A stretch of 64,000 nt of DNA. Origin: an uncultured Candidatus Binatia bacterium (GTDB lineage: Bacteria > Desulfobacterota > Binatia > UBA9968 > JAJDTQ01). The stretch covers positions 608,001 to 672,000 of the forward strand of contig OZ244070.1 in the NCBI GenBank assembly GCA_965215605.1, in the 5' to 3' direction. The notes under the pieces are model-generated. The model ran no database searches. It saw only the letters and a program-made list of their open reading frames with translations, and had not been told where the DNA came from. Position numbers and translations under genes: made by a program. Below are positions 1-64,000 of the stretch, piece by piece. Every line of letters starts with the position of its first letter. The first letter of the stretch is position 1.

Positions 1-242
1 TCACGGGGCGTCCCGCGAATGACCTCGGCGCCGAAGCGGGCCACGTCGAACTTGCTCGTGAGGCTCGTGGCCATCTCCACGAAACAGCAGGACAGTCCGA
101 AATGAAACGGCCACATGGAGTTCTTGCGCCCCCACCGGACCAGATCCTCCAACCGGGCCATGACCAGAAGCCGCCGTATGGCTTCGTCGAAACCGCCCTG
201 CTCGGACTCGGCCGGCTTGGGCTTGGACAACGACCATTGCAT
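1..242 (-). CDS. nuoB: NADH-quinone oxidoreductase subunit B, N-terminal part (runs off window)
   Basis: Own translation from ATG at 242: MQWSLSKPK...[38 protein letters not shown]. This is the NuoB signature, directly downstream of nuoA. Frame not listed in the ORF track. Confidence 0.95.
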
Positions 243-253
243 GGGGGGTCCCT

Positions 254-655
254 CTATCCTTTCTCCCGAGCGGCCTTGGCCTGCCGGAGCCGCACCGGCT
301 CCCAGTCCAATGCGCCCATGCGGTACTCGTAGATGAGCGCCACCACCAGGATCGCGACGAACACCACCATGCCGGCGTAGCCGGGCCAGCCCACTTCCTC
401 GTAGGCCACGGCGTAGGCGAAGATGAACACCGCTTCGAGATCGAAGATCACGAACAGCATCGCGACGATGTAGAACTTGACGGATAAGCGCACCCGGGCC
501 GACCCGGTGGAGACGATGCCGGACTCGTAGGGCTGTCCGGTGGCACGATCCGAATGCCGCTCGCCGAGGACGAACGACAAGCCGATCATGCTCCCCGCCA
601 CCACGAGAGCAATCAAAAAGTACAGGCCCAGCGGCCAGAGTGTCTCGCTACCCAT
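254..655 (-). CDS. nuoA: NADH-quinone oxidoreductase subunit A
   Basis: 3 TM segments; PYESG and [17 protein letters not shown] motifs; C-terminal [10 protein letters not shown]. Confidence 0.97.
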
Positions 656-709
656 GAAGCATCGCCGCGTACAATGTCGTCTGGAAAGTCATGCCGAGGC
701 TGGAATCGC

Positions 710-739
710 AGCCTAGTATACGGGTCAAGGGGATGTCAA
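710..739 (-). promoter_or_regulatory. Putative sigma70 promoter of the nuo operon
   Basis: Minus strand TTGACA (739-734), 18-bp spacer, TAGGCT (715-710), about 55 bp upstream of the nuoA ATG. Confidence 0.45.
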
Positions 740-761
740 CTAACCGCGCCCATCTCAGGTC

Positions 762-2591
762 TCAAACGGACATGTTGAAGAAGGCTGCATCCCGCGCCTG
801 GAGGGTCGGCACCACCAATGCCCGATCCAGGTACTCGTTGCGCATCTCGCAGGATGGCTCCGCGATGAGTGCGCAGCCGTGGCAGGCGGCACCGTGCAGC
901 CAACGTTCTTCCATGCTGTCGCCGGGTACGTGCTCGGCACAGACCGGGTCGTTGGAGCACAGCGCTCCGGCTTCCAGAGACTGGCGGAGATGCGCTTCGA
1001 CATCGCGTGCTTGCTGCACCAGACCGCCCAGGGTGCCTTCGGCGTCCGGCGTTGCAGTATAGAGAAGCAACGCATGCCTGGCGCCCGCGGCATCGACGAA
1101 GATGCGTTCACGAATGGAAGCGGCCGGGTAGCCGCACCGCAGGGACAGCGATTGAATCAGCAGATGCGCCAGCGTGTGCAGGAGCACGTACGGTCCGCTT
1201 GGAAACTGCGGCGGCTCAGAGCGCCTTCCGCTCCTCTTCTCCGCCCAGGCGTTGTGTCCGGCCATCAGGATATCGAGCCTTGTCTTGACCGCATCCCGTC
1301 CCACCCACTCCCGCACGTTTTCGGCGCGGAGTTGCACCACGATGCCCTCGCCGCGATTTTCCACCGCGGGAAACCACTGCGGCTCCCGCGCGATCTCCGC
1401 CCGCTCGACGGTGGCGTCGTACTCCCCGTCCACGTCGGGCATCACGGCTTCCAGTCGCGTGAACCCGGCCAGCGCCAGCACTTCCCGAAGCCGGTGGACC
1501 TGGATCACTGCTTCAACGGCATCGAACCGCCCCGAACGGCGCCAAGCCGAGTCCGGGAGACGGCGGGCATGGAAATCGGGATCCACCGGCTCGTCGTCGC
1601 CGTAACCTTCGGTCGCCGCGAGCAGTACGTCCATCTCGGCGCGTTTGATGGGCCGTGACCCGGCAGCCCCTCCGGCACGGCGGGCCGTAATGGCGTCCAG
1701 CACATCCTGGTCCGGGAACGGAGCCAGCCGCGTGGCCACCTCCGGGTATTTCTTGACGAAACCGAGACCGGCGGCATCGTCAACGATCTGCAGCCGGTCC
1801 CAGATTGCTTCGACCGCCTGTTCCACCTCACTGCCTCGGTCCGGCAACGACAGTACGCTCACGACCTGAGGGAACCAAGCATTCGACGCAGTGCGGATCA
1901 GCAGCCGGCTCGGCTCGTAGCATTCCTCCCTGGCGTGGCGGCCCAACCAGGGCCGCGCGCCACTGCAAACCCCCAAGGGGAACTCATCCGGCCGCGTGGC
2001 CTCGTACATGCGCCGCTGCTTGCCGCATTCGCAACGAACGACCTGTTCCGCCAGATCGCCGCTGGTGCCGCGTTCGTCCAGCCACAACTGTCGCCGGCAT
2101 GGGTCGTTGGCGCCGTGCACGAAGGCGTACCAGTCGATGTCGTCCACATGGCCTCGGGCGCAGGCGCGGACGAAGCGGGTGGCCACCACGTCGTTGCCAG
2201 TACGCCTGCCGTTCTCGTCGAGGATCTCGAATCGTCCCTTGGAATTCAGCGCCTTGCGGTGCACGAGACGCCGGGAGCGAGAGTTCCGGCCGTCCCAGTT
2301 GCCCTCCTGCACCACGAACCACTCCGGGAAGCGCCACGCGCCGATGTTCCGCTTCTTCTCCAACGGATTCTGTGATTCCGGCGGCGGAGCGAAGAGCCGG
2401 GGATGGGGAACTCCCGTCATCTGCATCAGCTTCGCCGTGAGCCGCGGTTCGGCGATTTCCTCCAGGTCCGGGCTCCAGGTCTCCAGTCCGCCGACGATGG
2501 CGGAGTGGCGCGGCAGGTCGATCAGCGCGCCCGGCCCGAACGTCGTGATGACCTGGCTGCGGCGTATCTGCCCGCGTTCGTTGCCGTTCAT
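762..2591 (-). CDS. drmB: DISARM DrmB (DUF1998 helicase-associated protein)
   Basis: N-terminal IRRSQVITTFGPGALIDLP; C-terminal LLHTLAHLLI...CGYPAASIRER...GTLGGL...CSNDPVC...ACHGC...SCE Cys cluster; ATGA overlap with upstream helicase stop. Confidence 0.93.
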   Translation of the reverse strand: MNGNERGQIRRSQVITTFGPGALIDLPRHSAIVGGLETWSPDLEEIAEPRLTAKLMQMTGVPHPRLFAPPPESQNPLEKKRNIGAWRFPEWFVVQEGNWDGRNSRSRRLVHRKALNSKGRFEILDENGRRTGNDVVATRFVRACARGHVDDIDWYAFVHGANDPCRRQLWLDERGTSGDLAEQVVRCECGKQRRMYEATRPDEFPLGVCSGARPWLGRHAREECYEPSRLLIRTASNAWFPQVVSVLSLPDRGSEVEQAVEAIWDRLQIVDDAAGLGFVKKYPEVATRLAPFPDQDVLDAITARRAGGAAGSRPIKRAEMDVLLAATEGYGDDEPVDPDFHARRLPDSAWRRSGRFDAVEAVIQVHRLREVLALAGFTRLEAVMPDVDGEYDATVERAEIAREPQWFPAVENRGEGIVVQLRAENVREWVGRDAVKTRLDILMAGHNAWAEKRSGRRSEPPQFPSGPYVLLHTLAHLLIQSLSLRCGYPAASIRERIFVDAAGARHALLLYTATPDAEGTLGGLVQQARDVEAHLRQSLEAGALCSNDPVCAEHVPGDSMEERWLHGAACHGCALIAEPSCEMRNEYLDRALVVPTLQARDAAFFNMSV

Positions 2592-5500
2592 CCACCGCCC
2601 CCATCCAGAGTGGCTGGAAGATCCTGCACGTAGAGGTCCACCGCGGGCTCGACGTCACGCAGAGACCGGCTTGTGCGAAACTTCCTGTGGTGCTCCGACT
2701 CGAACTCCGTATCCAGCATTTCCCTGAGCAGCGGTTTCCCCGCGCCGCCCCGTTCATAACGCTGGTACTGCATGGCCGCGCCGCTGGCATGGTAGTCCTG
2801 CCAAATGGCGGTCCAGGAATCGAGCAGGTCGCCGACGCGACGCCGAACGCTGCGCAGCCGCTCGTCGCGTTCCGCATCGTCCTGAACCGGCTGGCCTCGC
2901 ACTCGTTCCTCGAAAGCGTGAAGCAGCAGCGGCTCCAGCACCGCGCGCTCCGCTTCGATGTCCTGCGCGCCCGCCCACGGCGTCATCCGGGAACGGCCAT
3001 GCCGGGCCAGTCCGACCAGCGCGCCCGCGAAACCTCGGTCCAGCGCCCGCGCGGCGAAGGGGGTCACGCTGACGACCTCCACCGAACGGTAGAAGGTATT
3101 GTGGTAGTCCAGGAACTGCTCGTAGTGGGACCGGTCCCGTGGTTTGTGGACGTTGTACAGAGTGACTACTAGCCCCGGGCGGCTGTCGTCCCGCCCCACC
3201 CTGCTGGTGGCCTGAATGTACTCGGCGTGGGTCTTCGGTTGTCCGTTCACGACCATCAACCCCAGCCGCTGGATATCCAGTCCCACGGAAATCATGTTGG
3301 TGGCGATGGCGCAGTCCACCCTCTCGTCGTCCCTGTCGTCGAAAAAGGGGCGTTCCAGCCGCCGGCGCGCCACGGCCACCTGGTCGGCGCTGACCCGCGA
3401 CGTAAGCTCCACCACGTCCGAGAAACGGGTGCGATCACGGAACAGACTCGTCGCTTCATTGAGCCGCTTGCGGTTGCTGTAGCCCTTCAGCGTATTCTGC
3501 ACTTCCTCTTCCAGAATCCGGCGTGCCCCGCCGAGTTCCCGCAGGCTGTTGAAGTAGCCGAGAGCCGTCATGTACGGGTCGGCGGGATTGTACTTGTTGC
3601 GCGGGCCACCGGCGTCCCGCCAGATGCGCTCTGCCGCGGCCATCAGCGCGAGCAACACCCGGCGCATCACCACCTTGGGGTTGCGGCCCTGGGCCGCGAC
3701 GCCAACGTATTGACGAGCGTTCTTCTCAGCGACCGGAACAGTGTGGGCGAAAAACGAATCGCGACGGTCCGGCCCCGGCGGCGGAAACACTTGGGTGTCG
3801 GGCCGGGCGAAAAGCGCCTGGATGTGCTCGTGGGCCTGCCGCACGGTGGCGGTCGAGGCCACGATCTTCGGCCTCACGGTCCGGCCCTCCACCTCACGCA
3901 CACACAGCGTCTCGATGGCCGCCTCGTACAAGCCGGTCATGGTGCCGAGCGGCCCGGAGATGAGGTGCATCTCGTCCTGAATCACCAGATCGGGCGGCAA
4001 CAACGGCGTCGTGAGCGGATTCCCTGTTCGCGGGTCGGCGGCGCCATAGAACCCTTCGTCATCGAAGCGGTCCGCGCCGCCGAGCAGCGCCCCGGACTGT
4101 CCAACCCAAGGCAGAGACGCGAACTTGTCCACCGTGGCAATCAGAAAGGCCGGCAGACGCCGGTACAGGGGCTCGTCCACGGCAACGATAGGAAGCGGCG
4201 GGTCGCCGGAAAACTCGCATTCCCAGTTCGAGCAAGAAATGCGCAAATCCGTGGGCGCGTCGGCGTTGGGCAGCAGCGCAAAGGAATCGGGCGTGAACCT
4301 GTGGCCGCACCAGGGGCAGTTCTCCAGCGGGATGGGTATGGGCCGCGCCCGCGGGTTGTCCTTGTACCGGTTGACCTTGGCACGCGCGGAATCCGAATTG
4401 CCGTCGCCCTTCTTGCCGAGCCAGTTGGGAGTGCCCGCCTTGCCGACCCACAGGCCGATCTCGAACGGCCACACGCCGTAGCGTTCAACATCGCGTTGAC
4501 GTTCAAGTTCCATCGCACACACCAGCGCGGCGGCGCGACCGAGTTGGTCCAGTGTCAACAGGCGTAGCGTATACCGCATGACGACGCTGACGCCGGCGCC
4601 GGCGTGTCCGTTGTCCGCAGGGTTGCGCAGCCGCCGCAACGCCATGGTGAACGCCGCCAGACCGAGATACGCCTCGGTCTTGCCGCCGCCAGTGGGAAAA
4701 AACAGCAGGTCCACGATCTCGCGCTCTGGATCGGCGGGATCGGCGATTCCAGGAAGGTTCAGCAACACGAACGCAATCTGGAAGGCGCGCCATCGGGGAG
4801 GGTCCTGGATGCGCCGGGTCAACGCCCCGGCCACGGCCCGGTTGGCCATGCAGAAAGCGTCTCGCACGTCGGCGTCGGAAGCCAGCATTCCGATACCCTT
4901 TTCCATGCGGCTCACCGCCAAACGGGCGCGGCGCAGCAACTCCAGAGCAATTTCCTTCCGTTGCTCCGGGAGGTCGTCGAGTACATGCGCTTCGATCCAC
5001 TCCCGGTATCCCGATACCAGCGGCATAAGAGCCGTGCGCGCGGTTTCGCCGTCGGCGAGCCGGCCCAGCGCCGCCATGTTCAACTCGGTATGGGCAAGGT
5101 GGATGAGCGGTTCGGTATGCTCCACCTCGGCCACGGGCGTCCAGTCCGTTCGCAACATGCGGCAGACACCGCCCCGGACCTCCCAGGTCGCCGCCACGCC
5201 GTGGCCGGAGGCGTACTCGGGCACATCGGCATAGTGCAGGTCGGCCACCTGCTCATCCCAGTTGTCGCCGGACACTGGGCGGAGGTCGGGCCGCATGGCG
5301 AAGGGAACGTCGGACCGCAGTTCGATCTGAGCTTGAAACGCGAATGCCTCGTCCCGCCGGTCATCCTCGGCCGGCTCCCGGGCATTCACCAGGAATACGG
5401 ACACTGAGCGCGTGCCTTGGGCAATTTTCCCGGGGAATTGGCTGGCTTCCATGGTCCGGGCCACGACGTGGACTTCGAGGCCCCGTGAGTTAGGCACAGA

Positions 5501-6370
5501 CAGATGTGCCGGGGAATCGTCTTCCGGCAAAACAACGGAAAGGGTTGCCTCGCAAGGCGTGCGTTGCCACCGGTCCAGCGGTTCATCTCCTTCTTCGGCG
5601 GAAACCTTGCCCTCGACCTTCCGGTAGTCGCCCCAGCGCACGACCGTGGTGACACGGTCGGTCCCCGGAGCCGCAAGAAAACTCAAGCCCATGGACGACG
5701 GAAAGAACCCTGTCTTGGCCGCGCGCCGATCTTCGCTGGAGTCGTCGCCGGCGCCGATGTTCTCGCAGACCTCCGGCTCCATCTCGTCGTCCGAATCCGC
5801 GTCGGCGCGCTGCTCAAAGCCGGCGTGGCGCGGAACGAGGAAGCCGCTAAGGTACCAGTTGGACGGACGCACCCAGCCGGGGAGTTGCTCGTCGGCGAGA
5901 TAGCCGTCCGCGCCGGGGCCAACCAGATCCAGCCGCAGGGCGCGGGTGATCTCGGCGCGGGCTTCGGCGGAGTCGGCCGGCTTGGGTGGCCTCGTGGACA
6001 CCTCAACGGTCTCTTGCTTGCGCTCAACGGGCGAGTCCGATTCATGCAGCACAAAGCCGTCCGCGGGAAGAAATCCGCTTTCCTCCACCGGCGTTTGCTG
6101 GCGCTCAATCGTCAACGGTTGATCGGGATCCGCGGTCGTCGTCAGATACCAACCACCCTCAGCCGACTCGATCAACAGCGCCCTCAAGTCCAGCGCACCA
6201 TCGCGAAACTGCCGCAACCGATCAGCGGCAACTTCCACCGCCAGATAGCGGTCTTCCCCGTCACTCACCACCAACAACGCCAGATAATCACGGCCCTCAT
6301 CGTCGCGGGCTTCGATGATCTGCGGGCCATCGTAGTACAGCAGACTAGCGTTGTAACGGATCGTACTCAT
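2588..6370 (-). CDS. drmA: DISARM DrmA SF2 helicase with an extra N-terminal DUF6575-like domain
   Basis: FPTGGGKT Walker A, QDEMH, ASTAT, ATNMISVGLDIQRL, YIQATSRVGR. DrmA-type start (RALRLDLVGP) begins about 140 aa in. ATG at 6370 overlaps the upstream TGA (ATGA). Confidence 0.92.
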   Translation of the reverse strand: MSTIRYNASLLYYDGPQIIEARDDEGRDYLALLVVSDGEDRYLAVEVAADRLRQFRDGALDLRALLIESAEGGWYLTTTADPDQPLTIERQQTPVEESGFLPADGFVLHESDSPVERKQETVEVSTRPPKPADSAEARAEITRALRLDLVGPGADGYLADEQLPGWVRPSNWYLSGFLVPRHAGFEQRADADSDDEMEPEVCENIGAGDDSSEDRRAAKTGFFPSSMGLSFLAAPGTDRVTTVVRWGDYRKVEGKVSAEEGDEPLDRWQRTPCEATLSVVLPEDDSPAHLSVPNSRGLEVHVVARTMEASQFPGKIAQGTRSVSVFLVNAREPAEDDRRDEAFAFQAQIELRSDVPFAMRPDLRPVSGDNWDEQVADLHYADVPEYASGHGVAATWEVRGGVCRMLRTDWTPVAEVEHTEPLIHLAHTELNMAALGRLADGETARTALMPLVSGYREWIEAHVLDDLPEQRKEIALELLRRARLAVSRMEKGIGMLASDADVRDAFCMANRAVAGALTRRIQDPPRWRAFQIAFVLLNLPGIADPADPEREIVDLLFFPTGGGKTEAYLGLAAFTMALRRLRNPADNGHAGAGVSVVMRYTLRLLTLDQLGRAAALVCAMELERQRDVERYGVWPFEIGLWVGKAGTPNWLGKKGDGNSDSARAKVNRYKDNPRARPIPIPLENCPWCGHRFTPDSFALLPNADAPTDLRISCSNWECEFSGDPPLPIVAVDEPLYRRLPAFLIATVDKFASLPWVGQSGALLGGADRFDDEGFYGAADPRTGNPLTTPLLPPDLVIQDEMHLISGPLGTMTGLYEAAIETLCVREVEGRTVRPKIVASTATVRQAHEHIQALFARPDTQVFPPPGPDRRDSFFAHTVPVAEKNARQYVGVAAQGRNPKVVMRRVLLALMAAAERIWRDAGGPRNKYNPADPYMTALGYFNSLRELGGARRILEEEVQNTLKGYSNRKRLNEATSLFRDRTRFSDVVELTSRVSADQVAVARRRLERPFFDDRDDERVDCAIATNMISVGLDIQRLGLMVVNGQPKTHAEYIQATSRVGRDDSRPGLVVTLYNVHKPRDRSHYEQFLDYHNTFYRSVEVVSVTPFAARALDRGFAGALVGLARHGRSRMTPWAGAQDIEAERAVLEPLLLHAFEERVRGQPVQDDAERDERLRSVRRRVGDLLDSWTAIWQDYHASGAAMQYQRYERGGAGKPLLREMLDTEFESEHHRKFRTSRSLRDVEPAVDLYVQDLPATLDGGGG

Positions 6371-6747
6371 GCCGTTTCCACATGACACTGGCCGAGGATA
6401 TCGTAATCAGCCAGCGGCCACCACGTATGGTGCGAAGGTCTCCCCGTCTGTTGAATCCGGCCCGCGCCCGCTCTCAGCCGCAGGCGACAGATCCAACGCC
6501 CGCGAAACTTCGGGAGCTTCAGGATTCTCTCCAGGTCGTAGCGCTCTGCATAGACCGACAGTCCCCGAGCCTGGCACTCCGTCAACTCCTTCGGTAAACC
6601 GCGCTGCGGCTGCTCTGCACGCCACGATCTGAAGTCCTCTTCGACGGGTGGAAGGCTCCGCACCAGGCGGAACAGCTCACGTGGTTGCGCGATTTCTTCC
6701 GCTACGTCGGGCGGGCAGCCGACGGGCAATGGCTCGCCGTAAGTCAT
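6367..6747 (-). CDS. Small conserved hypothetical protein, possible ADP-ribosyltransferase-fold toxin
   Basis: 126 aa with LPxGCPP, LFRLV, DFRS, CQARGLSVY and TGRPSHHTWW; spaced R/S/H residues recall the ART fold; translationally coupled to the next gene. Confidence 0.6.
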   Translation of the reverse strand: MTYGEPLPVGCPPDVAEEIAQPRELFRLVRSLPPVEEDFRSWRAEQPQRGLPKELTECQARGLSVYAERYDLERILKLPKFRGRWICRLRLRAGAGRIQQTGRPSHHTWWPLADYDILGQCHVETA

Positions 6748-6846
6748 TGGATTGAGCGTAATGGATGATCGGCGGCAGCGCCAACGATGGCGGCCAGCGG
6801 TCCCCTAAGCGTTTCGGCGGAAGATGTCCAGGTGAACGTACGTCGC

Positions 6847-8019
6847 CTACGCCCGATCAGGAGTAAGCTGATTCATCCGAAGCATCTCCCCGGCCGTAAA
6901 CAGACCTTCCCGGAGCGCAATACGCGCGGCCGCATCGAGACGGGCAATCTTCGTCTGGCCGTCCTCAGAGACAACGGCCAGGATAGATTCCGATGGAATT
7001 GTCTCCCGATCCAACAAGTCTGCGCTGTGGCTGGTGACGACAACCTGCAAACGCTCGCTCGCCTCGTGCAGTACGTCGGCCAGCACTCCCGCCGCCGCAG
7101 GGTGAAGGGTGCCTTCCGGTTCTTCGATCCCGACCAGTCTCGCGTTCCCCGACTCCATGCCGATACCCTGATGGAGCGCCACGAGCACCCCGACCACCCG
7201 CAACGTCCCTTCCGAGGCGCTGTTGGCAAGGAACCGGCAAGGGTGCGGATCGCCACGCACCTGCTGACAAAACTCCAGGGTCAGCTTGAGTCCGACCGTC
7301 TTCGACGCCACGCCGACCGTTCCCGGAACGACCTTGGACAGGTATTGGTCGACCCGTGTTGCAGCCTCTGGGGAACGTGACTCAAGGTTGGCGAGAACGC
7401 TGGCGATGTTGCTTCCATCGCGTTTGAGGAGATCACCGTGGTCCGGCGACTGGAGGTCTCGAATCCGGTCCGGCTTGAGGTTGTAGAACCCCATTCCCGC
7501 CAACATATCGTAAATCGGCCGGAACGCTCGAAATCCGGAGACCAACAGCAGATAAAGTCGATCACCTTCTCCGGGCGGCGGTGGGTGCGGGATTGAAGTA
7601 GACAAGAGATGTCCGTCACCTATTCGGAAAAACTCCCTCTCCCCGGGACCGGCGTATTGGACAACACATTCCTCACGGCGTACGACACAGCCGCCCCTCA
7701 GCCGCCTTCCGATCTTGAACGCGTACCAACCTGTTACGTCGGGTAACCGGAAGTCCAAACGGATGCCAAAGTCGTTGGGACGGCCGCGGGACCGCCGACT
7801 TACCTCGTCGACCCCTCCCCGCTCGTGCAGCGCGTGGCCCGGTGAAAAACGCAATGCCTGCGCCACAAAGCATAGGGCATCAAGAAAATTGCTCTTGCCG
7901 GAACCGTTGGGACCCACAATGACAGTGAGCGGGGTCAACTCGACATCGCAGACCGCAATGCTCCTGTAGTTGCGCAGGGCTACACGCGTGATCGTCCTGG
8001 GATCGGCCTCAATCGTCAT
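6847..8019 (-). CDS. ABC-type (AAA_21/AAA_15-like) ATPase
   Basis: LRNYRSI, VGPNGSGKSN Walker A, SEGTLR signature, IEEPEGTLHP Walker B/D-loop, VTSHS H-loop; ATG at 8019 preferred. Confidence 0.88.
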   Translation of the reverse strand: MTIEADPRTITRVALRNYRSIAVCDVELTPLTVIVGPNGSGKSNFLDALCFVAQALRFSPGHALHERGGVDEVSRRSRGRPNDFGIRLDFRLPDVTGWYAFKIGRRLRGGCVVRREECVVQYAGPGEREFFRIGDGHLLSTSIPHPPPPGEGDRLYLLLVSGFRAFRPIYDMLAGMGFYNLKPDRIRDLQSPDHGDLLKRDGSNIASVLANLESRSPEAATRVDQYLSKVVPGTVGVASKTVGLKLTLEFCQQVRGDPHPCRFLANSASEGTLRVVGVLVALHQGIGMESGNARLVGIEEPEGTLHPAAAGVLADVLHEASERLQVVVTSHSADLLDRETIPSESILAVVSEDGQTKIARLDAAARIALREGLFTAGEMLRMNQLTPDRA

Positions 8020-8149
8020 GAGTAGCCTCAGTTCTGCCAGTCCCCAGCTTCTCAAACTCGACGCACCGGCAAATAGTGTGTCGCAATCGAGTTGGCCGGT
8101 TTGTTAGAGGCGGAAATAACGGACTGGAGCGGCAATGTCCTGACCGAGG

Positions 8150-8440
8150 CTATAGATGCCGCGCTACATCCATGCTCTGGTGCAGAATTCGGATGATCTC
8201 CACAACGCCCGATTGTAGGCGAAAGAACATCACATGTGATCCGACCGCCACCTTGCGGTAACCCTGACGAATGTCTTCGGCCGATCGACTCACCATCTTG
8301 CCCGTGCTTAACGCCTCGCACGCCTCCCGGATATTCCGCGTGTAGTCCTCGGCTTGCGTCTCGCCCCAACGCGTGACGGTATAGTCCCAAATACTTTCGA
8401 GATCAGCCTGCGCCGCTGGGGAGAGAATATATCGCGCCAT
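8150..8440 (-). CDS. parE: ParE/RelE family toxin
   Basis: MARYILSPAAQADLESIWDYT...WGETQAEDY...IIRILHQSMD; ATG at 8440. Confidence 0.93.
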   Translation of the reverse strand: MARYILSPAAQADLESIWDYTVTRWGETQAEDYTRNIREACEALSTGKMVSRSAEDIRQGYRKVAVGSHVMFFRLQSGVVEIIRILHQSMDVARHL

Positions 8441-8447
8441 GCCGCCT

Positions 8448-8684
8448 CTAAGTGGATTTCTTGCGGGCGATAAACGCATCGAAGTCAAACGGTGTCGCCG
8501 GGCCGGATTGCTCACCTTCGATGAGGGCCTCCCTCAGAGCTTCGACCTTGGCTTCGTGCTCTTCCAACAGCCGCAGCCCAGCGCGCACGACATCACTGGC
8601 GGAATTGTACCGGCCGGACTCAACACGGTCGTTGATGAAGCCCATGAAATGGTCTCCTAGGGAAACCGATGTGTTGCGTGGCAT
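8448..8684 (-). CDS. parD: ParD (CC2985-type RHH) antitoxin
   Basis: [10 protein letters not shown]...[21 protein letters not shown]...[12 protein letters not shown]; GGAGG RBS. Confidence 0.93.
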
Positions 8685-8706
8685 GAGCACACCTCCCTCA
8701 CACCCG

Positions 8707-8725
8707 AGTATACCAAAACTTGGTA
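8707..8725 (-). promoter_or_regulatory. parDE promoter/operator
   Basis: Perfect inverted repeat TACCAA-aac-TTGGTA (8711-8725) overlapping an extended -10 TGgTATACT on the minus strand. Confidence 0.65.
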
Positions 8726-9321
8726 GTATCGGAAGGCCTTCGATTGTTCCAATAAATCTGACCGATTTGCACTGGGTTGCATAGAGTGGCTAATGTGAAC
8801 GGTTCACCGATCGAGCACCCGCTCGGCATCGACTTCGACCCCGCCCACCCCAGAAGATAATTCCGCTAAATGTCGCTACCTCCCGCGCGCGACCGCACGC
8901 GTGCGAGGAGGGCCTCTGTACCATGCAATTCGCCGGATCAAGAAACTTGTCTTCAACGAGAATTCTCGTTTGCTTCGACGCGTCCTGCGCCCCAAGCGAA
9001 TAGCAGGTAAACTTCACAGCTCGCGGCTTTAATTTCTCGGTCACCGTCAACGTCGCACCGGGAGATAGTCTGGTCCATCGACGCACCAGAAGTTGAGCAG
9101 GCGAAACCCAGACCGACACCGATGCCTGAGAAAGCACAATCGAGGGGCTTCCGTGGTATACTGAAGGTTGAACTGATCAAACCGGCAGCGTTGCCTCTCG
9201 GTACGTCTCTACCGACTGCGGCATTTTTCCGCCAACGGCCTCATCAGCGCCTGGGGATCCAGACCACATGGGAGCGTTGTCGCTATTCTACACGTACCGG
9301 CTGGGTCAGGCGAGAACTCCG

Positions 9322-9780
9322 ATGACTGCCGACGATAGAGATGACATAGGACTGTTGTTCGAGACCTATAAACTCCACGCCGAACTCACGGAGCGTGTAG
9401 CTGGTCTCCGCGAAGGGTTGAACAAGCTTTATTCCAGTATGGTGGCAGGTATCGTTGCAGCGTCCGTCCTACTACATCGTCTCGCCCCAAACGCTGAGAC
9501 GACCTGGGTGTTGCCAGTTCTGGGTGTTATTGTATCCCTGTCGTGGATGTTCGCGCTACATTCAGTCACAGGGCGATTGGCTGCTAAGCACAATGTTCTG
9601 GTATCCTTGGAGAAGAACTTACCTTTCAACTTTCTCGAACGCGAAAACAAGGAGTTCGACGAGCGCAACTTTGTAAGGCGCAGGTACTCCGAATTGTTGA
9701 TGCCTGGGGCCTTTCTCGTCCTTTGTATTGCGTGGCTTGTTTTCCTCTCAACTACATGCCCCTATCAACCAGGAGTTTAG
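9322..9780 (+). CDS. Small 3-TM membrane protein, RipA/8xMP-like candidate pore effector
   Basis: FETYKLHAE...ER...R...N, two hydrophobic helices ending in W, then AAKHNVLVSLEKNLP and a C-terminal TM; first gene of a 4-gene operon. Confidence 0.6.
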   Translation: MTADDRDDIGLLFETYKLHAELTERVAGLREGLNKLYSSMVAGIVAASVLLHRLAPNAETTWVLPVLGVIVSLSWMFALHSVTGRLAAKHNVLVSLEKNLPFNFLERENKEFDERNFVRRRYSELLMPGAFLVLCIAWLVFLSTTCPYQPGV

Positions 9781-9781
9781 A

Positions 9782-10261
9782 ATGGCACAGGACAGAAAGA
9801 ACGTATTCGTCAGCCACATTCACGAGGACGACGCCGGACTCTCCGACCTGAAGAACCTTTTGGCAAGACACGGCATGGAAGTTCGGAACTATTCGATTAC
9901 ATCTGACAAGGAGAACAACGCCAAATCTCCAGAATACATAAAGCGTGAGATCCTGGCCCCCAGAATCGACGCTTGCAGCACTCTGGTGGTCTACATCACG
10001 CCGGATACCAAGAATAGTGACTGGGTCAACTGGGAGATCGAGCACGCCTATAAGCAAGGCAAGACAATTGTAGGCGTTTGGGAACGTGGGTCCAATGGTT
10101 GCGATATACCGGAAGCCTTGGAGGAATTTCGCGACGCAATCGTCGGTTGGACCGGTGAGATCATTGTCGACGCAATAAACGGAGATTACAAAGGGTCGAC
10201 TAATCCTGACGGTAGCCCCGTAAGCATACCTACGCCGATCACAAGGCATCCTTGCAATTGA
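9782..10261 (+). CDS. TIR domain protein (ThsB/DUF1863-like)
   Basis: VFVSHIHED, RIDACSTLVVYI, SDWVNWEIEHA (catalytic Glu), GKTIVGV; AGGAG RBS. Confidence 0.88.
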   Translation: MAQDRKNVFVSHIHEDDAGLSDLKNLLARHGMEVRNYSITSDKENNAKSPEYIKREILAPRIDACSTLVVYITPDTKNSDWVNWEIEHAYKQGKTIVGVWERGSNGCDIPEALEEFRDAIVGWTGEIIVDAINGDYKGSTNPDGSPVSIPTPITRHPCN

Positions 10262-10265
10262 CAAG

Positions 10266-10892
10266 ATGGCACGCAGCTTGTTCTCGTATATTGTTCGCTA
10301 CGATAGCGGCTTCGCACCAAATCCCTTTCACGGTTATTGCACGTTGGCGACATGCAAGCCACGAATCCGCCAACAAGCGCAACTCAACGACTGGCTGGCA
10401 GGAACGGGGAGTAACGCGAAACCTGTCAACCGCGGAGGATACCTGGTTTATGCAATGCGCGTGACTGAGGTTCTTTCTACGGAACAGTACTGGGCTGACC
10501 CGCGGTTTGAAGACAAAAAGCCGGACATGTACCACAACTGGGTAGCCGCGTCTGGCGACAATATCTACGAGCGTATTGGTCCGAATCAGTGGAGACAGCT
10601 AATATCATATCATACGCAGGACGATGGTAGTCCCAGTGATCAGCACATTCGGCGAGATACAGGCGTCGAGAGAATCCTTGTAAGCGATGACTTCGTCTAT
10701 TTCGGAGCGGAAGGCCCGAAACTCCCGATCCAATTTCGTGACGACGGAAAACTCGACTTGCTTTGCTCGCACCGTAACTACCGGCGCGTGAGGGAAGAAG
10801 AGGTCATAACGGCGTTTGAACACTGGATCAGGTCACTTGACGTCCAAGGGTTTCAGGGAAAACCATGGGACTGGGTGAAGAGACGAAACTGA
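10266..10892 (+). CDS. Nmad2 (nucleotide-modification-associated domain 2) protein
   Basis: SYIVRYDSGFAPNPFHGYCTLATCKPRIR, LVYAMRV, YWADPRF..KKP, GDNIY, LVSDDFVYFG. Confidence 0.85.
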   Translation: MARSLFSYIVRYDSGFAPNPFHGYCTLATCKPRIRQQAQLNDWLAGTGSNAKPVNRGGYLVYAMRVTEVLSTEQYWADPRFEDKKPDMYHNWVAASGDNIYERIGPNQWRQLISYHTQDDGSPSDQHIRRDTGVERILVSDDFVYFGAEGPKLPIQFRDDGKLDLLCSHRNYRRVREEEVITAFEHWIRSLDVQGFQGKPWDWVKRRN

Positions 10893-10968
10893 CAACGGCC
10901 GAAGGAAACGTCTGGACTCTCGATGATGCAGTATGCATCTGACAGCAAGGATCGGCAAGAGGACACCC

Positions 10969-12048
10969 ATGTCTTGGCTTATCGAATACAGTAGGGCGGC
11001 GGAGCAAACGGACCAGCTTGCCCGCAAGCCGAAGGACCACGGCCTCCTCCTGGCGGTAGGTCTTTTCGGTGAAGCGGGGAGTATTCTCGCCGAGTTGAAG
11101 AAGGAACAACGTGAAACCGACGCCTACCCCGCATACCGTAACCGGCTCGTCGAAGAAATCGGCGATTGTCTTTGGTACCTGGCGCGCCTCTCCGCCGTCC
11201 TCTCGCCGTCCGTAGTGGATGTTATGGACAAGCGGACGCAGATTCAGCCGGGGCGAAGCCAGGAATCGTTGGTGGACGGGGTGGCCCTCGGGGTTGCGGC
11301 AAGCAGACTGCTCAGTGCACTTCAAAACCGCGATGACCAAGCTGCTAAAGAAGGGCTTGGGCCAATCTGGGACGCCCTATTCAGGGTATCGGAAGACGTC
11401 GGTCTCGACATCCGTGGCGCCGCACAAACGAACCTGCAGAAGACGCGGAGCCGGTGGCCCGAGAAGCGGGATTTCTCGCCTCTCTTCGATGAGGACGACC
11501 TGGAAGTGGAACAACTTCCACGCAAACTTGATCTCGAATTCCGTCGAGTCCAGCGGGGCAAAACAGATTCCGTCATAGTCCGTTGTAACGGCCTGAATTT
11601 CGGCGATAGCCTGACGGACAATATCGAAGAACCAGACTTTTACCGGTTTCACGACATCTTCCATTTTGCGTATGCGGCCTATCTTGGGTGGTCCCCGGTC
11701 ATAAGGGCGCTATTGAAGTGCAAGCGGAAAAGCAAGCCCGAAGTGGATGAAAACGAGGACGGCGCACGAGCAAGAATCATCGAAGAGGCGGTGTCCGCGA
11801 TTGTATTCAGCCGTGCCAAGGAAATGAACTTCTACGCCGGCATTGACCATGTCGACTATGACTTGCTAAAGGCCATACAGGAGTTCATACAGGGCTTCGA
11901 GGTCGCGAATGTCCCTCTGTGGCAGTGGGAAACCGCCATTCTCGAAGGATACAGCGTGTTCCGTACCCTCCGGGTGCATGGAGGAGGGCGCGTAACGCTC
12001 GACATGAACCAACGGCAACTTCTTTACCGCGAGATCATGTACTCCTAG
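10969..12048 (+). CDS. MazG-like nucleotide pyrophosphohydrolase with MazG_C domain
   Basis: GLFGEAGSILAELKK...EEIGDCLWYL; C-terminal GDSLTDN...YRFHDIFHFAYAAYLGWSPV.RALLK.KRKS.P.VDENEDGARA.IIEE; GAGGA RBS. Confidence 0.87.
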   Translation: MSWLIEYSRAAEQTDQLARKPKDHGLLLAVGLFGEAGSILAELKKEQRETDAYPAYRNRLVEEIGDCLWYLARLSAVLSPSVVDVMDKRTQIQPGRSQESLVDGVALGVAASRLLSALQNRDDQAAKEGLGPIWDALFRVSEDVGLDIRGAAQTNLQKTRSRWPEKRDFSPLFDEDDLEVEQLPRKLDLEFRRVQRGKTDSVIVRCNGLNFGDSLTDNIEEPDFYRFHDIFHFAYAAYLGWSPVIRALLKCKRKSKPEVDENEDGARARIIEEAVSAIVFSRAKEMNFYAGIDHVDYDLLKAIQEFIQGFEVANVPLWQWETAILEGYSVFRTLRVHGGGRVTLDMNQRQLLYREIMYS

Positions 12049-13106
12049 CTTGGAGTTGGGAAGAACAGTTCGCGTTGTTTGAGGGTTGTACCCGTCCGGC
12101 GCGTGAGCCACTCGTCAATTCTTTGGTTCAAGCCCCATTTGGGCGGGAAGAAGGGCTTGGCGAGTGGCCCTGTTATCGCGAATCTTTGCTTGATGCGTTT
12201 GCGCCCGGTCCGGCCTCTTATCTCCGGATGTGTTACCCGCGTGTACTTCGAGACCTCACAGAAAAGATTCTGGACATCGATCGGTTGAAGCGGGCGTCCC
12301 CATAGACCCCCGAATTCGAGTCCATACCGCGCGAACTCGTCCGCTTGGATGTCGGACAACCATAGGATGGCGTCGGCCGGATCATACTCCCCAAGCGACT
12401 CGAAGCACTTGGACAGTCCATCCAAGGCGCCGGGGCCGGCAACCACGAATCTCTGTTCCGAGTGGTTCATCAGGGTCGAATAATTTAGGTCGATAACGTA
12501 CTGGAAAGCGAGAAAGGGTCCCAACGTGGGATACAAAAGAACCATCTCGTAGGCTTCAGCCAGCGACTTCGACTCCTGCAGCTTCTCCGGAAGGCGTTCA
12601 TCAAGCATTCTGCGAATCAGTCCGAGATGCATCCGGTGCTTCGGCATCCCAACTCGTCCTCCCGATGGCATGATGTAAGCGGCGGAGTAAATCGGCGCCC
12701 CCTGCCGACGAAGATTGACAAGCAAATCGTCGCACGCCGCGTAGTCGAACTCGTGAGCGACAGGCATGCCGAGTCCGTTAACGACCCTGTCCCACGTCTC
12801 GATCTTGTTGAAGACCTTGAACAAAAGGGCTCTCAGAAACACGTTGGCGCCGCTGGCCTTAGCATCGGAATAGATCAACTGAATCAGGTACTGACTCACC
12901 CTGTCAGCGGCTCTGAAGGCATTCGTGAACTTGTATTCTGACAGCACAGTGTCCGTAGTCCACGGGCTTGGGTCGCCTGCGACGCGCCGTAGATAGATCC
13001 GCTGGCGCTCACACGCAAATTTCCAGAGAACCGGATAGATCGTCGAAGGCTTAGGACGAGAGCGCTTCACCAACGGCGTGAACCGCTGTGGAGTCTGGTC
13101 AGTCAT
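12045..13106 (-). other. aGPT-Pplase1 / 5-hmdU-kinase helical-domain-like region (possible internal start ATG 13106)
   Basis: About 350-aa domain with ERQ, PW.D..L..YKFTN..R..DR, YSAAY, LGPFLAFQ, GPGA..G and Q..FCE..KY motifs; lower GC than the MTase core. Confidence 0.75.
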
Positions 13107-16100
13107 TGGACGATCCCAGAGAGGAGGTTGTTCTGCCACCATCAGGACGCGATGGCGTTTCTTTGGGACCGGCTTCTGCACCAGCCGTGCACGGGCTTCC
13201 TCTTCGGAACGCTCAGCATTGAGGGCGAGAAGGCGAGCAAGGACTTCGTCGCAAATTTCGTCGGGCCAGCGATAGCGGTACGGCTTTTTCTTCACGCCCC
13301 AAGTAGCCTCGTCGATTTCGTAGTCGAGGAGGAAATCACAGTCGGTGGGGATGTCGGTCCAGCCGTAGGCGTCGAGGACGGCGCGGTCCATGGCGGCGTG
13401 GAGTTCTCGGAGACGGATGATATTCGGATTGCCATCGTAGGGGTCATGAAAGCGGTTTAAGGTTCTGGTCAGACCCTCACCGTTACAGGCCATCAGCGTC
13501 ACTCGGTGCTCAAAATACGCCTTGCCTGCGGCCTCCAGCGCCGTGGCCGTTGCCCAATCATCAGGAAAAGCGAAAGTCTCGAAGCAGTCGGATGGCGTGT
13601 AGCGGAGGTCGTCCTTCATCGACGAGCCAAAGAAGCGCACCCAGATCTCGTGGGGGCGGGACTGGAGGACGCAAAGGGCGGCATAGGTGTCGAACGGGAA
13701 TATGATGCATGAATCGCTATAGACAGCGCCGGCGGGCAAGAACGTGAATGCGGCAACTTGTCCGTATCTCGAAATCACCAAAACTCGAGGCTGCCTGGCG
13801 CTGGCGGCGTAGAGTTCGTTTGCCGTCGAGCCGTAACGCCACCAGAACTCCGCTCGCTTTCGACCGATGGGATTCTTCGTGAGCTTGCTTCGCTCCGGCC
13901 TCACTCGCTCATCCACAATCGCCAGCAAATCCGGCCAATCCGCCGCCACCGGCTCCGGATAGTCCAGCGGCACCACCCCGCGCCGCAGCCATGTGCGGCG
14001 CAAGTCTTCCCCCGCGTCCACCCACTGCTTTCCCAAGTCCTCCCTCCGCAACGGAAAGTCCTCAAAGTTGATCACGTATCGGTGATGCGCGTGGGTCGGG
14101 CTGGTATTCACTTCCTCGCCGCCGATGTAAGGGAAGATGCGCTCGCCGTTGCGGGGGTCTGCTTCGATCAACCGCCGCATCTCCGACAACGGGTTGGCGA
14201 TGCCCTTCTTGTCGGTGTCATCGAAGGTGAAACCCATTCCGAGGACGTAGCTTCCAACGAAGCTCTTGCCGGCGTTCGCTTCAAGGCGCGCCGGGTCGGC
14301 GTGGCTGCCCTTGTGGAAGAGGAACGCGGTGATGTTCTCCACATCCCTGCCGTCAAGCACCTTGGTTCCCGCAAATTCGCCCTTGGCGACGTGCAGCACG
14401 CTGACCACTACGGCCGCGTCGCCGGGCCACTTGACCCGCTTGGTGGCGCGGTAGATCTCTCCCCCATTCTCGCAAATCCAGCGCAGGCCGGTGGAGCGGG
14501 TATCGCCTTGAGCGATGGTGTTGGTGGCAATCAGACCGAACGCGCCGCCTTCGCGCAGAAGGTTAAAGACGCGCCGGTAGAAGTGCGCTACCAGATCGGC
14601 GTTGCCATGGCTCCCTTGGTGGACGGTCTTGAGCCAGTCCGGGTAACCCCCGACGTTACCGGCGGCGATGTTGTTCTTCCCCGCGAACGGCGGATTTCCG
14701 ACGAAAGCATCGAATCCCGGATTCTCGCGCTCGAACACCTCGGGAAACTCGATCTCCCAGTGGAATGGGGCGAGCGGCGGGTCGCTGCCACGTTGGTCCT
14801 CGATCCATCCCAGGTAGCGGATAGCCTCACCCTTGAACACGGCTTCGGCGAATTCGTTCCGCTTCCCTCTCCTCGGCCCCGGCCTGGTTGCGGCGAAGAA
14901 CGCCGCCAGCACCAGATCGCCGTAGAGCCGGACGGCGTCAAGCTCGTCGCGTGCGTCCTGCCATATGCCGTGGATTTCCTGATCAGAGACATCCTCGCCC
15001 GCGTCCCTGATGCGCTGACGCGACGCAGCCAAGCGCGTCATGTGCTGCCGCACGTCCTCGACATAAAACTCCTGTACAGGAGACTCCTTTTCCAGGTCCC
15101 AGTGGAACGCCTCAATCTGTTTCCGGGTCAATCCGACGAGCGCGTCGCCATGGCGGAACGCATGGTCCAGGAAGGTGAGCGGATGGTCCCGCGCAAGGGT
15201 GCTGAGCCATAGCGAGGTCTTGGCCAGGTCCACAGCCATGGGATTCCGGTCGATGCCGTAGAGGCACTTCTGGGCGACCAGACGGCGGGCATGGATCACC
15301 TCGTCTTCGTCAGGCGGGATTACCGGCGTCTCATCGTGCTTGTGCCATGCCTCGGTGAGCGCATCCGCGAGCTGGCGGCAGGTTTCCACCAGAAAGGCGC
15401 CGGAACCCATGGCCGGATCGCAAATCTTGAGGTCGAGAATCCGGGCGGGAGACGGCGCCTCTCCATCCTCGCCGCGAAGCCGATTGAGCAGGGGCTCGAG
15501 AGTGTGGCGGACAATCGGTTCGGTGAGTTCCCGCGGCGTGTAATTGGAGCCAGAGCGTCGTCGCTCATCGCTGGGTTGCAGCACCAGGGAGCCGGGAGTG
15601 ACGAGGTCCGGCGTGGCGTCCTTGTCCAGCACCCGGTCCAGCGCCAAGTGAAGGTCATCCACCGTATCAGCTGCCCGCAGTCCGTTCCTGACGGTGTCGG
15701 TGAGGGTGCGGTCCACGCGGTCCTGGAGCCATTTCCCGCGACGCTCCTTGGGCTGCCTCGCCAACTCGTCGAGATCGACGGTGCTCGGTGCTCCGAGCTT
15801 CTTGGCGGACTTGACGGCCACGGACCGGCCGGTGGCGGTCTCCAGACGGAAGCCCATGATGATCTCGTACACGGAGCCGATCTGCTCCACGTCGAGGGTG
15901 CGGTAGGAAATGCGCTCGCCGTCGAGGACTACCAGCTTCTCCAGCACGCGGTAGACGGCGCCGTCGGAGACCAGCGGCGGCTGGACGCGTTCGGTGATCT
16001 GCCGGCCGCCGTCGCTGTGACGGCCTTCGAGGAACGGATACCGATCCGGGTTGAACAGAGCGCCGCGACGTTCCGGAAGACGGAACATGCCTCCTGTCTC

Positions 16101-17195
16101 GTGCCCGCCGGCCCCGTCATGGATGAGGCGAAACAGCACGAGAAGCTGCGCCCACGCGCCGAAGCGCTGGTCCATGGTATCGGGGTGCAGGGCCGCGTCC
16201 TCGCGCAGTCGCTGGTAGAGGCCGGCAACCGAATAGTGCCGGATGAAGGTCTCATCGCCCGGAAGCATGCCGCGCTCCTCGGCATAGAGCAGAAACACGA
16301 GGCGCAGGATGACGGCGAGCAGGCCGCGATAGACGTCGTTGGAATCGCCTTCGGCGGAGAGCGGTTCCCGCAACAGCTCTCCGCAGGAGGCGTCGTGGGC
16401 GGCCTGGAACCCTCGAAGGAGGCCGTAGAGCGCGTGCATGACCTGCTCCGAAAGCCGCTCGCTGACCTCGTTCTGATAGCGGCGGCTGTCGGCGAGCAGC
16501 GCCAACAGGCGATGTTCCTTCGGCCCTGTCAACAGGCGTTGCTCACACAAGAGAAGGCGCAACGCCGCGCATAGAGGCCGCCCCGCGGTCTGCGCCATGT
16601 CGTCGACACGAAAGTCCATCCAGCCGGAGCTTTCGCCGCGCGGGGCCGAGACGAGACGCAACGCCGCGCCGTTGAACAGCACGCCGGCAGGAACTCCGGT
16701 GCCGCGGAGAAGGCGCTCCATCCGACCTTGCGGAGAGGTTTCCAGTCCGCCGGCGGCGGCCGTGGTCCTGTGAAAGCCCTCACCCTCATCCAGCACCTGA
16801 ACGAGCAACTGCCACGGCAACTCCCCAGCCTGCGGGTCGCGCTCGCGCACCGCGAAGTCCGGACGCAGAGTCTCGCCGTAGTCCGGGAGGAAAACCTCAA
16901 GTTCCGCCGGGATAGGGGTCTCCTCGGTGTCCGCGTATCCCTTGGGCGAGAATCCCCAACCGAGGACGGTCTTTGCGAACGCGCGGAAGTCCTGGAGGCA
17001 TCGTTCCCGTGTTCGCGCCGGCGATCCATCGCGTTGGTTCAACCAAGCGTCCAGCAACTCCTGCCCTTCGACATCGTGCCGGTTGAGGATGGCCCCAGCC
17101 TTGACCAGGGCCGGAGCGGAGACCACGAGGCCGTTCGGCTGGATGAAGCCGAGCCATTCGAGATGGGCGCGGGTGTGTGGGTCGGGCGCAGGCAT
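12045..17195 (-). CDS. drmMI: DISARM DrmMI N6-adenine DNA methyltransferase (Eco57I/type IIG-like) fused in frame to a C-terminal aGPT-Pplase1-like domain
   Basis: HLEWLGFIQP start, GSNYTP, DPAMGSGAF (motif I), GNPPF (motif IV), TRD and YRWPDE..DEVLARLLALNAER end. It then continues without a stop into WKFACERQRIY...PWTTD.VL..YKFTNAFRAADRVSQ...GPFLAFQYVIDLNYS...DVQNLFCEVSKY. Confidence 0.88.
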   Translation of the reverse strand: MPAPDPHTRAHLEWLGFIQPNGLVVSAPALVKAGAILNRHDVEGQELLDAWLNQRDGSPARTRERCLQDFRAFAKTVLGWGFSPKGYADTEETPIPAELEVFLPDYGETLRPDFAVRERDPQAGELPWQLLVQVLDEGEGFHRTTAAAGGLETSPQGRMERLLRGTGVPAGVLFNGAALRLVSAPRGESSGWMDFRVDDMAQTAGRPLCAALRLLLCEQRLLTGPKEHRLLALLADSRRYQNEVSERLSEQVMHALYGLLRGFQAAHDASCGELLREPLSAEGDSNDVYRGLLAVILRLVFLLYAEERGMLPGDETFIRHYSVAGLYQRLREDAALHPDTMDQRFGAWAQLLVLFRLIHDGAGGHETGGMFRLPERRGALFNPDRYPFLEGRHSDGGRQITERVQPPLVSDGAVYRVLEKLVVLDGERISYRTLDVEQIGSVYEIIMGFRLETATGRSVAVKSAKKLGAPSTVDLDELARQPKERRGKWLQDRVDRTLTDTVRNGLRAADTVDDLHLALDRVLDKDATPDLVTPGSLVLQPSDERRRSGSNYTPRELTEPIVRHTLEPLLNRLRGEDGEAPSPARILDLKICDPAMGSGAFLVETCRQLADALTEAWHKHDETPVIPPDEDEVIHARRLVAQKCLYGIDRNPMAVDLAKTSLWLSTLARDHPLTFLDHAFRHGDALVGLTRKQIEAFHWDLEKESPVQEFYVEDVRQHMTRLAASRQRIRDAGEDVSDQEIHGIWQDARDELDAVRLYGDLVLAAFFAATRPGPRRGKRNEFAEAVFKGEAIRYLGWIEDQRGSDPPLAPFHWEIEFPEVFERENPGFDAFVGNPPFAGKNNIAAGNVGGYPDWLKTVHQGSHGNADLVAHFYRRVFNLLREGGAFGLIATNTIAQGDTRSTGLRWICENGGEIYRATKRVKWPGDAAVVVSVLHVAKGEFAGTKVLDGRDVENITAFLFHKGSHADPARLEANAGKSFVGSYVLGMGFTFDDTDKKGIANPLSEMRRLIEADPRNGERIFPYIGGEEVNTSPTHAHHRYVINFEDFPLRREDLGKQWVDAGEDLRRTWLRRGVVPLDYPEPVAADWPDLLAIVDERVRPERSKLTKNPIGRKRAEFWWRYGSTANELYAASARQPRVLVISRYGQVAAFTFLPAGAVYSDSCIIFPFDTYAALCVLQSRPHEIWVRFFGSSMKDDLRYTPSDCFETFAFPDDWATATALEAAGKAYFEHRVTLMACNGEGLTRTLNRFHDPYDGNPNIIRLRELHAAMDRAVLDAYGWTDIPTDCDFLLDYEIDEATWGVKKKPYRYRWPDEICDEVLARLLALNAERSEEEARARLVQKPVPKKRHRVLMVAEQPPLWDRPMTDQTPQRFTPLVKRSRPKPSTIYPVLWKFACERQRIYLRRVAGDPSPWTTDTVLSEYKFTNAFRAADRVSQYLIQLIYSDAKASGANVFLRALLFKVFNKIETWDRVVNGLGMPVAHEFDYAACDDLLVNLRRQGAPIYSAAYIMPSGGRVGMPKHRMHLGLIRRMLDERLPEKLQESKSLAEAYEMVLLYPTLGPFLAFQYVIDLNYSTLMNHSEQRFVVAGPGALDGLSKCFESLGEYDPADAILWLSDIQADEFARYGLEFGGLWGRPLQPIDVQNLFCEVSKYTRVTHPEIRGRTGRKRIKQRFAITGPLAKPFFPPKWGLNQRIDEWLTRRTGTTLKQRELFFPTPS

Positions 17196-17200
17196 GGGTC

Positions 17201-20200
17201 TCAACCGGTGTCCGGCCATAGGTACACCAAGCCGATGGGCTCGACTCGTTGTGCCCGCACTTCGTAGAACTCGCGGATCCGGGCCGGTTCGGTCTTCAGG
17301 TCCTTGTCGAACCGGTCCAGGCGCACGCGCCACGACGCGATGTCGGCCTGAAGCTGGCGCTTCTCGGCTTCACTGAACTCCAGCGTGAGCTGGGTTCCGC
17401 GGCCCTCGTGCTTGCCGAGTTCCGTTTCCACTCGCCGGCGCTGACGTTCCAGGGTCTCCCGAAGCTGCTGTTCCTCCCTTTCGCCACGTGCGCTAAGCCT
17501 GTCCCCAGCGCTCCGGGCCACACCTTCGGCGCGGCCTTCGAGTTGCGGCAGCAGGTCTTCGATATCCTGGGCGGCAATGTCGCGCAGCCTGCGGTGAATC
17601 GTCTCGGTCGGGCCTCGGGCGCTCTGCAAGGCCGTCTCCAGGCGTTCCAGCGTTCGTGCTTCCGCCTCCTCGGCATAGGCCCTGAGCGGCCCGTTGCGGC
17701 GCGACGGCTCGACCCAGCGGGCCGCCACCGGGATCAACTCCTCGTGCAGACGCTCGGCATGGCGCCCGAAGAGACACAGCCGCCCCAGCAGAATCACCCG
17801 AGGGACGGAGTCCGCGGCCTGCACGAGACAGGCGCGGGACAGGTCATGGTAGACGAACCCCTGGGAGCGAAAGCGCGCCAGCAGCCGTTGCGCCATGCGC
17901 TGCTCCAGGTGCAGGTGCACGGTGTCGTCGGTGAGCACGCCCGCGTCCTCGAACACCACCGGACGAATCGGCGCCTGCTGCCGCCACTCCGCGAGCTTCT
18001 GGTCGGTCTTGCGCGGCGCGCGCAACGTGTCCAATGTGGCGGTCCAGCTTGCATCCGCCCGCGCCTTGCCCGCCAGCGGCGGCAGCGTCCAGACCACGCC
18101 GCCCTCGTCGGTACGTGTTTCCTTCAACGGCTCCGCGCCCAGCATCTCCAGGGAACAGGACAGAGCGTTGCGAAAGGGTTGCGCGTCGAACTGCACCCAG
18201 CGGCGGGACTGGTCCAGCAGCCCGCGGCATCGTTCGATCTGCCCCTTCAAGTCGTCCTGCCGTTCGCGGGCGGCTTCCAGTTCCTCGGCCGCTACTCGTC
18301 GCCTTTCACGGTCGAGATCGGCCGCCTCGATGTCGCGCGCGATGCGCTCCGCATCTCCGTGACGGATGCCGTCACGGAGGCGACGCTCCACCTCGTCGTC
18401 GATCACCTTGGAGAGACTGCCGAGCTGCTGCCTGATGGTGGCGGTCTTTTGGACCAGCACTTCAAGCACCCGGTCCTCGGCGCGCTGCGGCAGCACGAAG
18501 TAGTGGCAGCGCACCTTGGGGGCCGGTTGCAGCTTGCGGTCGATGCGGCCGTTGCGCTGTTCGATGCGGCCAGGGTTCCAGGGCAGGTCGAAGTGGAACA
18601 GGTCGGTGCAGTGCGCCTGGAAGTTCAGCCCCTCGCGCGCCGCGTCCGTGGCAATGAGGATGCGCAACGGATCGTGGGCCGGATCGGCGTTGAAGCCGCG
18701 TTGAATCTCCTTGCGCCTGGCGCCGGCGGTCTGGCCGTCGATGGTCTCGATGCGCCCCTCGGCACGGTCGGTGCCGGCAATGGCCTGCTCCAGCATCTCG
18801 CGCAAGTACCGTTTCGTGCCGATCACGTTCTCGGTAAAGATCAGCACCCGCCGTTCGTTCCAGCGCGGCCGGTCGGGACAGAGGTTGTCGTAGATCCAGT
18901 CGATCAAGCGGCGGGTCTTGGCGTCGGGGCGGCCGCGGGCGCCGTTCGCGACTTCGTACATACGGGTCAGGAGGGCCTGCTCCTTGTCCCGGACCGCCTT
19001 TGCTCCTTCATCCGTGGGGGTGCCTTGCTCGGCAGTCTCGTTGATGGCCGTGATCTGCGCCTCTTCCTCGGCCGCATTCTCTTCGTCGGTCTGTTCCGCG
19101 CGTTCGTCGTCCGCGTCCGGCGGTTTTGCGAACAATTTCAAAAATGGTTCGGTCGCCACGGTCTCAACCCGTGTATCCGGGACGTTCTGACCGTCTTCAG
19201 TGTCTTGCGCCCAAAGTCGCTCAACCGTCCTGCGATGCCGCGCGAGCGAGATGGCGAACGCCTCGATGGATGACAGGAGTTTCTGTTGCAGCCCCACCAC
19301 GAGCAAACCGGCCATGGCCTGGGCTCGCGGCCTGGCACCGGCCAGCCGCTGTTCCCGCAAGCCGCGATATTCGTCAAGGAGTCTCGACAGAACAAGTTCC
19401 GGTGCGTCGTCCGGCAGGCCATCGATCCGAACCGGCTCCACGTGCCGTCTGGGGAAGCCGCCCTGTACCTCGCGAATGTCTTCCTTGATGCGCCGGACCA
19501 TGACCTCGTCGAGGTCCTTCTTTCCCCGCACCGGCACCCCGCGGGTAAAACGGTACGGATCAAGCAGCTCAAGCAGCGTGGAGAAGCTGTTGGAGTGGCC
19601 GTTGTGGGGAGTGGCGGACAGGAACAGGCGGTGCTCGAAGCGGCCGCCGAGATCACGGACCGCCCGGGTGAACTTCGACTCGATGCCGTAACGCCCACCA
19701 CTCGACGGTGCGGCATGGTGGGCCTCGTCGAGGATGAGCAGGCTGCCGGGCAGAAGAGCCCCGAGCCACTCGCGCATCGGATCGGCGTAGGCCGGGTCGA
19801 TGAGCAGGTTGTGGGACACCAGGAACCGGCTGTGGGTGCGCCAGGGATTCACGCCGAAGCCGCGGTCCTGTCGCACTTGCGTGAGGTAGGCGCGGTCGAG
19901 GATCGCGAACAGCAGGCCGAAACGCTCCTCCATCTCGGCCTTCCACTGCTCCAGCACCGAGGCGGGGGCGGCGACAACAATCGTCTTGACCTTCTTGCGC
20001 AGCAGCAACTCCCGCGCGATGAGGCCGGCCTCAATGGTCTTCCCAAGGCCGGTATCGTCCGCGATGAACAGGTTGACCCGCGGCAGTCGAAGCGCCTTGC
20101 GGAGCGGCTCCATCTGGTAGGCGTCGATCTTGATGCCGGCCCGGAACGGCGACTGGAAGAGATTCGGGTCGGTGGCGGTGATGCAATTCCAGCGCAGCGT

Positions 20201-20551
20201 GTGGAGGAACGCGCTGAAGTGGCGGGGCGCGTCGAACCCCTTGGCGCCGATGGCGTTCCACGCCTCCACCTCAAGGATGCGCCGGTCGATCTCGAATTCC
20301 CAGTAGACCTCCAGGGTCTGCCCCTGGGCGTCGTCGTCCGCGCAGGCGAGGCTGACGCGACCCGATTCCGGCTCGATCGCCTCCACGAGCCAGCGCCGCG
20401 AACGCACCTCGACGAGTTCCCCGACGTCGGGCAAGCGTTCGGGCAATAGTCGGGCGGCATCTTCCAAGGGCGTTCTCTCAAGTGGTGCGGGCAAGTCTGT
20501 AGTTGCTTTATCATATCCGCTGAAGTTCCGAGAATCGGCCAAATTGGCCAA
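17201..20551 (-). CDS. drmD: DISARM DrmD SNF2-like helicase (exact start uncertain)
   Basis: GELVEVRSRRW, QSPFRAGIKIDAYQMEPL..AL.LPRVNLFIADDTGLGKT, DEAHH, LSATPHNG, ATDAAREGLN, LPWNPGRIEQRNGRIDR, C-terminal VEPIGLVYLWP. Confidence 0.93.
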   Translation of the reverse strand: MANLADSRNFSGYDKATTDLPAPLERTPLEDAARLLPERLPDVGELVEVRSRRWLVEAIEPESGRVSLACADDDAQGQTLEVYWEFEIDRRILEVEAWNAIGAKGFDAPRHFSAFLHTLRWNCITATDPNLFQSPFRAGIKIDAYQMEPLRKALRLPRVNLFIADDTGLGKTIEAGLIARELLLRKKVKTIVVAAPASVLEQWKAEMEERFGLLFAILDRAYLTQVRQDRGFGVNPWRTHSRFLVSHNLLIDPAYADPMREWLGALLPGSLLILDEAHHAAPSSGGRYGIESKFTRAVRDLGGRFEHRLFLSATPHNGHSNSFSTLLELLDPYRFTRGVPVRGKKDLDEVMVRRIKEDIREVQGGFPRRHVEPVRIDGLPDDAPELVLSRLLDEYRGLREQRLAGARPRAQAMAGLLVVGLQQKLLSSIEAFAISLARHRRTVERLWAQDTEDGQNVPDTRVETVATEPFLKLFAKPPDADDERAEQTDEENAAEEEAQITAINETAEQGTPTDEGAKAVRDKEQALLTRMYEVANGARGRPDAKTRRLIDWIYDNLCPDRPRWNERRVLIFTENVIGTKRYLREMLEQAIAGTDRAEGRIETIDGQTAGARRKEIQRGFNADPAHDPLRILIATDAAREGLNFQAHCTDLFHFDLPWNPGRIEQRNGRIDRKLQPAPKVRCHYFVLPQRAEDRVLEVLVQKTATIRQQLGSLSKVIDDEVERRLRDGIRHGDAERIARDIEAADLDRERRRVAAEELEAARERQDDLKGQIERCRGLLDQSRRWVQFDAQPFRNALSCSLEMLGAEPLKETRTDEGGVVWTLPPLAGKARADASWTATLDTLRAPRKTDQKLAEWRQQAPIRPVVFEDAGVLTDDTVHLHLEQRMAQRLLARFRSQGFVYHDLSRACLVQAADSVPRVILLGRLCLFGRHAERLHEELIPVAARWVEPSRRNGPLRAYAEEAEARTLERLETALQSARGPTETIHRRLRDIAAQDIEDLLPQLEGRAEGVARSAGDRLSARGEREEQQLRETLERQRRRVETELGKHEGRGTQLTLEFSEAEKRQLQADIASWRVRLDRFDKDLKTEPARIREFYEVRAQRVEPIGLVYLWPDTG

Positions 20552-20588
20552 TTATTATGTTGTCAAACATAATGCCATTCTACATAAT
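20542..20588. promoter_or_regulatory. AT-rich divergent control region with palindromes
   Basis: AATTGGCCAATT (20542-20553), ATTATGTT-gtca-AACATAAT (20554-20573) and an extra ACATAAT half-site (20582-20588), between drmD and the ATPase gene. Confidence 0.6.
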
Positions 20589-20594
20589 AAGGAG

Positions 20595-21980
20595 ATGCAG
20601 TTCCTCGATCGCCGCCACGAGATGAAGCGGTTGGACAATGTGCTGACACGGACTGGGGCATTCGCCGTCATCTGGGGGCGCCGCAGGATCGGCAAGTCGC
20701 GCCTGCTCATTGAATGGTCGCGGCGCCACCGGGGCCTGTACACGGTCGCGGATCAGTCCGCCCCGGCGGTGCAGCGGCGCTACCTGGCGGAAGCGGTCGC
20801 TGAACGATTCCCCGGTTTTGCGGACGTCGAGTACCCGGACTGGCGCTCGTTTCTGACGCGGCTTTCTGCCGACGCCGACCGCGCCGGCTGGCAAGGTCCG
20901 TGGGTGCTGGACGAGCTTCCCTACCTCATCGACGCGGACCCCACTCTGGCCGGGGTCTTGCAGAACTGGCTGGACCGCCCGGAGCGGCGGTTGCGCCTGG
21001 TCGTGTGCGGGTCGAGTCAGCGCATGATGCACAGCTTGATACTCGATGCTGCCGCGCCGCTCTGCGGCCGGGCTGCCGAAGCCTTTGGGGTCCGCCCCCT
21101 GCCGGCGGGGCATCTCGCCGAGGCTTTCCCCTTCGACAAGCATCACGACCTGGTAACCGTCTATGCGCTGTGGGGAGGCATACCTCGTTACTGGGAGCTT
21201 GCCGAACCTTTCGGAAACGACATCGAAGCCGCGGTGGACACTCTGGTTCTCGACGCCGCGGGCCCCCTGCATGCAGAACCTGATCGGCTGTTGCGGGAGG
21301 AGACCCCTCCAGCTACGGCGTTGCGCCCCTTGCTGGACGTCATCGGCAACGGGGCGCACCGGGTCCGCGAGATCGCGGGCCGTCTTGGCAAGCCCGCCTC
21401 CAGCCTGTCGAGACCGCTGGCATCGCTCACGGAGATGGGGCTGCTGCGCCGCGAAACGCCGTTCGGAACCGACCCGAAGTCCGGCAAACGCAGCCTCTAC
21501 CGAATCGACGACCCCTTTCTGCGCCTGTGGTTTCGGGTGGTCGCGCCCCATCGAGCGGTGCTGGCCGCCACGCCCCCGGAGACCCGGCTCGCATACTGGC
21601 GGCGGCACCGGCGCGGCCTTGAGGCTCTTGCCTGGGAGGAACTGTGCCGCCGGGCGGTGCCCCTCCTTCACCGTTCCGATACGACCCTGGGCCGGCTGGG
21701 TCCGTGGGAGCCCGCGCAACGATACTGGCGGGGCGATGCGCCGGAACTCGACATCGTCGCGCGCTCGGTTGACGGGAAACGATTGCTGGTGGGCGAGGCC
21801 AAGTCGACGACGCGCCCGGCTACGGCCTCCGCCGCCTCGCGCGTTCACGCGGGTGACCTGGCCGGCGCTGAAGGTGCCGATGTTTGTCAAGCGCTGTTCG
21901 TTCCGGAGAGCGTGGCCGCGGACGCCCGGAACGGCATCCATATCGTCGATGCGCGGACGGTCATGAGCGTGCTGAGATAG
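20595..21980 (+). CDS. Archaeal-type ATPase with wHTH and C-terminal DUF234 PD-(D/E)xK-like domain
   Basis: FLDRRHE, WGRRRIGKS, VLDELPYL, VCGSS, WGGIPRY, HTH EIAGRLGKPASSLSRPL, ELDIVA...LLVGEAK. Confidence 0.85.
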   Translation: MQFLDRRHEMKRLDNVLTRTGAFAVIWGRRRIGKSRLLIEWSRRHRGLYTVADQSAPAVQRRYLAEAVAERFPGFADVEYPDWRSFLTRLSADADRAGWQGPWVLDELPYLIDADPTLAGVLQNWLDRPERRLRLVVCGSSQRMMHSLILDAAAPLCGRAAEAFGVRPLPAGHLAEAFPFDKHHDLVTVYALWGGIPRYWELAEPFGNDIEAAVDTLVLDAAGPLHAEPDRLLREETPPATALRPLLDVIGNGAHRVREIAGRLGKPASSLSRPLASLTEMGLLRRETPFGTDPKSGKRSLYRIDDPFLRLWFRVVAPHRAVLAATPPETRLAYWRRHRRGLEALAWEELCRRAVPLLHRSDTTLGRLGPWEPAQRYWRGDAPELDIVARSVDGKRLLVGEAKSTTRPATASAASRVHAGDLAGAEGADVCQALFVPESVAADARNGIHIVDARTVMSVLR

Positions 21981-22108
21981 GCAACAAGCACGGCGTCGTC
22001 TGGCCCTCCAGGGCAAAGTGGAGTATACGGTGAAGGGACGCACCGGAGACGGACCGGACGCGGCCCGGTCGACGGAACGGCACGTCCCACACCGAGGGAG
22101 GGATTCGA

Positions 22109-22357
22109 ATGGGCTTGGCATACGATGATCTGATCGAGCCGGTGATCGTCCGGCAGGAGTCCAAGAGCCGCTTCTACTGCATGTGCGGGCGGACCCGGAA
22201 CTTCCCGTTCTGCGACGGGTCGCACAAGGTGACGTCCATCACGCCCCGGGAAATCACGGTGGACGAGCCCCGGACCATGGCCATCTGCGCGTGCTGGCGG
22301 TCGAAGACACGGCCGTATTGCGACGGCACCCACGGCAAGCTGGTGGCGCCCAAGTAG
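22109..22357 (+). CDS. CDGSH iron-sulfur domain protein (two motifs)
   Basis: CMCGRTRNFPFCDGSH and CACWRSKTRPYCDGTH. Confidence 0.92.
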   Translation: MGLAYDDLIEPVIVRQESKSRFYCMCGRTRNFPFCDGSHKVTSITPREITVDEPRTMAICACWRSKTRPYCDGTHGKLVAPK

Positions 22358-22390
22358 CCACCCTATCGGAAGCAGCAGGAGGATACGCGC

Positions 22391-22777
22391 ATGTACGAGG
22401 TAAAGAACGCTATCGAGGAGGCCAAGGCCAACCCGGATATCCGCCATCTTTCGTTGTGGCGCACGGACCTGACCTATTTCTGGACCATCAACTGCGAAGA
22501 GAACATGCAGGACGACATGCACTATCACGAGAACGACGACCATATCTTCATGGTCCTCGAAGGAGAGTGCACGGTGCGGACGCCGGAGGACGAGTTCGTC
22601 CTGAAGCCCCACGACATGATCCTGCTGGAATCGGGCAAACCCTACCAACTCTGCAATACCGGCGAAGGTCGCCTGATCCTCTTCGGGGCGGGCAACTCGC
22701 AGGTCGACGGCAAGCCGCGCACACGGGTGCCGAAGCGGCCCAGCCACATACCGGTGAGGCAACCGATCATCGCGTAG
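22391..22777 (+). CDS. Cupin domain protein
   Basis: MHYHENDDHIFMVLEGE cupin motif 1; GGAGG RBS. Confidence 0.82.
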   Translation: MYEVKNAIEEAKANPDIRHLSLWRTDLTYFWTINCEENMQDDMHYHENDDHIFMVLEGECTVRTPEDEFVLKPHDMILLESGKPYQLCNTGEGRLILFGAGNSQVDGKPRTRVPKRPSHIPVRQPIIA

Positions 22778-22826
22778 AAATCTGTTCCGCGCCCACGCGG
22801 AAGCGCAGACTTCGAAGGAGGACGAC

Positions 22827-23390
22827 ATGTTGCGACTACTGTCTTACGGCCCTTGACCTTACGCCCACAGGACAAGGCTTGTCCTGGCGGAAAAAGACAT
22901 CCCTTACGACCTGGTGGAGTGCGATCTCCGGAACAAGTCCGAGGAGCTCGTCACCCTCAACCCCTACGGCAAAGTGCCGGTGCTGGTGGACGGGGACACG
23001 GTGATCTACGAATCCGCCGTCATCAACGAGTACCTGGATGAGAAATTTCCCGAGGTGCCGCTGATGCCCAAGGACCTGGCGCAGCGGGCGCAGGTGCGGA
23101 TCTGGATTGACTTCTGCAACACCCGGCTTCAAGCCGCCGCGGGCAACATCCGGCACGACCACGAGGTCGAGAAGAACAGGAAGCGCCTGGCGGAGCACCT
23201 AGCCACGCTGGACGAGCAGATGGCCGGCAAGGACTTCATCGTCGACGACTATTCGCTGGCGGACATCACCTATGTCCCGTTCTTCACCCGGGAAGACCAC
23301 TACAAGGTGTCCATCGGTGATGAGTTCCCCAACGTGAAGCGCTGGCGCGAGGGACTGCTGGAGCGGCCGAAGGTGAAGTCGACGCCGTAG
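22827..23390 (+). CDS. Glutathione S-transferase (omega/SspA-like), probable selenoprotein (UGA=Sec at codon 10)
   Basis: GGAGG RBS and ATG at 22827: MLRLLSYGP[TGA 22854-22856]PYAHRTRLVLAEKDIPY, in frame with LNPYGKVPVL...IYESAVINEYLDE; stem-loop immediately 3' of the TGA. Confidence 0.82.
22862..22889 (+). other. Putative bacterial SECIS element
   Basis: CGCC-cac-AGGACAA-ggc-TTGTCCT-GGCG hairpin; G-initial apical loop starts 20 nt after the UGA. Confidence 0.72.
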
Positions 23391-23415
23391 AGCGCTGACA
23401 TCGGTGCTGACGTCG

Positions 23416-24336
23416 ATGAAGGGCTCCCCCACACCACCCCGCCTGGATTCCCGCTTTCGCGGGAATGACGAAGGGGTACGCGGGGTTCACGGGGCGGGGC
23501 TGGGGAATGACCCTCGTGGGGACGCCGAACTGGCGCAAAAGGTGGCCGGGCTTCAGGCGCTGCTGAGAGAGATGGGCCAGGCGGTGGTCTGTTTCTCCGG
23601 CGGCGTCGACTCCGGCTACCTGCTGGCCGAGGCCGTGAACGCCCTCGGCGACAACGCCCTGGCGCTCACCGCGGTCTCCCCGAGCCTCGCGCCCGAGGAG
23701 GGCGCCGACGCCCGGAGCCTGGCCGAGAGCATCGGCGCCAGGCATCTGCTCATCGACACCTACGAGCTGGACGACCCGCGCTACGCCGCCAACCCCGCCA
23801 ACCGCTGCTACTTCTGCAAGACCGAGCTCTACGGCAAGGCCATCGAGGAGGCCGCCTCCCTGGGCATCGCCCACGTGCTGGACGGCTTCAACGTGGACGA
23901 CCGCGGCGACCACCGTCCCGGCCGCAAGGCCGCCCGCGAGCGTCGTGTCCGCTCTCCGCTGGACGAGCTGGGCTTCACCAAGGCCGATATCCGCGAAGCG
24001 GCCCGGCGCATGGGTCTCTCGGTGTGGGACAAACCCGCCCTGGCCTGCCTTTCCAGCCGCTTCCCCTACGGCACCGCCATCACTCCGGAAAAGCTCACCC
24101 AGGTGAACCGCTGCGAGCGCGTGCTGCGGGAGCTCGGCTTCCGCATCTACCGGGTCCGCTACCATGACGAGCTGGCACGCATCGAGACGGCCCCGGACGA
24201 GTTCGAGAACCTGTTCCGGCCGGGCGTCCGCGAGGAGATTCTGCGCCGCTTCAAGGACGCCGGCTTCACCTACGTCAGCATCGACCTGCAGGGCTACCGC
24301 ACGGGTTCCCTCAACGAAAACCTGAAGAAGCAGTAA
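23416..24336 (+). CDS. larE: ATP-dependent sulfur transferase LarE family (start uncertain)
   Basis: PP-loop FSGGVDS, NPANRCYFCK, DDRGDHRPG, WDKPALACLSSRFPYG, GYRTGSLN. Confidence 0.9.
   Translation: MKGSPTPPRLDSRFRGNDEGVRGVHGAGLGNDPRGDAELAQKVAGLQALLREMGQAVVCFSGGVDSGYLLAEAVNALGDNALALTAVSPSLAPEEGADARSLAESIGARHLLIDTYELDDPRYAANPANRCYFCKTELYGKAIEEAASLGIAHVLDGFNVDDRGDHRPGRKAARERRVRSPLDELGFTKADIREAARRMGLSVWDKPALACLSSRFPYGTAITPEKLTQVNRCERVLRELGFRIYRVRYHDELARIETAPDEFENLFRPGVREEILRRFKDAGFTYVSIDLQGYRTGSLNENLKKQ
23444..23469. repeat. REP/RPE-like palindromic repeat
   Basis: TGGATTCCCGCTTTCGCGGGAATGAC (reads LDSRFRGND, or VIPAKAGIQ on the other strand). Confidence 0.8.
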
Positions 24337-24345
24337 CGCGCCGCC

Positions 24346-25155
24346 TCACCGCACCTCGAGGACGGCGGAGAGGAACTGCTGGGTGCGTTCGTTCCTGGGG
24401 TTCTCGAAGATCTCGTCGGGGGCGCCCTGCTCGGCGATCTTTCCCTCGTAGAGGAAACAGACCCGGTCGGAGATCTCCCGGGCGAAGCCCATCTGGTGGG
24501 TGACCATCAGCATGGTGAGGTTGTGCTCGCTGTTGAGCCGGCGGATGACGTTCAGTACCTCGCCGATGACCTCCGGGTCCAGGGCGGAGGTGACCTCGTC
24601 CAGCAGCATGACCTTGGGCCGCATGGCCAGCGCCCGGGCGATGGCCACCCGCTGCTGCTGCCCGCCCGAGAGACGCGAGGGATGCTGATCCTTCTTGTCC
24701 TCCAACCCTACCATCTCCAGGAGCTGCACGGCCCTCGCTTCCGCCTCGTCCTTGCGGAGGCCCAGCACCTGCACCGGCGCCTCCATGCAGTTCTCCAGCG
24801 CGGTCATGTGCGGGAACAGGTTGAAGTGCTGGAACACCATGCCGATGTTCATGCGCTGCTTGCGCAGGTGCGCCGCGTTGGCCTTCACCAGAACGCCGTC
24901 CCGTTCCATGTGCGTCAGCGGCTGGCCTTCCACGTAGATGACGCCGTCGTCGATTTCCTCCAGGGTCATGAGCACGCGCAACACGCTGGTCTTGCCCGCG
25001 CCGGAAGGCCCGATGATGCACACCATCTCGTTGGCGGCGACGTCGAGGTCCAAGGCATCCAGAACGGTGAGGGACCCATACCGTTTTGTGACCTTGCTGA
25101 AGCGGACCATGGGCCCGTTGGACCCGAGACTCGTGGGGTGGGCAGATTCAGTCAC
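24346..25155 (-). CDS. ehuA: Ectoine/hydroxyectoine ABC transporter ATP-binding protein
   Basis: GPSGAGKT, LSGGQQQRVAIARAL, LLDEVTSALDPE; GTG start with GGGAGGA RBS. Confidence 0.85.
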   Translation of the reverse strand: MTESAHPTSLGSNGPMVRFSKVTKRYGSLTVLDALDLDVAANEMVCIIGPSGAGKTSVLRVLMTLEEIDDGVIYVEGQPLTHMERDGVLVKANAAHLRKQRMNIGMVFQHFNLFPHMTALENCMEAPVQVLGLRKDEAEARAVQLLEMVGLEDKKDQHPSRLSGGQQQRVAIARALAMRPKVMLLDEVTSALDPEVIGEVLNVIRRLNSEHNLTMLMVTHQMGFAREISDRVCFLYEGKIAEQGAPDEIFENPRNERTQQFLSAVLEVR

Positions 25156-25207
25156 GGCATCCTCCCGGAACGGCGCAATCGCGTGCGTTCCCACGTTGGC
25201 CCATGGG

Positions 25208-25882
25208 TCACCGCCCCATCCCGAAGGCTCGCCGGACCCAAGCCTCGAAGAAGCGCAACCCGGCGGCCGCCGGCAACGAGATGGCCAGGAATATCACGCC
25301 CACCATCGTATAAGGCTCCAGGAAACGATAGGTCTCCGAGCCGATGGCGTTGGCGGCGTGCAAAAGCTCGGTGACGGCGATGACCGACAGCATGGGGGTG
25401 TCCTTGAAGATCCCCACCAGGTAGTTGCCCATGCCGGGCAGGGCGGCCGGCAGCGCCTGCGGGATGATGATCCGGAAGTAGGTGCGGGCCGTGCTCAGAT
25501 GGAGCGCCCGGCACGCCTCCCATTGCCCCCTGGGCACGGCCTCGAGGCCTCCCCGGTAGACTTCCGAAAGATACGCCGCGTAGTGGAGCCCGATGGCGAT
25601 CATTCCCGAGGTCCATGGCGAAAGCCGAATGCCGAACTGGGGACCTACGTAGAACACGAAGAAGATCTGCAGCACCAGAGGCGTCGAGCGGATGAACTCG
25701 ACGGACTCGCGCACCACCATGGTCAGGGGACGCCATGGAGTACGCTGCGCCAGGCAGAAGACCAGCCCCAACACCAAGGCGATGCCGTACCCGATACCCG
25801 CCGCCATCAGGGTGTTGAGCGTCGCCCACAGGAGCCGCGGCAGAATCTCGAACGTGAAGTCCCAGCGCCAATCGAACATCAC
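25208..25882 (-). CDS. ehuD: Ectoine ABC transporter permease
   Basis: DWRWDFTFEILP, EFIRSTPL, YLSEVYRGG, FKDTPMLS. Confidence 0.85.
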   Translation of the reverse strand: MMFDWRWDFTFEILPRLLWATLNTLMAAGIGYGIALVLGLVFCLAQRTPWRPLTMVVRESVEFIRSTPLVLQIFFVFYVGPQFGIRLSPWTSGMIAIGLHYAAYLSEVYRGGLEAVPRGQWEACRALHLSTARTYFRIIIPQALPAALPGMGNYLVGIFKDTPMLSVIAVTELLHAANAIGSETYRFLEPYTMVGVIFLAISLPAAAGLRFFEAWVRRAFGMGR

Positions 25883-26553
25883 CCACGCCCCATCTTGCGC
25901 GCCATCATGCCCTCCAGCCAGCGCATGGAAGGCGAGATCAAGAGCCGCGCCATGACGTAGTAGATCACCAGCGCGGTGCCGAACGCCTCGGCCGACAGAA
26001 ACGTGTAACCGTTGATCTGCTTGGCCTGAAACATGAGGTCGGTCACCGAGATCAGGGCCACCAGCGCGGTGGCCTTGAGGAGCTCGATCAGGAGGTTGCC
26101 CCAGGGCGGGAGCATGATCAGGAAGGCCTGGGGCAGGATGATGCGCTGCATCCGCGTCCAGGGCGACAGGTTAAGCGCCAGCGCGGCCTCATATTGACCC
26201 CGGGGCACGGCCTGGATGGCGCCCCGCACCACCTCCGCCCCATAGGCGCCCAGGTTCATCCCCACCGCCACGAAACCGGCGACGAACTTCTCAAGGGTGA
26301 GCCCGAACAGGGGCAGCACGAAGAAGATCCAGTAGAGCTGGATGAGGAGCGAGGTGCCGCGGAAGACCTCGATGTAGCACGTGGCCGTGCCGCGCACCGC
26401 GGCGTTGGGCGAAAGCCGCATCAGCCCCATCACCAAAGCGATGACCACCGCCAGCGCCGCCGCCAGCACGGTCTGCTGCGCCGTCACCACGACACCTTCG
26501 GCCAAGCGCCAACCGTGTGTCGCGAGGAAGTCGAAGTAGGACATCGGGTTCAC
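25879..26553 (-). CDS. ehuC: Ectoine ABC transporter permease
   Basis: YIEVFRGTS..QLYWIFFVLP, GAYGAEVVRGAI, NLLIELLKATAL. Confidence 0.85.
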   Translation of the reverse strand: MNPMSYFDFLATHGWRLAEGVVVTAQQTVLAAALAVVIALVMGLMRLSPNAAVRGTATCYIEVFRGTSLLIQLYWIFFVLPLFGLTLEKFVAGFVAVGMNLGAYGAEVVRGAIQAVPRGQYEAALALNLSPWTRMQRIILPQAFLIMLPPWGNLLIELLKATALVALISVTDLMFQAKQINGYTFLSAEAFGTALVIYYVMARLLISPSMRWLEGMMARKMGRG

Positions 26554-26685
26554 CCGCCAGCGCGATCAGGAGCGGTCACGCGTCCGGATCAACAGCGGTC
26601 GCGGTCATGCGCGGCCGCACACCGGTTTCAAGCAGCGGGGCCCGGGCCGCTGCCGCCTTACCCCGTGGGCGGGGCCGCGGCGGGC

Positions 26686-27558
26686 TCAGCGGTTGGCGCA
26701 GGCGAATGCCGTGCTGCCGTCACCGGGAAGCTGCGCCTTGGTGTAGTCGTACTCCTTGACCGCGGCCATCATCTTGTCCGAGCCCAGGTGCTTGGCCAAG
26801 GCTTCGTTGAACGCCTTCAGGAAGGCCGTGTCGGACTTGCGGAAGCCGATGCCGACCCAGTTGTAGGTCCACTCCGGCTGTTTCGAAGGATCGCTGACAT
26901 CCACCGCGCCGCCACTCTTCTTCACCAGCGCGTTCGCCGTGAAAAACGTCACGCCGCCGGCGTCCGCGCGTCCGGCCCGGACCGCCGCCAGGATCTCCGT
27001 GGGGCCCGGCACCTGCATGACCTGGGCGTCGGGGACTCCCTCCTTCTTCGCCGCCTCCACGATGTTGTAGCCGGCGCCGGTCACCAGTATGGCGTTCTGC
27101 TTCTTGACGTCCTGGTAGTTGTGCAGGTTCTTGGGATTGCCCTTCGCCACGATGAACGCATCGCCGAAGATCCCGATGGGATCCGAGAAGTTGATGTTCT
27201 GGCAGCGGCTCTTGAGGATGTACATGCCGCCGGTAATGACGTCGAAGCGGTTGGCCTTGAGGCCGGGAATCAAGCCGCCCCAATCGGTGACCACCGGCTG
27301 GATCTTGGTGATCCCCATCTCGTTCAGAACGCCCATGGCGATGGCGTTCACGAAGCCCTTGGGCACGTTGTTGTCCCCCGGATAGGCCCAGGGAATCTCG
27401 TTGGCGAAGCCGATCCGGACGGTCTCGCCCGCCTTGGCCTTCTCCAGCAGCGACTCGGCGCTGGCACTGCCTGGCGACAGGCTTGCGCCCATCGCGGCCA
27501 CTGCCAGGGCCACGACCGTTCTCGACAGGAAACCTCGGGCAATTCGACCACTCATCAC
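26686..27558 (-). CDS. ehuB: Ectoine ABC transporter substrate-binding protein
   Basis: Signal peptide; RIGFANEIPWAY, DWGGLIPGL.A.RFD..TGGMYI...RC. Confidence 0.85.
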   Translation of the reverse strand: MMSGRIARGFLSRTVVALAVAAMGASLSPGSASAESLLEKAKAGETVRIGFANEIPWAYPGDNNVPKGFVNAIAMGVLNEMGITKIQPVVTDWGGLIPGLKANRFDVITGGMYILKSRCQNINFSDPIGIFGDAFIVAKGNPKNLHNYQDVKKQNAILVTGAGYNIVEAAKKEGVPDAQVMQVPGPTEILAAVRAGRADAGGVTFFTANALVKKSGGAVDVSDPSKQPEWTYNWVGIGFRKSDTAFLKAFNEALAKHLGSDKMMAAVKEYDYTKAQLPGDGSTAFACANR

Positions 27559-27852
27559 TCTTTCCTCCTCTTTCGGCGAGCCTGGGGAGACGCACGCCTG
27601 CGCGCCTCACCGCGTCGGGGGTCCTTTCCGGGAACCCGTGACTGGTGTGGAATAACACCGTGAAAGGGCCGCACCCTACCAAGACCGCGCCGGGTGTGCA
27701 ACCGCGGCAAGCCGGACCGCGGCAACCCGTTCCCGCGCCTTTCCCGCAAACCGCTTGCGTTCTCGCGACTTTACGGTTGACACGGGCGGGCCTTGTTGAT
27801 AGCCGTAGCCGCTCGGTCGCATCCGGACCGAAACAGACAAGGAGGTTGCACT

Positions 27853-28899
27853 ATGTTTCGCAGAATGTTTCGCAGAATCGTGTTGCTCGCAGCGCTGTTG
27901 GCGCTCGTGCTGGTCCACGCCCCGGCGGGCGCCGAAGATTTCTACAAGGGCAAGGCCCTGCGCATGCTGGTGGGCTTCTCCCCCGGCGGCGGTTACGACA
28001 CGTACACCCGCTACATCGCCCGTTACATCAGCAAGTACATTCCCGGAAAACCGACTCCGGTGGTCCAGAACATGCCCGGGGCGGGGAGTCTGATCGCCGC
28101 CAGCCACATCTACAAGCGGGCCAAACCGGACGGCAAGACCCTGGGGGTATGGAGCCCCGCGCTTATCTTCGCCAAGGCCATGGGCGACAAGAAGGTACGG
28201 GTCGAGCCGACGGAGTTCGAGTACATCGGCACCCCGACGTCGGACTCGGTTGCCTGCGGCCTCATGGCGGCCTCCGGGCTCAAGTCCCTGGACGACGTCA
28301 TCAAGTCGGGCAAGGTGGTGACCATGGGCGGCACCCGCGCGCCCGGGAACACCACCGATCCGTTCCTGTTCCTCAACAAGGAACTGGGGACCAAGTTCAA
28401 GAGCATCCCGGGCTACGGCGGCACCGCGACGATACGGCTGGCCATGGAGTCGGGCGAGATCGACGGCGCGTGCTGGACCTGGGAGTCCATGAGGGTCACG
28501 GCCCGAGGCATGCTCGACGCCCCTCCGGACAAGCGGCTCATTCCCTTCATCATCACCAAGCGGCACGCCGACCCCGAGGTGAAGGACATCCCGCTCTTCT
28601 CGGACGTCCTCAAGGGTGAGAACCTCGCCGCCTTCAATGCCTGGAACGGACAGAACAAGATCACGCGGGTCTACACGCTGCCGCCGGGGACGCCCAAGGA
28701 ACGGGTCGAGATCCTGCGGAAGGCTTACAAGGCGGTGATGGAGGACCCGGACTTCCTGGCGGAGGCGAAGACGGCGAAGCTCAACATCGACTACGTATCG
28801 CCCAAGGACATCGCGGATGCGTTGCACTCCATCAACAACATGCCGCCCAAGATCAAGGAATATCTTCAGATCCTGACGGGCTTCAAGAAGGCGAAGTAG
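27853..28899 (+). CDS. Bug/TctC tripartite tricarboxylate transporter substrate-binding protein
   Basis: Signal peptide; GFSPGGGYDTY.R, QNMPGAGS, PDG.T, GYGG...LAMESGEIDG; GGAGG RBS. Confidence 0.9.
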   Translation: MFRRMFRRIVLLAALLALVLVHAPAGAEDFYKGKALRMLVGFSPGGGYDTYTRYIARYISKYIPGKPTPVVQNMPGAGSLIAASHIYKRAKPDGKTLGVWSPALIFAKAMGDKKVRVEPTEFEYIGTPTSDSVACGLMAASGLKSLDDVIKSGKVVTMGGTRAPGNTTDPFLFLNKELGTKFKSIPGYGGTATIRLAMESGEIDGACWTWESMRVTARGMLDAPPDKRLIPFIITKRHADPEVKDIPLFSDVLKGENLAAFNAWNGQNKITRVYTLPPGTPKERVEILRKAYKAVMEDPDFLAEAKTAKLNIDYVSPKDIADALHSINNMPPKIKEYLQILTGFKKAK

Positions 28900-29347
28900 G
28901 CGCCATACCCTTCTTCGTCAGCTCCGCGACGGCGTCCGGAGTCTTCTTCAATCCGTCCAAGCCCATGCCGCTGAGCACGTTGGGCGCCTTGGAGAACTGG
29001 ACGTCGTCGTAGGGCACTACCTCGATGCGGTTGCCCCAGGGGTCGCGGAAGTTGAGGCGCTGGTCCAGGGTCTGGACGCCCAGCCGCTCCAGGGCGGCCC
29101 GCACCGGCGTCCGGTCGTCCACAACGAAACCGAAATGGCGCTTGCCGTCGGCCTGCTGGGTCTTGCCGAGGCTCAACTGGATGAACTGGTCGCCGAGGTC
29201 CACGAAGGCGTTGTGGTCGCTCCGGCCCCGCAGGGTGAAGTCGAAGATGGCCCCGTAGAACTCCAGCGCTTGGTCCAGGTCTCCCACTTCCAGCACCACG
29301 TGATTGATGCCCATGGCCCGGGCCTTCTTGGGCGCGTCCTCGCTCAT
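28883..29347 (-). CDS. VOC/glyoxalase family protein
   Basis: GINHVVLEVGDLDQALEFY, HFGFVVD, FRDPWGNRIEV. Confidence 0.88.
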   Translation of the reverse strand: MSEDAPKKARAMGINHVVLEVGDLDQALEFYGAIFDFTLRGRSDHNAFVDLGDQFIQLSLGKTQQADGKRHFGFVVDDRTPVRAALERLGVQTLDQRLNFRDPWGNRIEVVPYDDVQFSKAPNVLSGMGLDGLKKTPDAVAELTKKGMAPTSPS

Positions 29348-30309
29348 GGCCCCTCCTTTCCGGTTTGAGCCTGCTCTTCCGTGGCCATCCTCCCCTGCCC
29401 CGCGTGGTTCTCGAGGATCCATCGCGCGATCTCGTCACGCCGGGCGAACCAGACGTCCGAGAATGACTTGGCGTACCGGATCGCCTCGTCGTAGAGCTTG
29501 CCGGTGGCCGGGAAAGCCATCTGGCAGTGCATGGCCAGGGTCAGCATCTTGGGATGGGTGGCCGACTCCTCGTAGAGGATGTCGAACTCGTCCCGGAAGG
29601 CCTGCAGAAGATCGCTCGCGCTCTTGCCCCGCCTGTACATACCGGTATCGTTCAAGCCGCTGATGGCGTTCTTGTACGGAATCACCACCATGGTCTTGCC
29701 GGCCGCTTCCACCAGGTAGGGAACGTCGTCGTTGACCGCGTCGCCGTGCCAAGTGAAGCCTTCCTCCGCCAGAAGCCCCAGGGTGTTCTCGGTATGCCGC
29801 ATGCCCGACGACAACCAGCCCGAGGGGCGGACGCCCACGAGGTCCTCGAACGTCTTCCCGCAGGCGCGTATCTCTTCCCGTTCCTCGTCCCGGGTGAGCA
29901 GCACGAGTTGCACGTCCTCGGCGTAGCTGTGGGCCACCACCTCGTGGCCGTCCTCGTGGACCTTCTTCACCGCTTCGGGGTAGCGCACCGCGCAGAGCGC
30001 GTTGGTGTTGAAGGACGCCTTGACGCCGTACTTCTCCAGGATGCGCAGAATGCGCCACACGCCGGTGCGGCCGCCGTAGTCGTTCTCGCTGGCAGTGCGG
30101 AAGTCATACGGGCAGCGGACGTCATCGGCGGTCAGCGGGTTGGAGCCGCCGACGTGGCGCGTGCGCCGCAGCTTCGGGTCGGGCGTCTCCGTCCACGCTT
30201 CCAGGTTGCCGGCCAGCGCCACCGCGATGCGGGCGCCGCCGGGCCAGCGGATGTCGAGCTTCGCGGCCCTGGAGAACACGTCGTAGAAGGAATCGTGTTG
30301 GGGAATCAT
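29344..30309 (-). CDS. Polysaccharide deacetylase family (PuuE-like) hydrolase
   Basis: WPGGARIAV, DYGGRTGVWRIL, GHEVVAHSY, RPSGWLS, DDVPY, LAMH. Confidence 0.88.
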   Translation of the reverse strand: MIPQHDSFYDVFSRAAKLDIRWPGGARIAVALAGNLEAWTETPDPKLRRTRHVGGSNPLTADDVRCPYDFRTASENDYGGRTGVWRILRILEKYGVKASFNTNALCAVRYPEAVKKVHEDGHEVVAHSYAEDVQLVLLTRDEEREEIRACGKTFEDLVGVRPSGWLSSGMRHTENTLGLLAEEGFTWHGDAVNDDVPYLVEAAGKTMVVIPYKNAISGLNDTGMYRRGKSASDLLQAFRDEFDILYEESATHPKMLTLAMHCQMAFPATGKLYDEAIRYAKSFSDVWFARRDEIARWILENHAGQGRMATEEQAQTGKEGP

Positions 30310-30345
30310 GGGTCTGCACCTCCGTCGCCCGCCGGCTGACCGCGG

Positions 30346-31401
30346 TCACATCTGCGCGGTGACGCCGTTGCGCGCGCACTCGTCTTCGTACATCTCCCGC
30401 AGCACCTTGTCCTCGTCCTCGAACTCGATCTGCTCGACGCCCCGCTCCTCGCCCTGCACCGCGGTGGAGGCATGGAGCGCCACGAAACGGCAGGGCTCCG
30501 GGCCGGTGTTGTAGTGCTGGTGCCAGCTTCCCGCCGGCGGCGAGATGACGGTGCCTTCCTGCCAGTCGAAGCGCTCGGGCTTCTCGCCCTCCTGCCACAT
30601 GAGGGAATAGCCGGTGGAATCGAGCATGTAGATATGGGCGCCGGGGCCGTGGCGGTGGGCCTTCTTGTAGGTCCCCACCGGGAACTGGGAGACATGGGCC
30701 AGCATGGTGCTGCCCGCCATGTGGATGTACATGTTGCGGTTGCCCTTGCCGCGCTTCTCCCGCGGAACCAGCTTGATGTCGCGGATGTTGCTGATGAAGT
30801 TGTTCTCCAGGATGCCGCCGTAATAGTCGGTGTTGTACTTTCCCTCCCGGCTGAAGAAGTCTTCCTGGGCGGGGTCGAAACGGTCCCGGAAGACGTGGTC
30901 GGTATTGAAGATGAAGTCCGGGTCCCGGTAGAGCTCGAAAACCACCGGGGCGCTGGTGAGGGCGAAGTAGCGCGCGCGGTCCGTGCCGCTGGCATTGAAG
31001 TGCTGGTGCCAGGCATTGAGCGGGATGGCGAAGAGGCTGCCGGCTTCCCACTCGAAGGTCCGCTTCCGGGCCTCGTCGTACCACACCGTGGTGGCGCCCC
31101 GACCCTCGGCGATGAGCACGATCTCCTCGAACAAATGCCGCTGGGGCTCGAGGCTCGCGCCGGCGGCGATCTCGCACACGTAGCCGTCCGCCACCCGCTG
31201 GTCCGAGAACGACAGGTAGGCGCCCTGGCCGCCGCGGCGCGGCCAGTCCCCCAGTTCCAGGGCGCGAACGTCCTGGACGTGGGAGCCGCTGACCACCGGC
31301 AGCCCCTCCGATTCGATCCACCGGTCATAGGCCCCGAACCGGTCGCCCATGAACTGCACATAGGGATGGACCTTGAACTCCACGACTGCCTTGGTGGCCA
31401 T
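30346..31401 (-). CDS. Bicupin protein
   Basis: PQRHLFEEIV...IPLNAWHQHFN and YKKAHRHGPGAH...WHQHYNTG; ATG at 31401 with AAGGAG RBS. Confidence 0.85.
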   Translation of the reverse strand: MATKAVVEFKVHPYVQFMGDRFGAYDRWIESEGLPVVSGSHVQDVRALELGDWPRRGGQGAYLSFSDQRVADGYVCEIAAGASLEPQRHLFEEIVLIAEGRGATTVWYDEARKRTFEWEAGSLFAIPLNAWHQHFNASGTDRARYFALTSAPVVFELYRDPDFIFNTDHVFRDRFDPAQEDFFSREGKYNTDYYGGILENNFISNIRDIKLVPREKRGKGNRNMYIHMAGSTMLAHVSQFPVGTYKKAHRHGPGAHIYMLDSTGYSLMWQEGEKPERFDWQEGTVISPPAGSWHQHYNTGPEPCRFVALHASTAVQGEERGVEQIEFEDEDKVLREMYEDECARNGVTAQM

Positions 31402-31500
31402 GGCCGACTCCTTCCGCAAACGGGGATGGAAACAGGCTATCGACTTTGGCGCGAGAATGCGAGCCGTGGCCGGCGTTGCGATTTCTGGTAAAGTGAGCGC

Positions 31501-33555
31501 ATGAAAACCAGCCAAACACCTCCCGTAGCCAAGGTCATCCCGCACGAATTCGAGCGCCACGGTCACCTGCGCACCGACAACTACTACTGGTTGAGAGACC
31601 GGGACAATCCGGACACGGTGGCCTACCTGGAGGCGGAGAACGGGTATACCAAGAACGCCATGGCCCACGTCCAGCCGCTGGAAGAGGCGCTGTTCGAGGA
31701 GATCAAGGGGCGCATCAAGCAAACCGACATGTCGGTGCCCTACCGGCGGGACGATTACTACTATTACACCCGCTACGAGGAAGGCCGGGAATACCCCCTC
31801 TACGCCCGCAAGCGCGAATCGCTGGAGAATCCCGAAGAACTCATGCTCGACGTCAACGTCCTGGCCGAGGGGCACGAGTTCTTCGCGGTGGGGAGGCTGG
31901 CGGTGAGCTTCGGGCAGGATCTGCTGGCGTACACCGAGGATGCCCAGGGACGGCGCATCTACACCATCCGTTTCAAGGACCTCGCCACCGGAGAAGCGCT
32001 GCCCGACGTCATCCCGGAGGTGACCAGCAACGTCACCTGGGCTAACGACGACCGGACGCTTTTCTACGCCAAGCAGGATCCCGAGACCCTGAGATCCTGC
32101 CGCATCTACCGCCATGTGCTGGGAACGGATCCGGCGGAGGACGTGCTCGTCTACGAAGAGGCCGACGATACCTTCTCGGCCCACGTGTTCAAGACCAAGT
32201 CGAAGCGATACCTCATGATCGTCTCCTCCCAGACCCTGAGCAGCGAGTTCCGCTATCTCGACGCCGGCGATCCCGCCGGAGCGTTCACGGTCTTCCTCCC
32301 GCGGGAACGGGGTCACGAACACGCCGTGGACCATTTCGAGGACCGCTTCTTCATCCACACCAACCACGAGGCCAGGAACTTCCGGCTCGTGTCGACGCCC
32401 CTGGACCGCACCGGCAAGGAACACTGGGAGGAGGTCCTGCCGCACCGTCCCGACGTGTTGCTGGAGGGCTTCGAGGTGTTCCGCGACCACCTGGTGCTGG
32501 AAGAGCGGCGGGACGGGCTGGTGCAGCTCCGGGTGATGCCGTGGGACGGCTCGCAGGAACACTACCTGGAGTTCGGCGAGCCCGCCTATCTGGCCGGCAC
32601 GAGCGTGAACCTGGAGTTCGACACCACGGTGCTGCGGTACGGCTACACCTCCATGACCACGCCGAGCTCCATCTACGACTACGACATGGTGACCCGTGAG
32701 AAGACCCTGCTGAAGCAGGAGGAAGTGCTGGGCGGGTTCGACGCCGCCGACTACCGCACCGAGCGGCTGCACGCGACGGCCGCGGACGGCGTCCGGGTGC
32801 CCATCTCGCTGGTGTACCGCCAGGGAATGGAACGGAACGGTGGAAGGCCGCTACTGCTGTACGGCTACGGCTCCTACGGCCACAGCCTGGACGCAACCTT
32901 CGGCTCCTCACGCCTGAGCCTGCTGGACCGGGGCTTCGTATTCGCCATCGCCCACGTCCGGGGCGGCGAGGAGATGGGCCGGGCGTGGTACGAGGACGGC
33001 AAGCTGCTCAACAAGAAGAACACCTTCACCGACTTCATCGCCTGCGCCGAGCACCTGGTGGAGCAGGGCTACACCGCTCCGGAGCGCCTCTTCGCCATGG
33101 GCGGGAGCGCTGGCGGCCTGTTGATGGGCGCGGTGGTGAACCTGCGTCCCGACCTGTTCAAGGGTGTGGTGGCGCAGGTTCCGTTCGTGGACATCGTCAC
33201 CACCATGCTCGACCCGGACATACCCCTCACCACCGGCGAGTACGACGAATGGGGCAACCCCAACGACAAGGGATACTACGACTACATGCTGTCGTACTCA
33301 CCCTACGACAACGTCGAGGCCGGCGATTACCCCCACATGCTGGTGACCACCGGCCTGCACGACTCCCAGGTACAGTACTGGGAGCCGGCCAAGTGGGTGG
33401 CCAAGCTGCGCGCCGTCAAGAAGGACAACAACCGGTTGCTGCTGAAAACCAATATGGAGGCCGGACACGGAGGCGCATCCGGGCGCTTCAAGCGCTATCG
33501 CGAGATCGCCCTGGAATACGCCTTTCTGTTGGATCTGGCGGGGGTCGAGGAGTAG
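31501..33555 (+). CDS. ptrB: Oligopeptidase B (S9A)
   Basis: DNYYWLRD, GYGSYG, HVRGGEEMG, GGSAGG nucleophile, HDSQV, GHGG. Confidence 0.95.
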   Translation: MKTSQTPPVAKVIPHEFERHGHLRTDNYYWLRDRDNPDTVAYLEAENGYTKNAMAHVQPLEEALFEEIKGRIKQTDMSVPYRRDDYYYYTRYEEGREYPLYARKRESLENPEELMLDVNVLAEGHEFFAVGRLAVSFGQDLLAYTEDAQGRRIYTIRFKDLATGEALPDVIPEVTSNVTWANDDRTLFYAKQDPETLRSCRIYRHVLGTDPAEDVLVYEEADDTFSAHVFKTKSKRYLMIVSSQTLSSEFRYLDAGDPAGAFTVFLPRERGHEHAVDHFEDRFFIHTNHEARNFRLVSTPLDRTGKEHWEEVLPHRPDVLLEGFEVFRDHLVLEERRDGLVQLRVMPWDGSQEHYLEFGEPAYLAGTSVNLEFDTTVLRYGYTSMTTPSSIYDYDMVTREKTLLKQEEVLGGFDAADYRTERLHATAADGVRVPISLVYRQGMERNGGRPLLLYGYGSYGHSLDATFGSSRLSLLDRGFVFAIAHVRGGEEMGRAWYEDGKLLNKKNTFTDFIACAEHLVEQGYTAPERLFAMGGSAGGLLMGAVVNLRPDLFKGVVAQVPFVDIVTTMLDPDIPLTTGEYDEWGNPNDKGYYDYMLSYSPYDNVEAGDYPHMLVTTGLHDSQVQYWEPAKWVAKLRAVKKDNNRLLLKTNMEAGHGGASGRFKRYREIALEYAFLLDLAGVEE

Positions 33556-33562
33556 CGGATCC

Positions 33563-33582
33563 GGGCGGGTTGTGAAACCCGC
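33563..33582. repeat. REP-like hairpin between convergent genes
   Basis: GGGCGGGTTGTGAAACCCGC; similar to 54099-54123. Confidence 0.5.
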
Positions 33583-33584
33583 GC

Positions 33585-34532
33585 TTACTTGTCCTCGTCG
33601 TCCTCGTCCATCGACATGGCCTTCAGGTGCTTGTCGATGGTGGTGTAGCCCTTCCACTGGTCCACCAGCCAGTAGCGGATGCCGAACTCGAACCGGAGCT
33701 CCCGGCTCTCGCCGTCGCTGGGGTTGAAGTGCTGGTGGTGCATCATGCCGGGAGGGACATGGACCGCATCGCCCTGCTCCCACGTGTACTGCTTGCCGCC
33801 GATCTCCGAGTAGCCGGCACCCTTCAGGGCATAGAGATACGCCTCCGGATGGGCGTGGCTGTGGCTCTTGGAACGGGGCAACTCCACGAAGATCGAGCTG
33901 ATGGCCGCTGCCGTGGCCTTGAAACCGTTGCGGTTGCCGCTCCGCCCCATGAGGAAGTAGGTGGCGCCGTGCTTGGACTCGGCCGAAAGCTCGTGCTGGT
34001 CCTGGTGCATGGAGATGCGCCGCCCGTCCTCCGGCCAGTCCTGGGATTCCTCCGCGCCGATGGCGGCCAGCGTCGCCGGATCGGTGGCGCCGCAGTCCTC
34101 GAACTGGTCCATGCGGCCCATGTACACCGACGCCTCCAGGTGCCAGGCCAACCCGGAGATATAGCCCACCGGGACATCCCCCGTGTTGAACAACTGGTGC
34201 CGGGACCGGTAGGGCACGTGCAGGACGGTGCCCGGGCCGAAGTCATAGCGCTTGCCGTCCAGGACCATGCAGCCCGTGCCGCTCTCGACGTAGATGGCTT
34301 CCTCGCCGTGGCTGTGGCGTCCGGTGTGCCAGCCCACCGGGATCTCCGCCCGCATCATCATGCTGCCGCCGGTGGGAAAGCCCAACTCCGGCGCAATCAT
34401 CAACGCCGCCTTGGCGTCCTGCCGCGTCCGGACCCACTCGAGATCCTTGTGGCGCGCCACCCGGGGCGCGTTTTCCACGAACTCCTCGTTCCGTTCGGTC
34501 GCGTTCAGCCATTCGCTGTAGAAATCACTCAT
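33585..34532 (-). CDS. Bicupin protein
   Basis: HTGRHSHGEEAIYV...HQLFN and SHSHAHPEAYLY...HHQHFN; ATG at 34532. Confidence 0.85.
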   Translation of the reverse strand: MSDFYSEWLNATERNEEFVENAPRVARHKDLEWVRTRQDAKAALMIAPELGFPTGGSMMMRAEIPVGWHTGRHSHGEEAIYVESGTGCMVLDGKRYDFGPGTVLHVPYRSRHQLFNTGDVPVGYISGLAWHLEASVYMGRMDQFEDCGATDPATLAAIGAEESQDWPEDGRRISMHQDQHELSAESKHGATYFLMGRSGNRNGFKATAAAISSIFVELPRSKSHSHAHPEAYLYALKGAGYSEIGGKQYTWEQGDAVHVPPGMMHHQHFNPSDGESRELRFEFGIRYWLVDQWKGYTTIDKHLKAMSMDEDDEDK

Positions 34533-34791
34533 CGGTTCCTCCGCTCGGGCCGTCCCGTACACGTCCCGGCCAACCCTCGTTTGCTTGAGCCTTCTTAGAC
34601 GAATTCCAACCCCACCACAAGAACACGGGCCGGCTGTTTGACATTCCAACCATCATGAACTAATGAAATTGACCGTTCAACAAACATCCAAAGAGAAACC
34701 GACCCTGGGGAGCTGACCCCACTCTTCTCCCCGCCCGACCGGGATCGGTTCAGTACAACCCTCTCTTGTGCCCGAGGGGTGAAGCAAATAC

Positions 34792-35745
34792 ATGGACAGT
34801 TCCTGTTTCTCGTCAGTTCGGGACGATAACGCCGCTGGCGCCAACGCGCAGCAATGGCAGTTCGCGTACCGTGAAGCCCTGAGTCCATACATCATCAGAC
34901 GGATCCTGATCATCGTCGGCCTCTACCTCGGTTCGTACAGCGCCATCTGCCCCCTGGGCACCAACGACGCCCCATGGGTTCAGCGCCTGGCCTATTTCGG
35001 CCTGTGTGCGGTCTTGTGCACCCCGCTGTGCCACGCCGAGTACGTGGTGACGCTCTACCTCACGCGGTTCTGGACGAAATGCCGCATCGCGTTCGCGGTT
35101 TCCGCGTACACACTGATCGCCGCGTCGAGTTCCACCGCCATCGCGTACGGAGTCGACACGATGTTCCATAGGGAACTCGCCGCCTACGGTTTACCGGTGG
35201 TGCTCCTGTTCATGACGCTGTCCGTCGTGCTGTGCACCGCGGTCGTCCACTACCTGGTCGCCCAACGCGTGAGAGAGGAATCCGCTGGTGCTCCGGAAAC
35301 GGAGCCGGTTCCCGGACCGGCTCCGCCCGACCTTCCCGCCAGCCGCCCGGAGAGCCGGGCGGAACCCCTCCCGGCAACCCTGCAAACCCCATCCCTGTTC
35401 CTCGACCGCGTGGACCCGGAGATCGGGCGGGACGTCATCTTTCTCAAGATGAGCGATCATTACGTGGAGGTCGTCACCGCCAGGGGCCGCTGCGCCATCC
35501 TGATGCGTTTCACCGACGCCGTCGCGGAACTCGGCGGCGAGGGCGTTCGCGTCCACCGTTCCTACTGGGTCGCTTACCGCCATGTGCATGGTTGGACGAG
35601 ACGCAACCAACGCACGGCGCTGCGGCTCGACGGCGACCACGTGGTTCCGGTCAGCCGTACCTACCTCGGCGCCGCACGGGCAGCGCTCGATCGTTATCGC
35701 GCCAGCGTCCACGCCACCGGCCGTCCACCCTCCGAGCACGCTTGA
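34792..35745 (+). CDS. Membrane-anchored LytTR-family regulator
   Basis: 4 TM segments, Pro-rich linker, LytTR domain (DHYVEV, GVRVHRSYWVA, VPVSRTY). Confidence 0.85.
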   Translation: MDSSCFSSVRDDNAAGANAQQWQFAYREALSPYIIRRILIIVGLYLGSYSAICPLGTNDAPWVQRLAYFGLCAVLCTPLCHAEYVVTLYLTRFWTKCRIAFAVSAYTLIAASSSTAIAYGVDTMFHRELAAYGLPVVLLFMTLSVVLCTAVVHYLVAQRVREESAGAPETEPVPGPAPPDLPASRPESRAEPLPATLQTPSLFLDRVDPEIGRDVIFLKMSDHYVEVVTARGRCAILMRFTDAVAELGGEGVRVHRSYWVAYRHVHGWTRRNQRTALRLDGDHVVPVSRTYLGAARAALDRYRASVHATGRPPSEHA

Positions 35746-35892
35746 CAGTCGTCACGGGCGGAGTCTATAAATGAGGCTCGCTCGGAAGGTCATGCGGAAC
35801 GTCAATGCCTTGGCGCGGTCCAAGAGTGCTCCTGCCCGGCCGCGCCGTCCTGGGTTCCCAGCAGCGACATCGTCCGTTCATGAAATCCTAAG

Positions 35893-35918
35893 GAAATGAC
35901 GCCTCGAGGCGTCATTTC
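35893..35918. promoter_or_regulatory. Perfect 26-bp palindrome upstream of the LLM operon
   Basis: GAAATGACGCCTC|GAGGCGTCATTTC, about 95 bp before ATG 36014. Confidence 0.55.
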
Positions 35919-36013
35919 GAGCACTTGCATCGGTGAGCCGACCCCCGCGTCTGGCGCGGGGCGGCAATTCGTTTCGTGTCTACGACCACAAGGAACCGCA
36001 AGGAGGTTTGAGC

Positions 36014-37003
36014 ATGGCGACAAATTTGAAGTTCGGACTGCTGTTGCCCCATTTCGGGGATCAGGGATCGGTCGAGAAGTGCATCGAGGGGTCGAAGCTA
36101 GCCGAGTCGTTGGGATTCGACTCCGTCTGGGTCCGCGACCATCTGGTCTTCGAGCCCCACGGCATGGAAGGCACGGACAATACCCATATCGAGTGCGTCG
36201 CGATCCTGTCGGCGATCTCGTCGGTGTGCAAGAAGCTGATCCTGGGCTCGGGTACGATGATCTCCCACAGGCACCCGATCCACCTCGCCCAGTGCATGGC
36301 GGCCCTGAGCGTGCTGGCCGACGGCAAGGTCATCATGGGAATCGGCGCGGGAACGTTCCAGCACGAGTTCGCCGCGGCCGGGCTCAAGAACACTCGGGAC
36401 GACCGCTTCAACATGGCCAAGATCAACTCCAACATCGTACGGCGCCTCTGGGCCGGCGAGAAGGTAGACTACGAGGACGAGTACTACTCCTTCACGGATG
36501 TGGAGCTCAAGCCGACGCCGTTGGCGCCCATACCCATCTGGTACGGCGGCGGCACCCCGGCTTCGTGCCGGCGCGCCGTGGACTACTGCGACGGCTGGAT
36601 GCCCGGACGGATCCCGCTGCGCACTTTCCACAAATGCATCAAGTACCTTCATGACCTTTGCGACAAGGCCGGCAAGCCCATGGTTACCACCGGCGCCATC
36701 CCCATCACCAGCATCGCCAAGGACAAGGACACGGCGGTGAACAAGGTCAACGCGCCCGGGCTCATCAACGAGGGCAACAAGAAGCCCACCTGGGTCAAGC
36801 CCGAGTCCGGCACCTTCTCCAAACTCGAGGACATCGAGGGACTGCTGCTGGCGGGTACGCCCGAGGACATCGTCCGCGACACGCAGCGGTACGAGGAAGG
36901 CGGCCTCAACCACATCGTCTACGACCTCCGGTTCCGCTACGCCGACTGGTACGAGCAGATCGAGCTGTTGGGCAAGGAAGTCCTGCCGGCGGTGCGCGCC
37001 TAG
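36014..37003 (+). CDS. LLM-class flavin-dependent oxidoreductase
   Basis: KFGLLLP, AESLGFDSVWVRDH, PIWYGG, DGWMP; AGGAGG RBS. Confidence 0.9.
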   Translation: MATNLKFGLLLPHFGDQGSVEKCIEGSKLAESLGFDSVWVRDHLVFEPHGMEGTDNTHIECVAILSAISSVCKKLILGSGTMISHRHPIHLAQCMAALSVLADGKVIMGIGAGTFQHEFAAAGLKNTRDDRFNMAKINSNIVRRLWAGEKVDYEDEYYSFTDVELKPTPLAPIPIWYGGGTPASCRRAVDYCDGWMPGRIPLRTFHKCIKYLHDLCDKAGKPMVTTGAIPITSIAKDKDTAVNKVNAPGLINEGNKKPTWVKPESGTFSKLEDIEGLLLAGTPEDIVRDTQRYEEGGLNHIVYDLRFRYADWYEQIELLGKEVLPAVRA

Positions 37004-37025
37004 GCGCCGGACCGACCGGACGAGG

Positions 37026-37057
37026 CGGCAGGGGCGACCGGTCCGTCGCCCCTGCCG
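37026..37057. repeat. REP-like intergenic hairpin
   Basis: CGGCAGGGGCGAC-cggtcc-GTCGCCCCTGCCG, 13-bp stem. Confidence 0.6.
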
Positions 37058-37109
37058 GAGATCGTCCCGCCGACATTTGCCGCGGCGCAGACCACGATGG
37101 GAGAGCCAC

Positions 37110-38024
37110 ATGCAGACAGAGGACGTCACTTTCTACAGCGAGGGCTACAAGGTCCACGGCACCATGTACCTGCCGGACGGCGACGCGGGCAAACCCTGGC
37201 CGGGCATCGTCCAGGGCCCGGGTTTTCTGGGTCTCAAGGACGCCAAGCACTACATCCTGATGTTCGAGCGGCTGTGCGAGGCCGGCTACGCCTGCCTGTG
37301 CTTCGACTACCGCGGCTGGGGCCAGAGCGAGGGGCCGCAAAAGGGGTGGGTCATGCCCGCCTGGCAGGCGGAAGACATCCGCAACGCCATCACCTACATG
37401 GAGACCCGTGACGACGTGGACTCCGACCGCATCGCCACCTACGGCTCCGGCGGCACCGGCGGCGGCAACGCTGTGCTGGTGGGGGCCGCCGACGAGCGGG
37501 TCAAGGCCGTGGTGTGCTACCTCGGCGTGTGCAACGGCCGCGACTGGCTTCATTCCATGCGCCGGGAGTACGAGTGGATCGACTACCTCAAGCGCATCGA
37601 GGAAGACCGCCGGCAACGGGTACTGAACGGTTCCGGCGAACTGGTGGCGGCGCGCGAGGAGATCATGGTGCAGACCCCGGAGCGCAAGACCACCAATATC
37701 AAGAAGGAAGTGGCGTCGAAGATTCCCAACCAGATGCCGCTGCAGTGCGCCGACGCCATCCTGGACTACGCGCCGGAGGACGTCGTCCACAAGATCTCGC
37801 CTCGCGGCGTCCTGTTCGTCGCCGTGGAGTACGACGCCACCACGCCCGAGGAACACTCCATCCGCATGTACGAGAAGGCCGGAGAGCCCAAGAGACTCGT
37901 CATGCTGAAGAAGACGACCCATTACGGCGTCTACAACGATTACTTCGACCAGATCGCCGGCGAGGTGGTGGACTGGTACAACCGCCACCTGAAGTACGAC
38001 CGCATCGGCATTACCGAACCGTAG
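37110..38024 (+). CDS. Alpha/beta-fold hydrolase with atypical nucleophile elbow
   Basis: FDYRGWGQSEG, DVDSDRIATYGSGGTGGG, VEYDATTP, TTHY. Confidence 0.85.
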   Translation: MQTEDVTFYSEGYKVHGTMYLPDGDAGKPWPGIVQGPGFLGLKDAKHYILMFERLCEAGYACLCFDYRGWGQSEGPQKGWVMPAWQAEDIRNAITYMETRDDVDSDRIATYGSGGTGGGNAVLVGAADERVKAVVCYLGVCNGRDWLHSMRREYEWIDYLKRIEEDRRQRVLNGSGELVAAREEIMVQTPERKTTNIKKEVASKIPNQMPLQCADAILDYAPEDVVHKISPRGVLFVAVEYDATTPEEHSIRMYEKAGEPKRLVMLKKTTHYGVYNDYFDQIAGEVVDWYNRHLKYDRIGITEP

Positions 38025-38116
38025 GGACAACGATGGAGAGTTCGGCGGGGGTCAGGCCCTCACCGAACTCGAAGGATGGGTAACCGTTTGAGACCAAAGG
38101 GCGAGGAGTTTTGATC

Positions 38117-39131
38117 ATGGGCAAGTTCGAATTCGGCATCCGGGTGCCCAACTCGGGACCGCTCTCCAGCAAGGAGAACATCGTCAAGGCTGCGCAGAAC
38201 TCCGAGGAGCTGGGCTTCGACACCATCTGGCTCCACGACCACGTGGTCTGGAGCTCGGAGATGCACCGGCACCACATTTCCTCGGGTGCCGCCGAGGCCC
38301 TCACGGATGCCCAGGAGGCCAACTTCTTCGAGTGCATGACCACCATGTCGTACTTGGCCGCGAAGACGAAGAACATCCAGATCGGCGTGGCCTGCCTGGT
38401 GATGCCCCTGCGCAACCCCATCTACGCGGCCAAGCAGTGCGCCACCCTGGACCACCTGTGCGACGGGCGGTTGCTGGTGGGCGTGGGGCTCGGCTCCAAG
38501 GCCACCCGCGATTCCAGCGAGTTCGACGTATTCGAGGTGCCCATCAAGGGCCGGGGCAACCGCACCGACGAGTACATCGAGGCCATGAAGGCCATCTGGA
38601 CCCAGCCCATGGCCTCCTACGAGGGCAAGTACCTCAAGTTCGACAACGCCGAGATCCACCCCAAGCCGCTGCAGAAGCCCCACCCTCCGGTGTGGGTAGG
38701 CGGCTGGATGGACCAGGCGGCGGTGCGCGCCGGCCGTTACGGCGAGGGCTGGATCCCCGGCTGGCTGTCACCCAAGGAGATGGCGCGGGGCTGCGAGCTC
38801 CTCAACAAGGCGGCCGAGGACGCCGGCCGGGACCCCGCGGGGATCAAGATCGCGGTGGAGAAACTGGCCTGCATCGCCCGCACCCGGGACGAGGCCATGA
38901 CCCTCGCGCTGCCCACCATCCGCGAAAGCTCTCACACCTACGAGCGCGACGTGGACAACATCCAGTTCGCCCTCGACCGCCACATCATCGGATCGGTGGA
39001 TGACGTCCGCCGCCGCATCGACGAGTTCATCGAGGCCGGCGTGCAGCACTTCGAGCTCAAGCTCATCTACCCGGACATGGACACCATGCAGAAGGAGATG
39101 CTGCTCTGGTCGGAGGAGATCATACCGCACT

Positions 39132-39139
<8 letters not shown>
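38117..39139 (+). CDS. LLM-class flavin-dependent oxidoreductase
   Basis: GFDTIWLHDH, PLRNP..AKQ.ATLD.L.DGR, PKPLQKPHPPVWVGG. Confidence 0.92.
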
Positions 39140-39628
<489 letters not shown>

Positions 39629-39632
<4 letters not shown>

Positions 39633-41929
39633 GCGAGGACAATAGCCGCGACTTCGAGGTGGTCAACCGCTCGGTGCCGCGCCGCGACGGCCGCGCCAAG
39701 GTGTCGGGCCGGGCACTCTACGTGAGCGACGTCAAGCTCGCGGGCATGGCCTACGCCAAGGTGCTGCGGAGCCCCTACGCCCACGCGGCCATCGTCTCCA
39801 TGGACACCTCCCGGGCCGAGGCCCACCCCGGCGTGTACAACGTGCTGCGGGGCGACGATTTGGAAGGGCTGAACCCGTATTTCGGCCACGCCGTCAAGGA
39901 CCATCCGCTGGTGGCCATCGACAAGGTCCGCTACGCCGGCGAGCCCGTGGCCGCGGTCATCGCCGAGGACGAGCTCACCGCCTACGAGGCCCTGGAGCTC
40001 ATCGACGTCGAGTACGAAGAGCTGCCGGCGGTGATGGAGCCCCAGGAGGCGCTGGCGGGGGACGCGCCGCTGCTCCACCAGCGCCAGTTCGAGGCCGGCG
40101 CGCTGCGCGGGTTCGAAGGAGAGGTCACCGCGGGCCGGGGCAGCAACCTGTGCCAGGAGCACCACATCAAGTGGGGGGACGTCGACGAGGCGTTCGCCAC
40201 GGCCGCGGCCGTGGCGGAGGGCGAGTACTACTTTCCCATGGCCTATGCCTACGCCATGGAGCCCTACGTGGCCATCGCCGAGGTGGGCGACGACAGCGTC
40301 ACCATCTACTCCTCGGCCCAGCACCCCTTCATGGTGCGGCACGACCTCAAGACCATCTTCGACATGCCGGTGAGCCAGATCCGCTTGATCGTGCCGTTCG
40401 TGGGCGGCGGCTACGGCAGCAAGTCCTATACCAAGATCGAGCCGCTGGTTTCGGCCTGCGCGTGGAAGGCGCGGCGCCCGGTGAAGCTCCAGCTCAGCGT
40501 CGAAGAAGCCATGCTGACCACCCGCGGCGACGACGCCCTCACCTGGATGCGCACGGCGGTGGACGCCGACGGCAAGATCATCGCGCGCCAGGCGAATATC
40601 TACATGAACACCGGCGCCTACGCCGAGAACAGCCCTCTGGTGTGCGAGAAGTCGTCCAACCGCTGCGTCGGACCCTACGCCATCCCCAACGTCCAGATCG
40701 ACAACCACATGGTCTACACCAACACGGTGCCGGCCAGCTCCTTCCGGGGCTTCGGCTGCGCCCAGGTGACCATGGCCGGCGAGTCCCAGATCGACGAACT
40801 TGCGGCCAAGATCGGCATGGACCCCTACGAGTTCCGCGTGCTCAACGCGGCGCGGCCCAGGCAGGAGTTCTTCCCTGGCATGCGCCCCTTCGACGGCACC
40901 CTGACCGAGGACCTCAAGATCGTCGCCGACAACATCGGCTGGAAGGAGCCGCTGCCCGCCGGCCACGGGCGCAGCATCGGCTGCTCCGCCAGCGACGCCG
41001 GCGCCTATCCGCTCACCTCCACGGCCGTCCGCGTGCACGCCGACGGCTCGGCGTCGCTGATGATCGGCAGCACGGAGTTGGGCCAAGGCAGCCACACCGT
41101 GCTGCCGCAGATTGCCGCCGAGGAGCTCGGCATACCCTTCGACCTGGTCCGGGTCGTGTCTTCCGACACCGCCATCACGCCCTACGATCGGTCCACCGGC
41201 GCCAGCCGCACCACCACCCTCATGGGCCGGGCGGTGCAGGAGGCCAGCCGGGAGGCCATCGAGCAGATGGCGCGCATGGCCGCGGACGTGCTGGGAGTCG
41301 AGGAATCGGAGATTCAGCCGGTTCGCGGCGGCATCACCTGCGGCGAAGCGAGGCTCAACTGGTCCGAGGTGCTGACCCGCTACTACAAGCTGCCGGACGG
41401 CGAGGTCATCGGCCGCGCGTACATCCGCAAGGACAAGGACTTCGCCCAGTTGCCGGTGTTCTGGGAAGCCGCCTCCACCGGCATCGAGGTATCCGTGGAC
41501 GAGGAGACCGGCAAGGTCACCATGGAGAAGCTCGGCACCTGCGGCGACGTGGGCCTGGCCATCAATCCGGCGCTGGCCGAGGGGCAGGACATCGGCGCCG
41601 CCACCACCGGCATGGGCATCGGCATGTTCGAGGAGCTGGAGTTCGACCGCAACCAGTTGCTCAACGGCAACCTGCTGGAATACCGCCTGCCGCGCTTCTC
41701 CGACATGCCGCGGACGGTGAAGCTGGAGCTGGTGCAGAACCGGGACGGGGTGGGACCCTACGGCGCCAAGGGCGGCGGCGAGGCATCCCTCAACTCGCTG
41801 CCCGCCAACATCGCCAACGCGGTGTACAACGCCACCGGCGCGCGCATTCGCCGGGCGCCGCTCACGCCGGAGAAGGTCTGGCGCGCGATCCGGGAAGCCC
41901 GCGCCGCACGTGGAGAGAACGAATCATGA
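39629..41929 (+). CDS. Xanthine dehydrogenase family Mo-binding subunit
   Basis: LRSPYAHA, VGGGYGSK, SFRGFG, ELGQG, GASR, GAKGGGE; lacks the CODH AYxCSFR loop. Confidence 0.92.
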
Positions 41930-42795
41930 TGCCGCTGCGACGCTTCGCCATCCACCGCCCGGCCGACCTGAGCGAGGCCGCGGAGATGCTCGAGCACTAT
42001 GGTGAGGACGGCACCCTGTACGCCGGCGGCACCGAACTGCTCCTGGCCATGCGGCACGACCTGCTACGTTACCAGCACCTGATCGACATCAAGGCCGTGC
42101 GAGGCCTCGACGGCATCGAGCGCCGGGATGGGCACCTGCACATCGGCGCCGCCGCCACCCACCGGACCGTCGAGCGCTCCGCCGTGGTGCGGGAGTTCCT
42201 TCCGGTCATGGCCGACGTGGCAGCCAACGTCGCCAATGTGCGCGTGCGCGCCACCGGCACGCTGGGCGGGAATCTCGCCTTCGCCGAGCCCCACTCCGAT
42301 CCGGCGACCCTGCTGCTGGCCCTGGGCGGCACCATCCGGGCGCAAGGCAAATCGGGCGAACGGACGCTTGCCATGGACGAGCTTCTGGCCGGCGCCTATG
42401 AGAACTCCTTGGCGCGGGACGAGGTCCTGACCGGCGTGGACGTCCCGCTGCCGGCACCGTCACAGCGCTCGGCCTACCTCAAGTTCCAGGTACACGAGCG
42501 GCCCTTGCTCGGGCTGGCGCTCTCGCTTGCGCTTGACGATGACAGCGGGGAGATCCGCGAGGCCCGTTGCGCGGTGGGTTGCGTGAGCCCCACGCCGTGT
42601 CGTTCGACCGCCGCGGAGGGCCTCATCGCCGGGCCCGCGGATTCGGTCGAACAGCGGCTGCAACAGGCCGGCGAAGCCCTCGCCGACGAGGCCGCGCTGA
42701 CGGACGACCGCGAGGGTAGCGCCGAGTACAAACGCCACCTCATCGGCGTGCTGCTGCGCCGCGCCGCGAAGAGGTGCCTCGACGGCAACAGCTAA
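41926..42795 (+). CDS. Molybdenum hydroxylase FAD-binding subunit (CoxM-like)
   Basis: YAGGTELL, RVRATGTLGGNL..AEP.SD, GSAEYKRHL. Confidence 0.92.
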   Translation: MMPLRRFAIHRPADLSEAAEMLEHYGEDGTLYAGGTELLLAMRHDLLRYQHLIDIKAVRGLDGIERRDGHLHIGAAATHRTVERSAVVREFLPVMADVAANVANVRVRATGTLGGNLAFAEPHSDPATLLLALGGTIRAQGKSGERTLAMDELLAGAYENSLARDEVLTGVDVPLPAPSQRSAYLKFQVHERPLLGLALSLALDDDSGEIREARCAVGCVSPTPCRSTAAEGLIAGPADSVEQRLQQAGEALADEAALTDDREGSAEYKRHLIGVLLRRAAKRCLDGNS

Positions 42796-42872
42796 ACGCT
42801 GTAACCGCCCTTCTTGTCTGCCGCCCGATCTGTCGGCTTCCTGACCCCGAAAATACCGGTATGCCCGCACCC

Positions 42873-42920
42873 GTCATCCCCGACCTCGGGGCAAGCCCGG
42901 GACAAGCCTGATCCGGATTC
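42873..42920. repeat. Degenerate REP/RPE-like element
   Basis: GTCATCCCCGACCTCGGGG...CCTGATCCGG, related to 44597-44647. Confidence 0.45.
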
Positions 42921-42928
42921 GGGCAGTC

Positions 42929-43624
42929 ATGCGTTTTCCTTCTCCACTGATTCCGGGCACCCTCGTCGAGCGCTACAAGCGCTTCCTGGCCGATGTCCGA
43001 CTCGACGACGGCACGGTGGTGACGGCTCACTGCACCAACACTGGCAGCATGCTGGGCTGCAAGGAGCCCGGCAGCCGGGTCTACCTCTCGGACCAGAGCG
43101 GCAGGGGCCGGAAGCTGGACTACACTTGGGAGATCATCCGGGTGGGCCGGACGCTGGTGGGGATCAACACTCTGGCGGCCAACCGGCTGGCGCGGGAAGG
43201 GATCGAGACCGGCGTCATCCGAGAGCTGCAGGGCTACGAGGGCCTTCGGGCCGAGGTGCCGACGCGCCCGGGGTCACGCCTCGACTTCCTCCTGGAACGC
43301 CCCGCAGAGCAGTGTTACCTCGAGGTCAAGAACGTGACCCTGGTGGTGGACCGGGCGGCAACCTTTCCCGACGCCGTCAGCGAGCGCGGCACCAAGCACT
43401 TGAAGGAGCTCATGCGGCTGCGGCGGAAGGGCCACCGGGCGGTGCTGCTGTTCGTGATCCAGAGGGCAGGCTGCCCCTCGTTCAGGCCCGCGGACGAAAT
43501 CGATCCCGAGTACGGACGGTGGCTGCGTCGCGCGGTCGAGGCGGGGGTCGAGGTCTATCCCTACGGCGCCCGTGTGACCACCCGGGCCATCTCTCTCAGG
43601 GACCCTGTTCCGCTGCACCTGTGA
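42929..43624 (+). CDS. sfsA: DNA/RNA nuclease SfsA
   Basis: RYKRFLADV, AHCTNTGSM, SRLDFLL, YLEVKNVT, FPDAVSERGTKHL. Confidence 0.95.
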   Translation: MRFPSPLIPGTLVERYKRFLADVRLDDGTVVTAHCTNTGSMLGCKEPGSRVYLSDQSGRGRKLDYTWEIIRVGRTLVGINTLAANRLAREGIETGVIRELQGYEGLRAEVPTRPGSRLDFLLERPAEQCYLEVKNVTLVVDRAATFPDAVSERGTKHLKELMRLRRKGHRAVLLFVIQRAGCPSFRPADEIDPEYGRWLRRAVEAGVEVYPYGARVTTRAISLRDPVPLHL

Positions 43625-43684
43625 GGAAAAGGCGGGCGGTCCGCGCCAAACCGGCGAACCCGTGGAGCCGGCTCGGCGCCGGCG

Positions 43685-44554
43685 TCAGGCGAGGCTCTTG
43701 ATGAAGCCCGTCACGGCCCGGTTGAACTGCTCGGGCTGCTCCCGGTAACAAAAATGGCCGGCCTTGTTGATGACGTGCAACTGTGCGTTCTCGGTGCTGC
43801 CGGCAATGAAATCGAACAGCGAAAGGCCCCTCTTGTACTGGGCCGTGGGGTCGTTGTAGCCCCACACGACCAGAGTGGGCGCCTTGAGCCGTCCCTCCAT
43901 CATCCACTGGAGGCTCTCTTCCTTGTCGAGGACGAGGTTGCGCATGAACAGCTTCAATCCCCCGCCGCTCATCTTGCGCACGGACTCCTGGTACTTGGGC
44001 AACTCGGATATCTCCACGGCCGCGTCGATCCAGCGGTCCGTGATGTGCCCGGTGCCGTAGGAGTAGTGCTCCACCACCCATCGCTGGCTCTCCCGGCTGA
44101 GGTACGGCTCCGGCCTCGCCGACATGACCCGCTCGGTAAGCGAAGGCCCCGGCGAAAGGCTGCCGCTGTCCACGATGATGCAGGATCGGACGATCTCCGG
44201 GTGCAGCAACGTCAGCCGCGCCACCACGTATCCGCCCCGCGAGTGGCCGCACACGTGAACATCCTCGAGACCCATGGCCTTGAGGAAGCCGTGGGCGTGC
44301 TCCACAACGGCGGCGGGCGTGTAGTCGTCGTCGGTCTTGGGGTTGCCGGTGTGCCCCTGACCGAGCTTGTCCACGGCGATGACCCGGAATGATTCGGCCA
44401 ACGCGTCGAAATTGAGCTCCCAGTCGAGGGCGCTGTCGCAGGCGTCGGTGGTGCCGAAGTGACTGCCGTGCCACAGCACCAGCGGCTCACCCGTCCCCTT
44501 CTCGAAGTAGCGCGTGCGGACCCCGTCCACGTCGATGAACCTTGCGTCGGTCAT
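43685..44554 (-). CDS. Alpha/beta hydrolase (meta-cleavage hydrolase-like)
   Basis: LWHG, DKLGQG, GHSRGG, VWGYND, AGHF. Confidence 0.88.
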   Translation of the reverse strand: MTDARFIDVDGVRTRYFEKGTGEPLVLWHGSHFGTTDACDSALDWELNFDALAESFRVIAVDKLGQGHTGNPKTDDDYTPAAVVEHAHGFLKAMGLEDVHVCGHSRGGYVVARLTLLHPEIVRSCIIVDSGSLSPGPSLTERVMSARPEPYLSRESQRWVVEHYSYGTGHITDRWIDAAVEISELPKYQESVRKMSGGGLKLFMRNLVLDKEESLQWMMEGRLKAPTLVVWGYNDPTAQYKRGLSLFDFIAGSTENAQLHVINKAGHFCYREQPEQFNRAVTGFIKSLA

Positions 44555-44596
44555 TGGCACGATGGCACCTCCCGAACAGGATTGCGGATTCTGTCG

Positions 44597-44647
44597 ACCC
44601 CGGATCATGTCCGGGGTGACCATAGCGAACTCCGGATCAAGGCCGGA
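44597..44647. repeat. REP/RPE-like palindrome pair
   Basis: ACCCCGGA-tcatg-TCCGGGGT-GAC followed by TCCGGATCAAGGCCGGA. Confidence 0.55.
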
Positions 44648-44696
44648 TCCCGGCTTTCGTCGGTTCCTGGCCGACGGTCATGAGCCGACGGACGCG

Positions 44697-45893
44697 TCAG
44701 CGCTGCAGCGCCATGAACAGGAACACTTTGGCCGCCTCGACGACGCTCTTGAGAGGGACGAGGTCGTTGTCCGTATGTTGGAAGCGGACGGCGCGGGAGC
44801 CGTAGTTCACGGTCTCGATGCCGCGGACATTGAGCAGGCCGGTGTCATTCGCCGCGGTGGAAAAGCTGTATTCCGGCTCCCGCCCCAACAGGGTCCGGAT
44901 GGCGCCGGCCAAGGCCACCACCACGCCCGCGTCCTTCCCCACCTCGCACGGGTACATGAACTCTTCCTTTTCCACCGTGATCTCGTAGGGCTCGATCTGG
45001 CCAATGGCGGCGGCCAGTTGCGCCACGGCGCGGTCGGCGTCGTCGCCGGGCAGCAGCCGGCGGTCCATCTTGACGTGGCACTCGCCGGGAATGGTGTGCG
45101 TCGACTTGGGGTAGCTCTCGATGGCCGTGGGCGTCAGGGAGACTCGGCCCAATTCCGGGTGGCTCTTGTCCTCGGGATGGGGCATCAACGGCGCCAACCG
45201 CTCCAGCACCTTGACGGCGCCGTCCACGGCGTTGATGCCGTCCCACGGGCGGCTGCTGTGGGCCTGCCGGCCGCGCACGATGATGCGCACGTCGATGCGA
45301 CCCTTGTTGCCCAACTGGATTTCGGGGGGCCCGTCGATGACGCCCCAGCGCGCGTCGATGGCGCCGCTGGACAGCACGTAGTCGAGGGACTCGTGCTTGC
45401 CGCTCTCTCCCGCGGTGCTGGTGACGAAATAGAGGTCCCCCGGAAGCTCCCAGCCGCCGCGGGCAATGAGCCTCACCGCGCTCAACATGGCCGCCAGGCT
45501 GCCCTTTTGCTCGCAGGCGCCCCGGCCCCAGCCGCACGGCCCGTCGAGCCCGTAGGGAGCGCCGTCCACGATCTCTCCGGAATAGGGGTTGGGCATGGTG
45601 CTGGGGGCCGCATTCATGGCGTAGGACACCAGCACCAGGCCGGGGGCGGGGGCGGTTCCGGCGCCTGGCAGCCGGGCCGTGAGGTTGCCCATGTCGTCGA
45701 TGACCGCGTGGATACCTTCGGCCTCAAGCTCGGGCCGCACCACGTCGCGGATCAGCGCCAGCACCTGCGGCTCCCTTTCCAGCAGCTCGGTCTGGGGGCT
45801 GGGCGTCTGCAGCAGCTTCACCAGGAGGCGCCGGATCTCGTCCTGGTCGAGTCCTTCCTCAATGCGTTGTCTGGCTTCGTTGGCGTCCATCAT
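44697..45893 (-). CDS. M20 (ArgE/DapE-like) metallopeptidase-fold protein
   Basis: DDMGNL, WGRGACEQKG, GRQAHSS.P..GINA, DRRLLPG, QHTDND. Confidence 0.85.
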   Translation of the reverse strand: MMDANEARQRIEEGLDQDEIRRLLVKLLQTPSPQTELLEREPQVLALIRDVVRPELEAEGIHAVIDDMGNLTARLPGAGTAPAPGLVLVSYAMNAAPSTMPNPYSGEIVDGAPYGLDGPCGWGRGACEQKGSLAAMLSAVRLIARGGWELPGDLYFVTSTAGESGKHESLDYVLSSGAIDARWGVIDGPPEIQLGNKGRIDVRIIVRGRQAHSSRPWDGINAVDGAVKVLERLAPLMPHPEDKSHPELGRVSLTPTAIESYPKSTHTIPGECHVKMDRRLLPGDDADRAVAQLAAAIGQIEPYEITVEKEEFMYPCEVGKDAGVVVALAGAIRTLLGREPEYSFSTAANDTGLLNVRGIETVNYGSRAVRFQHTDNDLVPLKSVVEAAKVFLFMALQR

Positions 45894-45929
45894 GCGTGTT
45901 CCGGAACGGGCGTGGTCGATCGGAGTTCC

Positions 45930-46907
45930 CTACATCTCCACCTCGGTGCCCACGCCCTGCTCCCGTGCGCGCCGGTAGACCAGACTCGCGGCGGCCACGT
46001 CCTGGGCGGCGATGCCCACCGACTTGTACATGGTGATCTCGTCGTCCCCGGTCCGCCCCGGCCTGGCGCCGGACAAGACCTCGCCGATCTCGCCGCGCAC
46101 GTGGTCCGGCGTGATGGCGCCCTCCTTGACGGCCAGCAGGATGTCCCCGCACTCGGTGTTGATGGCGTCCAGCGAGTCGACGATCACCGTCGACCGCTTG
46201 ACCGTGTCGCCGCCCATCTCCCGGGCCTCGGGCCGGTGCGAGCCCACGGCGTTGATGTGGACGCCGGGCTTCAGCCAGCCGGCCTCCAGGATGGGCTCGG
46301 CCGCGTCCGTCACCGCGGTCAGGACGTCGGCGCCGCGCACCACCGCCTCGGCGGACTCCTGCGGCTGGATCGGGAAGCCCAACTCGTCCTCCAGCTCCTC
46401 CTTCACGTAGATGGCGTTGACGCGGGACGGACTCCAGATGAGCACCCGTTCGATGGAACGGACCCGGCTCAGCGCGCGGATATGGGTCCGCGCCTGGGTG
46501 CCGGCGCCCAGGATGCCCAGCACCGGCGTGTCCTGCTGCGCCAGCGCCTTGGTGGCCATGGCCGAGGCGCAGGCCGTGCGGACGGCGGTGATGTAGACGC
46601 CGTCCATCAACACTTCGAGCCTGCCGGTTTCGGCGCTGTACAGGGAGATGGTGGCCAGGATCGGCGGCAGGCCCTGTTTGGGGTTGTCGCGGAAATAGGA
46701 GATGATCTTGATCCCCAGCGCCTTCCCCTCGCTCATGAACGCGGGCATGCTGGTGATGCGTCCCTGGATCTCGGGCAACGGCACCACCAGGCGGACCGGC
46801 ATCGCAACCTTGCCTGCGGAGAACTGGATGTGCGCCTGCTCCAGCGCCGCGATCAGCTCGTCGAGATCGAGGAGTTTCCTTGCCTGTGCTTCCGAGATGA
46901 CCAGCAT
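45930..46907 (-). CDS. Ornithine cyclodeaminase/mu-crystallin family protein
   Basis: ITAVRTACAS, GAGTQA, HINAVGS, YKSVGIAAQD. Confidence 0.92.
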   Translation of the reverse strand: MLVISEAQARKLLDLDELIAALEQAHIQFSAGKVAMPVRLVVPLPEIQGRITSMPAFMSEGKALGIKIISYFRDNPKQGLPPILATISLYSAETGRLEVLMDGVYITAVRTACASAMATKALAQQDTPVLGILGAGTQARTHIRALSRVRSIERVLIWSPSRVNAIYVKEELEDELGFPIQPQESAEAVVRGADVLTAVTDAAEPILEAGWLKPGVHINAVGSHRPEAREMGGDTVKRSTVIVDSLDAINTECGDILLAVKEGAITPDHVRGEIGEVLSGARPGRTGDDEITMYKSVGIAAQDVAAASLVYRRAREQGVGTEVEM

Positions 46908-47095
46908 ATGGCTTCCTTGTGCTTGGGATTCTTGAGACCGAAGGGATGACATATCGGGCAACGCGGGCAATTGCAACGATGACTGCCGGCGGCCGCCCGC
47001 CGCGCGCGGGCAGCGCCGGCGGGATCGTTTCACTTGCTTCGTCAGTGGTGTATTCTGTGCCGTGCATCGACGGTGAAGGGCGGAAGGAGACCGAA

Positions 47096-48127
47096 ATGAA
47101 GCAGGAGCGCATCGCCGATTCCATCGACCGGCTCAACCGGGACATGACCGGGAAAAGCCTCGAAGGACACTGGAGCCTGGGCCTGGAGGACCTGCCCCCC
47201 TACCCCGTCACCAGCGTGCAGCCCCACCTGTGGCGGTGGGAGGACGTGCACGAAAGCATGATCCGGGCCGGGGAGGTGGTGAACCTGGAGCAAGACGCGG
47301 AGCGCCGGACCATACGGCTCCTGAACCCCGGCATTCCCGGCGGCCACGGCACCACCCACACCATCCACTTCTCGTTCCAGTACGTAAAGCACGGCGAGTA
47401 CGCGCGAGCCCACCGGCACACGGCCGCGGCCTTCCGCTTCGTGCTCCAGGGCCGGCACGCCTACACCACCGTCAACGGCCAGCAGTGCGTCATGGAAGAA
47501 GGCGACCTCATCCTCACGCCCCAGCTCACGTGGCACGACCACGTCAACGACTCCGGCGCGCCCATCATCTGGCTCGACGGCCTGGACATTCCGCTGACCC
47601 AGGCGCTTCACCAGCTCTTCTTCGAGCCCTACCACCAGGAGCAGCAGGCCCTGGAGACGACGAGCGACGAGGTGGCGGGGTTCTACAGCCACGCCCGGCC
47701 GGCGCTGGAGCCGCCCATGCGGTTCTTCCACTACAAGTGGGCCGATACCGAGCGGAGCCTGGAGCGGCTCCGGCGGAACGGAGCCGGCCGGGACCCCTAC
47801 GACGGCTATCTGCTCGAGTTCCTGAATCCCGTCACCGGCGGGCCCACCATGCCCACCATCCAGTGCGCCGTCCAGCTCCTGGAGCCCGGCCACGAGACCC
47901 TGCCCCATCGGCACACCAGCACCGTCATCTACCACGTGTATCGCGGCTCCGGCACCTCCATCGTCGGCGGCCGGGTCTTCGAGTGGCGGCAGGGCGACTC
48001 CTTCGTGGTGCCGCTCTGGAACCAGCACGCCCACGTCAACACATCATCGGACACCGACGCCATCCTGCTGTCCATGAGTGACGCCCCGGTGGTCAAGGCG
48101 TTGGATCTGTACCGGGAGGCGAGTTGA
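47096..48127 (+). CDS. Gentisate 1,2-dioxygenase-like bicupin
   Basis: AERRTIRLLNPG, ARAHRHT, WHDH, WLDGLDIP, NPVTGG, HRHT; AAGGAG RBS. Confidence 0.88.
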   Translation: MKQERIADSIDRLNRDMTGKSLEGHWSLGLEDLPPYPVTSVQPHLWRWEDVHESMIRAGEVVNLEQDAERRTIRLLNPGIPGGHGTTHTIHFSFQYVKHGEYARAHRHTAAAFRFVLQGRHAYTTVNGQQCVMEEGDLILTPQLTWHDHVNDSGAPIIWLDGLDIPLTQALHQLFFEPYHQEQQALETTSDEVAGFYSHARPALEPPMRFFHYKWADTERSLERLRRNGAGRDPYDGYLLEFLNPVTGGPTMPTIQCAVQLLEPGHETLPHRHTSTVIYHVYRGSGTSIVGGRVFEWRQGDSFVVPLWNQHAHVNTSSDTDAILLSMSDAPVVKALDLYREAS

Positions 48128-48154
48128 CGAGCCCGTATGACGGCCTGCGTGGTC

Positions 48155-48949
48155 CTACCTGCGCAGTCCCTTGAAACCCACTTGGTGCGCATCGATCGGC
48201 GTGCGTACGTCGAAGTCCTCGCGCGCCAGAACGCTCCGCCCCCCGGTCCGGTGATTCTCCATCGAACTGCGGATAACGACGTACATCCCGTCGATTTTAC
48301 GTATCTTTTCGGTGTGCAGGGTCTTGATCTTCCGGCCCCCGCGGTCGTAAAAGGCAACCTGCCGCGGCACGAGCATCTCCATCATCACCTGCGTCTCCAG
48401 GTACGCATAGGGGTCGCGGTCGTCCTTGGGAACCGAACGCACGGTGACGACATCGCCGTTATCCTCCAGGATCTCGTGCTCATCCTGGCCGACGGTCCGG
48501 CCGCTGATGTCGGCGTTGGTGAAGTCCGAGCCCATGAAGCTCTTGTGCCTGTCGTCCACGCTGAGCTGCTTCACCGAGCGCAGGGCGGGCAGGTAGATCC
48601 ACTGCCGGGTGTCGTCCTCGCCGTCGAGGTTCTCGCTCAACAGCCCGGTGCCGCGCACGTTCGCCGGTTTGTAGAACTTGATGAGGCTCTTCGTCCGGTC
48701 GGGGAAGATCTTGCGAAAGGATCGGAAATAGCGCTCCCGCTTGCGCCCTTTGTCGTCCCTGATGATCAGGCGCACGTTCGAGGTCTGCTCCCCGTGCCGT
48801 CGCGCCTGGTCGTAAACGTCCTGCATGACGGCGCGCGCGTCGCGCGCCCCGGCGGGGGCGGACGGCGGTTCGGCCACAAGGAGGACCGGCGCGAGCAGGG
48901 CGGCGAAGGTCCACAGGCCCCTTTTCGACGTTTTCTGTCTGGCGCGCAT
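48155..48949 (-). CDS. Outer-membrane lipoprotein-sorting (LolA-like) protein
   Basis: Signal peptide; F..PANVRGTGLL, QWIYLPALR, SFMGSDFTNAD. Confidence 0.87.
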   Translation of the reverse strand: MRARQKTSKRGLWTFAALLAPVLLVAEPPSAPAGARDARAVMQDVYDQARRHGEQTSNVRLIIRDDKGRKRERYFRSFRKIFPDRTKSLIKFYKPANVRGTGLLSENLDGEDDTRQWIYLPALRSVKQLSVDDRHKSFMGSDFTNADISGRTVGQDEHEILEDNGDVVTVRSVPKDDRDPYAYLETQVMMEMLVPRQVAFYDRGGRKIKTLHTEKIRKIDGMYVVIRSSMENHRTGGRSVLAREDFDVRTPIDAHQVGFKGLRR

Positions 48950-49019
48950 GCGCTGGATGTAATCGAACACCGTGGCACTGTCAAACCACGGCGAAAATGT
49001 ATCAACGAGTGCCCGATCC

Positions 49020-51314
49020 TCACCCGCTCCCGCGCCCGGTCAGTGTCAGAACGGAGGGGAGAAGCAGGAGGCTTGAGGCGAGCGCGACGGCGAGGCCGAA
49101 GATCGTGAACAGGGCGAAGCGCACGAGCAGGACGAGGTCGGAGAGCAGCAGCACCGCGAAGCCCGCGCAGAACAGCAGGCTCGTGACGATGATCGGCCCG
49201 CCGGTGAGGAGGATCGCTTCCCGGCTTGCGGCGGCGGCGGGCCGAGTCCGGCGCGCGCGGTTGTAGGCGTGCAGGAGATGGATGGTGTCGTCCACGCACA
49301 GCCCCAGGGTGATGCCGGCGACCAGCACGGTGGAGAAGTCGAACGGCACGCCCAGCCAGGCCATGAGCCCGGTGGCTGCGACCACGGGGAGGATGTTCAC
49401 TCCGAACGCCGCAAGACCCTGCCCCCAGCCGAAGAGGAAGACGAACAGGAGGCCGATGGCGAAGCCGGTGAGCAGCAGGCTGTACGCCTGGGTGCGCAGC
49501 ACCTGCCCGCTCATCGTGTGGACGAAAGCGGCGAAGCCGGTCAAGACCGGGTCGAGGGCCGCGCTCACCGGGGCCACGGCGAGCCGCGCCCGCTCGATGA
49601 AGTCGGCCAGCTCCCCGGAGGGCAGGTCGGGCAGGCGCAGGTGGATGCGCGCGGTGGCGTAGTCGAAATCGACGTGCGGGGAGAGGACGTCGTCCTTGTT
49701 TTCGGTGCGCGAGAGCTCCAGGAACAGGATCTCCTGCGCGAGCAGGTCCTCGGCGTCGGGAAGCCCGAGTACACCCGTGAAGGCTTGCTGCGTGCGGCTC
49801 ACGGGGGCGGTGTAGCTTTCGGCGTAGGTCACCGGCGGGAGGGCGGCGAGCGCCGTCTCCGTGGTCTCGACGGCTTCGAGGCCGGACAGGGACTTGAAAT
49901 GCTCGGGGGTCCCCGATTTGAGCATGATGTCGAGCCCCGCGGAGCCGCCGAGCCGGGCGTCGACGAGACCGAAATCCTTGCGGATCCTGCTGTCTTCCTT
50001 GAAGAACACCTGCAGGAAGCCGGTTTCCGTGCGCAGATGGAAAAGGCCCGCGCCGAACACCAGGCCGAGCGCGACGGACAGGGCCGCGACCCGCCCCGCG
50101 CGGGCGACGGTGAGCCGGTGGCAGGCTTCCAGGGCGGCGCGCAGGCGCCCGTTGCCGCCGCCCGGCCGGGGGTCCATGGCGTCGCCGGAGAAGCGGAACA
50201 CGCTCCAGAAGGCGAGGACGATCACGGGGTAGGCGAACGTGATGGCCGCGAGGGAGTCGACGCCGAAATCCCGCAGCGGGATGAGGACGCTGATGCCGAA
50301 GGCGCCGAAGCCCGCGGCGGTGGTGAGCGACGTGAACAGGCAGGGGCGCAACGCCCGCCCCAGCGCGTCGCGGGCGAGTTGGCCGGCCGGAGCCAGCGGG
50401 TCGGCGCGGCGCAGCGCGTCGCGGTGGGCGAGTATGTGAAGCCCGTCGGCCACCGCGATGACGGCAGCCAGGATCGGAAGGGCCAGGGTGGTCACGGTCA
50501 TCTTGTGACCCAGCACCACGATCCAGGACAGGCTCCCGGCGATGACCAGCAGCGCCGCCGCGAGCACCGGGAAGGCGCGGCGCGCGGAGCGCAGGAAGAG
50601 GACGAGAAAGAGCGCGATCACCCCCGCGCCCGCCGCCGCGAGCTGCAGCGTCTGCCGGCGGACCTTCCCGTTGATCGTATCCCGCAGCGCCGCGCCGCCG
50701 GCGAAATGAACCTGCCCGCCCACGCCCTCCCGGTGGAGCACCGTGCGCACCTTCTGCATGACCTGGCGCCGCCGCTCGGCGTGCTCGCTCGTATCCAGGC
50801 GCAGCACCAGGACCGCGAGGGAGCCGTCCCGCGACGCGAGCCGGCCCCCGTAGGGACTCTCGGCGAAGGCCCGGCGGTAGTCCTCGCGCGAGGCGAAGGC
50901 GCCGCGCCGCCTGGCGGCGTGGAACTCCTCGATGCGCACGCTCTCGCCGTCGGCGGCGATGCGTTGGGCCGAGGCCGGGGAACGGATGGAGACGAGGTCG
51001 TCCCGAAGGTTTGCCTTGAGCGCCTTTTCAACCGACAGCAGCCGGCTCGTTCCCTCTGCCGAGAAACTCCCGGCGGGCATCGGGAGCACGACCGCCAGCG
51101 TCTCGCCGGGAGCGAACTCGCTCTCCAGCTCGTCCAACGCGCGTTCCTGCGGATGTTCCGGGGGCAGCCAGCGGTCGCTGTCGAATTCAAGCCAGACGGC
51201 GGGCGCCGCGATCGCCGCGCTTGCCAGGAGCCAGAGGCCGAAGGTCAGCCGGCCCAGGCGTCGTTCCCGACGGCAATGTTGACTGGATGGTGACGCCGCG
51301 CCGTCAGAACTCAT
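49020..51314 (-). CDS. MMPL/RND family transporter (start uncertain)
   Basis: Two TM repeats: IAVADGLH...TSLTTAAGF and GLCVDDTIH...TSLLFCAGF. Confidence 0.87.
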   Translation of the reverse strand: MSSDGAASPSSQHCRRERRLGRLTFGLWLLASAAIAAPAVWLEFDSDRWLPPEHPQERALDELESEFAPGETLAVVLPMPAGSFSAEGTSRLLSVEKALKANLRDDLVSIRSPASAQRIAADGESVRIEEFHAARRRGAFASREDYRRAFAESPYGGRLASRDGSLAVLVLRLDTSEHAERRRQVMQKVRTVLHREGVGGQVHFAGGAALRDTINGKVRRQTLQLAAAGAGVIALFLVLFLRSARRAFPVLAAALLVIAGSLSWIVVLGHKMTVTTLALPILAAVIAVADGLHILAHRDALRRADPLAPAGQLARDALGRALRPCLFTSLTTAAGFGAFGISVLIPLRDFGVDSLAAITFAYPVIVLAFWSVFRFSGDAMDPRPGGGNGRLRAALEACHRLTVARAGRVAALSVALGLVFGAGLFHLRTETGFLQVFFKEDSRIRKDFGLVDARLGGSAGLDIMLKSGTPEHFKSLSGLEAVETTETALAALPPVTYAESYTAPVSRTQQAFTGVLGLPDAEDLLAQEILFLELSRTENKDDVLSPHVDFDYATARIHLRLPDLPSGELADFIERARLAVAPVSAALDPVLTGFAAFVHTMSGQVLRTQAYSLLLTGFAIGLLFVFLFGWGQGLAAFGVNILPVVAATGLMAWLGVPFDFSTVLVAGITLGLCVDDTIHLLHAYNRARRTRPAAAASREAILLTGGPIIVTSLLFCAGFAVLLLSDLVLLVRFALFTIFGLAVALASSLLLLPSVLTLTGRGSG

Positions 51315-52980
51315 ACACGAGCCCGAGACGCACCCCCAGGGCCGCGGCGTCCTCGAGTTCGTACGCTCCGGAGTCGGAATTGAGCTCGTCCATCAACTGA
51401 TCGCTCATGGCGGCGGCGTACTCCACCGACGCCGACCAGCGCCAGTTCTCGAACCACGTGCTGGTGTAGAAGGTGGAGACACCGAGAAACGGGCCGGCAA
51501 AGCCTCCGACGAGGCCGGCTGTCGTGGTGCGCTCCTCGTCGAAGTCGTAAAAGATGTAGGCGTTTGGAAGGGCCCCCGAAAACCCGATGCCGTCATCACC
51601 GGGATAGGCGGCCTTCACCAGCCGGTCGGCTTCCTTGGCCTTGCCGCTGAGCACGGTGTCCACGACAAAGACGGCGGCGCCAAAACGCCAGTGATCGTAG
51701 AGCGCGTCGAAGCCGGCGCCGGCCATGAGGAGATTCACGTCCACGTAGCCTCGCCCGTTGTTGTTGTCTACCATCCAGTCGTACAAGCCGCGCCGCGCGC
51801 GCCGCGCCACCAACGTGGCGTCGTCCGTCTCGTCTTGGGAGATGCTCTCCCGCCTGATCCCGCCGATGTCGGCCTCTGTGCCCATGTAGAAGGCTTCGCC
51901 CTTCCACGTCCACCGGCCCACCGGGACGGACAGCTCTACGCCCACGGTGTCACTGCCGGGCAGGAGGCTGCGCTCGATGACGCTGTAGGCGTCGTAGGTC
52001 TTGTCGCCTTGTTCCTGCTGGACCTTCTCGACCAGGGGCAGCTCGTCGAAAGCGAAGAGCGTATTGCGCCCGTTGTAGTACGTCAGGCCGAAGGTGAAGG
52101 AATCGCCATACCATACGGCGCGCGCGGCGTACGCATCGTAGTCGCTCCCGTCCTTGCGCGGCCGGGGCCGGCTCTCGGTTTCACCGAAAGTGGTCGCGTT
52201 CGCGACGAAGACTTCATTGGCGCCATCCGCCTCGTCCAGGATCTCCTCGTGGAGCGGGTCGAGGTTCGTCAAGGGGAACCAGTAGGCGCTGACCTCCAGG
52301 CGTTCAAAGGGAAAAGCGACCGCCGAGACCGCGGGCTGCGGCATGCGGTAGGCGGACTTTTCGATCGAAAGGTCGTCGCTCTGGAACTCGAGCGGCAGCA
52401 GGAGGTTCACCGGCGACACGATGTCGAACTGGCCCCAGATGGGCCTCTGGTAGCCGGCGCTCAGAGAGAGATTGTCCATCAAGTCGTACTGGAGGTAGGC
52501 CTCGCGCACCTCGGCCCCGCTGGCAGTCACCTCGAGTTTCCTGGTTTCCGGCAGGGCCCTCGGCACGAATCCTCCTGAGCTATCTCCTCCTGAGCCATCA
52601 TTTGCATTGGGGTCCCACACCGTTTGCACGTTATTGGTGCGCTTCTGTTCGAGAGAGACAGAGCGACGCGCGAACCCGCCCTCGAGGAAAAGCTTTGCGG
52701 ATCTGCCGGCCACCGTGAAAGGGTAGTCGATGCCCACGCGGGCCGCCATGAGGTTGCGGCTGACCGGGCTGCCGATGAAAACATCGCCCCCGATGCTGCC
52801 GAACACGTGCTTCTCGACGAAGCTGCCGCTCTCGTCGGCCCCTTGTCCGGTCACCACCGCCGGGTTCGAAGCCTGCTGTGCGTGCACGGCGAAGGAAAGC
52901 GTGAGCAGCGCGACGGCAATCGACACCACGGCAATTGAAGATGAGATACGGCTGATTCGGTCACGATGCCACAGATGCAT
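51304..52980 (-). CDS. Putative outer-membrane beta-barrel protein (DUF1302-like)
   Basis: Signal peptide, EVREAYLQY, GYQRPIWGQFD..SP.N.L.P, C-terminal LGLVYEF; ATG at 52980. Confidence 0.75.
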   Translation of the reverse strand: MHLWHRDRISRISSSIAVVSIAVALLTLSFAVHAQQASNPAVVTGQGADESGSFVEKHVFGSIGGDVFIGSPVSRNLMAARVGIDYPFTVAGRSAKLFLEGGFARRSVSLEQKRTNNVQTVWDPNANDGSGGDSSGGFVPRALPETRKLEVTASGAEVREAYLQYDLMDNLSLSAGYQRPIWGQFDIVSPVNLLLPLEFQSDDLSIEKSAYRMPQPAVSAVAFPFERLEVSAYWFPLTNLDPLHEEILDEADGANEVFVANATTFGETESRPRPRKDGSDYDAYAARAVWYGDSFTFGLTYYNGRNTLFAFDELPLVEKVQQEQGDKTYDAYSVIERSLLPGSDTVGVELSVPVGRWTWKGEAFYMGTEADIGGIRRESISQDETDDATLVARRARRGLYDWMVDNNNGRGYVDVNLLMAGAGFDALYDHWRFGAAVFVVDTVLSGKAKEADRLVKAAYPGDDGIGFSGALPNAYIFYDFDEERTTTAGLVGGFAGPFLGVSTFYTSTWFENWRWSASVEYAAAMSDQLMDELNSDSGAYELEDAAALGVRLGLVYEF

Positions 52981-53084
52981 TTCTCGAGTTCCTCCGTGTG
53001 TTTGGCTCAAACATTTGGCTTGATATTGTACCGTCTTTCCCATTCCTCGCCAACCGTGGTGGTTATATGTTTCCCGATGCCGGG

Positions 53085-53649
53085 TTGCCTCGGCGGCCGG
53101 GACATCACCCGCCGGCCCATGCACGAGCGCGCCCGGCTCGGGCTCGCCCGCTCGTTTCAGATCACCTCGGTGTTCGGCGGCTTCACCGCCGAGGACAACG
53201 TCGCCATGGCCGTGCAGGCCCACGACGGCCACTCCTTCCGGTTCTGGCGCGGGGCGCGCTCGGACCCATCGCTGCGGGAGCCGGCGCGCCGGACCCTGGA
53301 GCGGGTGGGCCTGGGGGGACGCGGCGGCATCATCGCCCGCAACCTGGCCCACGGCGAGCAGCGGCAACTCGAGATCGCCATGGCGCTGGCCACGCACCCG
53401 TCGCTGCTGCTGCTGGACGAGCCCATGGCCGGCATGGGCCCCGACGAGGCCAACCGCATGGTGGCGCTGCTGGGCGGGCTCAAGGGACGAGTGGCGATCC
53501 TGCTGGTGGAGCACGACATGGACGCGGTGTTCGCGCTGGCCGACCGGGTCACCGTGCTGGTGTCCGGACGCGAGGTGGCCACCGGCTCGCCGGACGCCAT
53601 CCGGGCCAACCGCGTGGTGCGGGAGGCTTATCTTGGAGAGGATACGTGA
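53085..53649 (+). pseudogene. livG: 5'-truncated branched-chain amino acid ABC ATPase (LivG-like)
   Basis: Begins at GRDITR...LARSFQ with no Walker A; has LAHGEQRQLE, LLDEPMAG, VEHDMD, REAYLG. Confidence 0.8.
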
Positions 53650-54046
53650 TGCTTGAACTGGAAGGCGTCCAGACCTTCTACGGACCGAGCCAGATCCTCT
53701 TCGACGTAAGCCTCAGGGTGGACGCCGGCGAAATGGTGACTCTCATGGGCCGCAACGGCATGGGCAAGACCACCACGGTCAAGTCCATCATGGGACTGGT
53801 GCCGCCGCGGTCGGGAAAAATCCGGTTCCAGGGCGCCGAGATCCAGGGCTGGCCGAGCTATGCCGTGGCCCGGGCCGGCATCGGCCTGGTGCCGGAAGGC
53901 AGGCAGGTCTTTCCGAACCTCACGGTGCGCTGATGCAGATCGCCGACCGCCACTACATCATGGAGAAGGGCTGCATCACCTGGACCGGCGACTCCGCGGC
54001 CTTGGCCGCGGCGGACGACATCCGGCACCGCTACCTCGGGGTGTAA
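53649..54046 (+). pseudogene. livF: LivF-like ABC ATPase with internal deletion and frameshift
   Basis: GRNGMGKTT...VPEGRQVFPNLTVR then stop. The C-terminus MQIADRHYIMEKG...RYLGV* resumes at once in another frame (53933-54046). Signature and Walker B are missing. Confidence 0.85.
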
Positions 54047-54098
54047 CGGGCCCCATGATCAAACACCTTCCTCTTGCCACCTGGTAACGTGGGCAACC

Positions 54099-54123
54099 GC
54101 AGGGGCGGGTTTCGAACCCGGCC
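54099..54123. repeat. REP-like hairpin
   Basis: GCAGGGGCGGGTTTCGAACCCGGCC between convergent genes. Confidence 0.55.
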
Positions 54124-54136
54124 ACGCCGGACACCC

Positions 54137-55027
54137 TCAGGGGCCCCGGTCGCGGCTTTTCCGTATGAACGTGCGCAGCCTGCCGCTGGCCGACCCTTCC
54201 CGGTACCTCCCCTTCACCGCATGACGGATCTGGCAGCAGCCGGGGATGTCGAGGGCCGTGCCTCCGGTGCCCAGCAGCCACCGATACGCGCGGTCCTCGT
54301 AGGCCTTGCGCCAGCGCGGCGCCGGCCGCTGGTAGAGGCCGATGGAGCCGCAGTAACCCACGGCCCGAGCCACGTCGCCGTGGGTGATCTGGTAGGGTCC
54401 CTTGGCGCGGTCGTGGTTGCCGCCGTAAGGGCGGAACGCGTCCAGGGGGATGTCGCGCACCGCCGGGGCCGCGCGGCCCTGCCTCAGGAACTCGTGGTCT
54501 TCCGGCAGCAATGACGTGCCCAGCGGCGACCTCGGGTGCACGAGCACATCGTCCCGCCCCTGCAGCAGATCCGCCAGCGTATCCAGGCAGCCTTCATGGA
54601 AGACCACGTCCACATCGGTGAACCAGACCCAGTCGGCCCCGGTGGCCCGGGCGGCCAGGTTCCGGCCGATGCTGCGGCGGAAGAGCTGCTTCGCGGGCAG
54701 CGCCCGCCAGCACCACGAAACGCCGGGCACGTCGATGGCCTCGAAAAACCGCAGCACCGGCAGCACCGACTCGTCGTCGGACGCGTGGTACACGGTCATG
54801 GTGACGTCGAGCTTCTCGGTGCGGTGGATGACCAGAGAACTGAGCTGGTAGAGGAGAAAATGCCCGTACCGCCAGCAGTGGCTCACGATTTCGAGGGAAA
54901 GCCTTCCGGTGCGCCTGGCCCGGGGAACGCTGGCAGGGTCCCGGTCCCGGAACCACGAGGCCGGCAGCGCTCCGCTCGCGGCAAAGCGATAGAACAACCC
55001 GGCGGCCGTGTCGACGAGTTCCGACAT
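54137..55027 (-). CDS. Glycosyltransferase family 2 (GT-A) protein
   Basis: RSIGRNLAA, ADWVWFTDVD (DxD), AYED. Confidence 0.8.
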   Translation of the reverse strand: MSELVDTAAGLFYRFAASGALPASWFRDRDPASVPRARRTGRLSLEIVSHCWRYGHFLLYQLSSLVIHRTEKLDVTMTVYHASDDESVLPVLRFFEAIDVPGVSWCWRALPAKQLFRRSIGRNLAARATGADWVWFTDVDVVFHEGCLDTLADLLQGRDDVLVHPRSPLGTSLLPEDHEFLRQGRAAPAVRDIPLDAFRPYGGNHDRAKGPYQITHGDVARAVGYCGSIGLYQRPAPRWRKAYEDRAYRWLLGTGGTALDIPGCCQIRHAVKGRYREGSASGRLRTFIRKSRDRGP

Positions 55028-55240
55028 TACCGGCGCTCTCCCGGTCGTCGCCGGCCCGCGCGCGCCGGCCGCACCGCGTGATTCATTGGACGAGACACCC
55101 TGACACCTTCGAAACGGACTGTGACGACGACGCCCCGGGAAGTCAAGCACACCTCGCTTCCCTTGACCGACCATTCCTCCTCCCGGCGGAGCCGTCGCCT
55201 AACTTGTCACCCAGTTGCCGTTGTAGTAGTTTCGGGGCCG

Positions 55241-56017
55241 ATGGAACCCTATATTCGATCAACCGACATCACGCTGACGTTCACGCCCAAGAACCGGGAC
55301 GCGGTCACCGCCCTCAAGGACTTCCGCATCGAACTGAACAGCGGTGAGTTCGTCTCCATCGTGGGACCGTCGGGCTGCGGCAAGAGCACCTTTCTGAACG
55401 TGCTGCTGGGGCTGCTCAAGCCGGACGCGGGCGAGATGGAGATCGGCGGGAAGAAGATCACCGGCCCGGGGGTCGAGCGCGCCATGGTGTTCCAGGAGTT
55501 CGGGCTGCTGCCCTGGCGGACAGTGCTCGCCAACGTGGAGCTGGGGCCCGAGCTCAAGGGAGAGTCGGTGGCCTCCCGGCGTCCGCGGGCTCAGGATCTC
55601 ATCAACCTGGTGGGGCTCACGGGATTCGAGGGCCATTTTCCGCATGAGCTGTCGGGCGGCATGAAGCAGCGGGTGGGACTGGCCCGGGCGCTGGCCACCG
55701 ACCCCGAGGTGCTGCTCATGGACGAGCCCTTCGCCGCGCTGGACGCCCAGACTCGCGACCTCATGCAAGCCGAACTGCTGCAGATCTGGGACAAGCACAA
55801 GAAGACCGTGCTGTTCGTCACCCACAGCATCGAGGAAGCGGCCTATCTGTCGGACCGGGTCATCGTGATGACCGCCCGGCCCGGAAAGACCAAGCGGATC
55901 ATCAAGATCAATCTGCCGCGGCCGCGGGGTTACGAGATGCGGCTGTCGCCGGAGTTCAACGACATCAAGCTCGACATCTGGAACTCCCTCAAGGACGAGC
56001 TGAACCCGCGAGAGTGA
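55241..56017 (+). CDS. ABC transporter ATP-binding protein (TauB/SsuB-like)
   Basis: GPSGCGKST, LSGGMKQR, LMDEPFAALD, FVTHSIEEA. Confidence 0.93.
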   Translation: MEPYIRSTDITLTFTPKNRDAVTALKDFRIELNSGEFVSIVGPSGCGKSTFLNVLLGLLKPDAGEMEIGGKKITGPGVERAMVFQEFGLLPWRTVLANVELGPELKGESVASRRPRAQDLINLVGLTGFEGHFPHELSGGMKQRVGLARALATDPEVLLMDEPFAALDAQTRDLMQAELLQIWDKHKKTVLFVTHSIEEAAYLSDRVIVMTARPGKTKRIIKINLPRPRGYEMRLSPEFNDIKLDIWNSLKDELNPRE

Positions 56018-56018
56018 C

Positions 56019-56804
56019 ATGGGATTCAAGGGACTATCGGAAGGCAGCGTGCGCTTCCTGCTTGGGGCCGGGGCGGTGGCGGGTTTCTTCCTCGTGTGGG
56101 AGTTCCTGCTCACCTTCGTCTTCGTCTTCAACCCGTTCTTCATGACCAAGCCGTCGCTGATGTGGGCAGCCACCGGCGACCTGATCCTGAGCGGCGAGCT
56201 CTGGAAGGACATCTACGTCAGCGGCACCCCCTTCGTGTTCGGCTTCGCGGCCGCGGTGATCGTCGGCATTCCCGTGGGCGTGGTCATGGGGTGGCGGCGG
56301 CGTGTGGCCTTCGCCCTGGACCCGTTCCTCACCGCCCTGTACGCAAGCCCGCTGGTGGCGCTGGCGCCGCTCCTCATCGTCATGTTCGGCGTGGGCGTCA
56401 AAGGCAAGACTATCCTGATCTTTCTCCTGGCGGTGTTCCCGTTCATCTTCAACGCCTTCGCCGGCGTGCGCTCGGTGGACAACCTGCTCATCAACGTCGT
56501 CAGGTCCCTGGGCGGCAAGGAGCGTGACCTCTACTTCAAGGTCATCCTGCCGAGCACCCTCCCCTACCTCGTGGCGGGGGCGCGCATCGCCATCGGCCGG
56601 GGCATCGTCGGCATCATCGTCGGCGAGTTCTACGCCGCCTCCGAGGGCATCGGCCACGCGCTGATCTGGTACGGCGACATGTACCAGCTTGCGCAGATGT
56701 TCGTATGCATCCTGGTGCTGATGATCATCGCCGTCATCTTCACCCAGGGCCTGCGCAAGGCCGAGCTCGCCATCGCGCCCTGGCGCACCCAGGAAACACG
56801 ATGA
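56019..56804 (+). CDS. ABC transporter permease (TauC/SsuC-like)
   Basis: 6 TM segments; RSLGG...KVILPSTLPY; VGEFY. Confidence 0.9.
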   Translation: MGFKGLSEGSVRFLLGAGAVAGFFLVWEFLLTFVFVFNPFFMTKPSLMWAATGDLILSGELWKDIYVSGTPFVFGFAAAVIVGIPVGVVMGWRRRVAFALDPFLTALYASPLVALAPLLIVMFGVGVKGKTILIFLLAVFPFIFNAFAGVRSVDNLLINVVRSLGGKERDLYFKVILPSTLPYLVAGARIAIGRGIVGIIVGEFYAASEGIGHALIWYGDMYQLAQMFVCILVLMIIAVIFTQGLRKAELAIAPWRTQETR

Positions 56805-57601
56805 ACCGCTACCTGTCACAGTACCGGGAGAACGAGGAACACATCCTGGGATGGGGCTTCATCGTGCTCTTCCTGCTGGCCTGGGAATCCATCCCCCACG
56901 TGGTGACGCTGCCCAAGGGGTTGGCGCTCTTCTTCACGACGCCGTACCACATCGCCGTCAAGCTCGTGGAGATGAGCACCTCGGGCGAGGTGGCGTTCCA
57001 CTTCTATGTCAGCGCCAGCGAGTTCGTCATCGGGCTCGGGCTGTCCATCCTGGTGGCCCTGCCCGTGGGGCTGGTGATGGGGCGCTTCAACACCCTCAAC
57101 GCCATGTTCGACCCCTTCGTCACCGCCTTCAACGCCACCCCCCGGCTGGTGTTTCTGCCGCTGGTGGTGCTCTGGTTCGGCTTCGGCATCTGGTCCACCG
57201 TGGTGATCGTCTTCATCGGCGCCCTGTTCCCGCTCCTCATCAACACCTACGAGGGCGTCAAGAACATCGACCGCGTGCTGGTCAACGTGGTCCGCTCCTT
57301 CGGCGCCAACGAGTGGCAGCTCATGAAGATCGTGGTGCTGCCCAACTCGCTGCCCTACATCATCGCGGGCCTCAGGCTCGCCATCGGCCGCGCCATCCTG
57401 GGCGTGGTGGTGGGAGAGTTCTTCGGCTCCGACCAGGGCATCGGCTACCTCATGGCCGCGGCCGCCGGCAACTATATCGTGGACGTGGTCTTCGCCGGCC
57501 TCATCCTGTTCATGGGAATCTCCCTGGTGATGACCATGGCGGTCAAGAGGCTGGAAGACAGGCTGAGCCGCTGGCGGCCGGAGCAAGTGAAGACGTTCTA
57601 G
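56801..57601 (+). CDS. ABC transporter permease (TauC/SsuC-like)
   Basis: RSFGA...IVVLPNSLPYIIAGLRLAIGRA; VGEFF. Confidence 0.9.
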   Translation: MNRYLSQYRENEEHILGWGFIVLFLLAWESIPHVVTLPKGLALFFTTPYHIAVKLVEMSTSGEVAFHFYVSASEFVIGLGLSILVALPVGLVMGRFNTLNAMFDPFVTAFNATPRLVFLPLVVLWFGFGIWSTVVIVFIGALFPLLINTYEGVKNIDRVLVNVVRSFGANEWQLMKIVVLPNSLPYIIAGLRLAIGRAILGVVVGEFFGSDQGIGYLMAAAAGNYIVDVVFAGLILFMGISLVMTMAVKRLEDRLSRWRPEQVKTF

Positions 57602-57688
57602 CCGTTGATCTTTTTTTGCCCAGCACCTCTTTGGGCGCTCCGTCCTGTTCGTATACGGATGCGCATGGAACGTGCCAATTACGCGAAG

Positions 57689-58546
57689 ATGAACAGGTCG
57701 TTGTATTTCTCCCTGCTCATGCTAGCGTGCATGGCGCTGCCGGGATGGTCCGCGGAGTTTGCCACCCTGAAGGGCGCCACGCTGGTGGATGCGGACATGA
57801 ACGACGGCGACAGCTTCGTGGTCCGTGCGGACGGCCGCGAGCTGCACTTGCGGCTCTACCACGTGGACTGTCTGGAGACCGCTTCCAGCGGCAAGGCGCA
57901 GTTGGAACGGATTCGCGAGCAGCAGCATTATTTCGGTCTCGCGGACCCGAGTGAGGTGGTGCGATTCGGCAAGCTTGCCGCCGAATACGTGAAACGGGTT
58001 CTGGCCAGACCCTTCACCGTCCATACCCGTTACGCCCGGGCGTTGGGACGTTCGGCGACGGGGCGTTTCTACGCTTTCATTTCGACCGGTGACGGCCACG
58101 CTCTCGGAGAGAGCCTGGTTGTACGGGGTCTGGCCAGGGTGCACGGCCAGCCCCGGTCGGCTCCGGACGGCAGGCCGGCCAAGGCCGTTCGAGCGGCGCT
58201 TCTGGACCTTCAGGACGTCGCCATGTTGAGCCGCGCCGGGATCTGGGCGGCTACCGACACCGAACTGCTCGTGAAGATGCGCCAACGCCAGCGGGAAGCA
58301 GCGGAGGAGTTGAAGGAATTCGGTCGACGCGTGGCGAAAACGCGGACCGGCGGGGACGAGCCCCTCGATGTGAACGGCGCGTCAAGCGCGCAGCTTCAGC
58401 GGATTCCAGGTGTCGGCCGGGTCATCGCCGAGCGGATCGTCGCCGGCCGACCCTATCGAAAGGTCGAGGACCTGTTGAAGGTCCGCGGCATTGGCAGAAA
58501 GAAGCTGGAAGCCATCCGCCCCCACGTGAAGGCAGGCAACAAATGA
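57689..58546 (+). CDS. Exported thermonuclease (SNase)-like protein with C-terminal ComEA-type HhH domain
   Basis: Signal peptide; DGDS, RLYHVDCLET, GRFYA, LVVRGLAR, GIW; then LDVNGAS..QLQRIPGVG...RPY...DLLKVRGIG. Confidence 0.82.
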   Translation: MNRSLYFSLLMLACMALPGWSAEFATLKGATLVDADMNDGDSFVVRADGRELHLRLYHVDCLETASSGKAQLERIREQQHYFGLADPSEVVRFGKLAAEYVKRVLARPFTVHTRYARALGRSATGRFYAFISTGDGHALGESLVVRGLARVHGQPRSAPDGRPAKAVRAALLDLQDVAMLSRAGIWAATDTELLVKMRQRQREAAEELKEFGRRVAKTRTGGDEPLDVNGASSAQLQRIPGVGRVIAERIVAGRPYRKVEDLLKVRGIGRKKLEAIRPHVKAGNK

Positions 58547-58549
58547 GCG

Positions 58550-58580
58550 TGCCCGGGGGCGCTCAGCGCGCCCCCGGGCA
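58550..58580. terminator. GC-rich hairpin between convergent genes
   Basis: TGCCCGGGGGCGC-tcagc-GCGCCCCCGGGCA, 13-bp stem; no clear U-tract. Confidence 0.55.
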
Positions 58581-58608
58581 AACCGCTTCGGAACCGATCC
58601 CAACAAGC

Positions 58609-59634
58609 CTACAGCGGTTTTGCCTGGAGGTAGTAACCCCGCTCTCTCAGGGTTTCGTTCAGCAGGTCCCTGGCGACGAACTTCTCGACGTCGGGGAGCG
58701 GCTTGTCCTTGGGCCAGAGGTTCTTCGCGATCATGCGCTTGACGCGGGACTCGAACAGGCTCCTGACCAGGGCTTCGGGCATGTCCGGGCCGTACTGGTC
58801 GAACACTTCCTCCCAGACCCCTTCGGCTTCCCTGCGGTCCTTCATGGCGAAGTACTTCTGGATGACGTCCACGGACCCTTCCTTGTTGGTCTTCATGTAC
58901 TCCGCCGCCTCGGCCATGGCGTGGATGAAGGCCTTGGCCGTTGCCCGGTTGGCCTTGAGGAAGTCGTTGTGGACCCAGAAGCTGCCGCCGATGCGGGGCA
59001 GGTATTTGCCGGTCTTCAGGATGACCTTGAAACCGGCGAGCTTGGCCTTGGCGGCGTGGGGAAAGGTGAGCAGGCCGGCGTGGATGTCGCCGTTGATCAT
59101 GGCGGCAATCCGTTCGGCCTCGCCCCGGAAGCTGATGACCTTGTAGTCGCGTCCGGGCTCCATGCCGAAGTTCTTGGACAGCACGATGTCGGCCTCATCG
59201 TAGTCGGCGCTGCCGGGGCGCCCCAGGCCGATGATCTTGCCCTTGAGGTCCTTCACCGACTTGATGCTCGCGTGGGCGGTGACGGTCCACTGGGAGATCA
59301 GGGACTGGCCCACCAGGTAGGTGATGGGCGCGCCCTTGAGCGCGGCCTGGGAGCCGCCGCCGGGAATCGGCACGAAGTCGATCTGCTTAGCGATGCCGGC
59401 GTTGAGCAGAGCCTTGCCGCTCATGCTGCGGTACTTGCCTTCCAGCCCGTACTTCTTGAATATGCCCTGCTCCATGGCGATGTACGAGGGGATGTGGAAT
59501 CCACTCGCCGAGGTGGTCCGGCCCACGCTGATGGGCGTCATGTCCGCCGCGCTTGCGGCAGAGGCCGCAAGGGTTGTAATGCCGAAGGCCAACAACGCCG
59601 CCGGAGCCGTCCATTTGTTCCCGAATAGCTTCAT
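58609..59634 (-). CDS. ABC transporter substrate-binding protein (SsuA/NMT1-like)
   Basis: Signal peptide; YIAMEQGIFKKYGL, KDLKGKIIGLGRPGS. Confidence 0.87.
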   Translation of the reverse strand: MKLFGNKWTAPAALLAFGITTLAASAASAADMTPISVGRTTSASGFHIPSYIAMEQGIFKKYGLEGKYRSMSGKALLNAGIAKQIDFVPIPGGGSQAALKGAPITYLVGQSLISQWTVTAHASIKSVKDLKGKIIGLGRPGSADYDEADIVLSKNFGMEPGRDYKVISFRGEAERIAAMINGDIHAGLLTFPHAAKAKLAGFKVILKTGKYLPRIGGSFWVHNDFLKANRATAKAFIHAMAEAAEYMKTNKEGSVDVIQKYFAMKDRREAEGVWEEVFDQYGPDMPEALVRSLFESRVKRMIAKNLWPKDKPLPDVEKFVARDLLNETLRERGYYLQAKPL

Positions 59635-59740
59635 TTCATCACTCCTTGTTGTTTTCTTCACCACAAGCCGATGAGCGAGTGCACTCTATGACAGAGTCAT
59701 TCGGGTTTGCAAGGGGGATCAGGCGGGATGAGGTCGGCGG

Positions 59741-60388
59741 TCAGCGGCAGAAGGGCCAGACCTGGTACCAGGAGTCGCAACGGAAACGGGACTCGCATTG
59801 GGCGAGCTGGGAGCGGTACTGGGCGGCGGTGGCGGCCACGCGCTTGGCGGTGCGCTGGACCTGGGGCTTCTTCTTCCAGGTGCCGCGCCGGTAGCCGCCC
59901 TTGCCCTCGTGATAGGCGAGATAGAGTCTCTCCGGGTCGCTGCGGGAGATGCCCAGCTCGCGCGAGGTCTTGTGGTTGTACCAGCCGATGAAGTCCAGGG
60001 CGTCCTCCATGTCGCCCCGGCTGCGGAAGAGGCTTCCCCGCTCGGCCTCGTACTCGCTCCAGACAGGATCCTGGGCCTGGGCGTAACCCCTGGCGGACGA
60101 CGGGCGCCCCAGCGGAATGAAGAGCAGCCATCTCATGGGCGGCCTGGCGTCGCTCCGGAAGCTCGACTCATGCCGCACGAAGGCCATGAGGATATGCACC
60201 GGCGTCCCCCACTGTTTCTGGGAGTCGCGGGCGTAGTCGTACCATTCAGGGTTGTGGGCAAACAACTCGCAGACGTCCCGTTGATGTTGCGGCGGCGGCA
60301 CGTAGCTGCAGCCCGCCGCCCACGCCAAAAGGATCACCGCCAGCACCGTACGCAGGAGAGCCACGTCCTTTGGAAGACCCTTTGCCAC
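59741..60388 (-). CDS. Transglycosylase SLT-like lipoprotein
   Basis: Lipobox AAGC; HESSF...ARPP, SSARGYAQA, YLAYHEG. Confidence 0.85.
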   Translation of the reverse strand: MAKGLPKDVALLRTVLAVILLAWAAGCSYVPPPQHQRDVCELFAHNPEWYDYARDSQKQWGTPVHILMAFVRHESSFRSDARPPMRWLLFIPLGRPSSARGYAQAQDPVWSEYEAERGSLFRSRGDMEDALDFIGWYNHKTSRELGISRSDPERLYLAYHEGKGGYRRGTWKKKPQVQRTAKRVAATAAQYRSQLAQCESRFRCDSWYQVWPFCR

Positions 60389-60391
60389 GCG

Positions 60392-62332
60392 TCAGGGAGA
60401 CGCCGGCTCGCTCGCCGGCCGTAGCACCTTGACCCTCACCAGGTGGGCCACGATGGCCAGGGTCACGGCGGCGGCGCCCACGCTGAGGGTGACGGCGCCC
60501 GGGAAGACCATGGTGAAACCGCCCGCCACCAGGAGCGCCCGCTCCCAAATGACGGTTTCCTTCGAGACCCAGCCCTCGAAGCCCGCGGCCAGGGCGAACA
60601 GCGCAAGCGCGGCCGTGCCGGTGGAGAACAGGATCTCGGCAACGGTCCCGTCCATCAGCAGGCCGGAATTGAAGACGAACATGAACGGCAGCACGAACGC
60701 ACCGATGGCCAGCCGTATGCCGATGAGCCCCACGATCATGGGGTTGGCTCCGGCCAGGCCTCCGGCAAGGAACATGGCGGGGCCCGCGGGAGGCGACATG
60801 GGCGCGATGACGGCGAAGTAGACCGCGAACAGGTGCGCGGCCAGCGGCGACACGCCCAGGGACACGGTCACCGGGACGATCATGATCGCCGTCAGGATGT
60901 AGGTGGCGGCCACCGACAGCGGCGCGCCGAGCACCAGGGAGGCGATCATGGCGATCACCAGGGCCGGGAACAGGTAGCCGCCCGAGAAGAGCATCACCAT
61001 GGAGCCGAACTTGCCGCCGAGGCCGGTGGCGGAAATGGCGGTGACCATGATGGCGCCCGCGGCGATGGGCAACGCCACGATGATGGTGGTCCTGGCCCCG
61101 GTCTCCAGTCCCTTGAGCACGTTCTTGACGAAGTCCTTGCGCCCCTTTTTCCTCACCGCCGTCACCGCCAGCAAGGTGGCCATGGCCACCAGCGCGGCCC
61201 GGATGGGCGTATAGCCTTCCAGCAGCACCCAGACGATGACCACCAGCGGCACGATGAAGTGGCCGTCCTCCTTGAGCACGTCCCACGCCGTGCGCCGGCC
61301 CTCGGTGGGGGAGACGATCCCCATCTTCACGCTCTCCATGTGCACCTGCCAGAAGACCGTGAAGAAATAGAGACAGGCGGGTATGAACGCCGCCACGATG
61401 ATTTCGACGTAGGGGATGCCGCTGATGTCGCTCATCAGGAACACGGTGGAGGCCATCACCGGCGGCATGAACATGCCGCCCATGGACGCCGACAACTCCA
61501 CCGCGCCGGCGAACGCCGGCCGGAAGCCGACGCGCTTCATCATCGGGATGGTGAAGGAGCCGCTGGTGGCGACGTTGGCGATCTGGCTGCCGGAAATCGT
61601 GCCGAAAAGGCCGCTCCCCACCACCGCCACCTTGGCCGGGCCCCCGCGCGCGCGTCCGGCCATGGCGTCGGCCAGGTCCACGAAGAACGAGGCCCCGCCC
61701 AGGTGCAGCAGCAACTGGCCGAAGAGCACGAACAGGATGATGTAGGTCGCCGAGATGTTCATCAGCGAGCCCCACATGCCCTGGGGGCTCAGAAACAGCA
61801 CGTCGATGACAAGGTCGAAGGTCAGGCCCGAGTGCCACCAGATCCCGCCGAGAAGATTGCCCCAGAACATGTAGAGCAGGAACACCACGGTGACCAGCAC
61901 CAGCGGCATCCTCGACACCCGCCGCACCCCTTCGAGCACCAGCAGCACCAGCAGGCTGCCGAAGACGAGGTCCATCAGGGGAGGCTCGTCGATCTGGCTC
62001 AGCCACAGGGTGATGCGCTCCAGGTTGACCATCATGTAGCCCCAGATGGCCAGCGACAGCACCGCCGGGACGATGTCCCACACCCCCACCCGGGTCTTCT
62101 TGGCCCCCGGCGCGTAGACGATGAAAGAGAAGGCCAACAGCCACAACAGGTGCGTCGCCCGGTGCTGAAACACGTTCAGCTTGCCCACGCCAATGATGAA
62201 GACGTACAGGTGGTAGCACGAGTACAGGATGGCGAAGCCGGTGACGAGCTTGCCGGTGAGGCCCGTGAACTCCCTGCGGCTGCCCTCGGCGTACTCTTCG
62301 TACACCCGGCCCAGTGCGGTCATGAATGGCAT
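60392..62332 (-). CDS. TRAP transporter fused permease (4TM/12TM, TAXI-type)
   Basis: GGPAKVAV, GTISGS..ANV..SGSFTIPMMK, GGMFMPPVM, MSPP. Confidence 0.93.
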   Translation of the reverse strand: MPFMTALGRVYEEYAEGSRREFTGLTGKLVTGFAILYSCYHLYVFIIGVGKLNVFQHRATHLLWLLAFSFIVYAPGAKKTRVGVWDIVPAVLSLAIWGYMMVNLERITLWLSQIDEPPLMDLVFGSLLVLLVLEGVRRVSRMPLVLVTVVFLLYMFWGNLLGGIWWHSGLTFDLVIDVLFLSPQGMWGSLMNISATYIILFVLFGQLLLHLGGASFFVDLADAMAGRARGGPAKVAVVGSGLFGTISGSQIANVATSGSFTIPMMKRVGFRPAFAGAVELSASMGGMFMPPVMASTVFLMSDISGIPYVEIIVAAFIPACLYFFTVFWQVHMESVKMGIVSPTEGRRTAWDVLKEDGHFIVPLVVIVWVLLEGYTPIRAALVAMATLLAVTAVRKKGRKDFVKNVLKGLETGARTTIIVALPIAAGAIMVTAISATGLGGKFGSMVMLFSGGYLFPALVIAMIASLVLGAPLSVAATYILTAIMIVPVTVSLGVSPLAAHLFAVYFAVIAPMSPPAGPAMFLAGGLAGANPMIVGLIGIRLAIGAFVLPFMFVFNSGLLMDGTVAEILFSTGTAALALFALAAGFEGWVSKETVIWERALLVAGGFTMVFPGAVTLSVGAAAVTLAIVAHLVRVKVLRPASEPASP

Positions 62333-62450
62333 GAATCGGTGACTCGAGGTCGAGGTCGGCAGGCCGCGCGGCAGGGTGTGCCGCGCGACGAGGCGCCGGG
62401 CGCCGGCGCGGACGTCACGTCCAGGACCGGCGCCCGACTCGTACGCGCCA

Positions 62451-63455
62451 CTACTTCATGGCGCCCACTTCGCGGAAGTACTTCTTGGTGCCCTCGTGGA
62501 GATTCAGCGCCTCCGACGCGTTGTCCAGGGCCACCGTGTTGGCCGCGGTCAGCGCCTTGAACGACGTGTGCACGTTCACCAGGTAGTCCTGGCTGCCGAA
62601 GACCGCCTTGGTGATGGTGTATGCCTGATCCACGGACAGGTCCGACCGGATGGCAATGATGTCGGCCATGCGCACGGTGTGGAGGGATTCGGTGTTGACG
62701 AACTTGTAGCCGTATCCGAAGTCCCCCGGGTTGTCGAGCTTCACGTACTCGTACCCGAACTCCGCGCCGAGCTTGTCGATGGCGGCCTTGTCGAGGCCCA
62801 CCCAAACCATCTTCCGGTTGTTGGTGAGATCGACGATCCGGGCGCTCGGCTGCCCCCACAGACCTCCCAGGCCCTCGATCTGGCCGTCCTGGAGCAGTTC
62901 CAGTGAGGGTGCGGAGTACTGGTAGTGAATCTTCGCGCCCCAGGCTTCCATGGCCTTGAAGTTGGTGCCGTGCACCTTGGCCACGTCGTCAAACACTTGG
63001 TAGGAGCCGCTTCCCTTGGGACCCACCGAGATGCCGTTCTTGGCCTTGCGGGACACGTAGTCGCCGAAAGTCTTGAGGCCGGCCTTGGGGGTGGCCACGA
63101 ACATGAAGAGGTCCGCGCCCCAGAACGCCAGCAGGTTGAACTTGTACGCCTTCTTGAACGGCGCCTGACCCCGCTGGGCCGCCACCGCCATGCGCGCCGA
63201 CGCGCCCACGGCCACGTCCGCCTTGCCGGTGCCGATCAGCGCCAGACCCGCCGCGGGACTGGAGGTCGGGACGGCGACGTTGGAATTCTTGATGGCCCTG
63301 CGCAGGGCTTCGCCGATGCCTTCCGCCTTCACCTGGAGCGTGCCGCCGGCCGGCGACCCCGCCACCGAGATGTTCCACGACTGTGCGAACGCACTCATGC
63401 CCGGGAGCATCAGCGCTGCCAAAACCAAGCTTAAGAAAAGAGCTTTCCGGTTCAT
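62451..63455 (-). CDS. TAXI family TRAP solute-binding protein
   Basis: Signal peptide; GSPAGG, GPKGSG, LHEGTKKYFREVG. Confidence 0.9.
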   Translation of the reverse strand: MNRKALFLSLVLAALMLPGMSAFAQSWNISVAGSPAGGTLQVKAEGIGEALRRAIKNSNVAVPTSSPAAGLALIGTGKADVAVGASARMAVAAQRGQAPFKKAYKFNLLAFWGADLFMFVATPKAGLKTFGDYVSRKAKNGISVGPKGSGSYQVFDDVAKVHGTNFKAMEAWGAKIHYQYSAPSLELLQDGQIEGLGGLWGQPSARIVDLTNNRKMVWVGLDKAAIDKLGAEFGYEYVKLDNPGDFGYGYKFVNTESLHTVRMADIIAIRSDLSVDQAYTITKAVFGSQDYLVNVHTSFKALTAANTVALDNASEALNLHEGTKKYFREVGAMK

Positions 63456-63667
63456 TCAAATACCTCCTGGGTTTTGTCGATTTGGCCTGTTTATCCCATT
63501 TGCCATGCAACATCAACAACAAGTTCTCGTCGGCCAAGGTCTGCGGAACGGGCGGTCGATCCCCGCCGGATTTCCGGTTGAACGAACAGCTTGGCCTGGG
63601 TTGGACAAACGATCAGGGGTGGGCTACAGACCATACTCCAAACTATCTTGATCAGGAGGACCACCCA

Positions 63668-64000
63668 ATGAGACGAAGCAACATTGTCGGACGCTTGACC
63701 CTGGCCGCCATCGCGGCGCTTACACTGGCGTTCAGCGTTTCGAACCCGGCTCTGGCAGCCGACAAGGTGCTGGACAAGATTCACTTCCTCATTCCCGGCG
63801 GCGCCGGCGGCGGCTGGGACGGCACCGCCCGTGGCACCGGAGAGGCGCTGACCAAGTCCGGCATCGTCGGCTCGGCCTCGTACGAGAACATGTCCGGCGG
63901 CGGCGGCGGCAAGGCCATCGGCTTCCTCATCGAGAACGCCGCATCGAACCACGGCACGCTGATGGTCAACTCCACGCCCATCATCATCCGCTCACTGACC
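63668..64000 (+). CDS. Bug/TctC substrate-binding protein, N-terminal part (runs off window)
   Basis: Own translation: MRRSNIVGRL...IHFLIPGGAGGGWDGTARG...ENMSGGGG; AGGAGG RBS. Confidence 0.88.
   Translation, partial: MRRSNIVGRLTLAAIAALTLAFSVSNPALAADKVLDKIHFLIPGGAGGGWDGTARGTGEALTKSGIVGSASYENMSGGGGGKAIGFLIENAASNHGTLMVNSTPIIIRSLT

What the first reader, a model, noticed from the sequence alone, without database searches (positions are those of the whole stretch)
22827..23390. Hidden selenoprotein: GST with UGA at the catalytic Cys and an adjacent SECIS-like hairpin
Seen: RBS GGAGG, ATG 22827, then MLRLLSYGP-TGA-PYAHRTRLVLAEK continuing in frame into a complete GST. The ORF track starts only at 22914 and loses the N-terminal thioredoxin strand and helix. 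A hairpin (AGGACAA-GGC-TTGTCCT, extended by CGCC/GGCG) has its G-first loop 20 nt after the UGA and uses two AGG Arg codons, which are unusual in this GC-rich context. Established: omega-type GSTs have a catalytic C-P-[YF]-A motif, and bacterial SECIS elements lie just 3' of the UGA. Inference: a U-P-Y-A selenoenzyme that annotation pipelines would truncate.
Basis: partly seen in the sequence, partly recalled or inferred. Interest (0 to 1): 0.8.

Follow-up and report, generated by a model that had tools for sequence, protein, structure and literature searches.

The report
Selenocysteine-containing glutathione transferase gene
This is a real gene for a glutathione-transferase-type enzyme whose catalytic cysteine is replaced by selenocysteine; gene callers cut it short, but this kind of selenoprotein is already known.

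Summary
ATG 22827 follows GGAGG. An in-frame TGA lies at 22854-22856, and the frame runs to TAG 23388-23390, giving a 187-residue GST. An 8-bp hairpin with a GGC loop lies at 22868-22886.

The interpretation also holds.
- The genome has selA, selB, a Sec-containing selD and tRNA-Sec(UCA).
- In the 123 genomes held for its order, 113 carry an orthologue. Of 150 listed matches, 147 have exactly one in-frame TGA, down to about 53% identity. The 138 I read have it at the same codon.
- The hairpin codons are almost frozen at synonymous sites.
- The only Cys orthologue is nested among Sec forms and has lost the hairpin through synonymous changes.
- The nearest non-Sec homologues mostly have C-P-[FY]-A at this column.
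- The AlphaFold model puts residue 10 at the N-terminus of helix alpha-1, the catalytic position in Cys-type GSTs.
- Public protein entries for this family start after the UGA, at 158/159 aa.

GST-like selenoproteins have been listed since 2005. This is therefore a new, order-wide lineage of a known kind in uncultured Binatia-like bacteria. Sec insertion and the enzyme's chemistry are inferred, not shown. No glutathione synthetase was found in this genome.

The parts
22817..22821 (+). Ribosome-binding site GGAGG, 5 nt before the start codon
   Evidence: AGGAGGA plus spacer plus ATG is kept in the same-genus loci printed.
22827..23390 (+). Full selenoprotein coding sequence: 187 codons including Sec10, stop TAG 23388-23390
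   Evidence: translation. GST_N_2 79.6 bits, GST_N_3 73.7, GST_N 67.7, GST_C 46.0, all above cut-off; model pLDDT 95.7.
22854..22856 (+). In-frame UGA read as selenocysteine (residue 10), in U-P-Y-A
   Evidence: The same codon is TGA in 29 of 30 loci (the other is a contig-end fragment), 31 of 31 and 78 of 80 (one TGT, one truncated). It aligns with Cys in P0040 and G463 and in 91 of 128 covering representatives.
22868..22886 (+). SECIS hairpin: 8-bp stem (C-AGGACAA / TTGTCCT-G) with apical loop GGC (22876-22878), 19 nt between UGA and loop
   Evidence: -9.2 kcal/mol; 97.4% of 736 cells paired, with compensatory changes at two pairs; synonymous entropy 0-0.58 bits in the six hairpin codons; lost in the Cys form; all model constraints met.
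22830..23045 (+). Thioredoxin-like N-terminal GST domain (residues 2-73: beta1, alpha1, beta2, alpha2, beta3, beta4, alpha3). K49-V50-P51 and E62-S63 are invariant.
   Evidence: secondary structure; invariant columns.
23076..23378 (+). All-helical C-terminal GST domain (residues 84-184)
22914..23390 (+). Truncated 158-aa ORF (GTG start) that standard gene calling reports in place of the full gene
   Evidence: The database homologues are 158/159 aa, and P0001 starts at this position.
22391..22777 (+). Upstream same-strand cupin gene (128 aa). This neighbour is kept only within the genus.
   Evidence: Cupin_2, 38 bits; 16 loci at 83-98% identity.
23446..23467 (.). REP-like palindrome in the spacer after the GST stop. 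It is a genome-wide repeat and a possible transcript end.
   Evidence: 26 forward and 24 reverse matches in the genome, control 0; very high contig depth at 23436-23501.
23404..24336 (+). Downstream same-strand LarE-type ATP-dependent sulfur transferase. The family match begins at residue 46 of this ORF, so the true start is probably near 23539.
   Evidence: TIGR00268, 320.4 bits, cut-off 150; 18 loci, all genus level. table 5: 23389-23538 is replaced in relatives.

Best explanation
Window 22827-23390 (+) encodes a 187-residue selenoprotein of the cytosolic GST fold.

How it is made (inferred). Ribosomes start at ATG 22827. At UGA 22854-22856 the hairpin 22868-22886, 12 nt downstream, recruits SelB carrying Sec-tRNA(Sec). 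Selenocysteine is inserted as residue 10 and translation runs on to TAG 23388.

Where the Sec sits. Sec10 lies in U-P-Y-A, between strand beta1 and helix alpha1 of the thioredoxin-like domain. This is the position of the catalytic Cys of Cys-type GSTs (C-P-[FY]-A).

What it most likely does (inferred). The enzyme works like an Omega/Grx-type thiol transferase or reductase. The selenolate attacks a glutathionylated or oxidised substrate, forms an enzyme Se-S-glutathione intermediate, and a second thiol resolves it.

What is shown: gene anatomy, conservation of UGA and hairpin, RNA-level selection, Sec/Cys pairing, presence of the Sec machinery, and the fold.

What is inferred: actual Sec insertion, the thiol cosubstrate and the substrate.
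For: Machinery in the same genome:
- selA scores 580 bits, selB 380 bits and selD 374 bits with its own in-frame TGA. All are above cut-off and adjacent on contig C1.
- tRNA-Sec scores 73 bits, with anticodon TCA.
- selD has the same hairpin design: an 8-bp stem and a GUC triloop 33 nt after its UGA.

Conservation:
- 61 of 61 relatives match at E <= 1e-20. Their best full-length orthologue rows carry one TGA at 53-97% identity.
- In the whole order, 113 of 123 genomes match at E <= 1e-55. Of 150 listed matches, 147 have exactly one in-frame TGA. The other three are one Cys form and two contig-end fragments.
- In the loci read, the TGA is at the same codon.

RNA constraint:
- In 107 distinct segments, the codon entropy at the six hairpin codons is 0.27, 0.52, 0, 0, 0 and 0.58 bits. 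Other Leu, Val, Pro and Ala codons nearby give 1.3-2.2 bits.
- The hairpin is built with rare codons.
- Compensatory changes are seen: A-U to G-C twice and to U-A once, and C-G to U-A twice.
- The hairpin meets all four published bSECIS constraints.

Natural control:
- The Cys form G463/L168 is sister to a Sec form with 100/98 support and nested in the Sec clade.
- It keeps the peptide HRTRIVL but uses AGA, CGA and ATC in place of AGG, AGG and ATT. Its hairpin region folds at 0 kcal/mol against -7.3 for the Sec sister.

Sec/Cys pairing:
- P0040 has C-P-Y-A.
- Of the 150 best representatives among 1.84 billion proteins, the column is Cys in 91, Ser in 35, other in 2 and missing in 22.

Fold:
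- The model has pLDDT 95.7, with residue 10 just before helix 11-22.
- Foldseek gives TM 0.87-0.92 to glutathione-bound SspA-like proteins and Tau GSTs.
- K-V-P and E-S are invariant. That these are G-site motifs is recalled, not from a call.

TGA is otherwise a normal stop. It ends 8 of the 15 longest ORFs, and selA and selB have no internal stop.
Against: - Nothing here shows selenium in the protein.
- Covariation is thin because the stem hardly varies. Five of 8 pairs never vary, and only 5 of 736 cells change on both sides. The RNA argument rests mainly on synonymous-site freezing and on a single Cys-form control.
- In its 51-nt context the fold is not exceptional, with z -1.8.
- Six of 92 distinct sequences have a U-U mismatch next to the loop. 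Five of 92 have a mismatch at the base pair 16-32.
- The cosubstrate is uncertain. No glutathione synthetase was found in this 97%-complete genome with TIGR01380 or PF02955. PF03917 also found nothing, but its control was silent. No PF04262 ligase was found.
- On the other side, two GCS2-type ligases and a glutathione-reductase-like gene below cut-off are present.
- The neighbours, cupin and LarE, are kept only within the genus and give no functional link.
Confidence: 0.93

Rival explanations
1. The TGA is a nonsense mutation or an assembly error. The gene is either dead or its real product is the 158-aa ORF from GTG 22914.
For: Standard ORF calling gives 22914-23390. Public entries have that length.
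Against: The TGA sits at the same codon in 138 of 139 loci read. It occurs in 147 of 150 listed matches across 113 genomes of three families, at 53-97% protein identity. The nine codons before it, the RBS and the ATG are conserved. The truncated product would lack strand beta1, the catalytic residue and helix alpha1.
Confidence: 0.01
2. The UGA is read through without selenocysteine. This could be near-cognate Trp or Cys insertion, or a reassigned TGA. The hairpin would then only promote read-through.
For: One source translated a homologue with W at this column (P0026). No direct evidence for selenium exists here.
Against: TGA ends 8 of the 15 longest ORFs in the window. selA and selB have no internal stops, so the code is standard. 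The complete Sec machinery is present. The hairpin matches the bacterial SECIS model and resembles the one in the genome's own selD. The column is the redox-active Cys in homologues, the classic Sec/Cys pattern.
Confidence: 0.03
3. It is a genuine selenoprotein but not a glutathione-dependent enzyme. It could be an SspA-like regulator bound to RNA polymerase, or a redox protein that uses another thiol such as gamma-glutamylcysteine, or in some paralogues an internal C-x-x-U pair.
For: The best solved relatives are named stringent starvation protein A. No glutathione synthetase was found. Many orthologues in family f3 carry S-C-H-T-U, a CxxU arrangement.
Against: The SspA equivalog model scores 105.8 bits against a cut-off of 314. 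The top structural hits are glutathione-bound. The K-V-P and E-S columns are invariant. The window's own protein has no Cys at -3 (S-Y-G-P-U). In 15-17 distant loci the gene follows an Opp/Dpp-type peptide ABC importer, which fits an imported peptide thiol.
Confidence: 0.15

Closest known systems
GST-like selenoprotein family (Sargasso Sea 2005, PMC1088965; GOS 2008, PMC2398784; reviews PMC9312934 and PMC13188914)
   Same: It is a GST-superfamily protein (COG0625 / PF13409) with one Sec encoded by UGA, a downstream bacterial SECIS and widespread Cys homologues. It was found only by bioinformatics and its function is untested.
   Different: Those sequences came from marine metagenomes: 4 in the first study and 12 Sec forms in the second. 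The passages I read give no Sec position or motif. I could not fetch the representative accessions (PPR62222.1, MEK9676863.1), so orthology with this clade is untested. This clade is confined, among the genomes searched, to one order of uncultured Binatia-like bacteria, where it is nearly universal.
Omega-class GST (human GSTO1, PDB 1eem; catalytic Cys32 in C-P-F-A, recalled)
   Same: The catalytic residue lies in X-P-[FY]-A at the N-terminus of alpha1. The match of query 2-184 to chain 24-213 (E 9.9e-21) puts residue 10 opposite chain residue 32 by offset, assuming no gap in the first nine aligned residues. The expected chemistry is thiol transfer or reduction through a mixed (seleno)disulfide.
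   Different: Sec replaces Cys. The roughly 20-residue N-terminal extension is absent. Similarity is weaker than to SspA-like and Tau proteins. It is bacterial and 187 aa long.
SspA-like glutathione-binding proteins (Burkholderia 4qq7 and 6v91; Neisseria RegF 4hoj)
   Same: These are the best sequence and fold matches: E 1e-31, 32% identity, TM 0.87. Their C-P-F-S aligns with U-P-Y-A, and they were crystallised with glutathione.
   Different: They have Cys, not Sec. The NCBIfam SspA equivalog is not reached (105.8 against 314 bits).
Cys orthologue of the same clade (P0040 cluster; G463:C222 = L168)
   Same: It is 57% identical to the window protein and 93-94% identical to a Sec sister. It has the same length and the same C/U-P-Y-A-H-R-T-R context.
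   Different: It has TGT in place of TGA. The hairpin is dissolved by three synonymous codon changes. It is the only such case among 150 listed matches.
Bacterial SECIS consensus model (bSECISearch model as given in PMC13188914, Fig. 2 legend)
   Same: The loop is 3 nt (allowed 3-9). The stem is 8 bp (allowed 4-16). GG occupies the first two loop positions. Spacing from UGA to loop is 19 nt (allowed 16-37). Free energy is -9.2 kcal/mol (limit -7.5).
   Different: bSECISearch itself was not run. SelB binding is untested.

Membership tests
Bacterial selenoprotein gene | In-frame UGA aligned with Cys in homologues (Sec/Cys pair) | tested here: met
   P0040 and G463 have Cys at the column. Of the 128 best representatives that cover the column, 91 have Cys.
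Bacterial selenoprotein gene | bSECIS just 3' of the UGA (loop 3-9 nt, stem 4-16 bp, G in the first two loop positions, 16-37 nt spacing, MFE <= -7.5) | tested here: met
   GGC loop, 8 bp, 19 nt spacing, -9.2 kcal/mol. Conserved in 92 distinct sequences.
Bacterial selenoprotein gene | Genome encodes SelA, SelB, SelD and tRNA-Sec | tested here: met
   All are above the curated cut-offs.
Bacterial selenoprotein gene | UGA conserved among orthologues under purifying selection | tested here: met
   147 of 150 listed matches in 113 of 123 genomes. Without the four unpublished genomes: 142 of 145 matches in 109 of 119 genomes.
Bacterial selenoprotein gene | Selenium shown in the polypeptide | not testable with these tools
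   Needs 75Se labelling or mass spectrometry.
Cytosolic GST superfamily | Thioredoxin-like N-domain plus helical C-domain | tested here: met
   Pfam GST_N_2, GST_N_3, GST_N and GST_C are above cut-off. Model pLDDT is 95.7. TM is 0.87-0.92 to solved GSTs.
Cytosolic GST superfamily | G-site residues (cis-Pro loop, Glu-Ser at the start of alpha3; motif recalled) | tested here: met
   K49, V50, P51, E62 and S63 are invariant in 38 sequences. Binding itself was not tested.
Omega-class GST | Catalytic Cys in C-P-[FY]-A at the N-terminus of alpha1 | tested here: met
   U-P-Y-A with Sec in place of Cys. The offset to chain residue 32 of 1eem follows.
Omega-class GST | N-terminal extension of about 20 residues before beta1 (recalled) | tested here: not met
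   Beta1 starts at residue 2. Query residue 2 aligns with chain residue 24.
Omega-class GST | Closest similarity to Omega members | tested here: not met
   Omega entries score E about 1e-20. They rank below SspA-like (1e-31) and Tau (1e-28 to 1e-24) entries.
Stringent starvation protein A (NF007016) | Score above the equivalog cut-off | tested here: not met
   105.8 bits against a cut-off of 314.
GST-like selenoprotein family of the literature | GST domain (COG0625 / PF13409) with one Sec | tested here: met
   together with the tables read.
GST-like selenoprotein family of the literature | Orthology or same Sec position as the published representatives | not tested
   The accessions could not be fetched. 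The passages read give no motif ('-' in the motif column).

The most novel reading that the evidence does not exclude
This would be an independent, ancient recruitment of Sec into a GST, not orthologous to the marine GST-like selenoproteins.

It has been kept as a near-universal core selenoenzyme of a whole order of uncultured Binatia-like bacteria. It occurs in 113 of 123 genomes, often in two paralogous copies, beside a second U-P-W-C Sec-GST family.

It would work in cells that appear unable to make glutathione themselves. In that case it runs on imported or host glutathione, or on gamma-glutamylcysteine. In some relatives the gene sits behind a peptide ABC importer.
Probability: 0.25. Interest if true: 0.5.

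Novelty: new member of a known kind. Interest (0 to 1): 0.35.

Why it matters
**Annotation.** Practically every public protein entry of this family is an N-terminally truncated 158/159-aa fragment. It lacks the catalytic residue, and no NCBIfam model reaches its cut-off on the full protein. A dedicated selenoprotein model would repair more than a hundred genomes.

**Selenium biology.** The clade offers a clean natural experiment. One very recent Sec-to-Cys replacement is accompanied by decay of the SECIS. The clade also gives a well-defined Sec/Cys enzyme pair for asking what selenium buys a GST.

**Limits.** It does not change what is known about how Sec is decoded, and the kind of protein was already listed.

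Tried and rejected
- **Expression.** One RNA run (X22) was laid. Its contigs touch only 22416-22646 (the cupin gene) and short repeat pieces, and none lies on the GST gene. This says nothing either way.
- **Independent reads over the TGA.** Contigs of X5 and X7 reach 22874, only 18 nt beyond the TGA, which is less than the 31 needed to count as bridging. No difference at 22854-22856 appears among the 40 listed rows, but 180 rows were not shown. The X1 contig that spans the whole gene without a difference may come from the source sample.
- **Gene neighbourhood as a clue to function.** Cupin and LarE are kept only within the genus. The recurrent neighbours of distant paralogues are Opp/Dpp-type ABC importer genes, NMT1-like, amidohydrolase and thioesterase genes. 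These are leads only.
- **Promoter and terminator scan.** It found no promoter-like site and one minus-strand terminator-like site inside the gene, no more than chance gives.
- **Phylum-wide search.** It found the orthologue only in the order: 2 of 401 genomes, both of the order. This is a sample, so the gene is 'not found in those searched'.
- **Calls that were not available.** The search of earlier findings and the listing of cluster members were closed, so I could not see how sources name or number the entries.
- **Literature searches that found nothing.** Binatia + selenocysteine, Binatota + selenoprotein, and selenoproteome + sponge + symbiont + SECIS each returned 0 papers.
- **Not done.** Supplements of the selenoprotein papers were not opened and may hold the published GST-like sequences. 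bSECISearch was not available; I applied its published constraints by hand.

Full report
**1. The observation**

The sequence is as described.
- GGAGG lies at 22817-22821 and ATG at 22827.
- Nine sense codons (MLRLLSYGP) follow, then TGA at 22854-22856.
- The same frame continues as PYAHRTRLVLAEK... to TAG 23388-23390, 187 codons in all.
- Mechanical ORF listing gives only 22914-23390 (GTG start, 158 aa).

The hairpin is C-AGGACAA / GGC / TTGTCCT-G at 22868-22886. Alone it folds at -9.2 kcal/mol, z -3.2. In a 51-nt context it gives -14.4 kcal/mol, but only z -1.8.

It is built with rare codons. AGG is 3.7% of Arg codons and ACA is 7.7% of Thr codons in the 15 longest ORFs of the window.

Two of its pairs are fixed by Ala codons. 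One holds in 79 of 92 distinct sequences and one in 48 of 92.

**2. The protein**

Read through, the product matches GST_N_2 (79.6 bits), GST_N_3, GST_N and GST_C, all above their cut-offs. No NCBIfam model reaches its cut-off; the best is SspA at 105.8 bits against 314.

An AlphaFold model built on 38 orthologues has pLDDT 95.7. Residue 10 sits between strand 2-6 and helix 11-22. This is the N-terminus of alpha1 in the thioredoxin-like domain.

Foldseek and sequence searches agree on the nearest solved structures.
- Best are the glutathione-bound SspA-like proteins 4qq7, 6v91 and 4hoj, at 32% identity and TM about 0.87. Their C-P-F-S aligns with U-P-Y-A.
- Tau GSTs come next.
- Omega GSTs score E about 1e-20. 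By offset, residue 10 falls on chain residue 32 of 1eem. That this is the active-site Cys is recalled, not from a call.

K49-V50-P51 and E62-S63 are invariant in the family.

**3. The genome decodes Sec**

- selA, selB and selD lie side by side on contig C1 at about 1.984-1.989 Mb, all above cut-off.
- selD is itself a selenoprotein, KAAG-U-AAKLG.
- tRNA-Sec is present with anticodon TCA.
- The selD UGA is followed, 33 nt later, by a GUC triloop on an 8-bp stem. This is the same design as in the GST gene.
- TGA is otherwise a stop. It ends 8 of the 15 longest ORFs.

**4. Conservation**

Record titles of the near relatives name uncultured 'Candidatus Binatia', 'Deltaproteobacteria' or 'Thermodesulfobacteriota' MAGs.

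- Among 61 relatives, all have a match. The best full-length orthologue rows carry exactly one in-frame TGA at 53-97% identity.
- In the same genus, 26 of 27 genomes have the orthologue. G016 lacks it, and in G013 it is split over two contig ends.
- Over all 123 genomes held for the order, 113 match at E <= 1e-55.
- Of the 150 listed matches, 147 have one TGA. The three without are one full-length Cys form (G463:C222) and two contig-end fragments.
- Four of these genomes (G489, G505, G474, G472) are flagged unpublished. Without them the counts are 109 of 119 genomes and 142 of 145 matches.
- In a sample of 401 genomes of the phylum, only 2 matched at E <= 1e-50, and both belong to the order.

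Reading the DNA shows the TGA at the same codon.
- 29 of 30 loci (the other is a fragment).
- 31 of 31 loci.
- 78 of 80 loci (one TGT, one truncated).

These three sets overlap in genomes. Together they make 139 loci and 92 distinct 51-nt segments.

**5. The hairpin is under RNA-level selection**

On the 92 distinct segments, the 8-bp helix pairs in 97.4% of 736 cells. Slid registers give 25-51%.
- Five pairs never vary.
- Pair 21-27 is A-U in 83 sequences, G-C in 2, U-A in 1 and unpaired in 6.
- Pair 15-33 is C-G in 76, U-G in 6, U-A in 2 and unpaired in 8.

So true compensatory events are few. The stronger evidence is the silence at synonymous sites. In 107 distinct segments, the six hairpin codons (Arg, Thr, Arg, Leu/Ile, Val, Leu) have codon entropies of 0.27, 0.52, 0, 0, 0 and 0.58 bits. 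Other four- and six-fold codons in the first 50 codons have 1.3-2.2 bits.

The hairpin meets each constraint of the published bacterial SECIS model (Fig. 2 legend of PMC13188914, passage read).
- Loop of 3 nt.
- Stem of 8 bp.
- GG at the first loop positions.
- 19 nt between UGA and loop.
- -9.2 kcal/mol.

**6. A natural control**

The single Cys orthologue (G463 = L168) is 93-94% identical to P0040, as is a Sec form in the same genus (G464).

In a maximum-likelihood tree it is sister to that Sec form with 100/98 support. It lies nested within a 38-row clade (100/98) that is separate from the Ser-type and U-P-W-C paralogues. I included all 47 rows. The root was drawn at the midpoint, and both paralogue groups fall outside the clade.

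The Cys form keeps the peptide HRTRIVL but uses AGA, CGA and ATC where the Sec forms use AGG, AGG and ATT. The stretch no longer folds: 0 kcal/mol against -7.3 for the Sec sister. This is one case, not a series.

**7. Sec/Cys pairing beyond the order**

A profile search of 1.84 billion representatives gave 207 proteins at E <= 1e-30. In the best 150, the Sec column is as follows.
- Cys in 91. The commonest motifs are CPFA in 37 and CPYA in 16.
- Ser in 35.
- Another residue in 2.
- Missing in 22 N-terminally short entries.

**8. Annotation**

Among the 120 best database proteins, 118 cover at most 94% of the query, and most are 158 or 159 aa. Of the nine I read, seven start after the Sec column. 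P0040 is the Cys form. P0026 has W at the column.

**9. What is inferred, and what speaks against it**

Sec insertion itself and the chemistry are inferred. The proposed chemistry is thiol transfer or reduction through an Se-S-glutathione intermediate, as in Cys-type GSTs.

The cosubstrate is open.
- No glutathione synthetase was found with TIGR01380 or PF02955. PF03917 also found nothing, but its control was silent.
- No PF04262 ligase was found.
- Two GCS2 ligases and a glutathione-reductase-like gene (458 bits, below its 556 cut-off) are present.

The genome is 97% complete, so absence is not proven.

**10. Comparison with what is known**

GST-like selenoproteins are listed in four papers.
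- The Sargasso Sea study: 4 sequences (tables read).
- The GOS study: 12 Sec against 1,036 Cys sequences (table read).
- The 2022 and 2026 reviews (tables and passages read).

None of the passages I read gives the Sec position, and I could not fetch their sequences. Full-text searches for Binatia or Binatota together with selenocysteine or selenoprotein found no paper.

**Verdict**

This is a genuine, mis-annotated selenoprotein gene. It is a new lineage of a known kind and is of moderate interest.

Noticed in passing
window 23446-23467 (spacer 23391-23538): The REP-like palindrome GATTCCCGC-TTTC-GCGGGAATG lies 56 nt after the GST stop. With up to 1 mismatch it has 26 forward and 24 reverse matches in the genome, and 0 for the reversed control. 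Contig depth is enormous at 23436-23501 in three metagenome runs. In related strains 23389-23538 is replaced by 93 other letters.
   Followed up: partly
window 23404-24336 (+): The downstream gene is a LarE-type ATP-dependent sacrificial sulfur transferase (TIGR00268, 320 bits, cut-off 150). The family match starts at ORF residue 46, so the real start is probably near 23539. Together with the upstream cupin gene at 22391-22777 it flanks the GST only within the genus.
   Followed up: partly
L081 (G053:C51:4044-5031) and L082 (G036:C221:3021-4002): A second, distinct Sec-GST family occurs in the same order. It reads MIQMYHWPT-TGA-PWCQKVR (U-P-W-C) and has its own hairpin, GTGCG-GAT-CGCAC, whose G-first loop begins 21 nt after the UGA. 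It shares 31-32% identity with the window protein and forms a separate clade.
   Followed up: partly
L054, L058, L063, L064, L067-L070, L075-L078 and others (family f3): Many orthologues have Cys three residues before the Sec (S-C-H-T-U, S-C-R-T-U), a CxxU arrangement. The window's protein lacks it (S-Y-G-P-U). This could allow an internal selenenylsulfide.
   Followed up: no
L140-L170 (for example L147:1-2239, L162:1991-2893, L164:704-2008): In 15-17 distant loci the Sec-GST gene lies just downstream, on the same strand, of Opp/Dpp-type ABC importer genes (SBP_bac_5, BPD_transp_1, OppC_N). This may be a peptide or glutathione uptake link.
   Followed up: partly
own genome, contig C1:1984272-1988572 (outside the window): selD, selB and selA are adjacent on the minus strand. 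selD is itself a selenoprotein (KAAG-U-AAKLG) with an 8-bp stem and GUC-triloop SECIS.
   Followed up: yes
own genome: No glutathione synthetase was found (TIGR01380, PF02955; PF03917 with a silent control) and no PF04262 ligase. This is despite many GST paralogues (18 first-look candidates), two GCS2-type ligases and a glutathione-reductase-like gene.
   Followed up: partly
own genome C1:316135-316725 (L083) and relatives L084-L089: A Ser-type paralogue (S-P-N-C-Q, about 38% identity) is present in nearly every genome of the order.
   Followed up: no
window 22380-24340 in runs X5 and X7: Contigs of close relatives, with roughly 5-30 differences per 300 nt, occur in two runs labelled 'sponge metagenome' by the tool, from two studies.
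   Followed up: no
window 17201-21980: Upstream lie an SNF2/helicase-family gene (17201-20551, minus strand) and an ATPase_2 plus HTH gene (20544-21980, plus strand). The latter is shared with only 5-6 same-genus loci.
   Followed up: no
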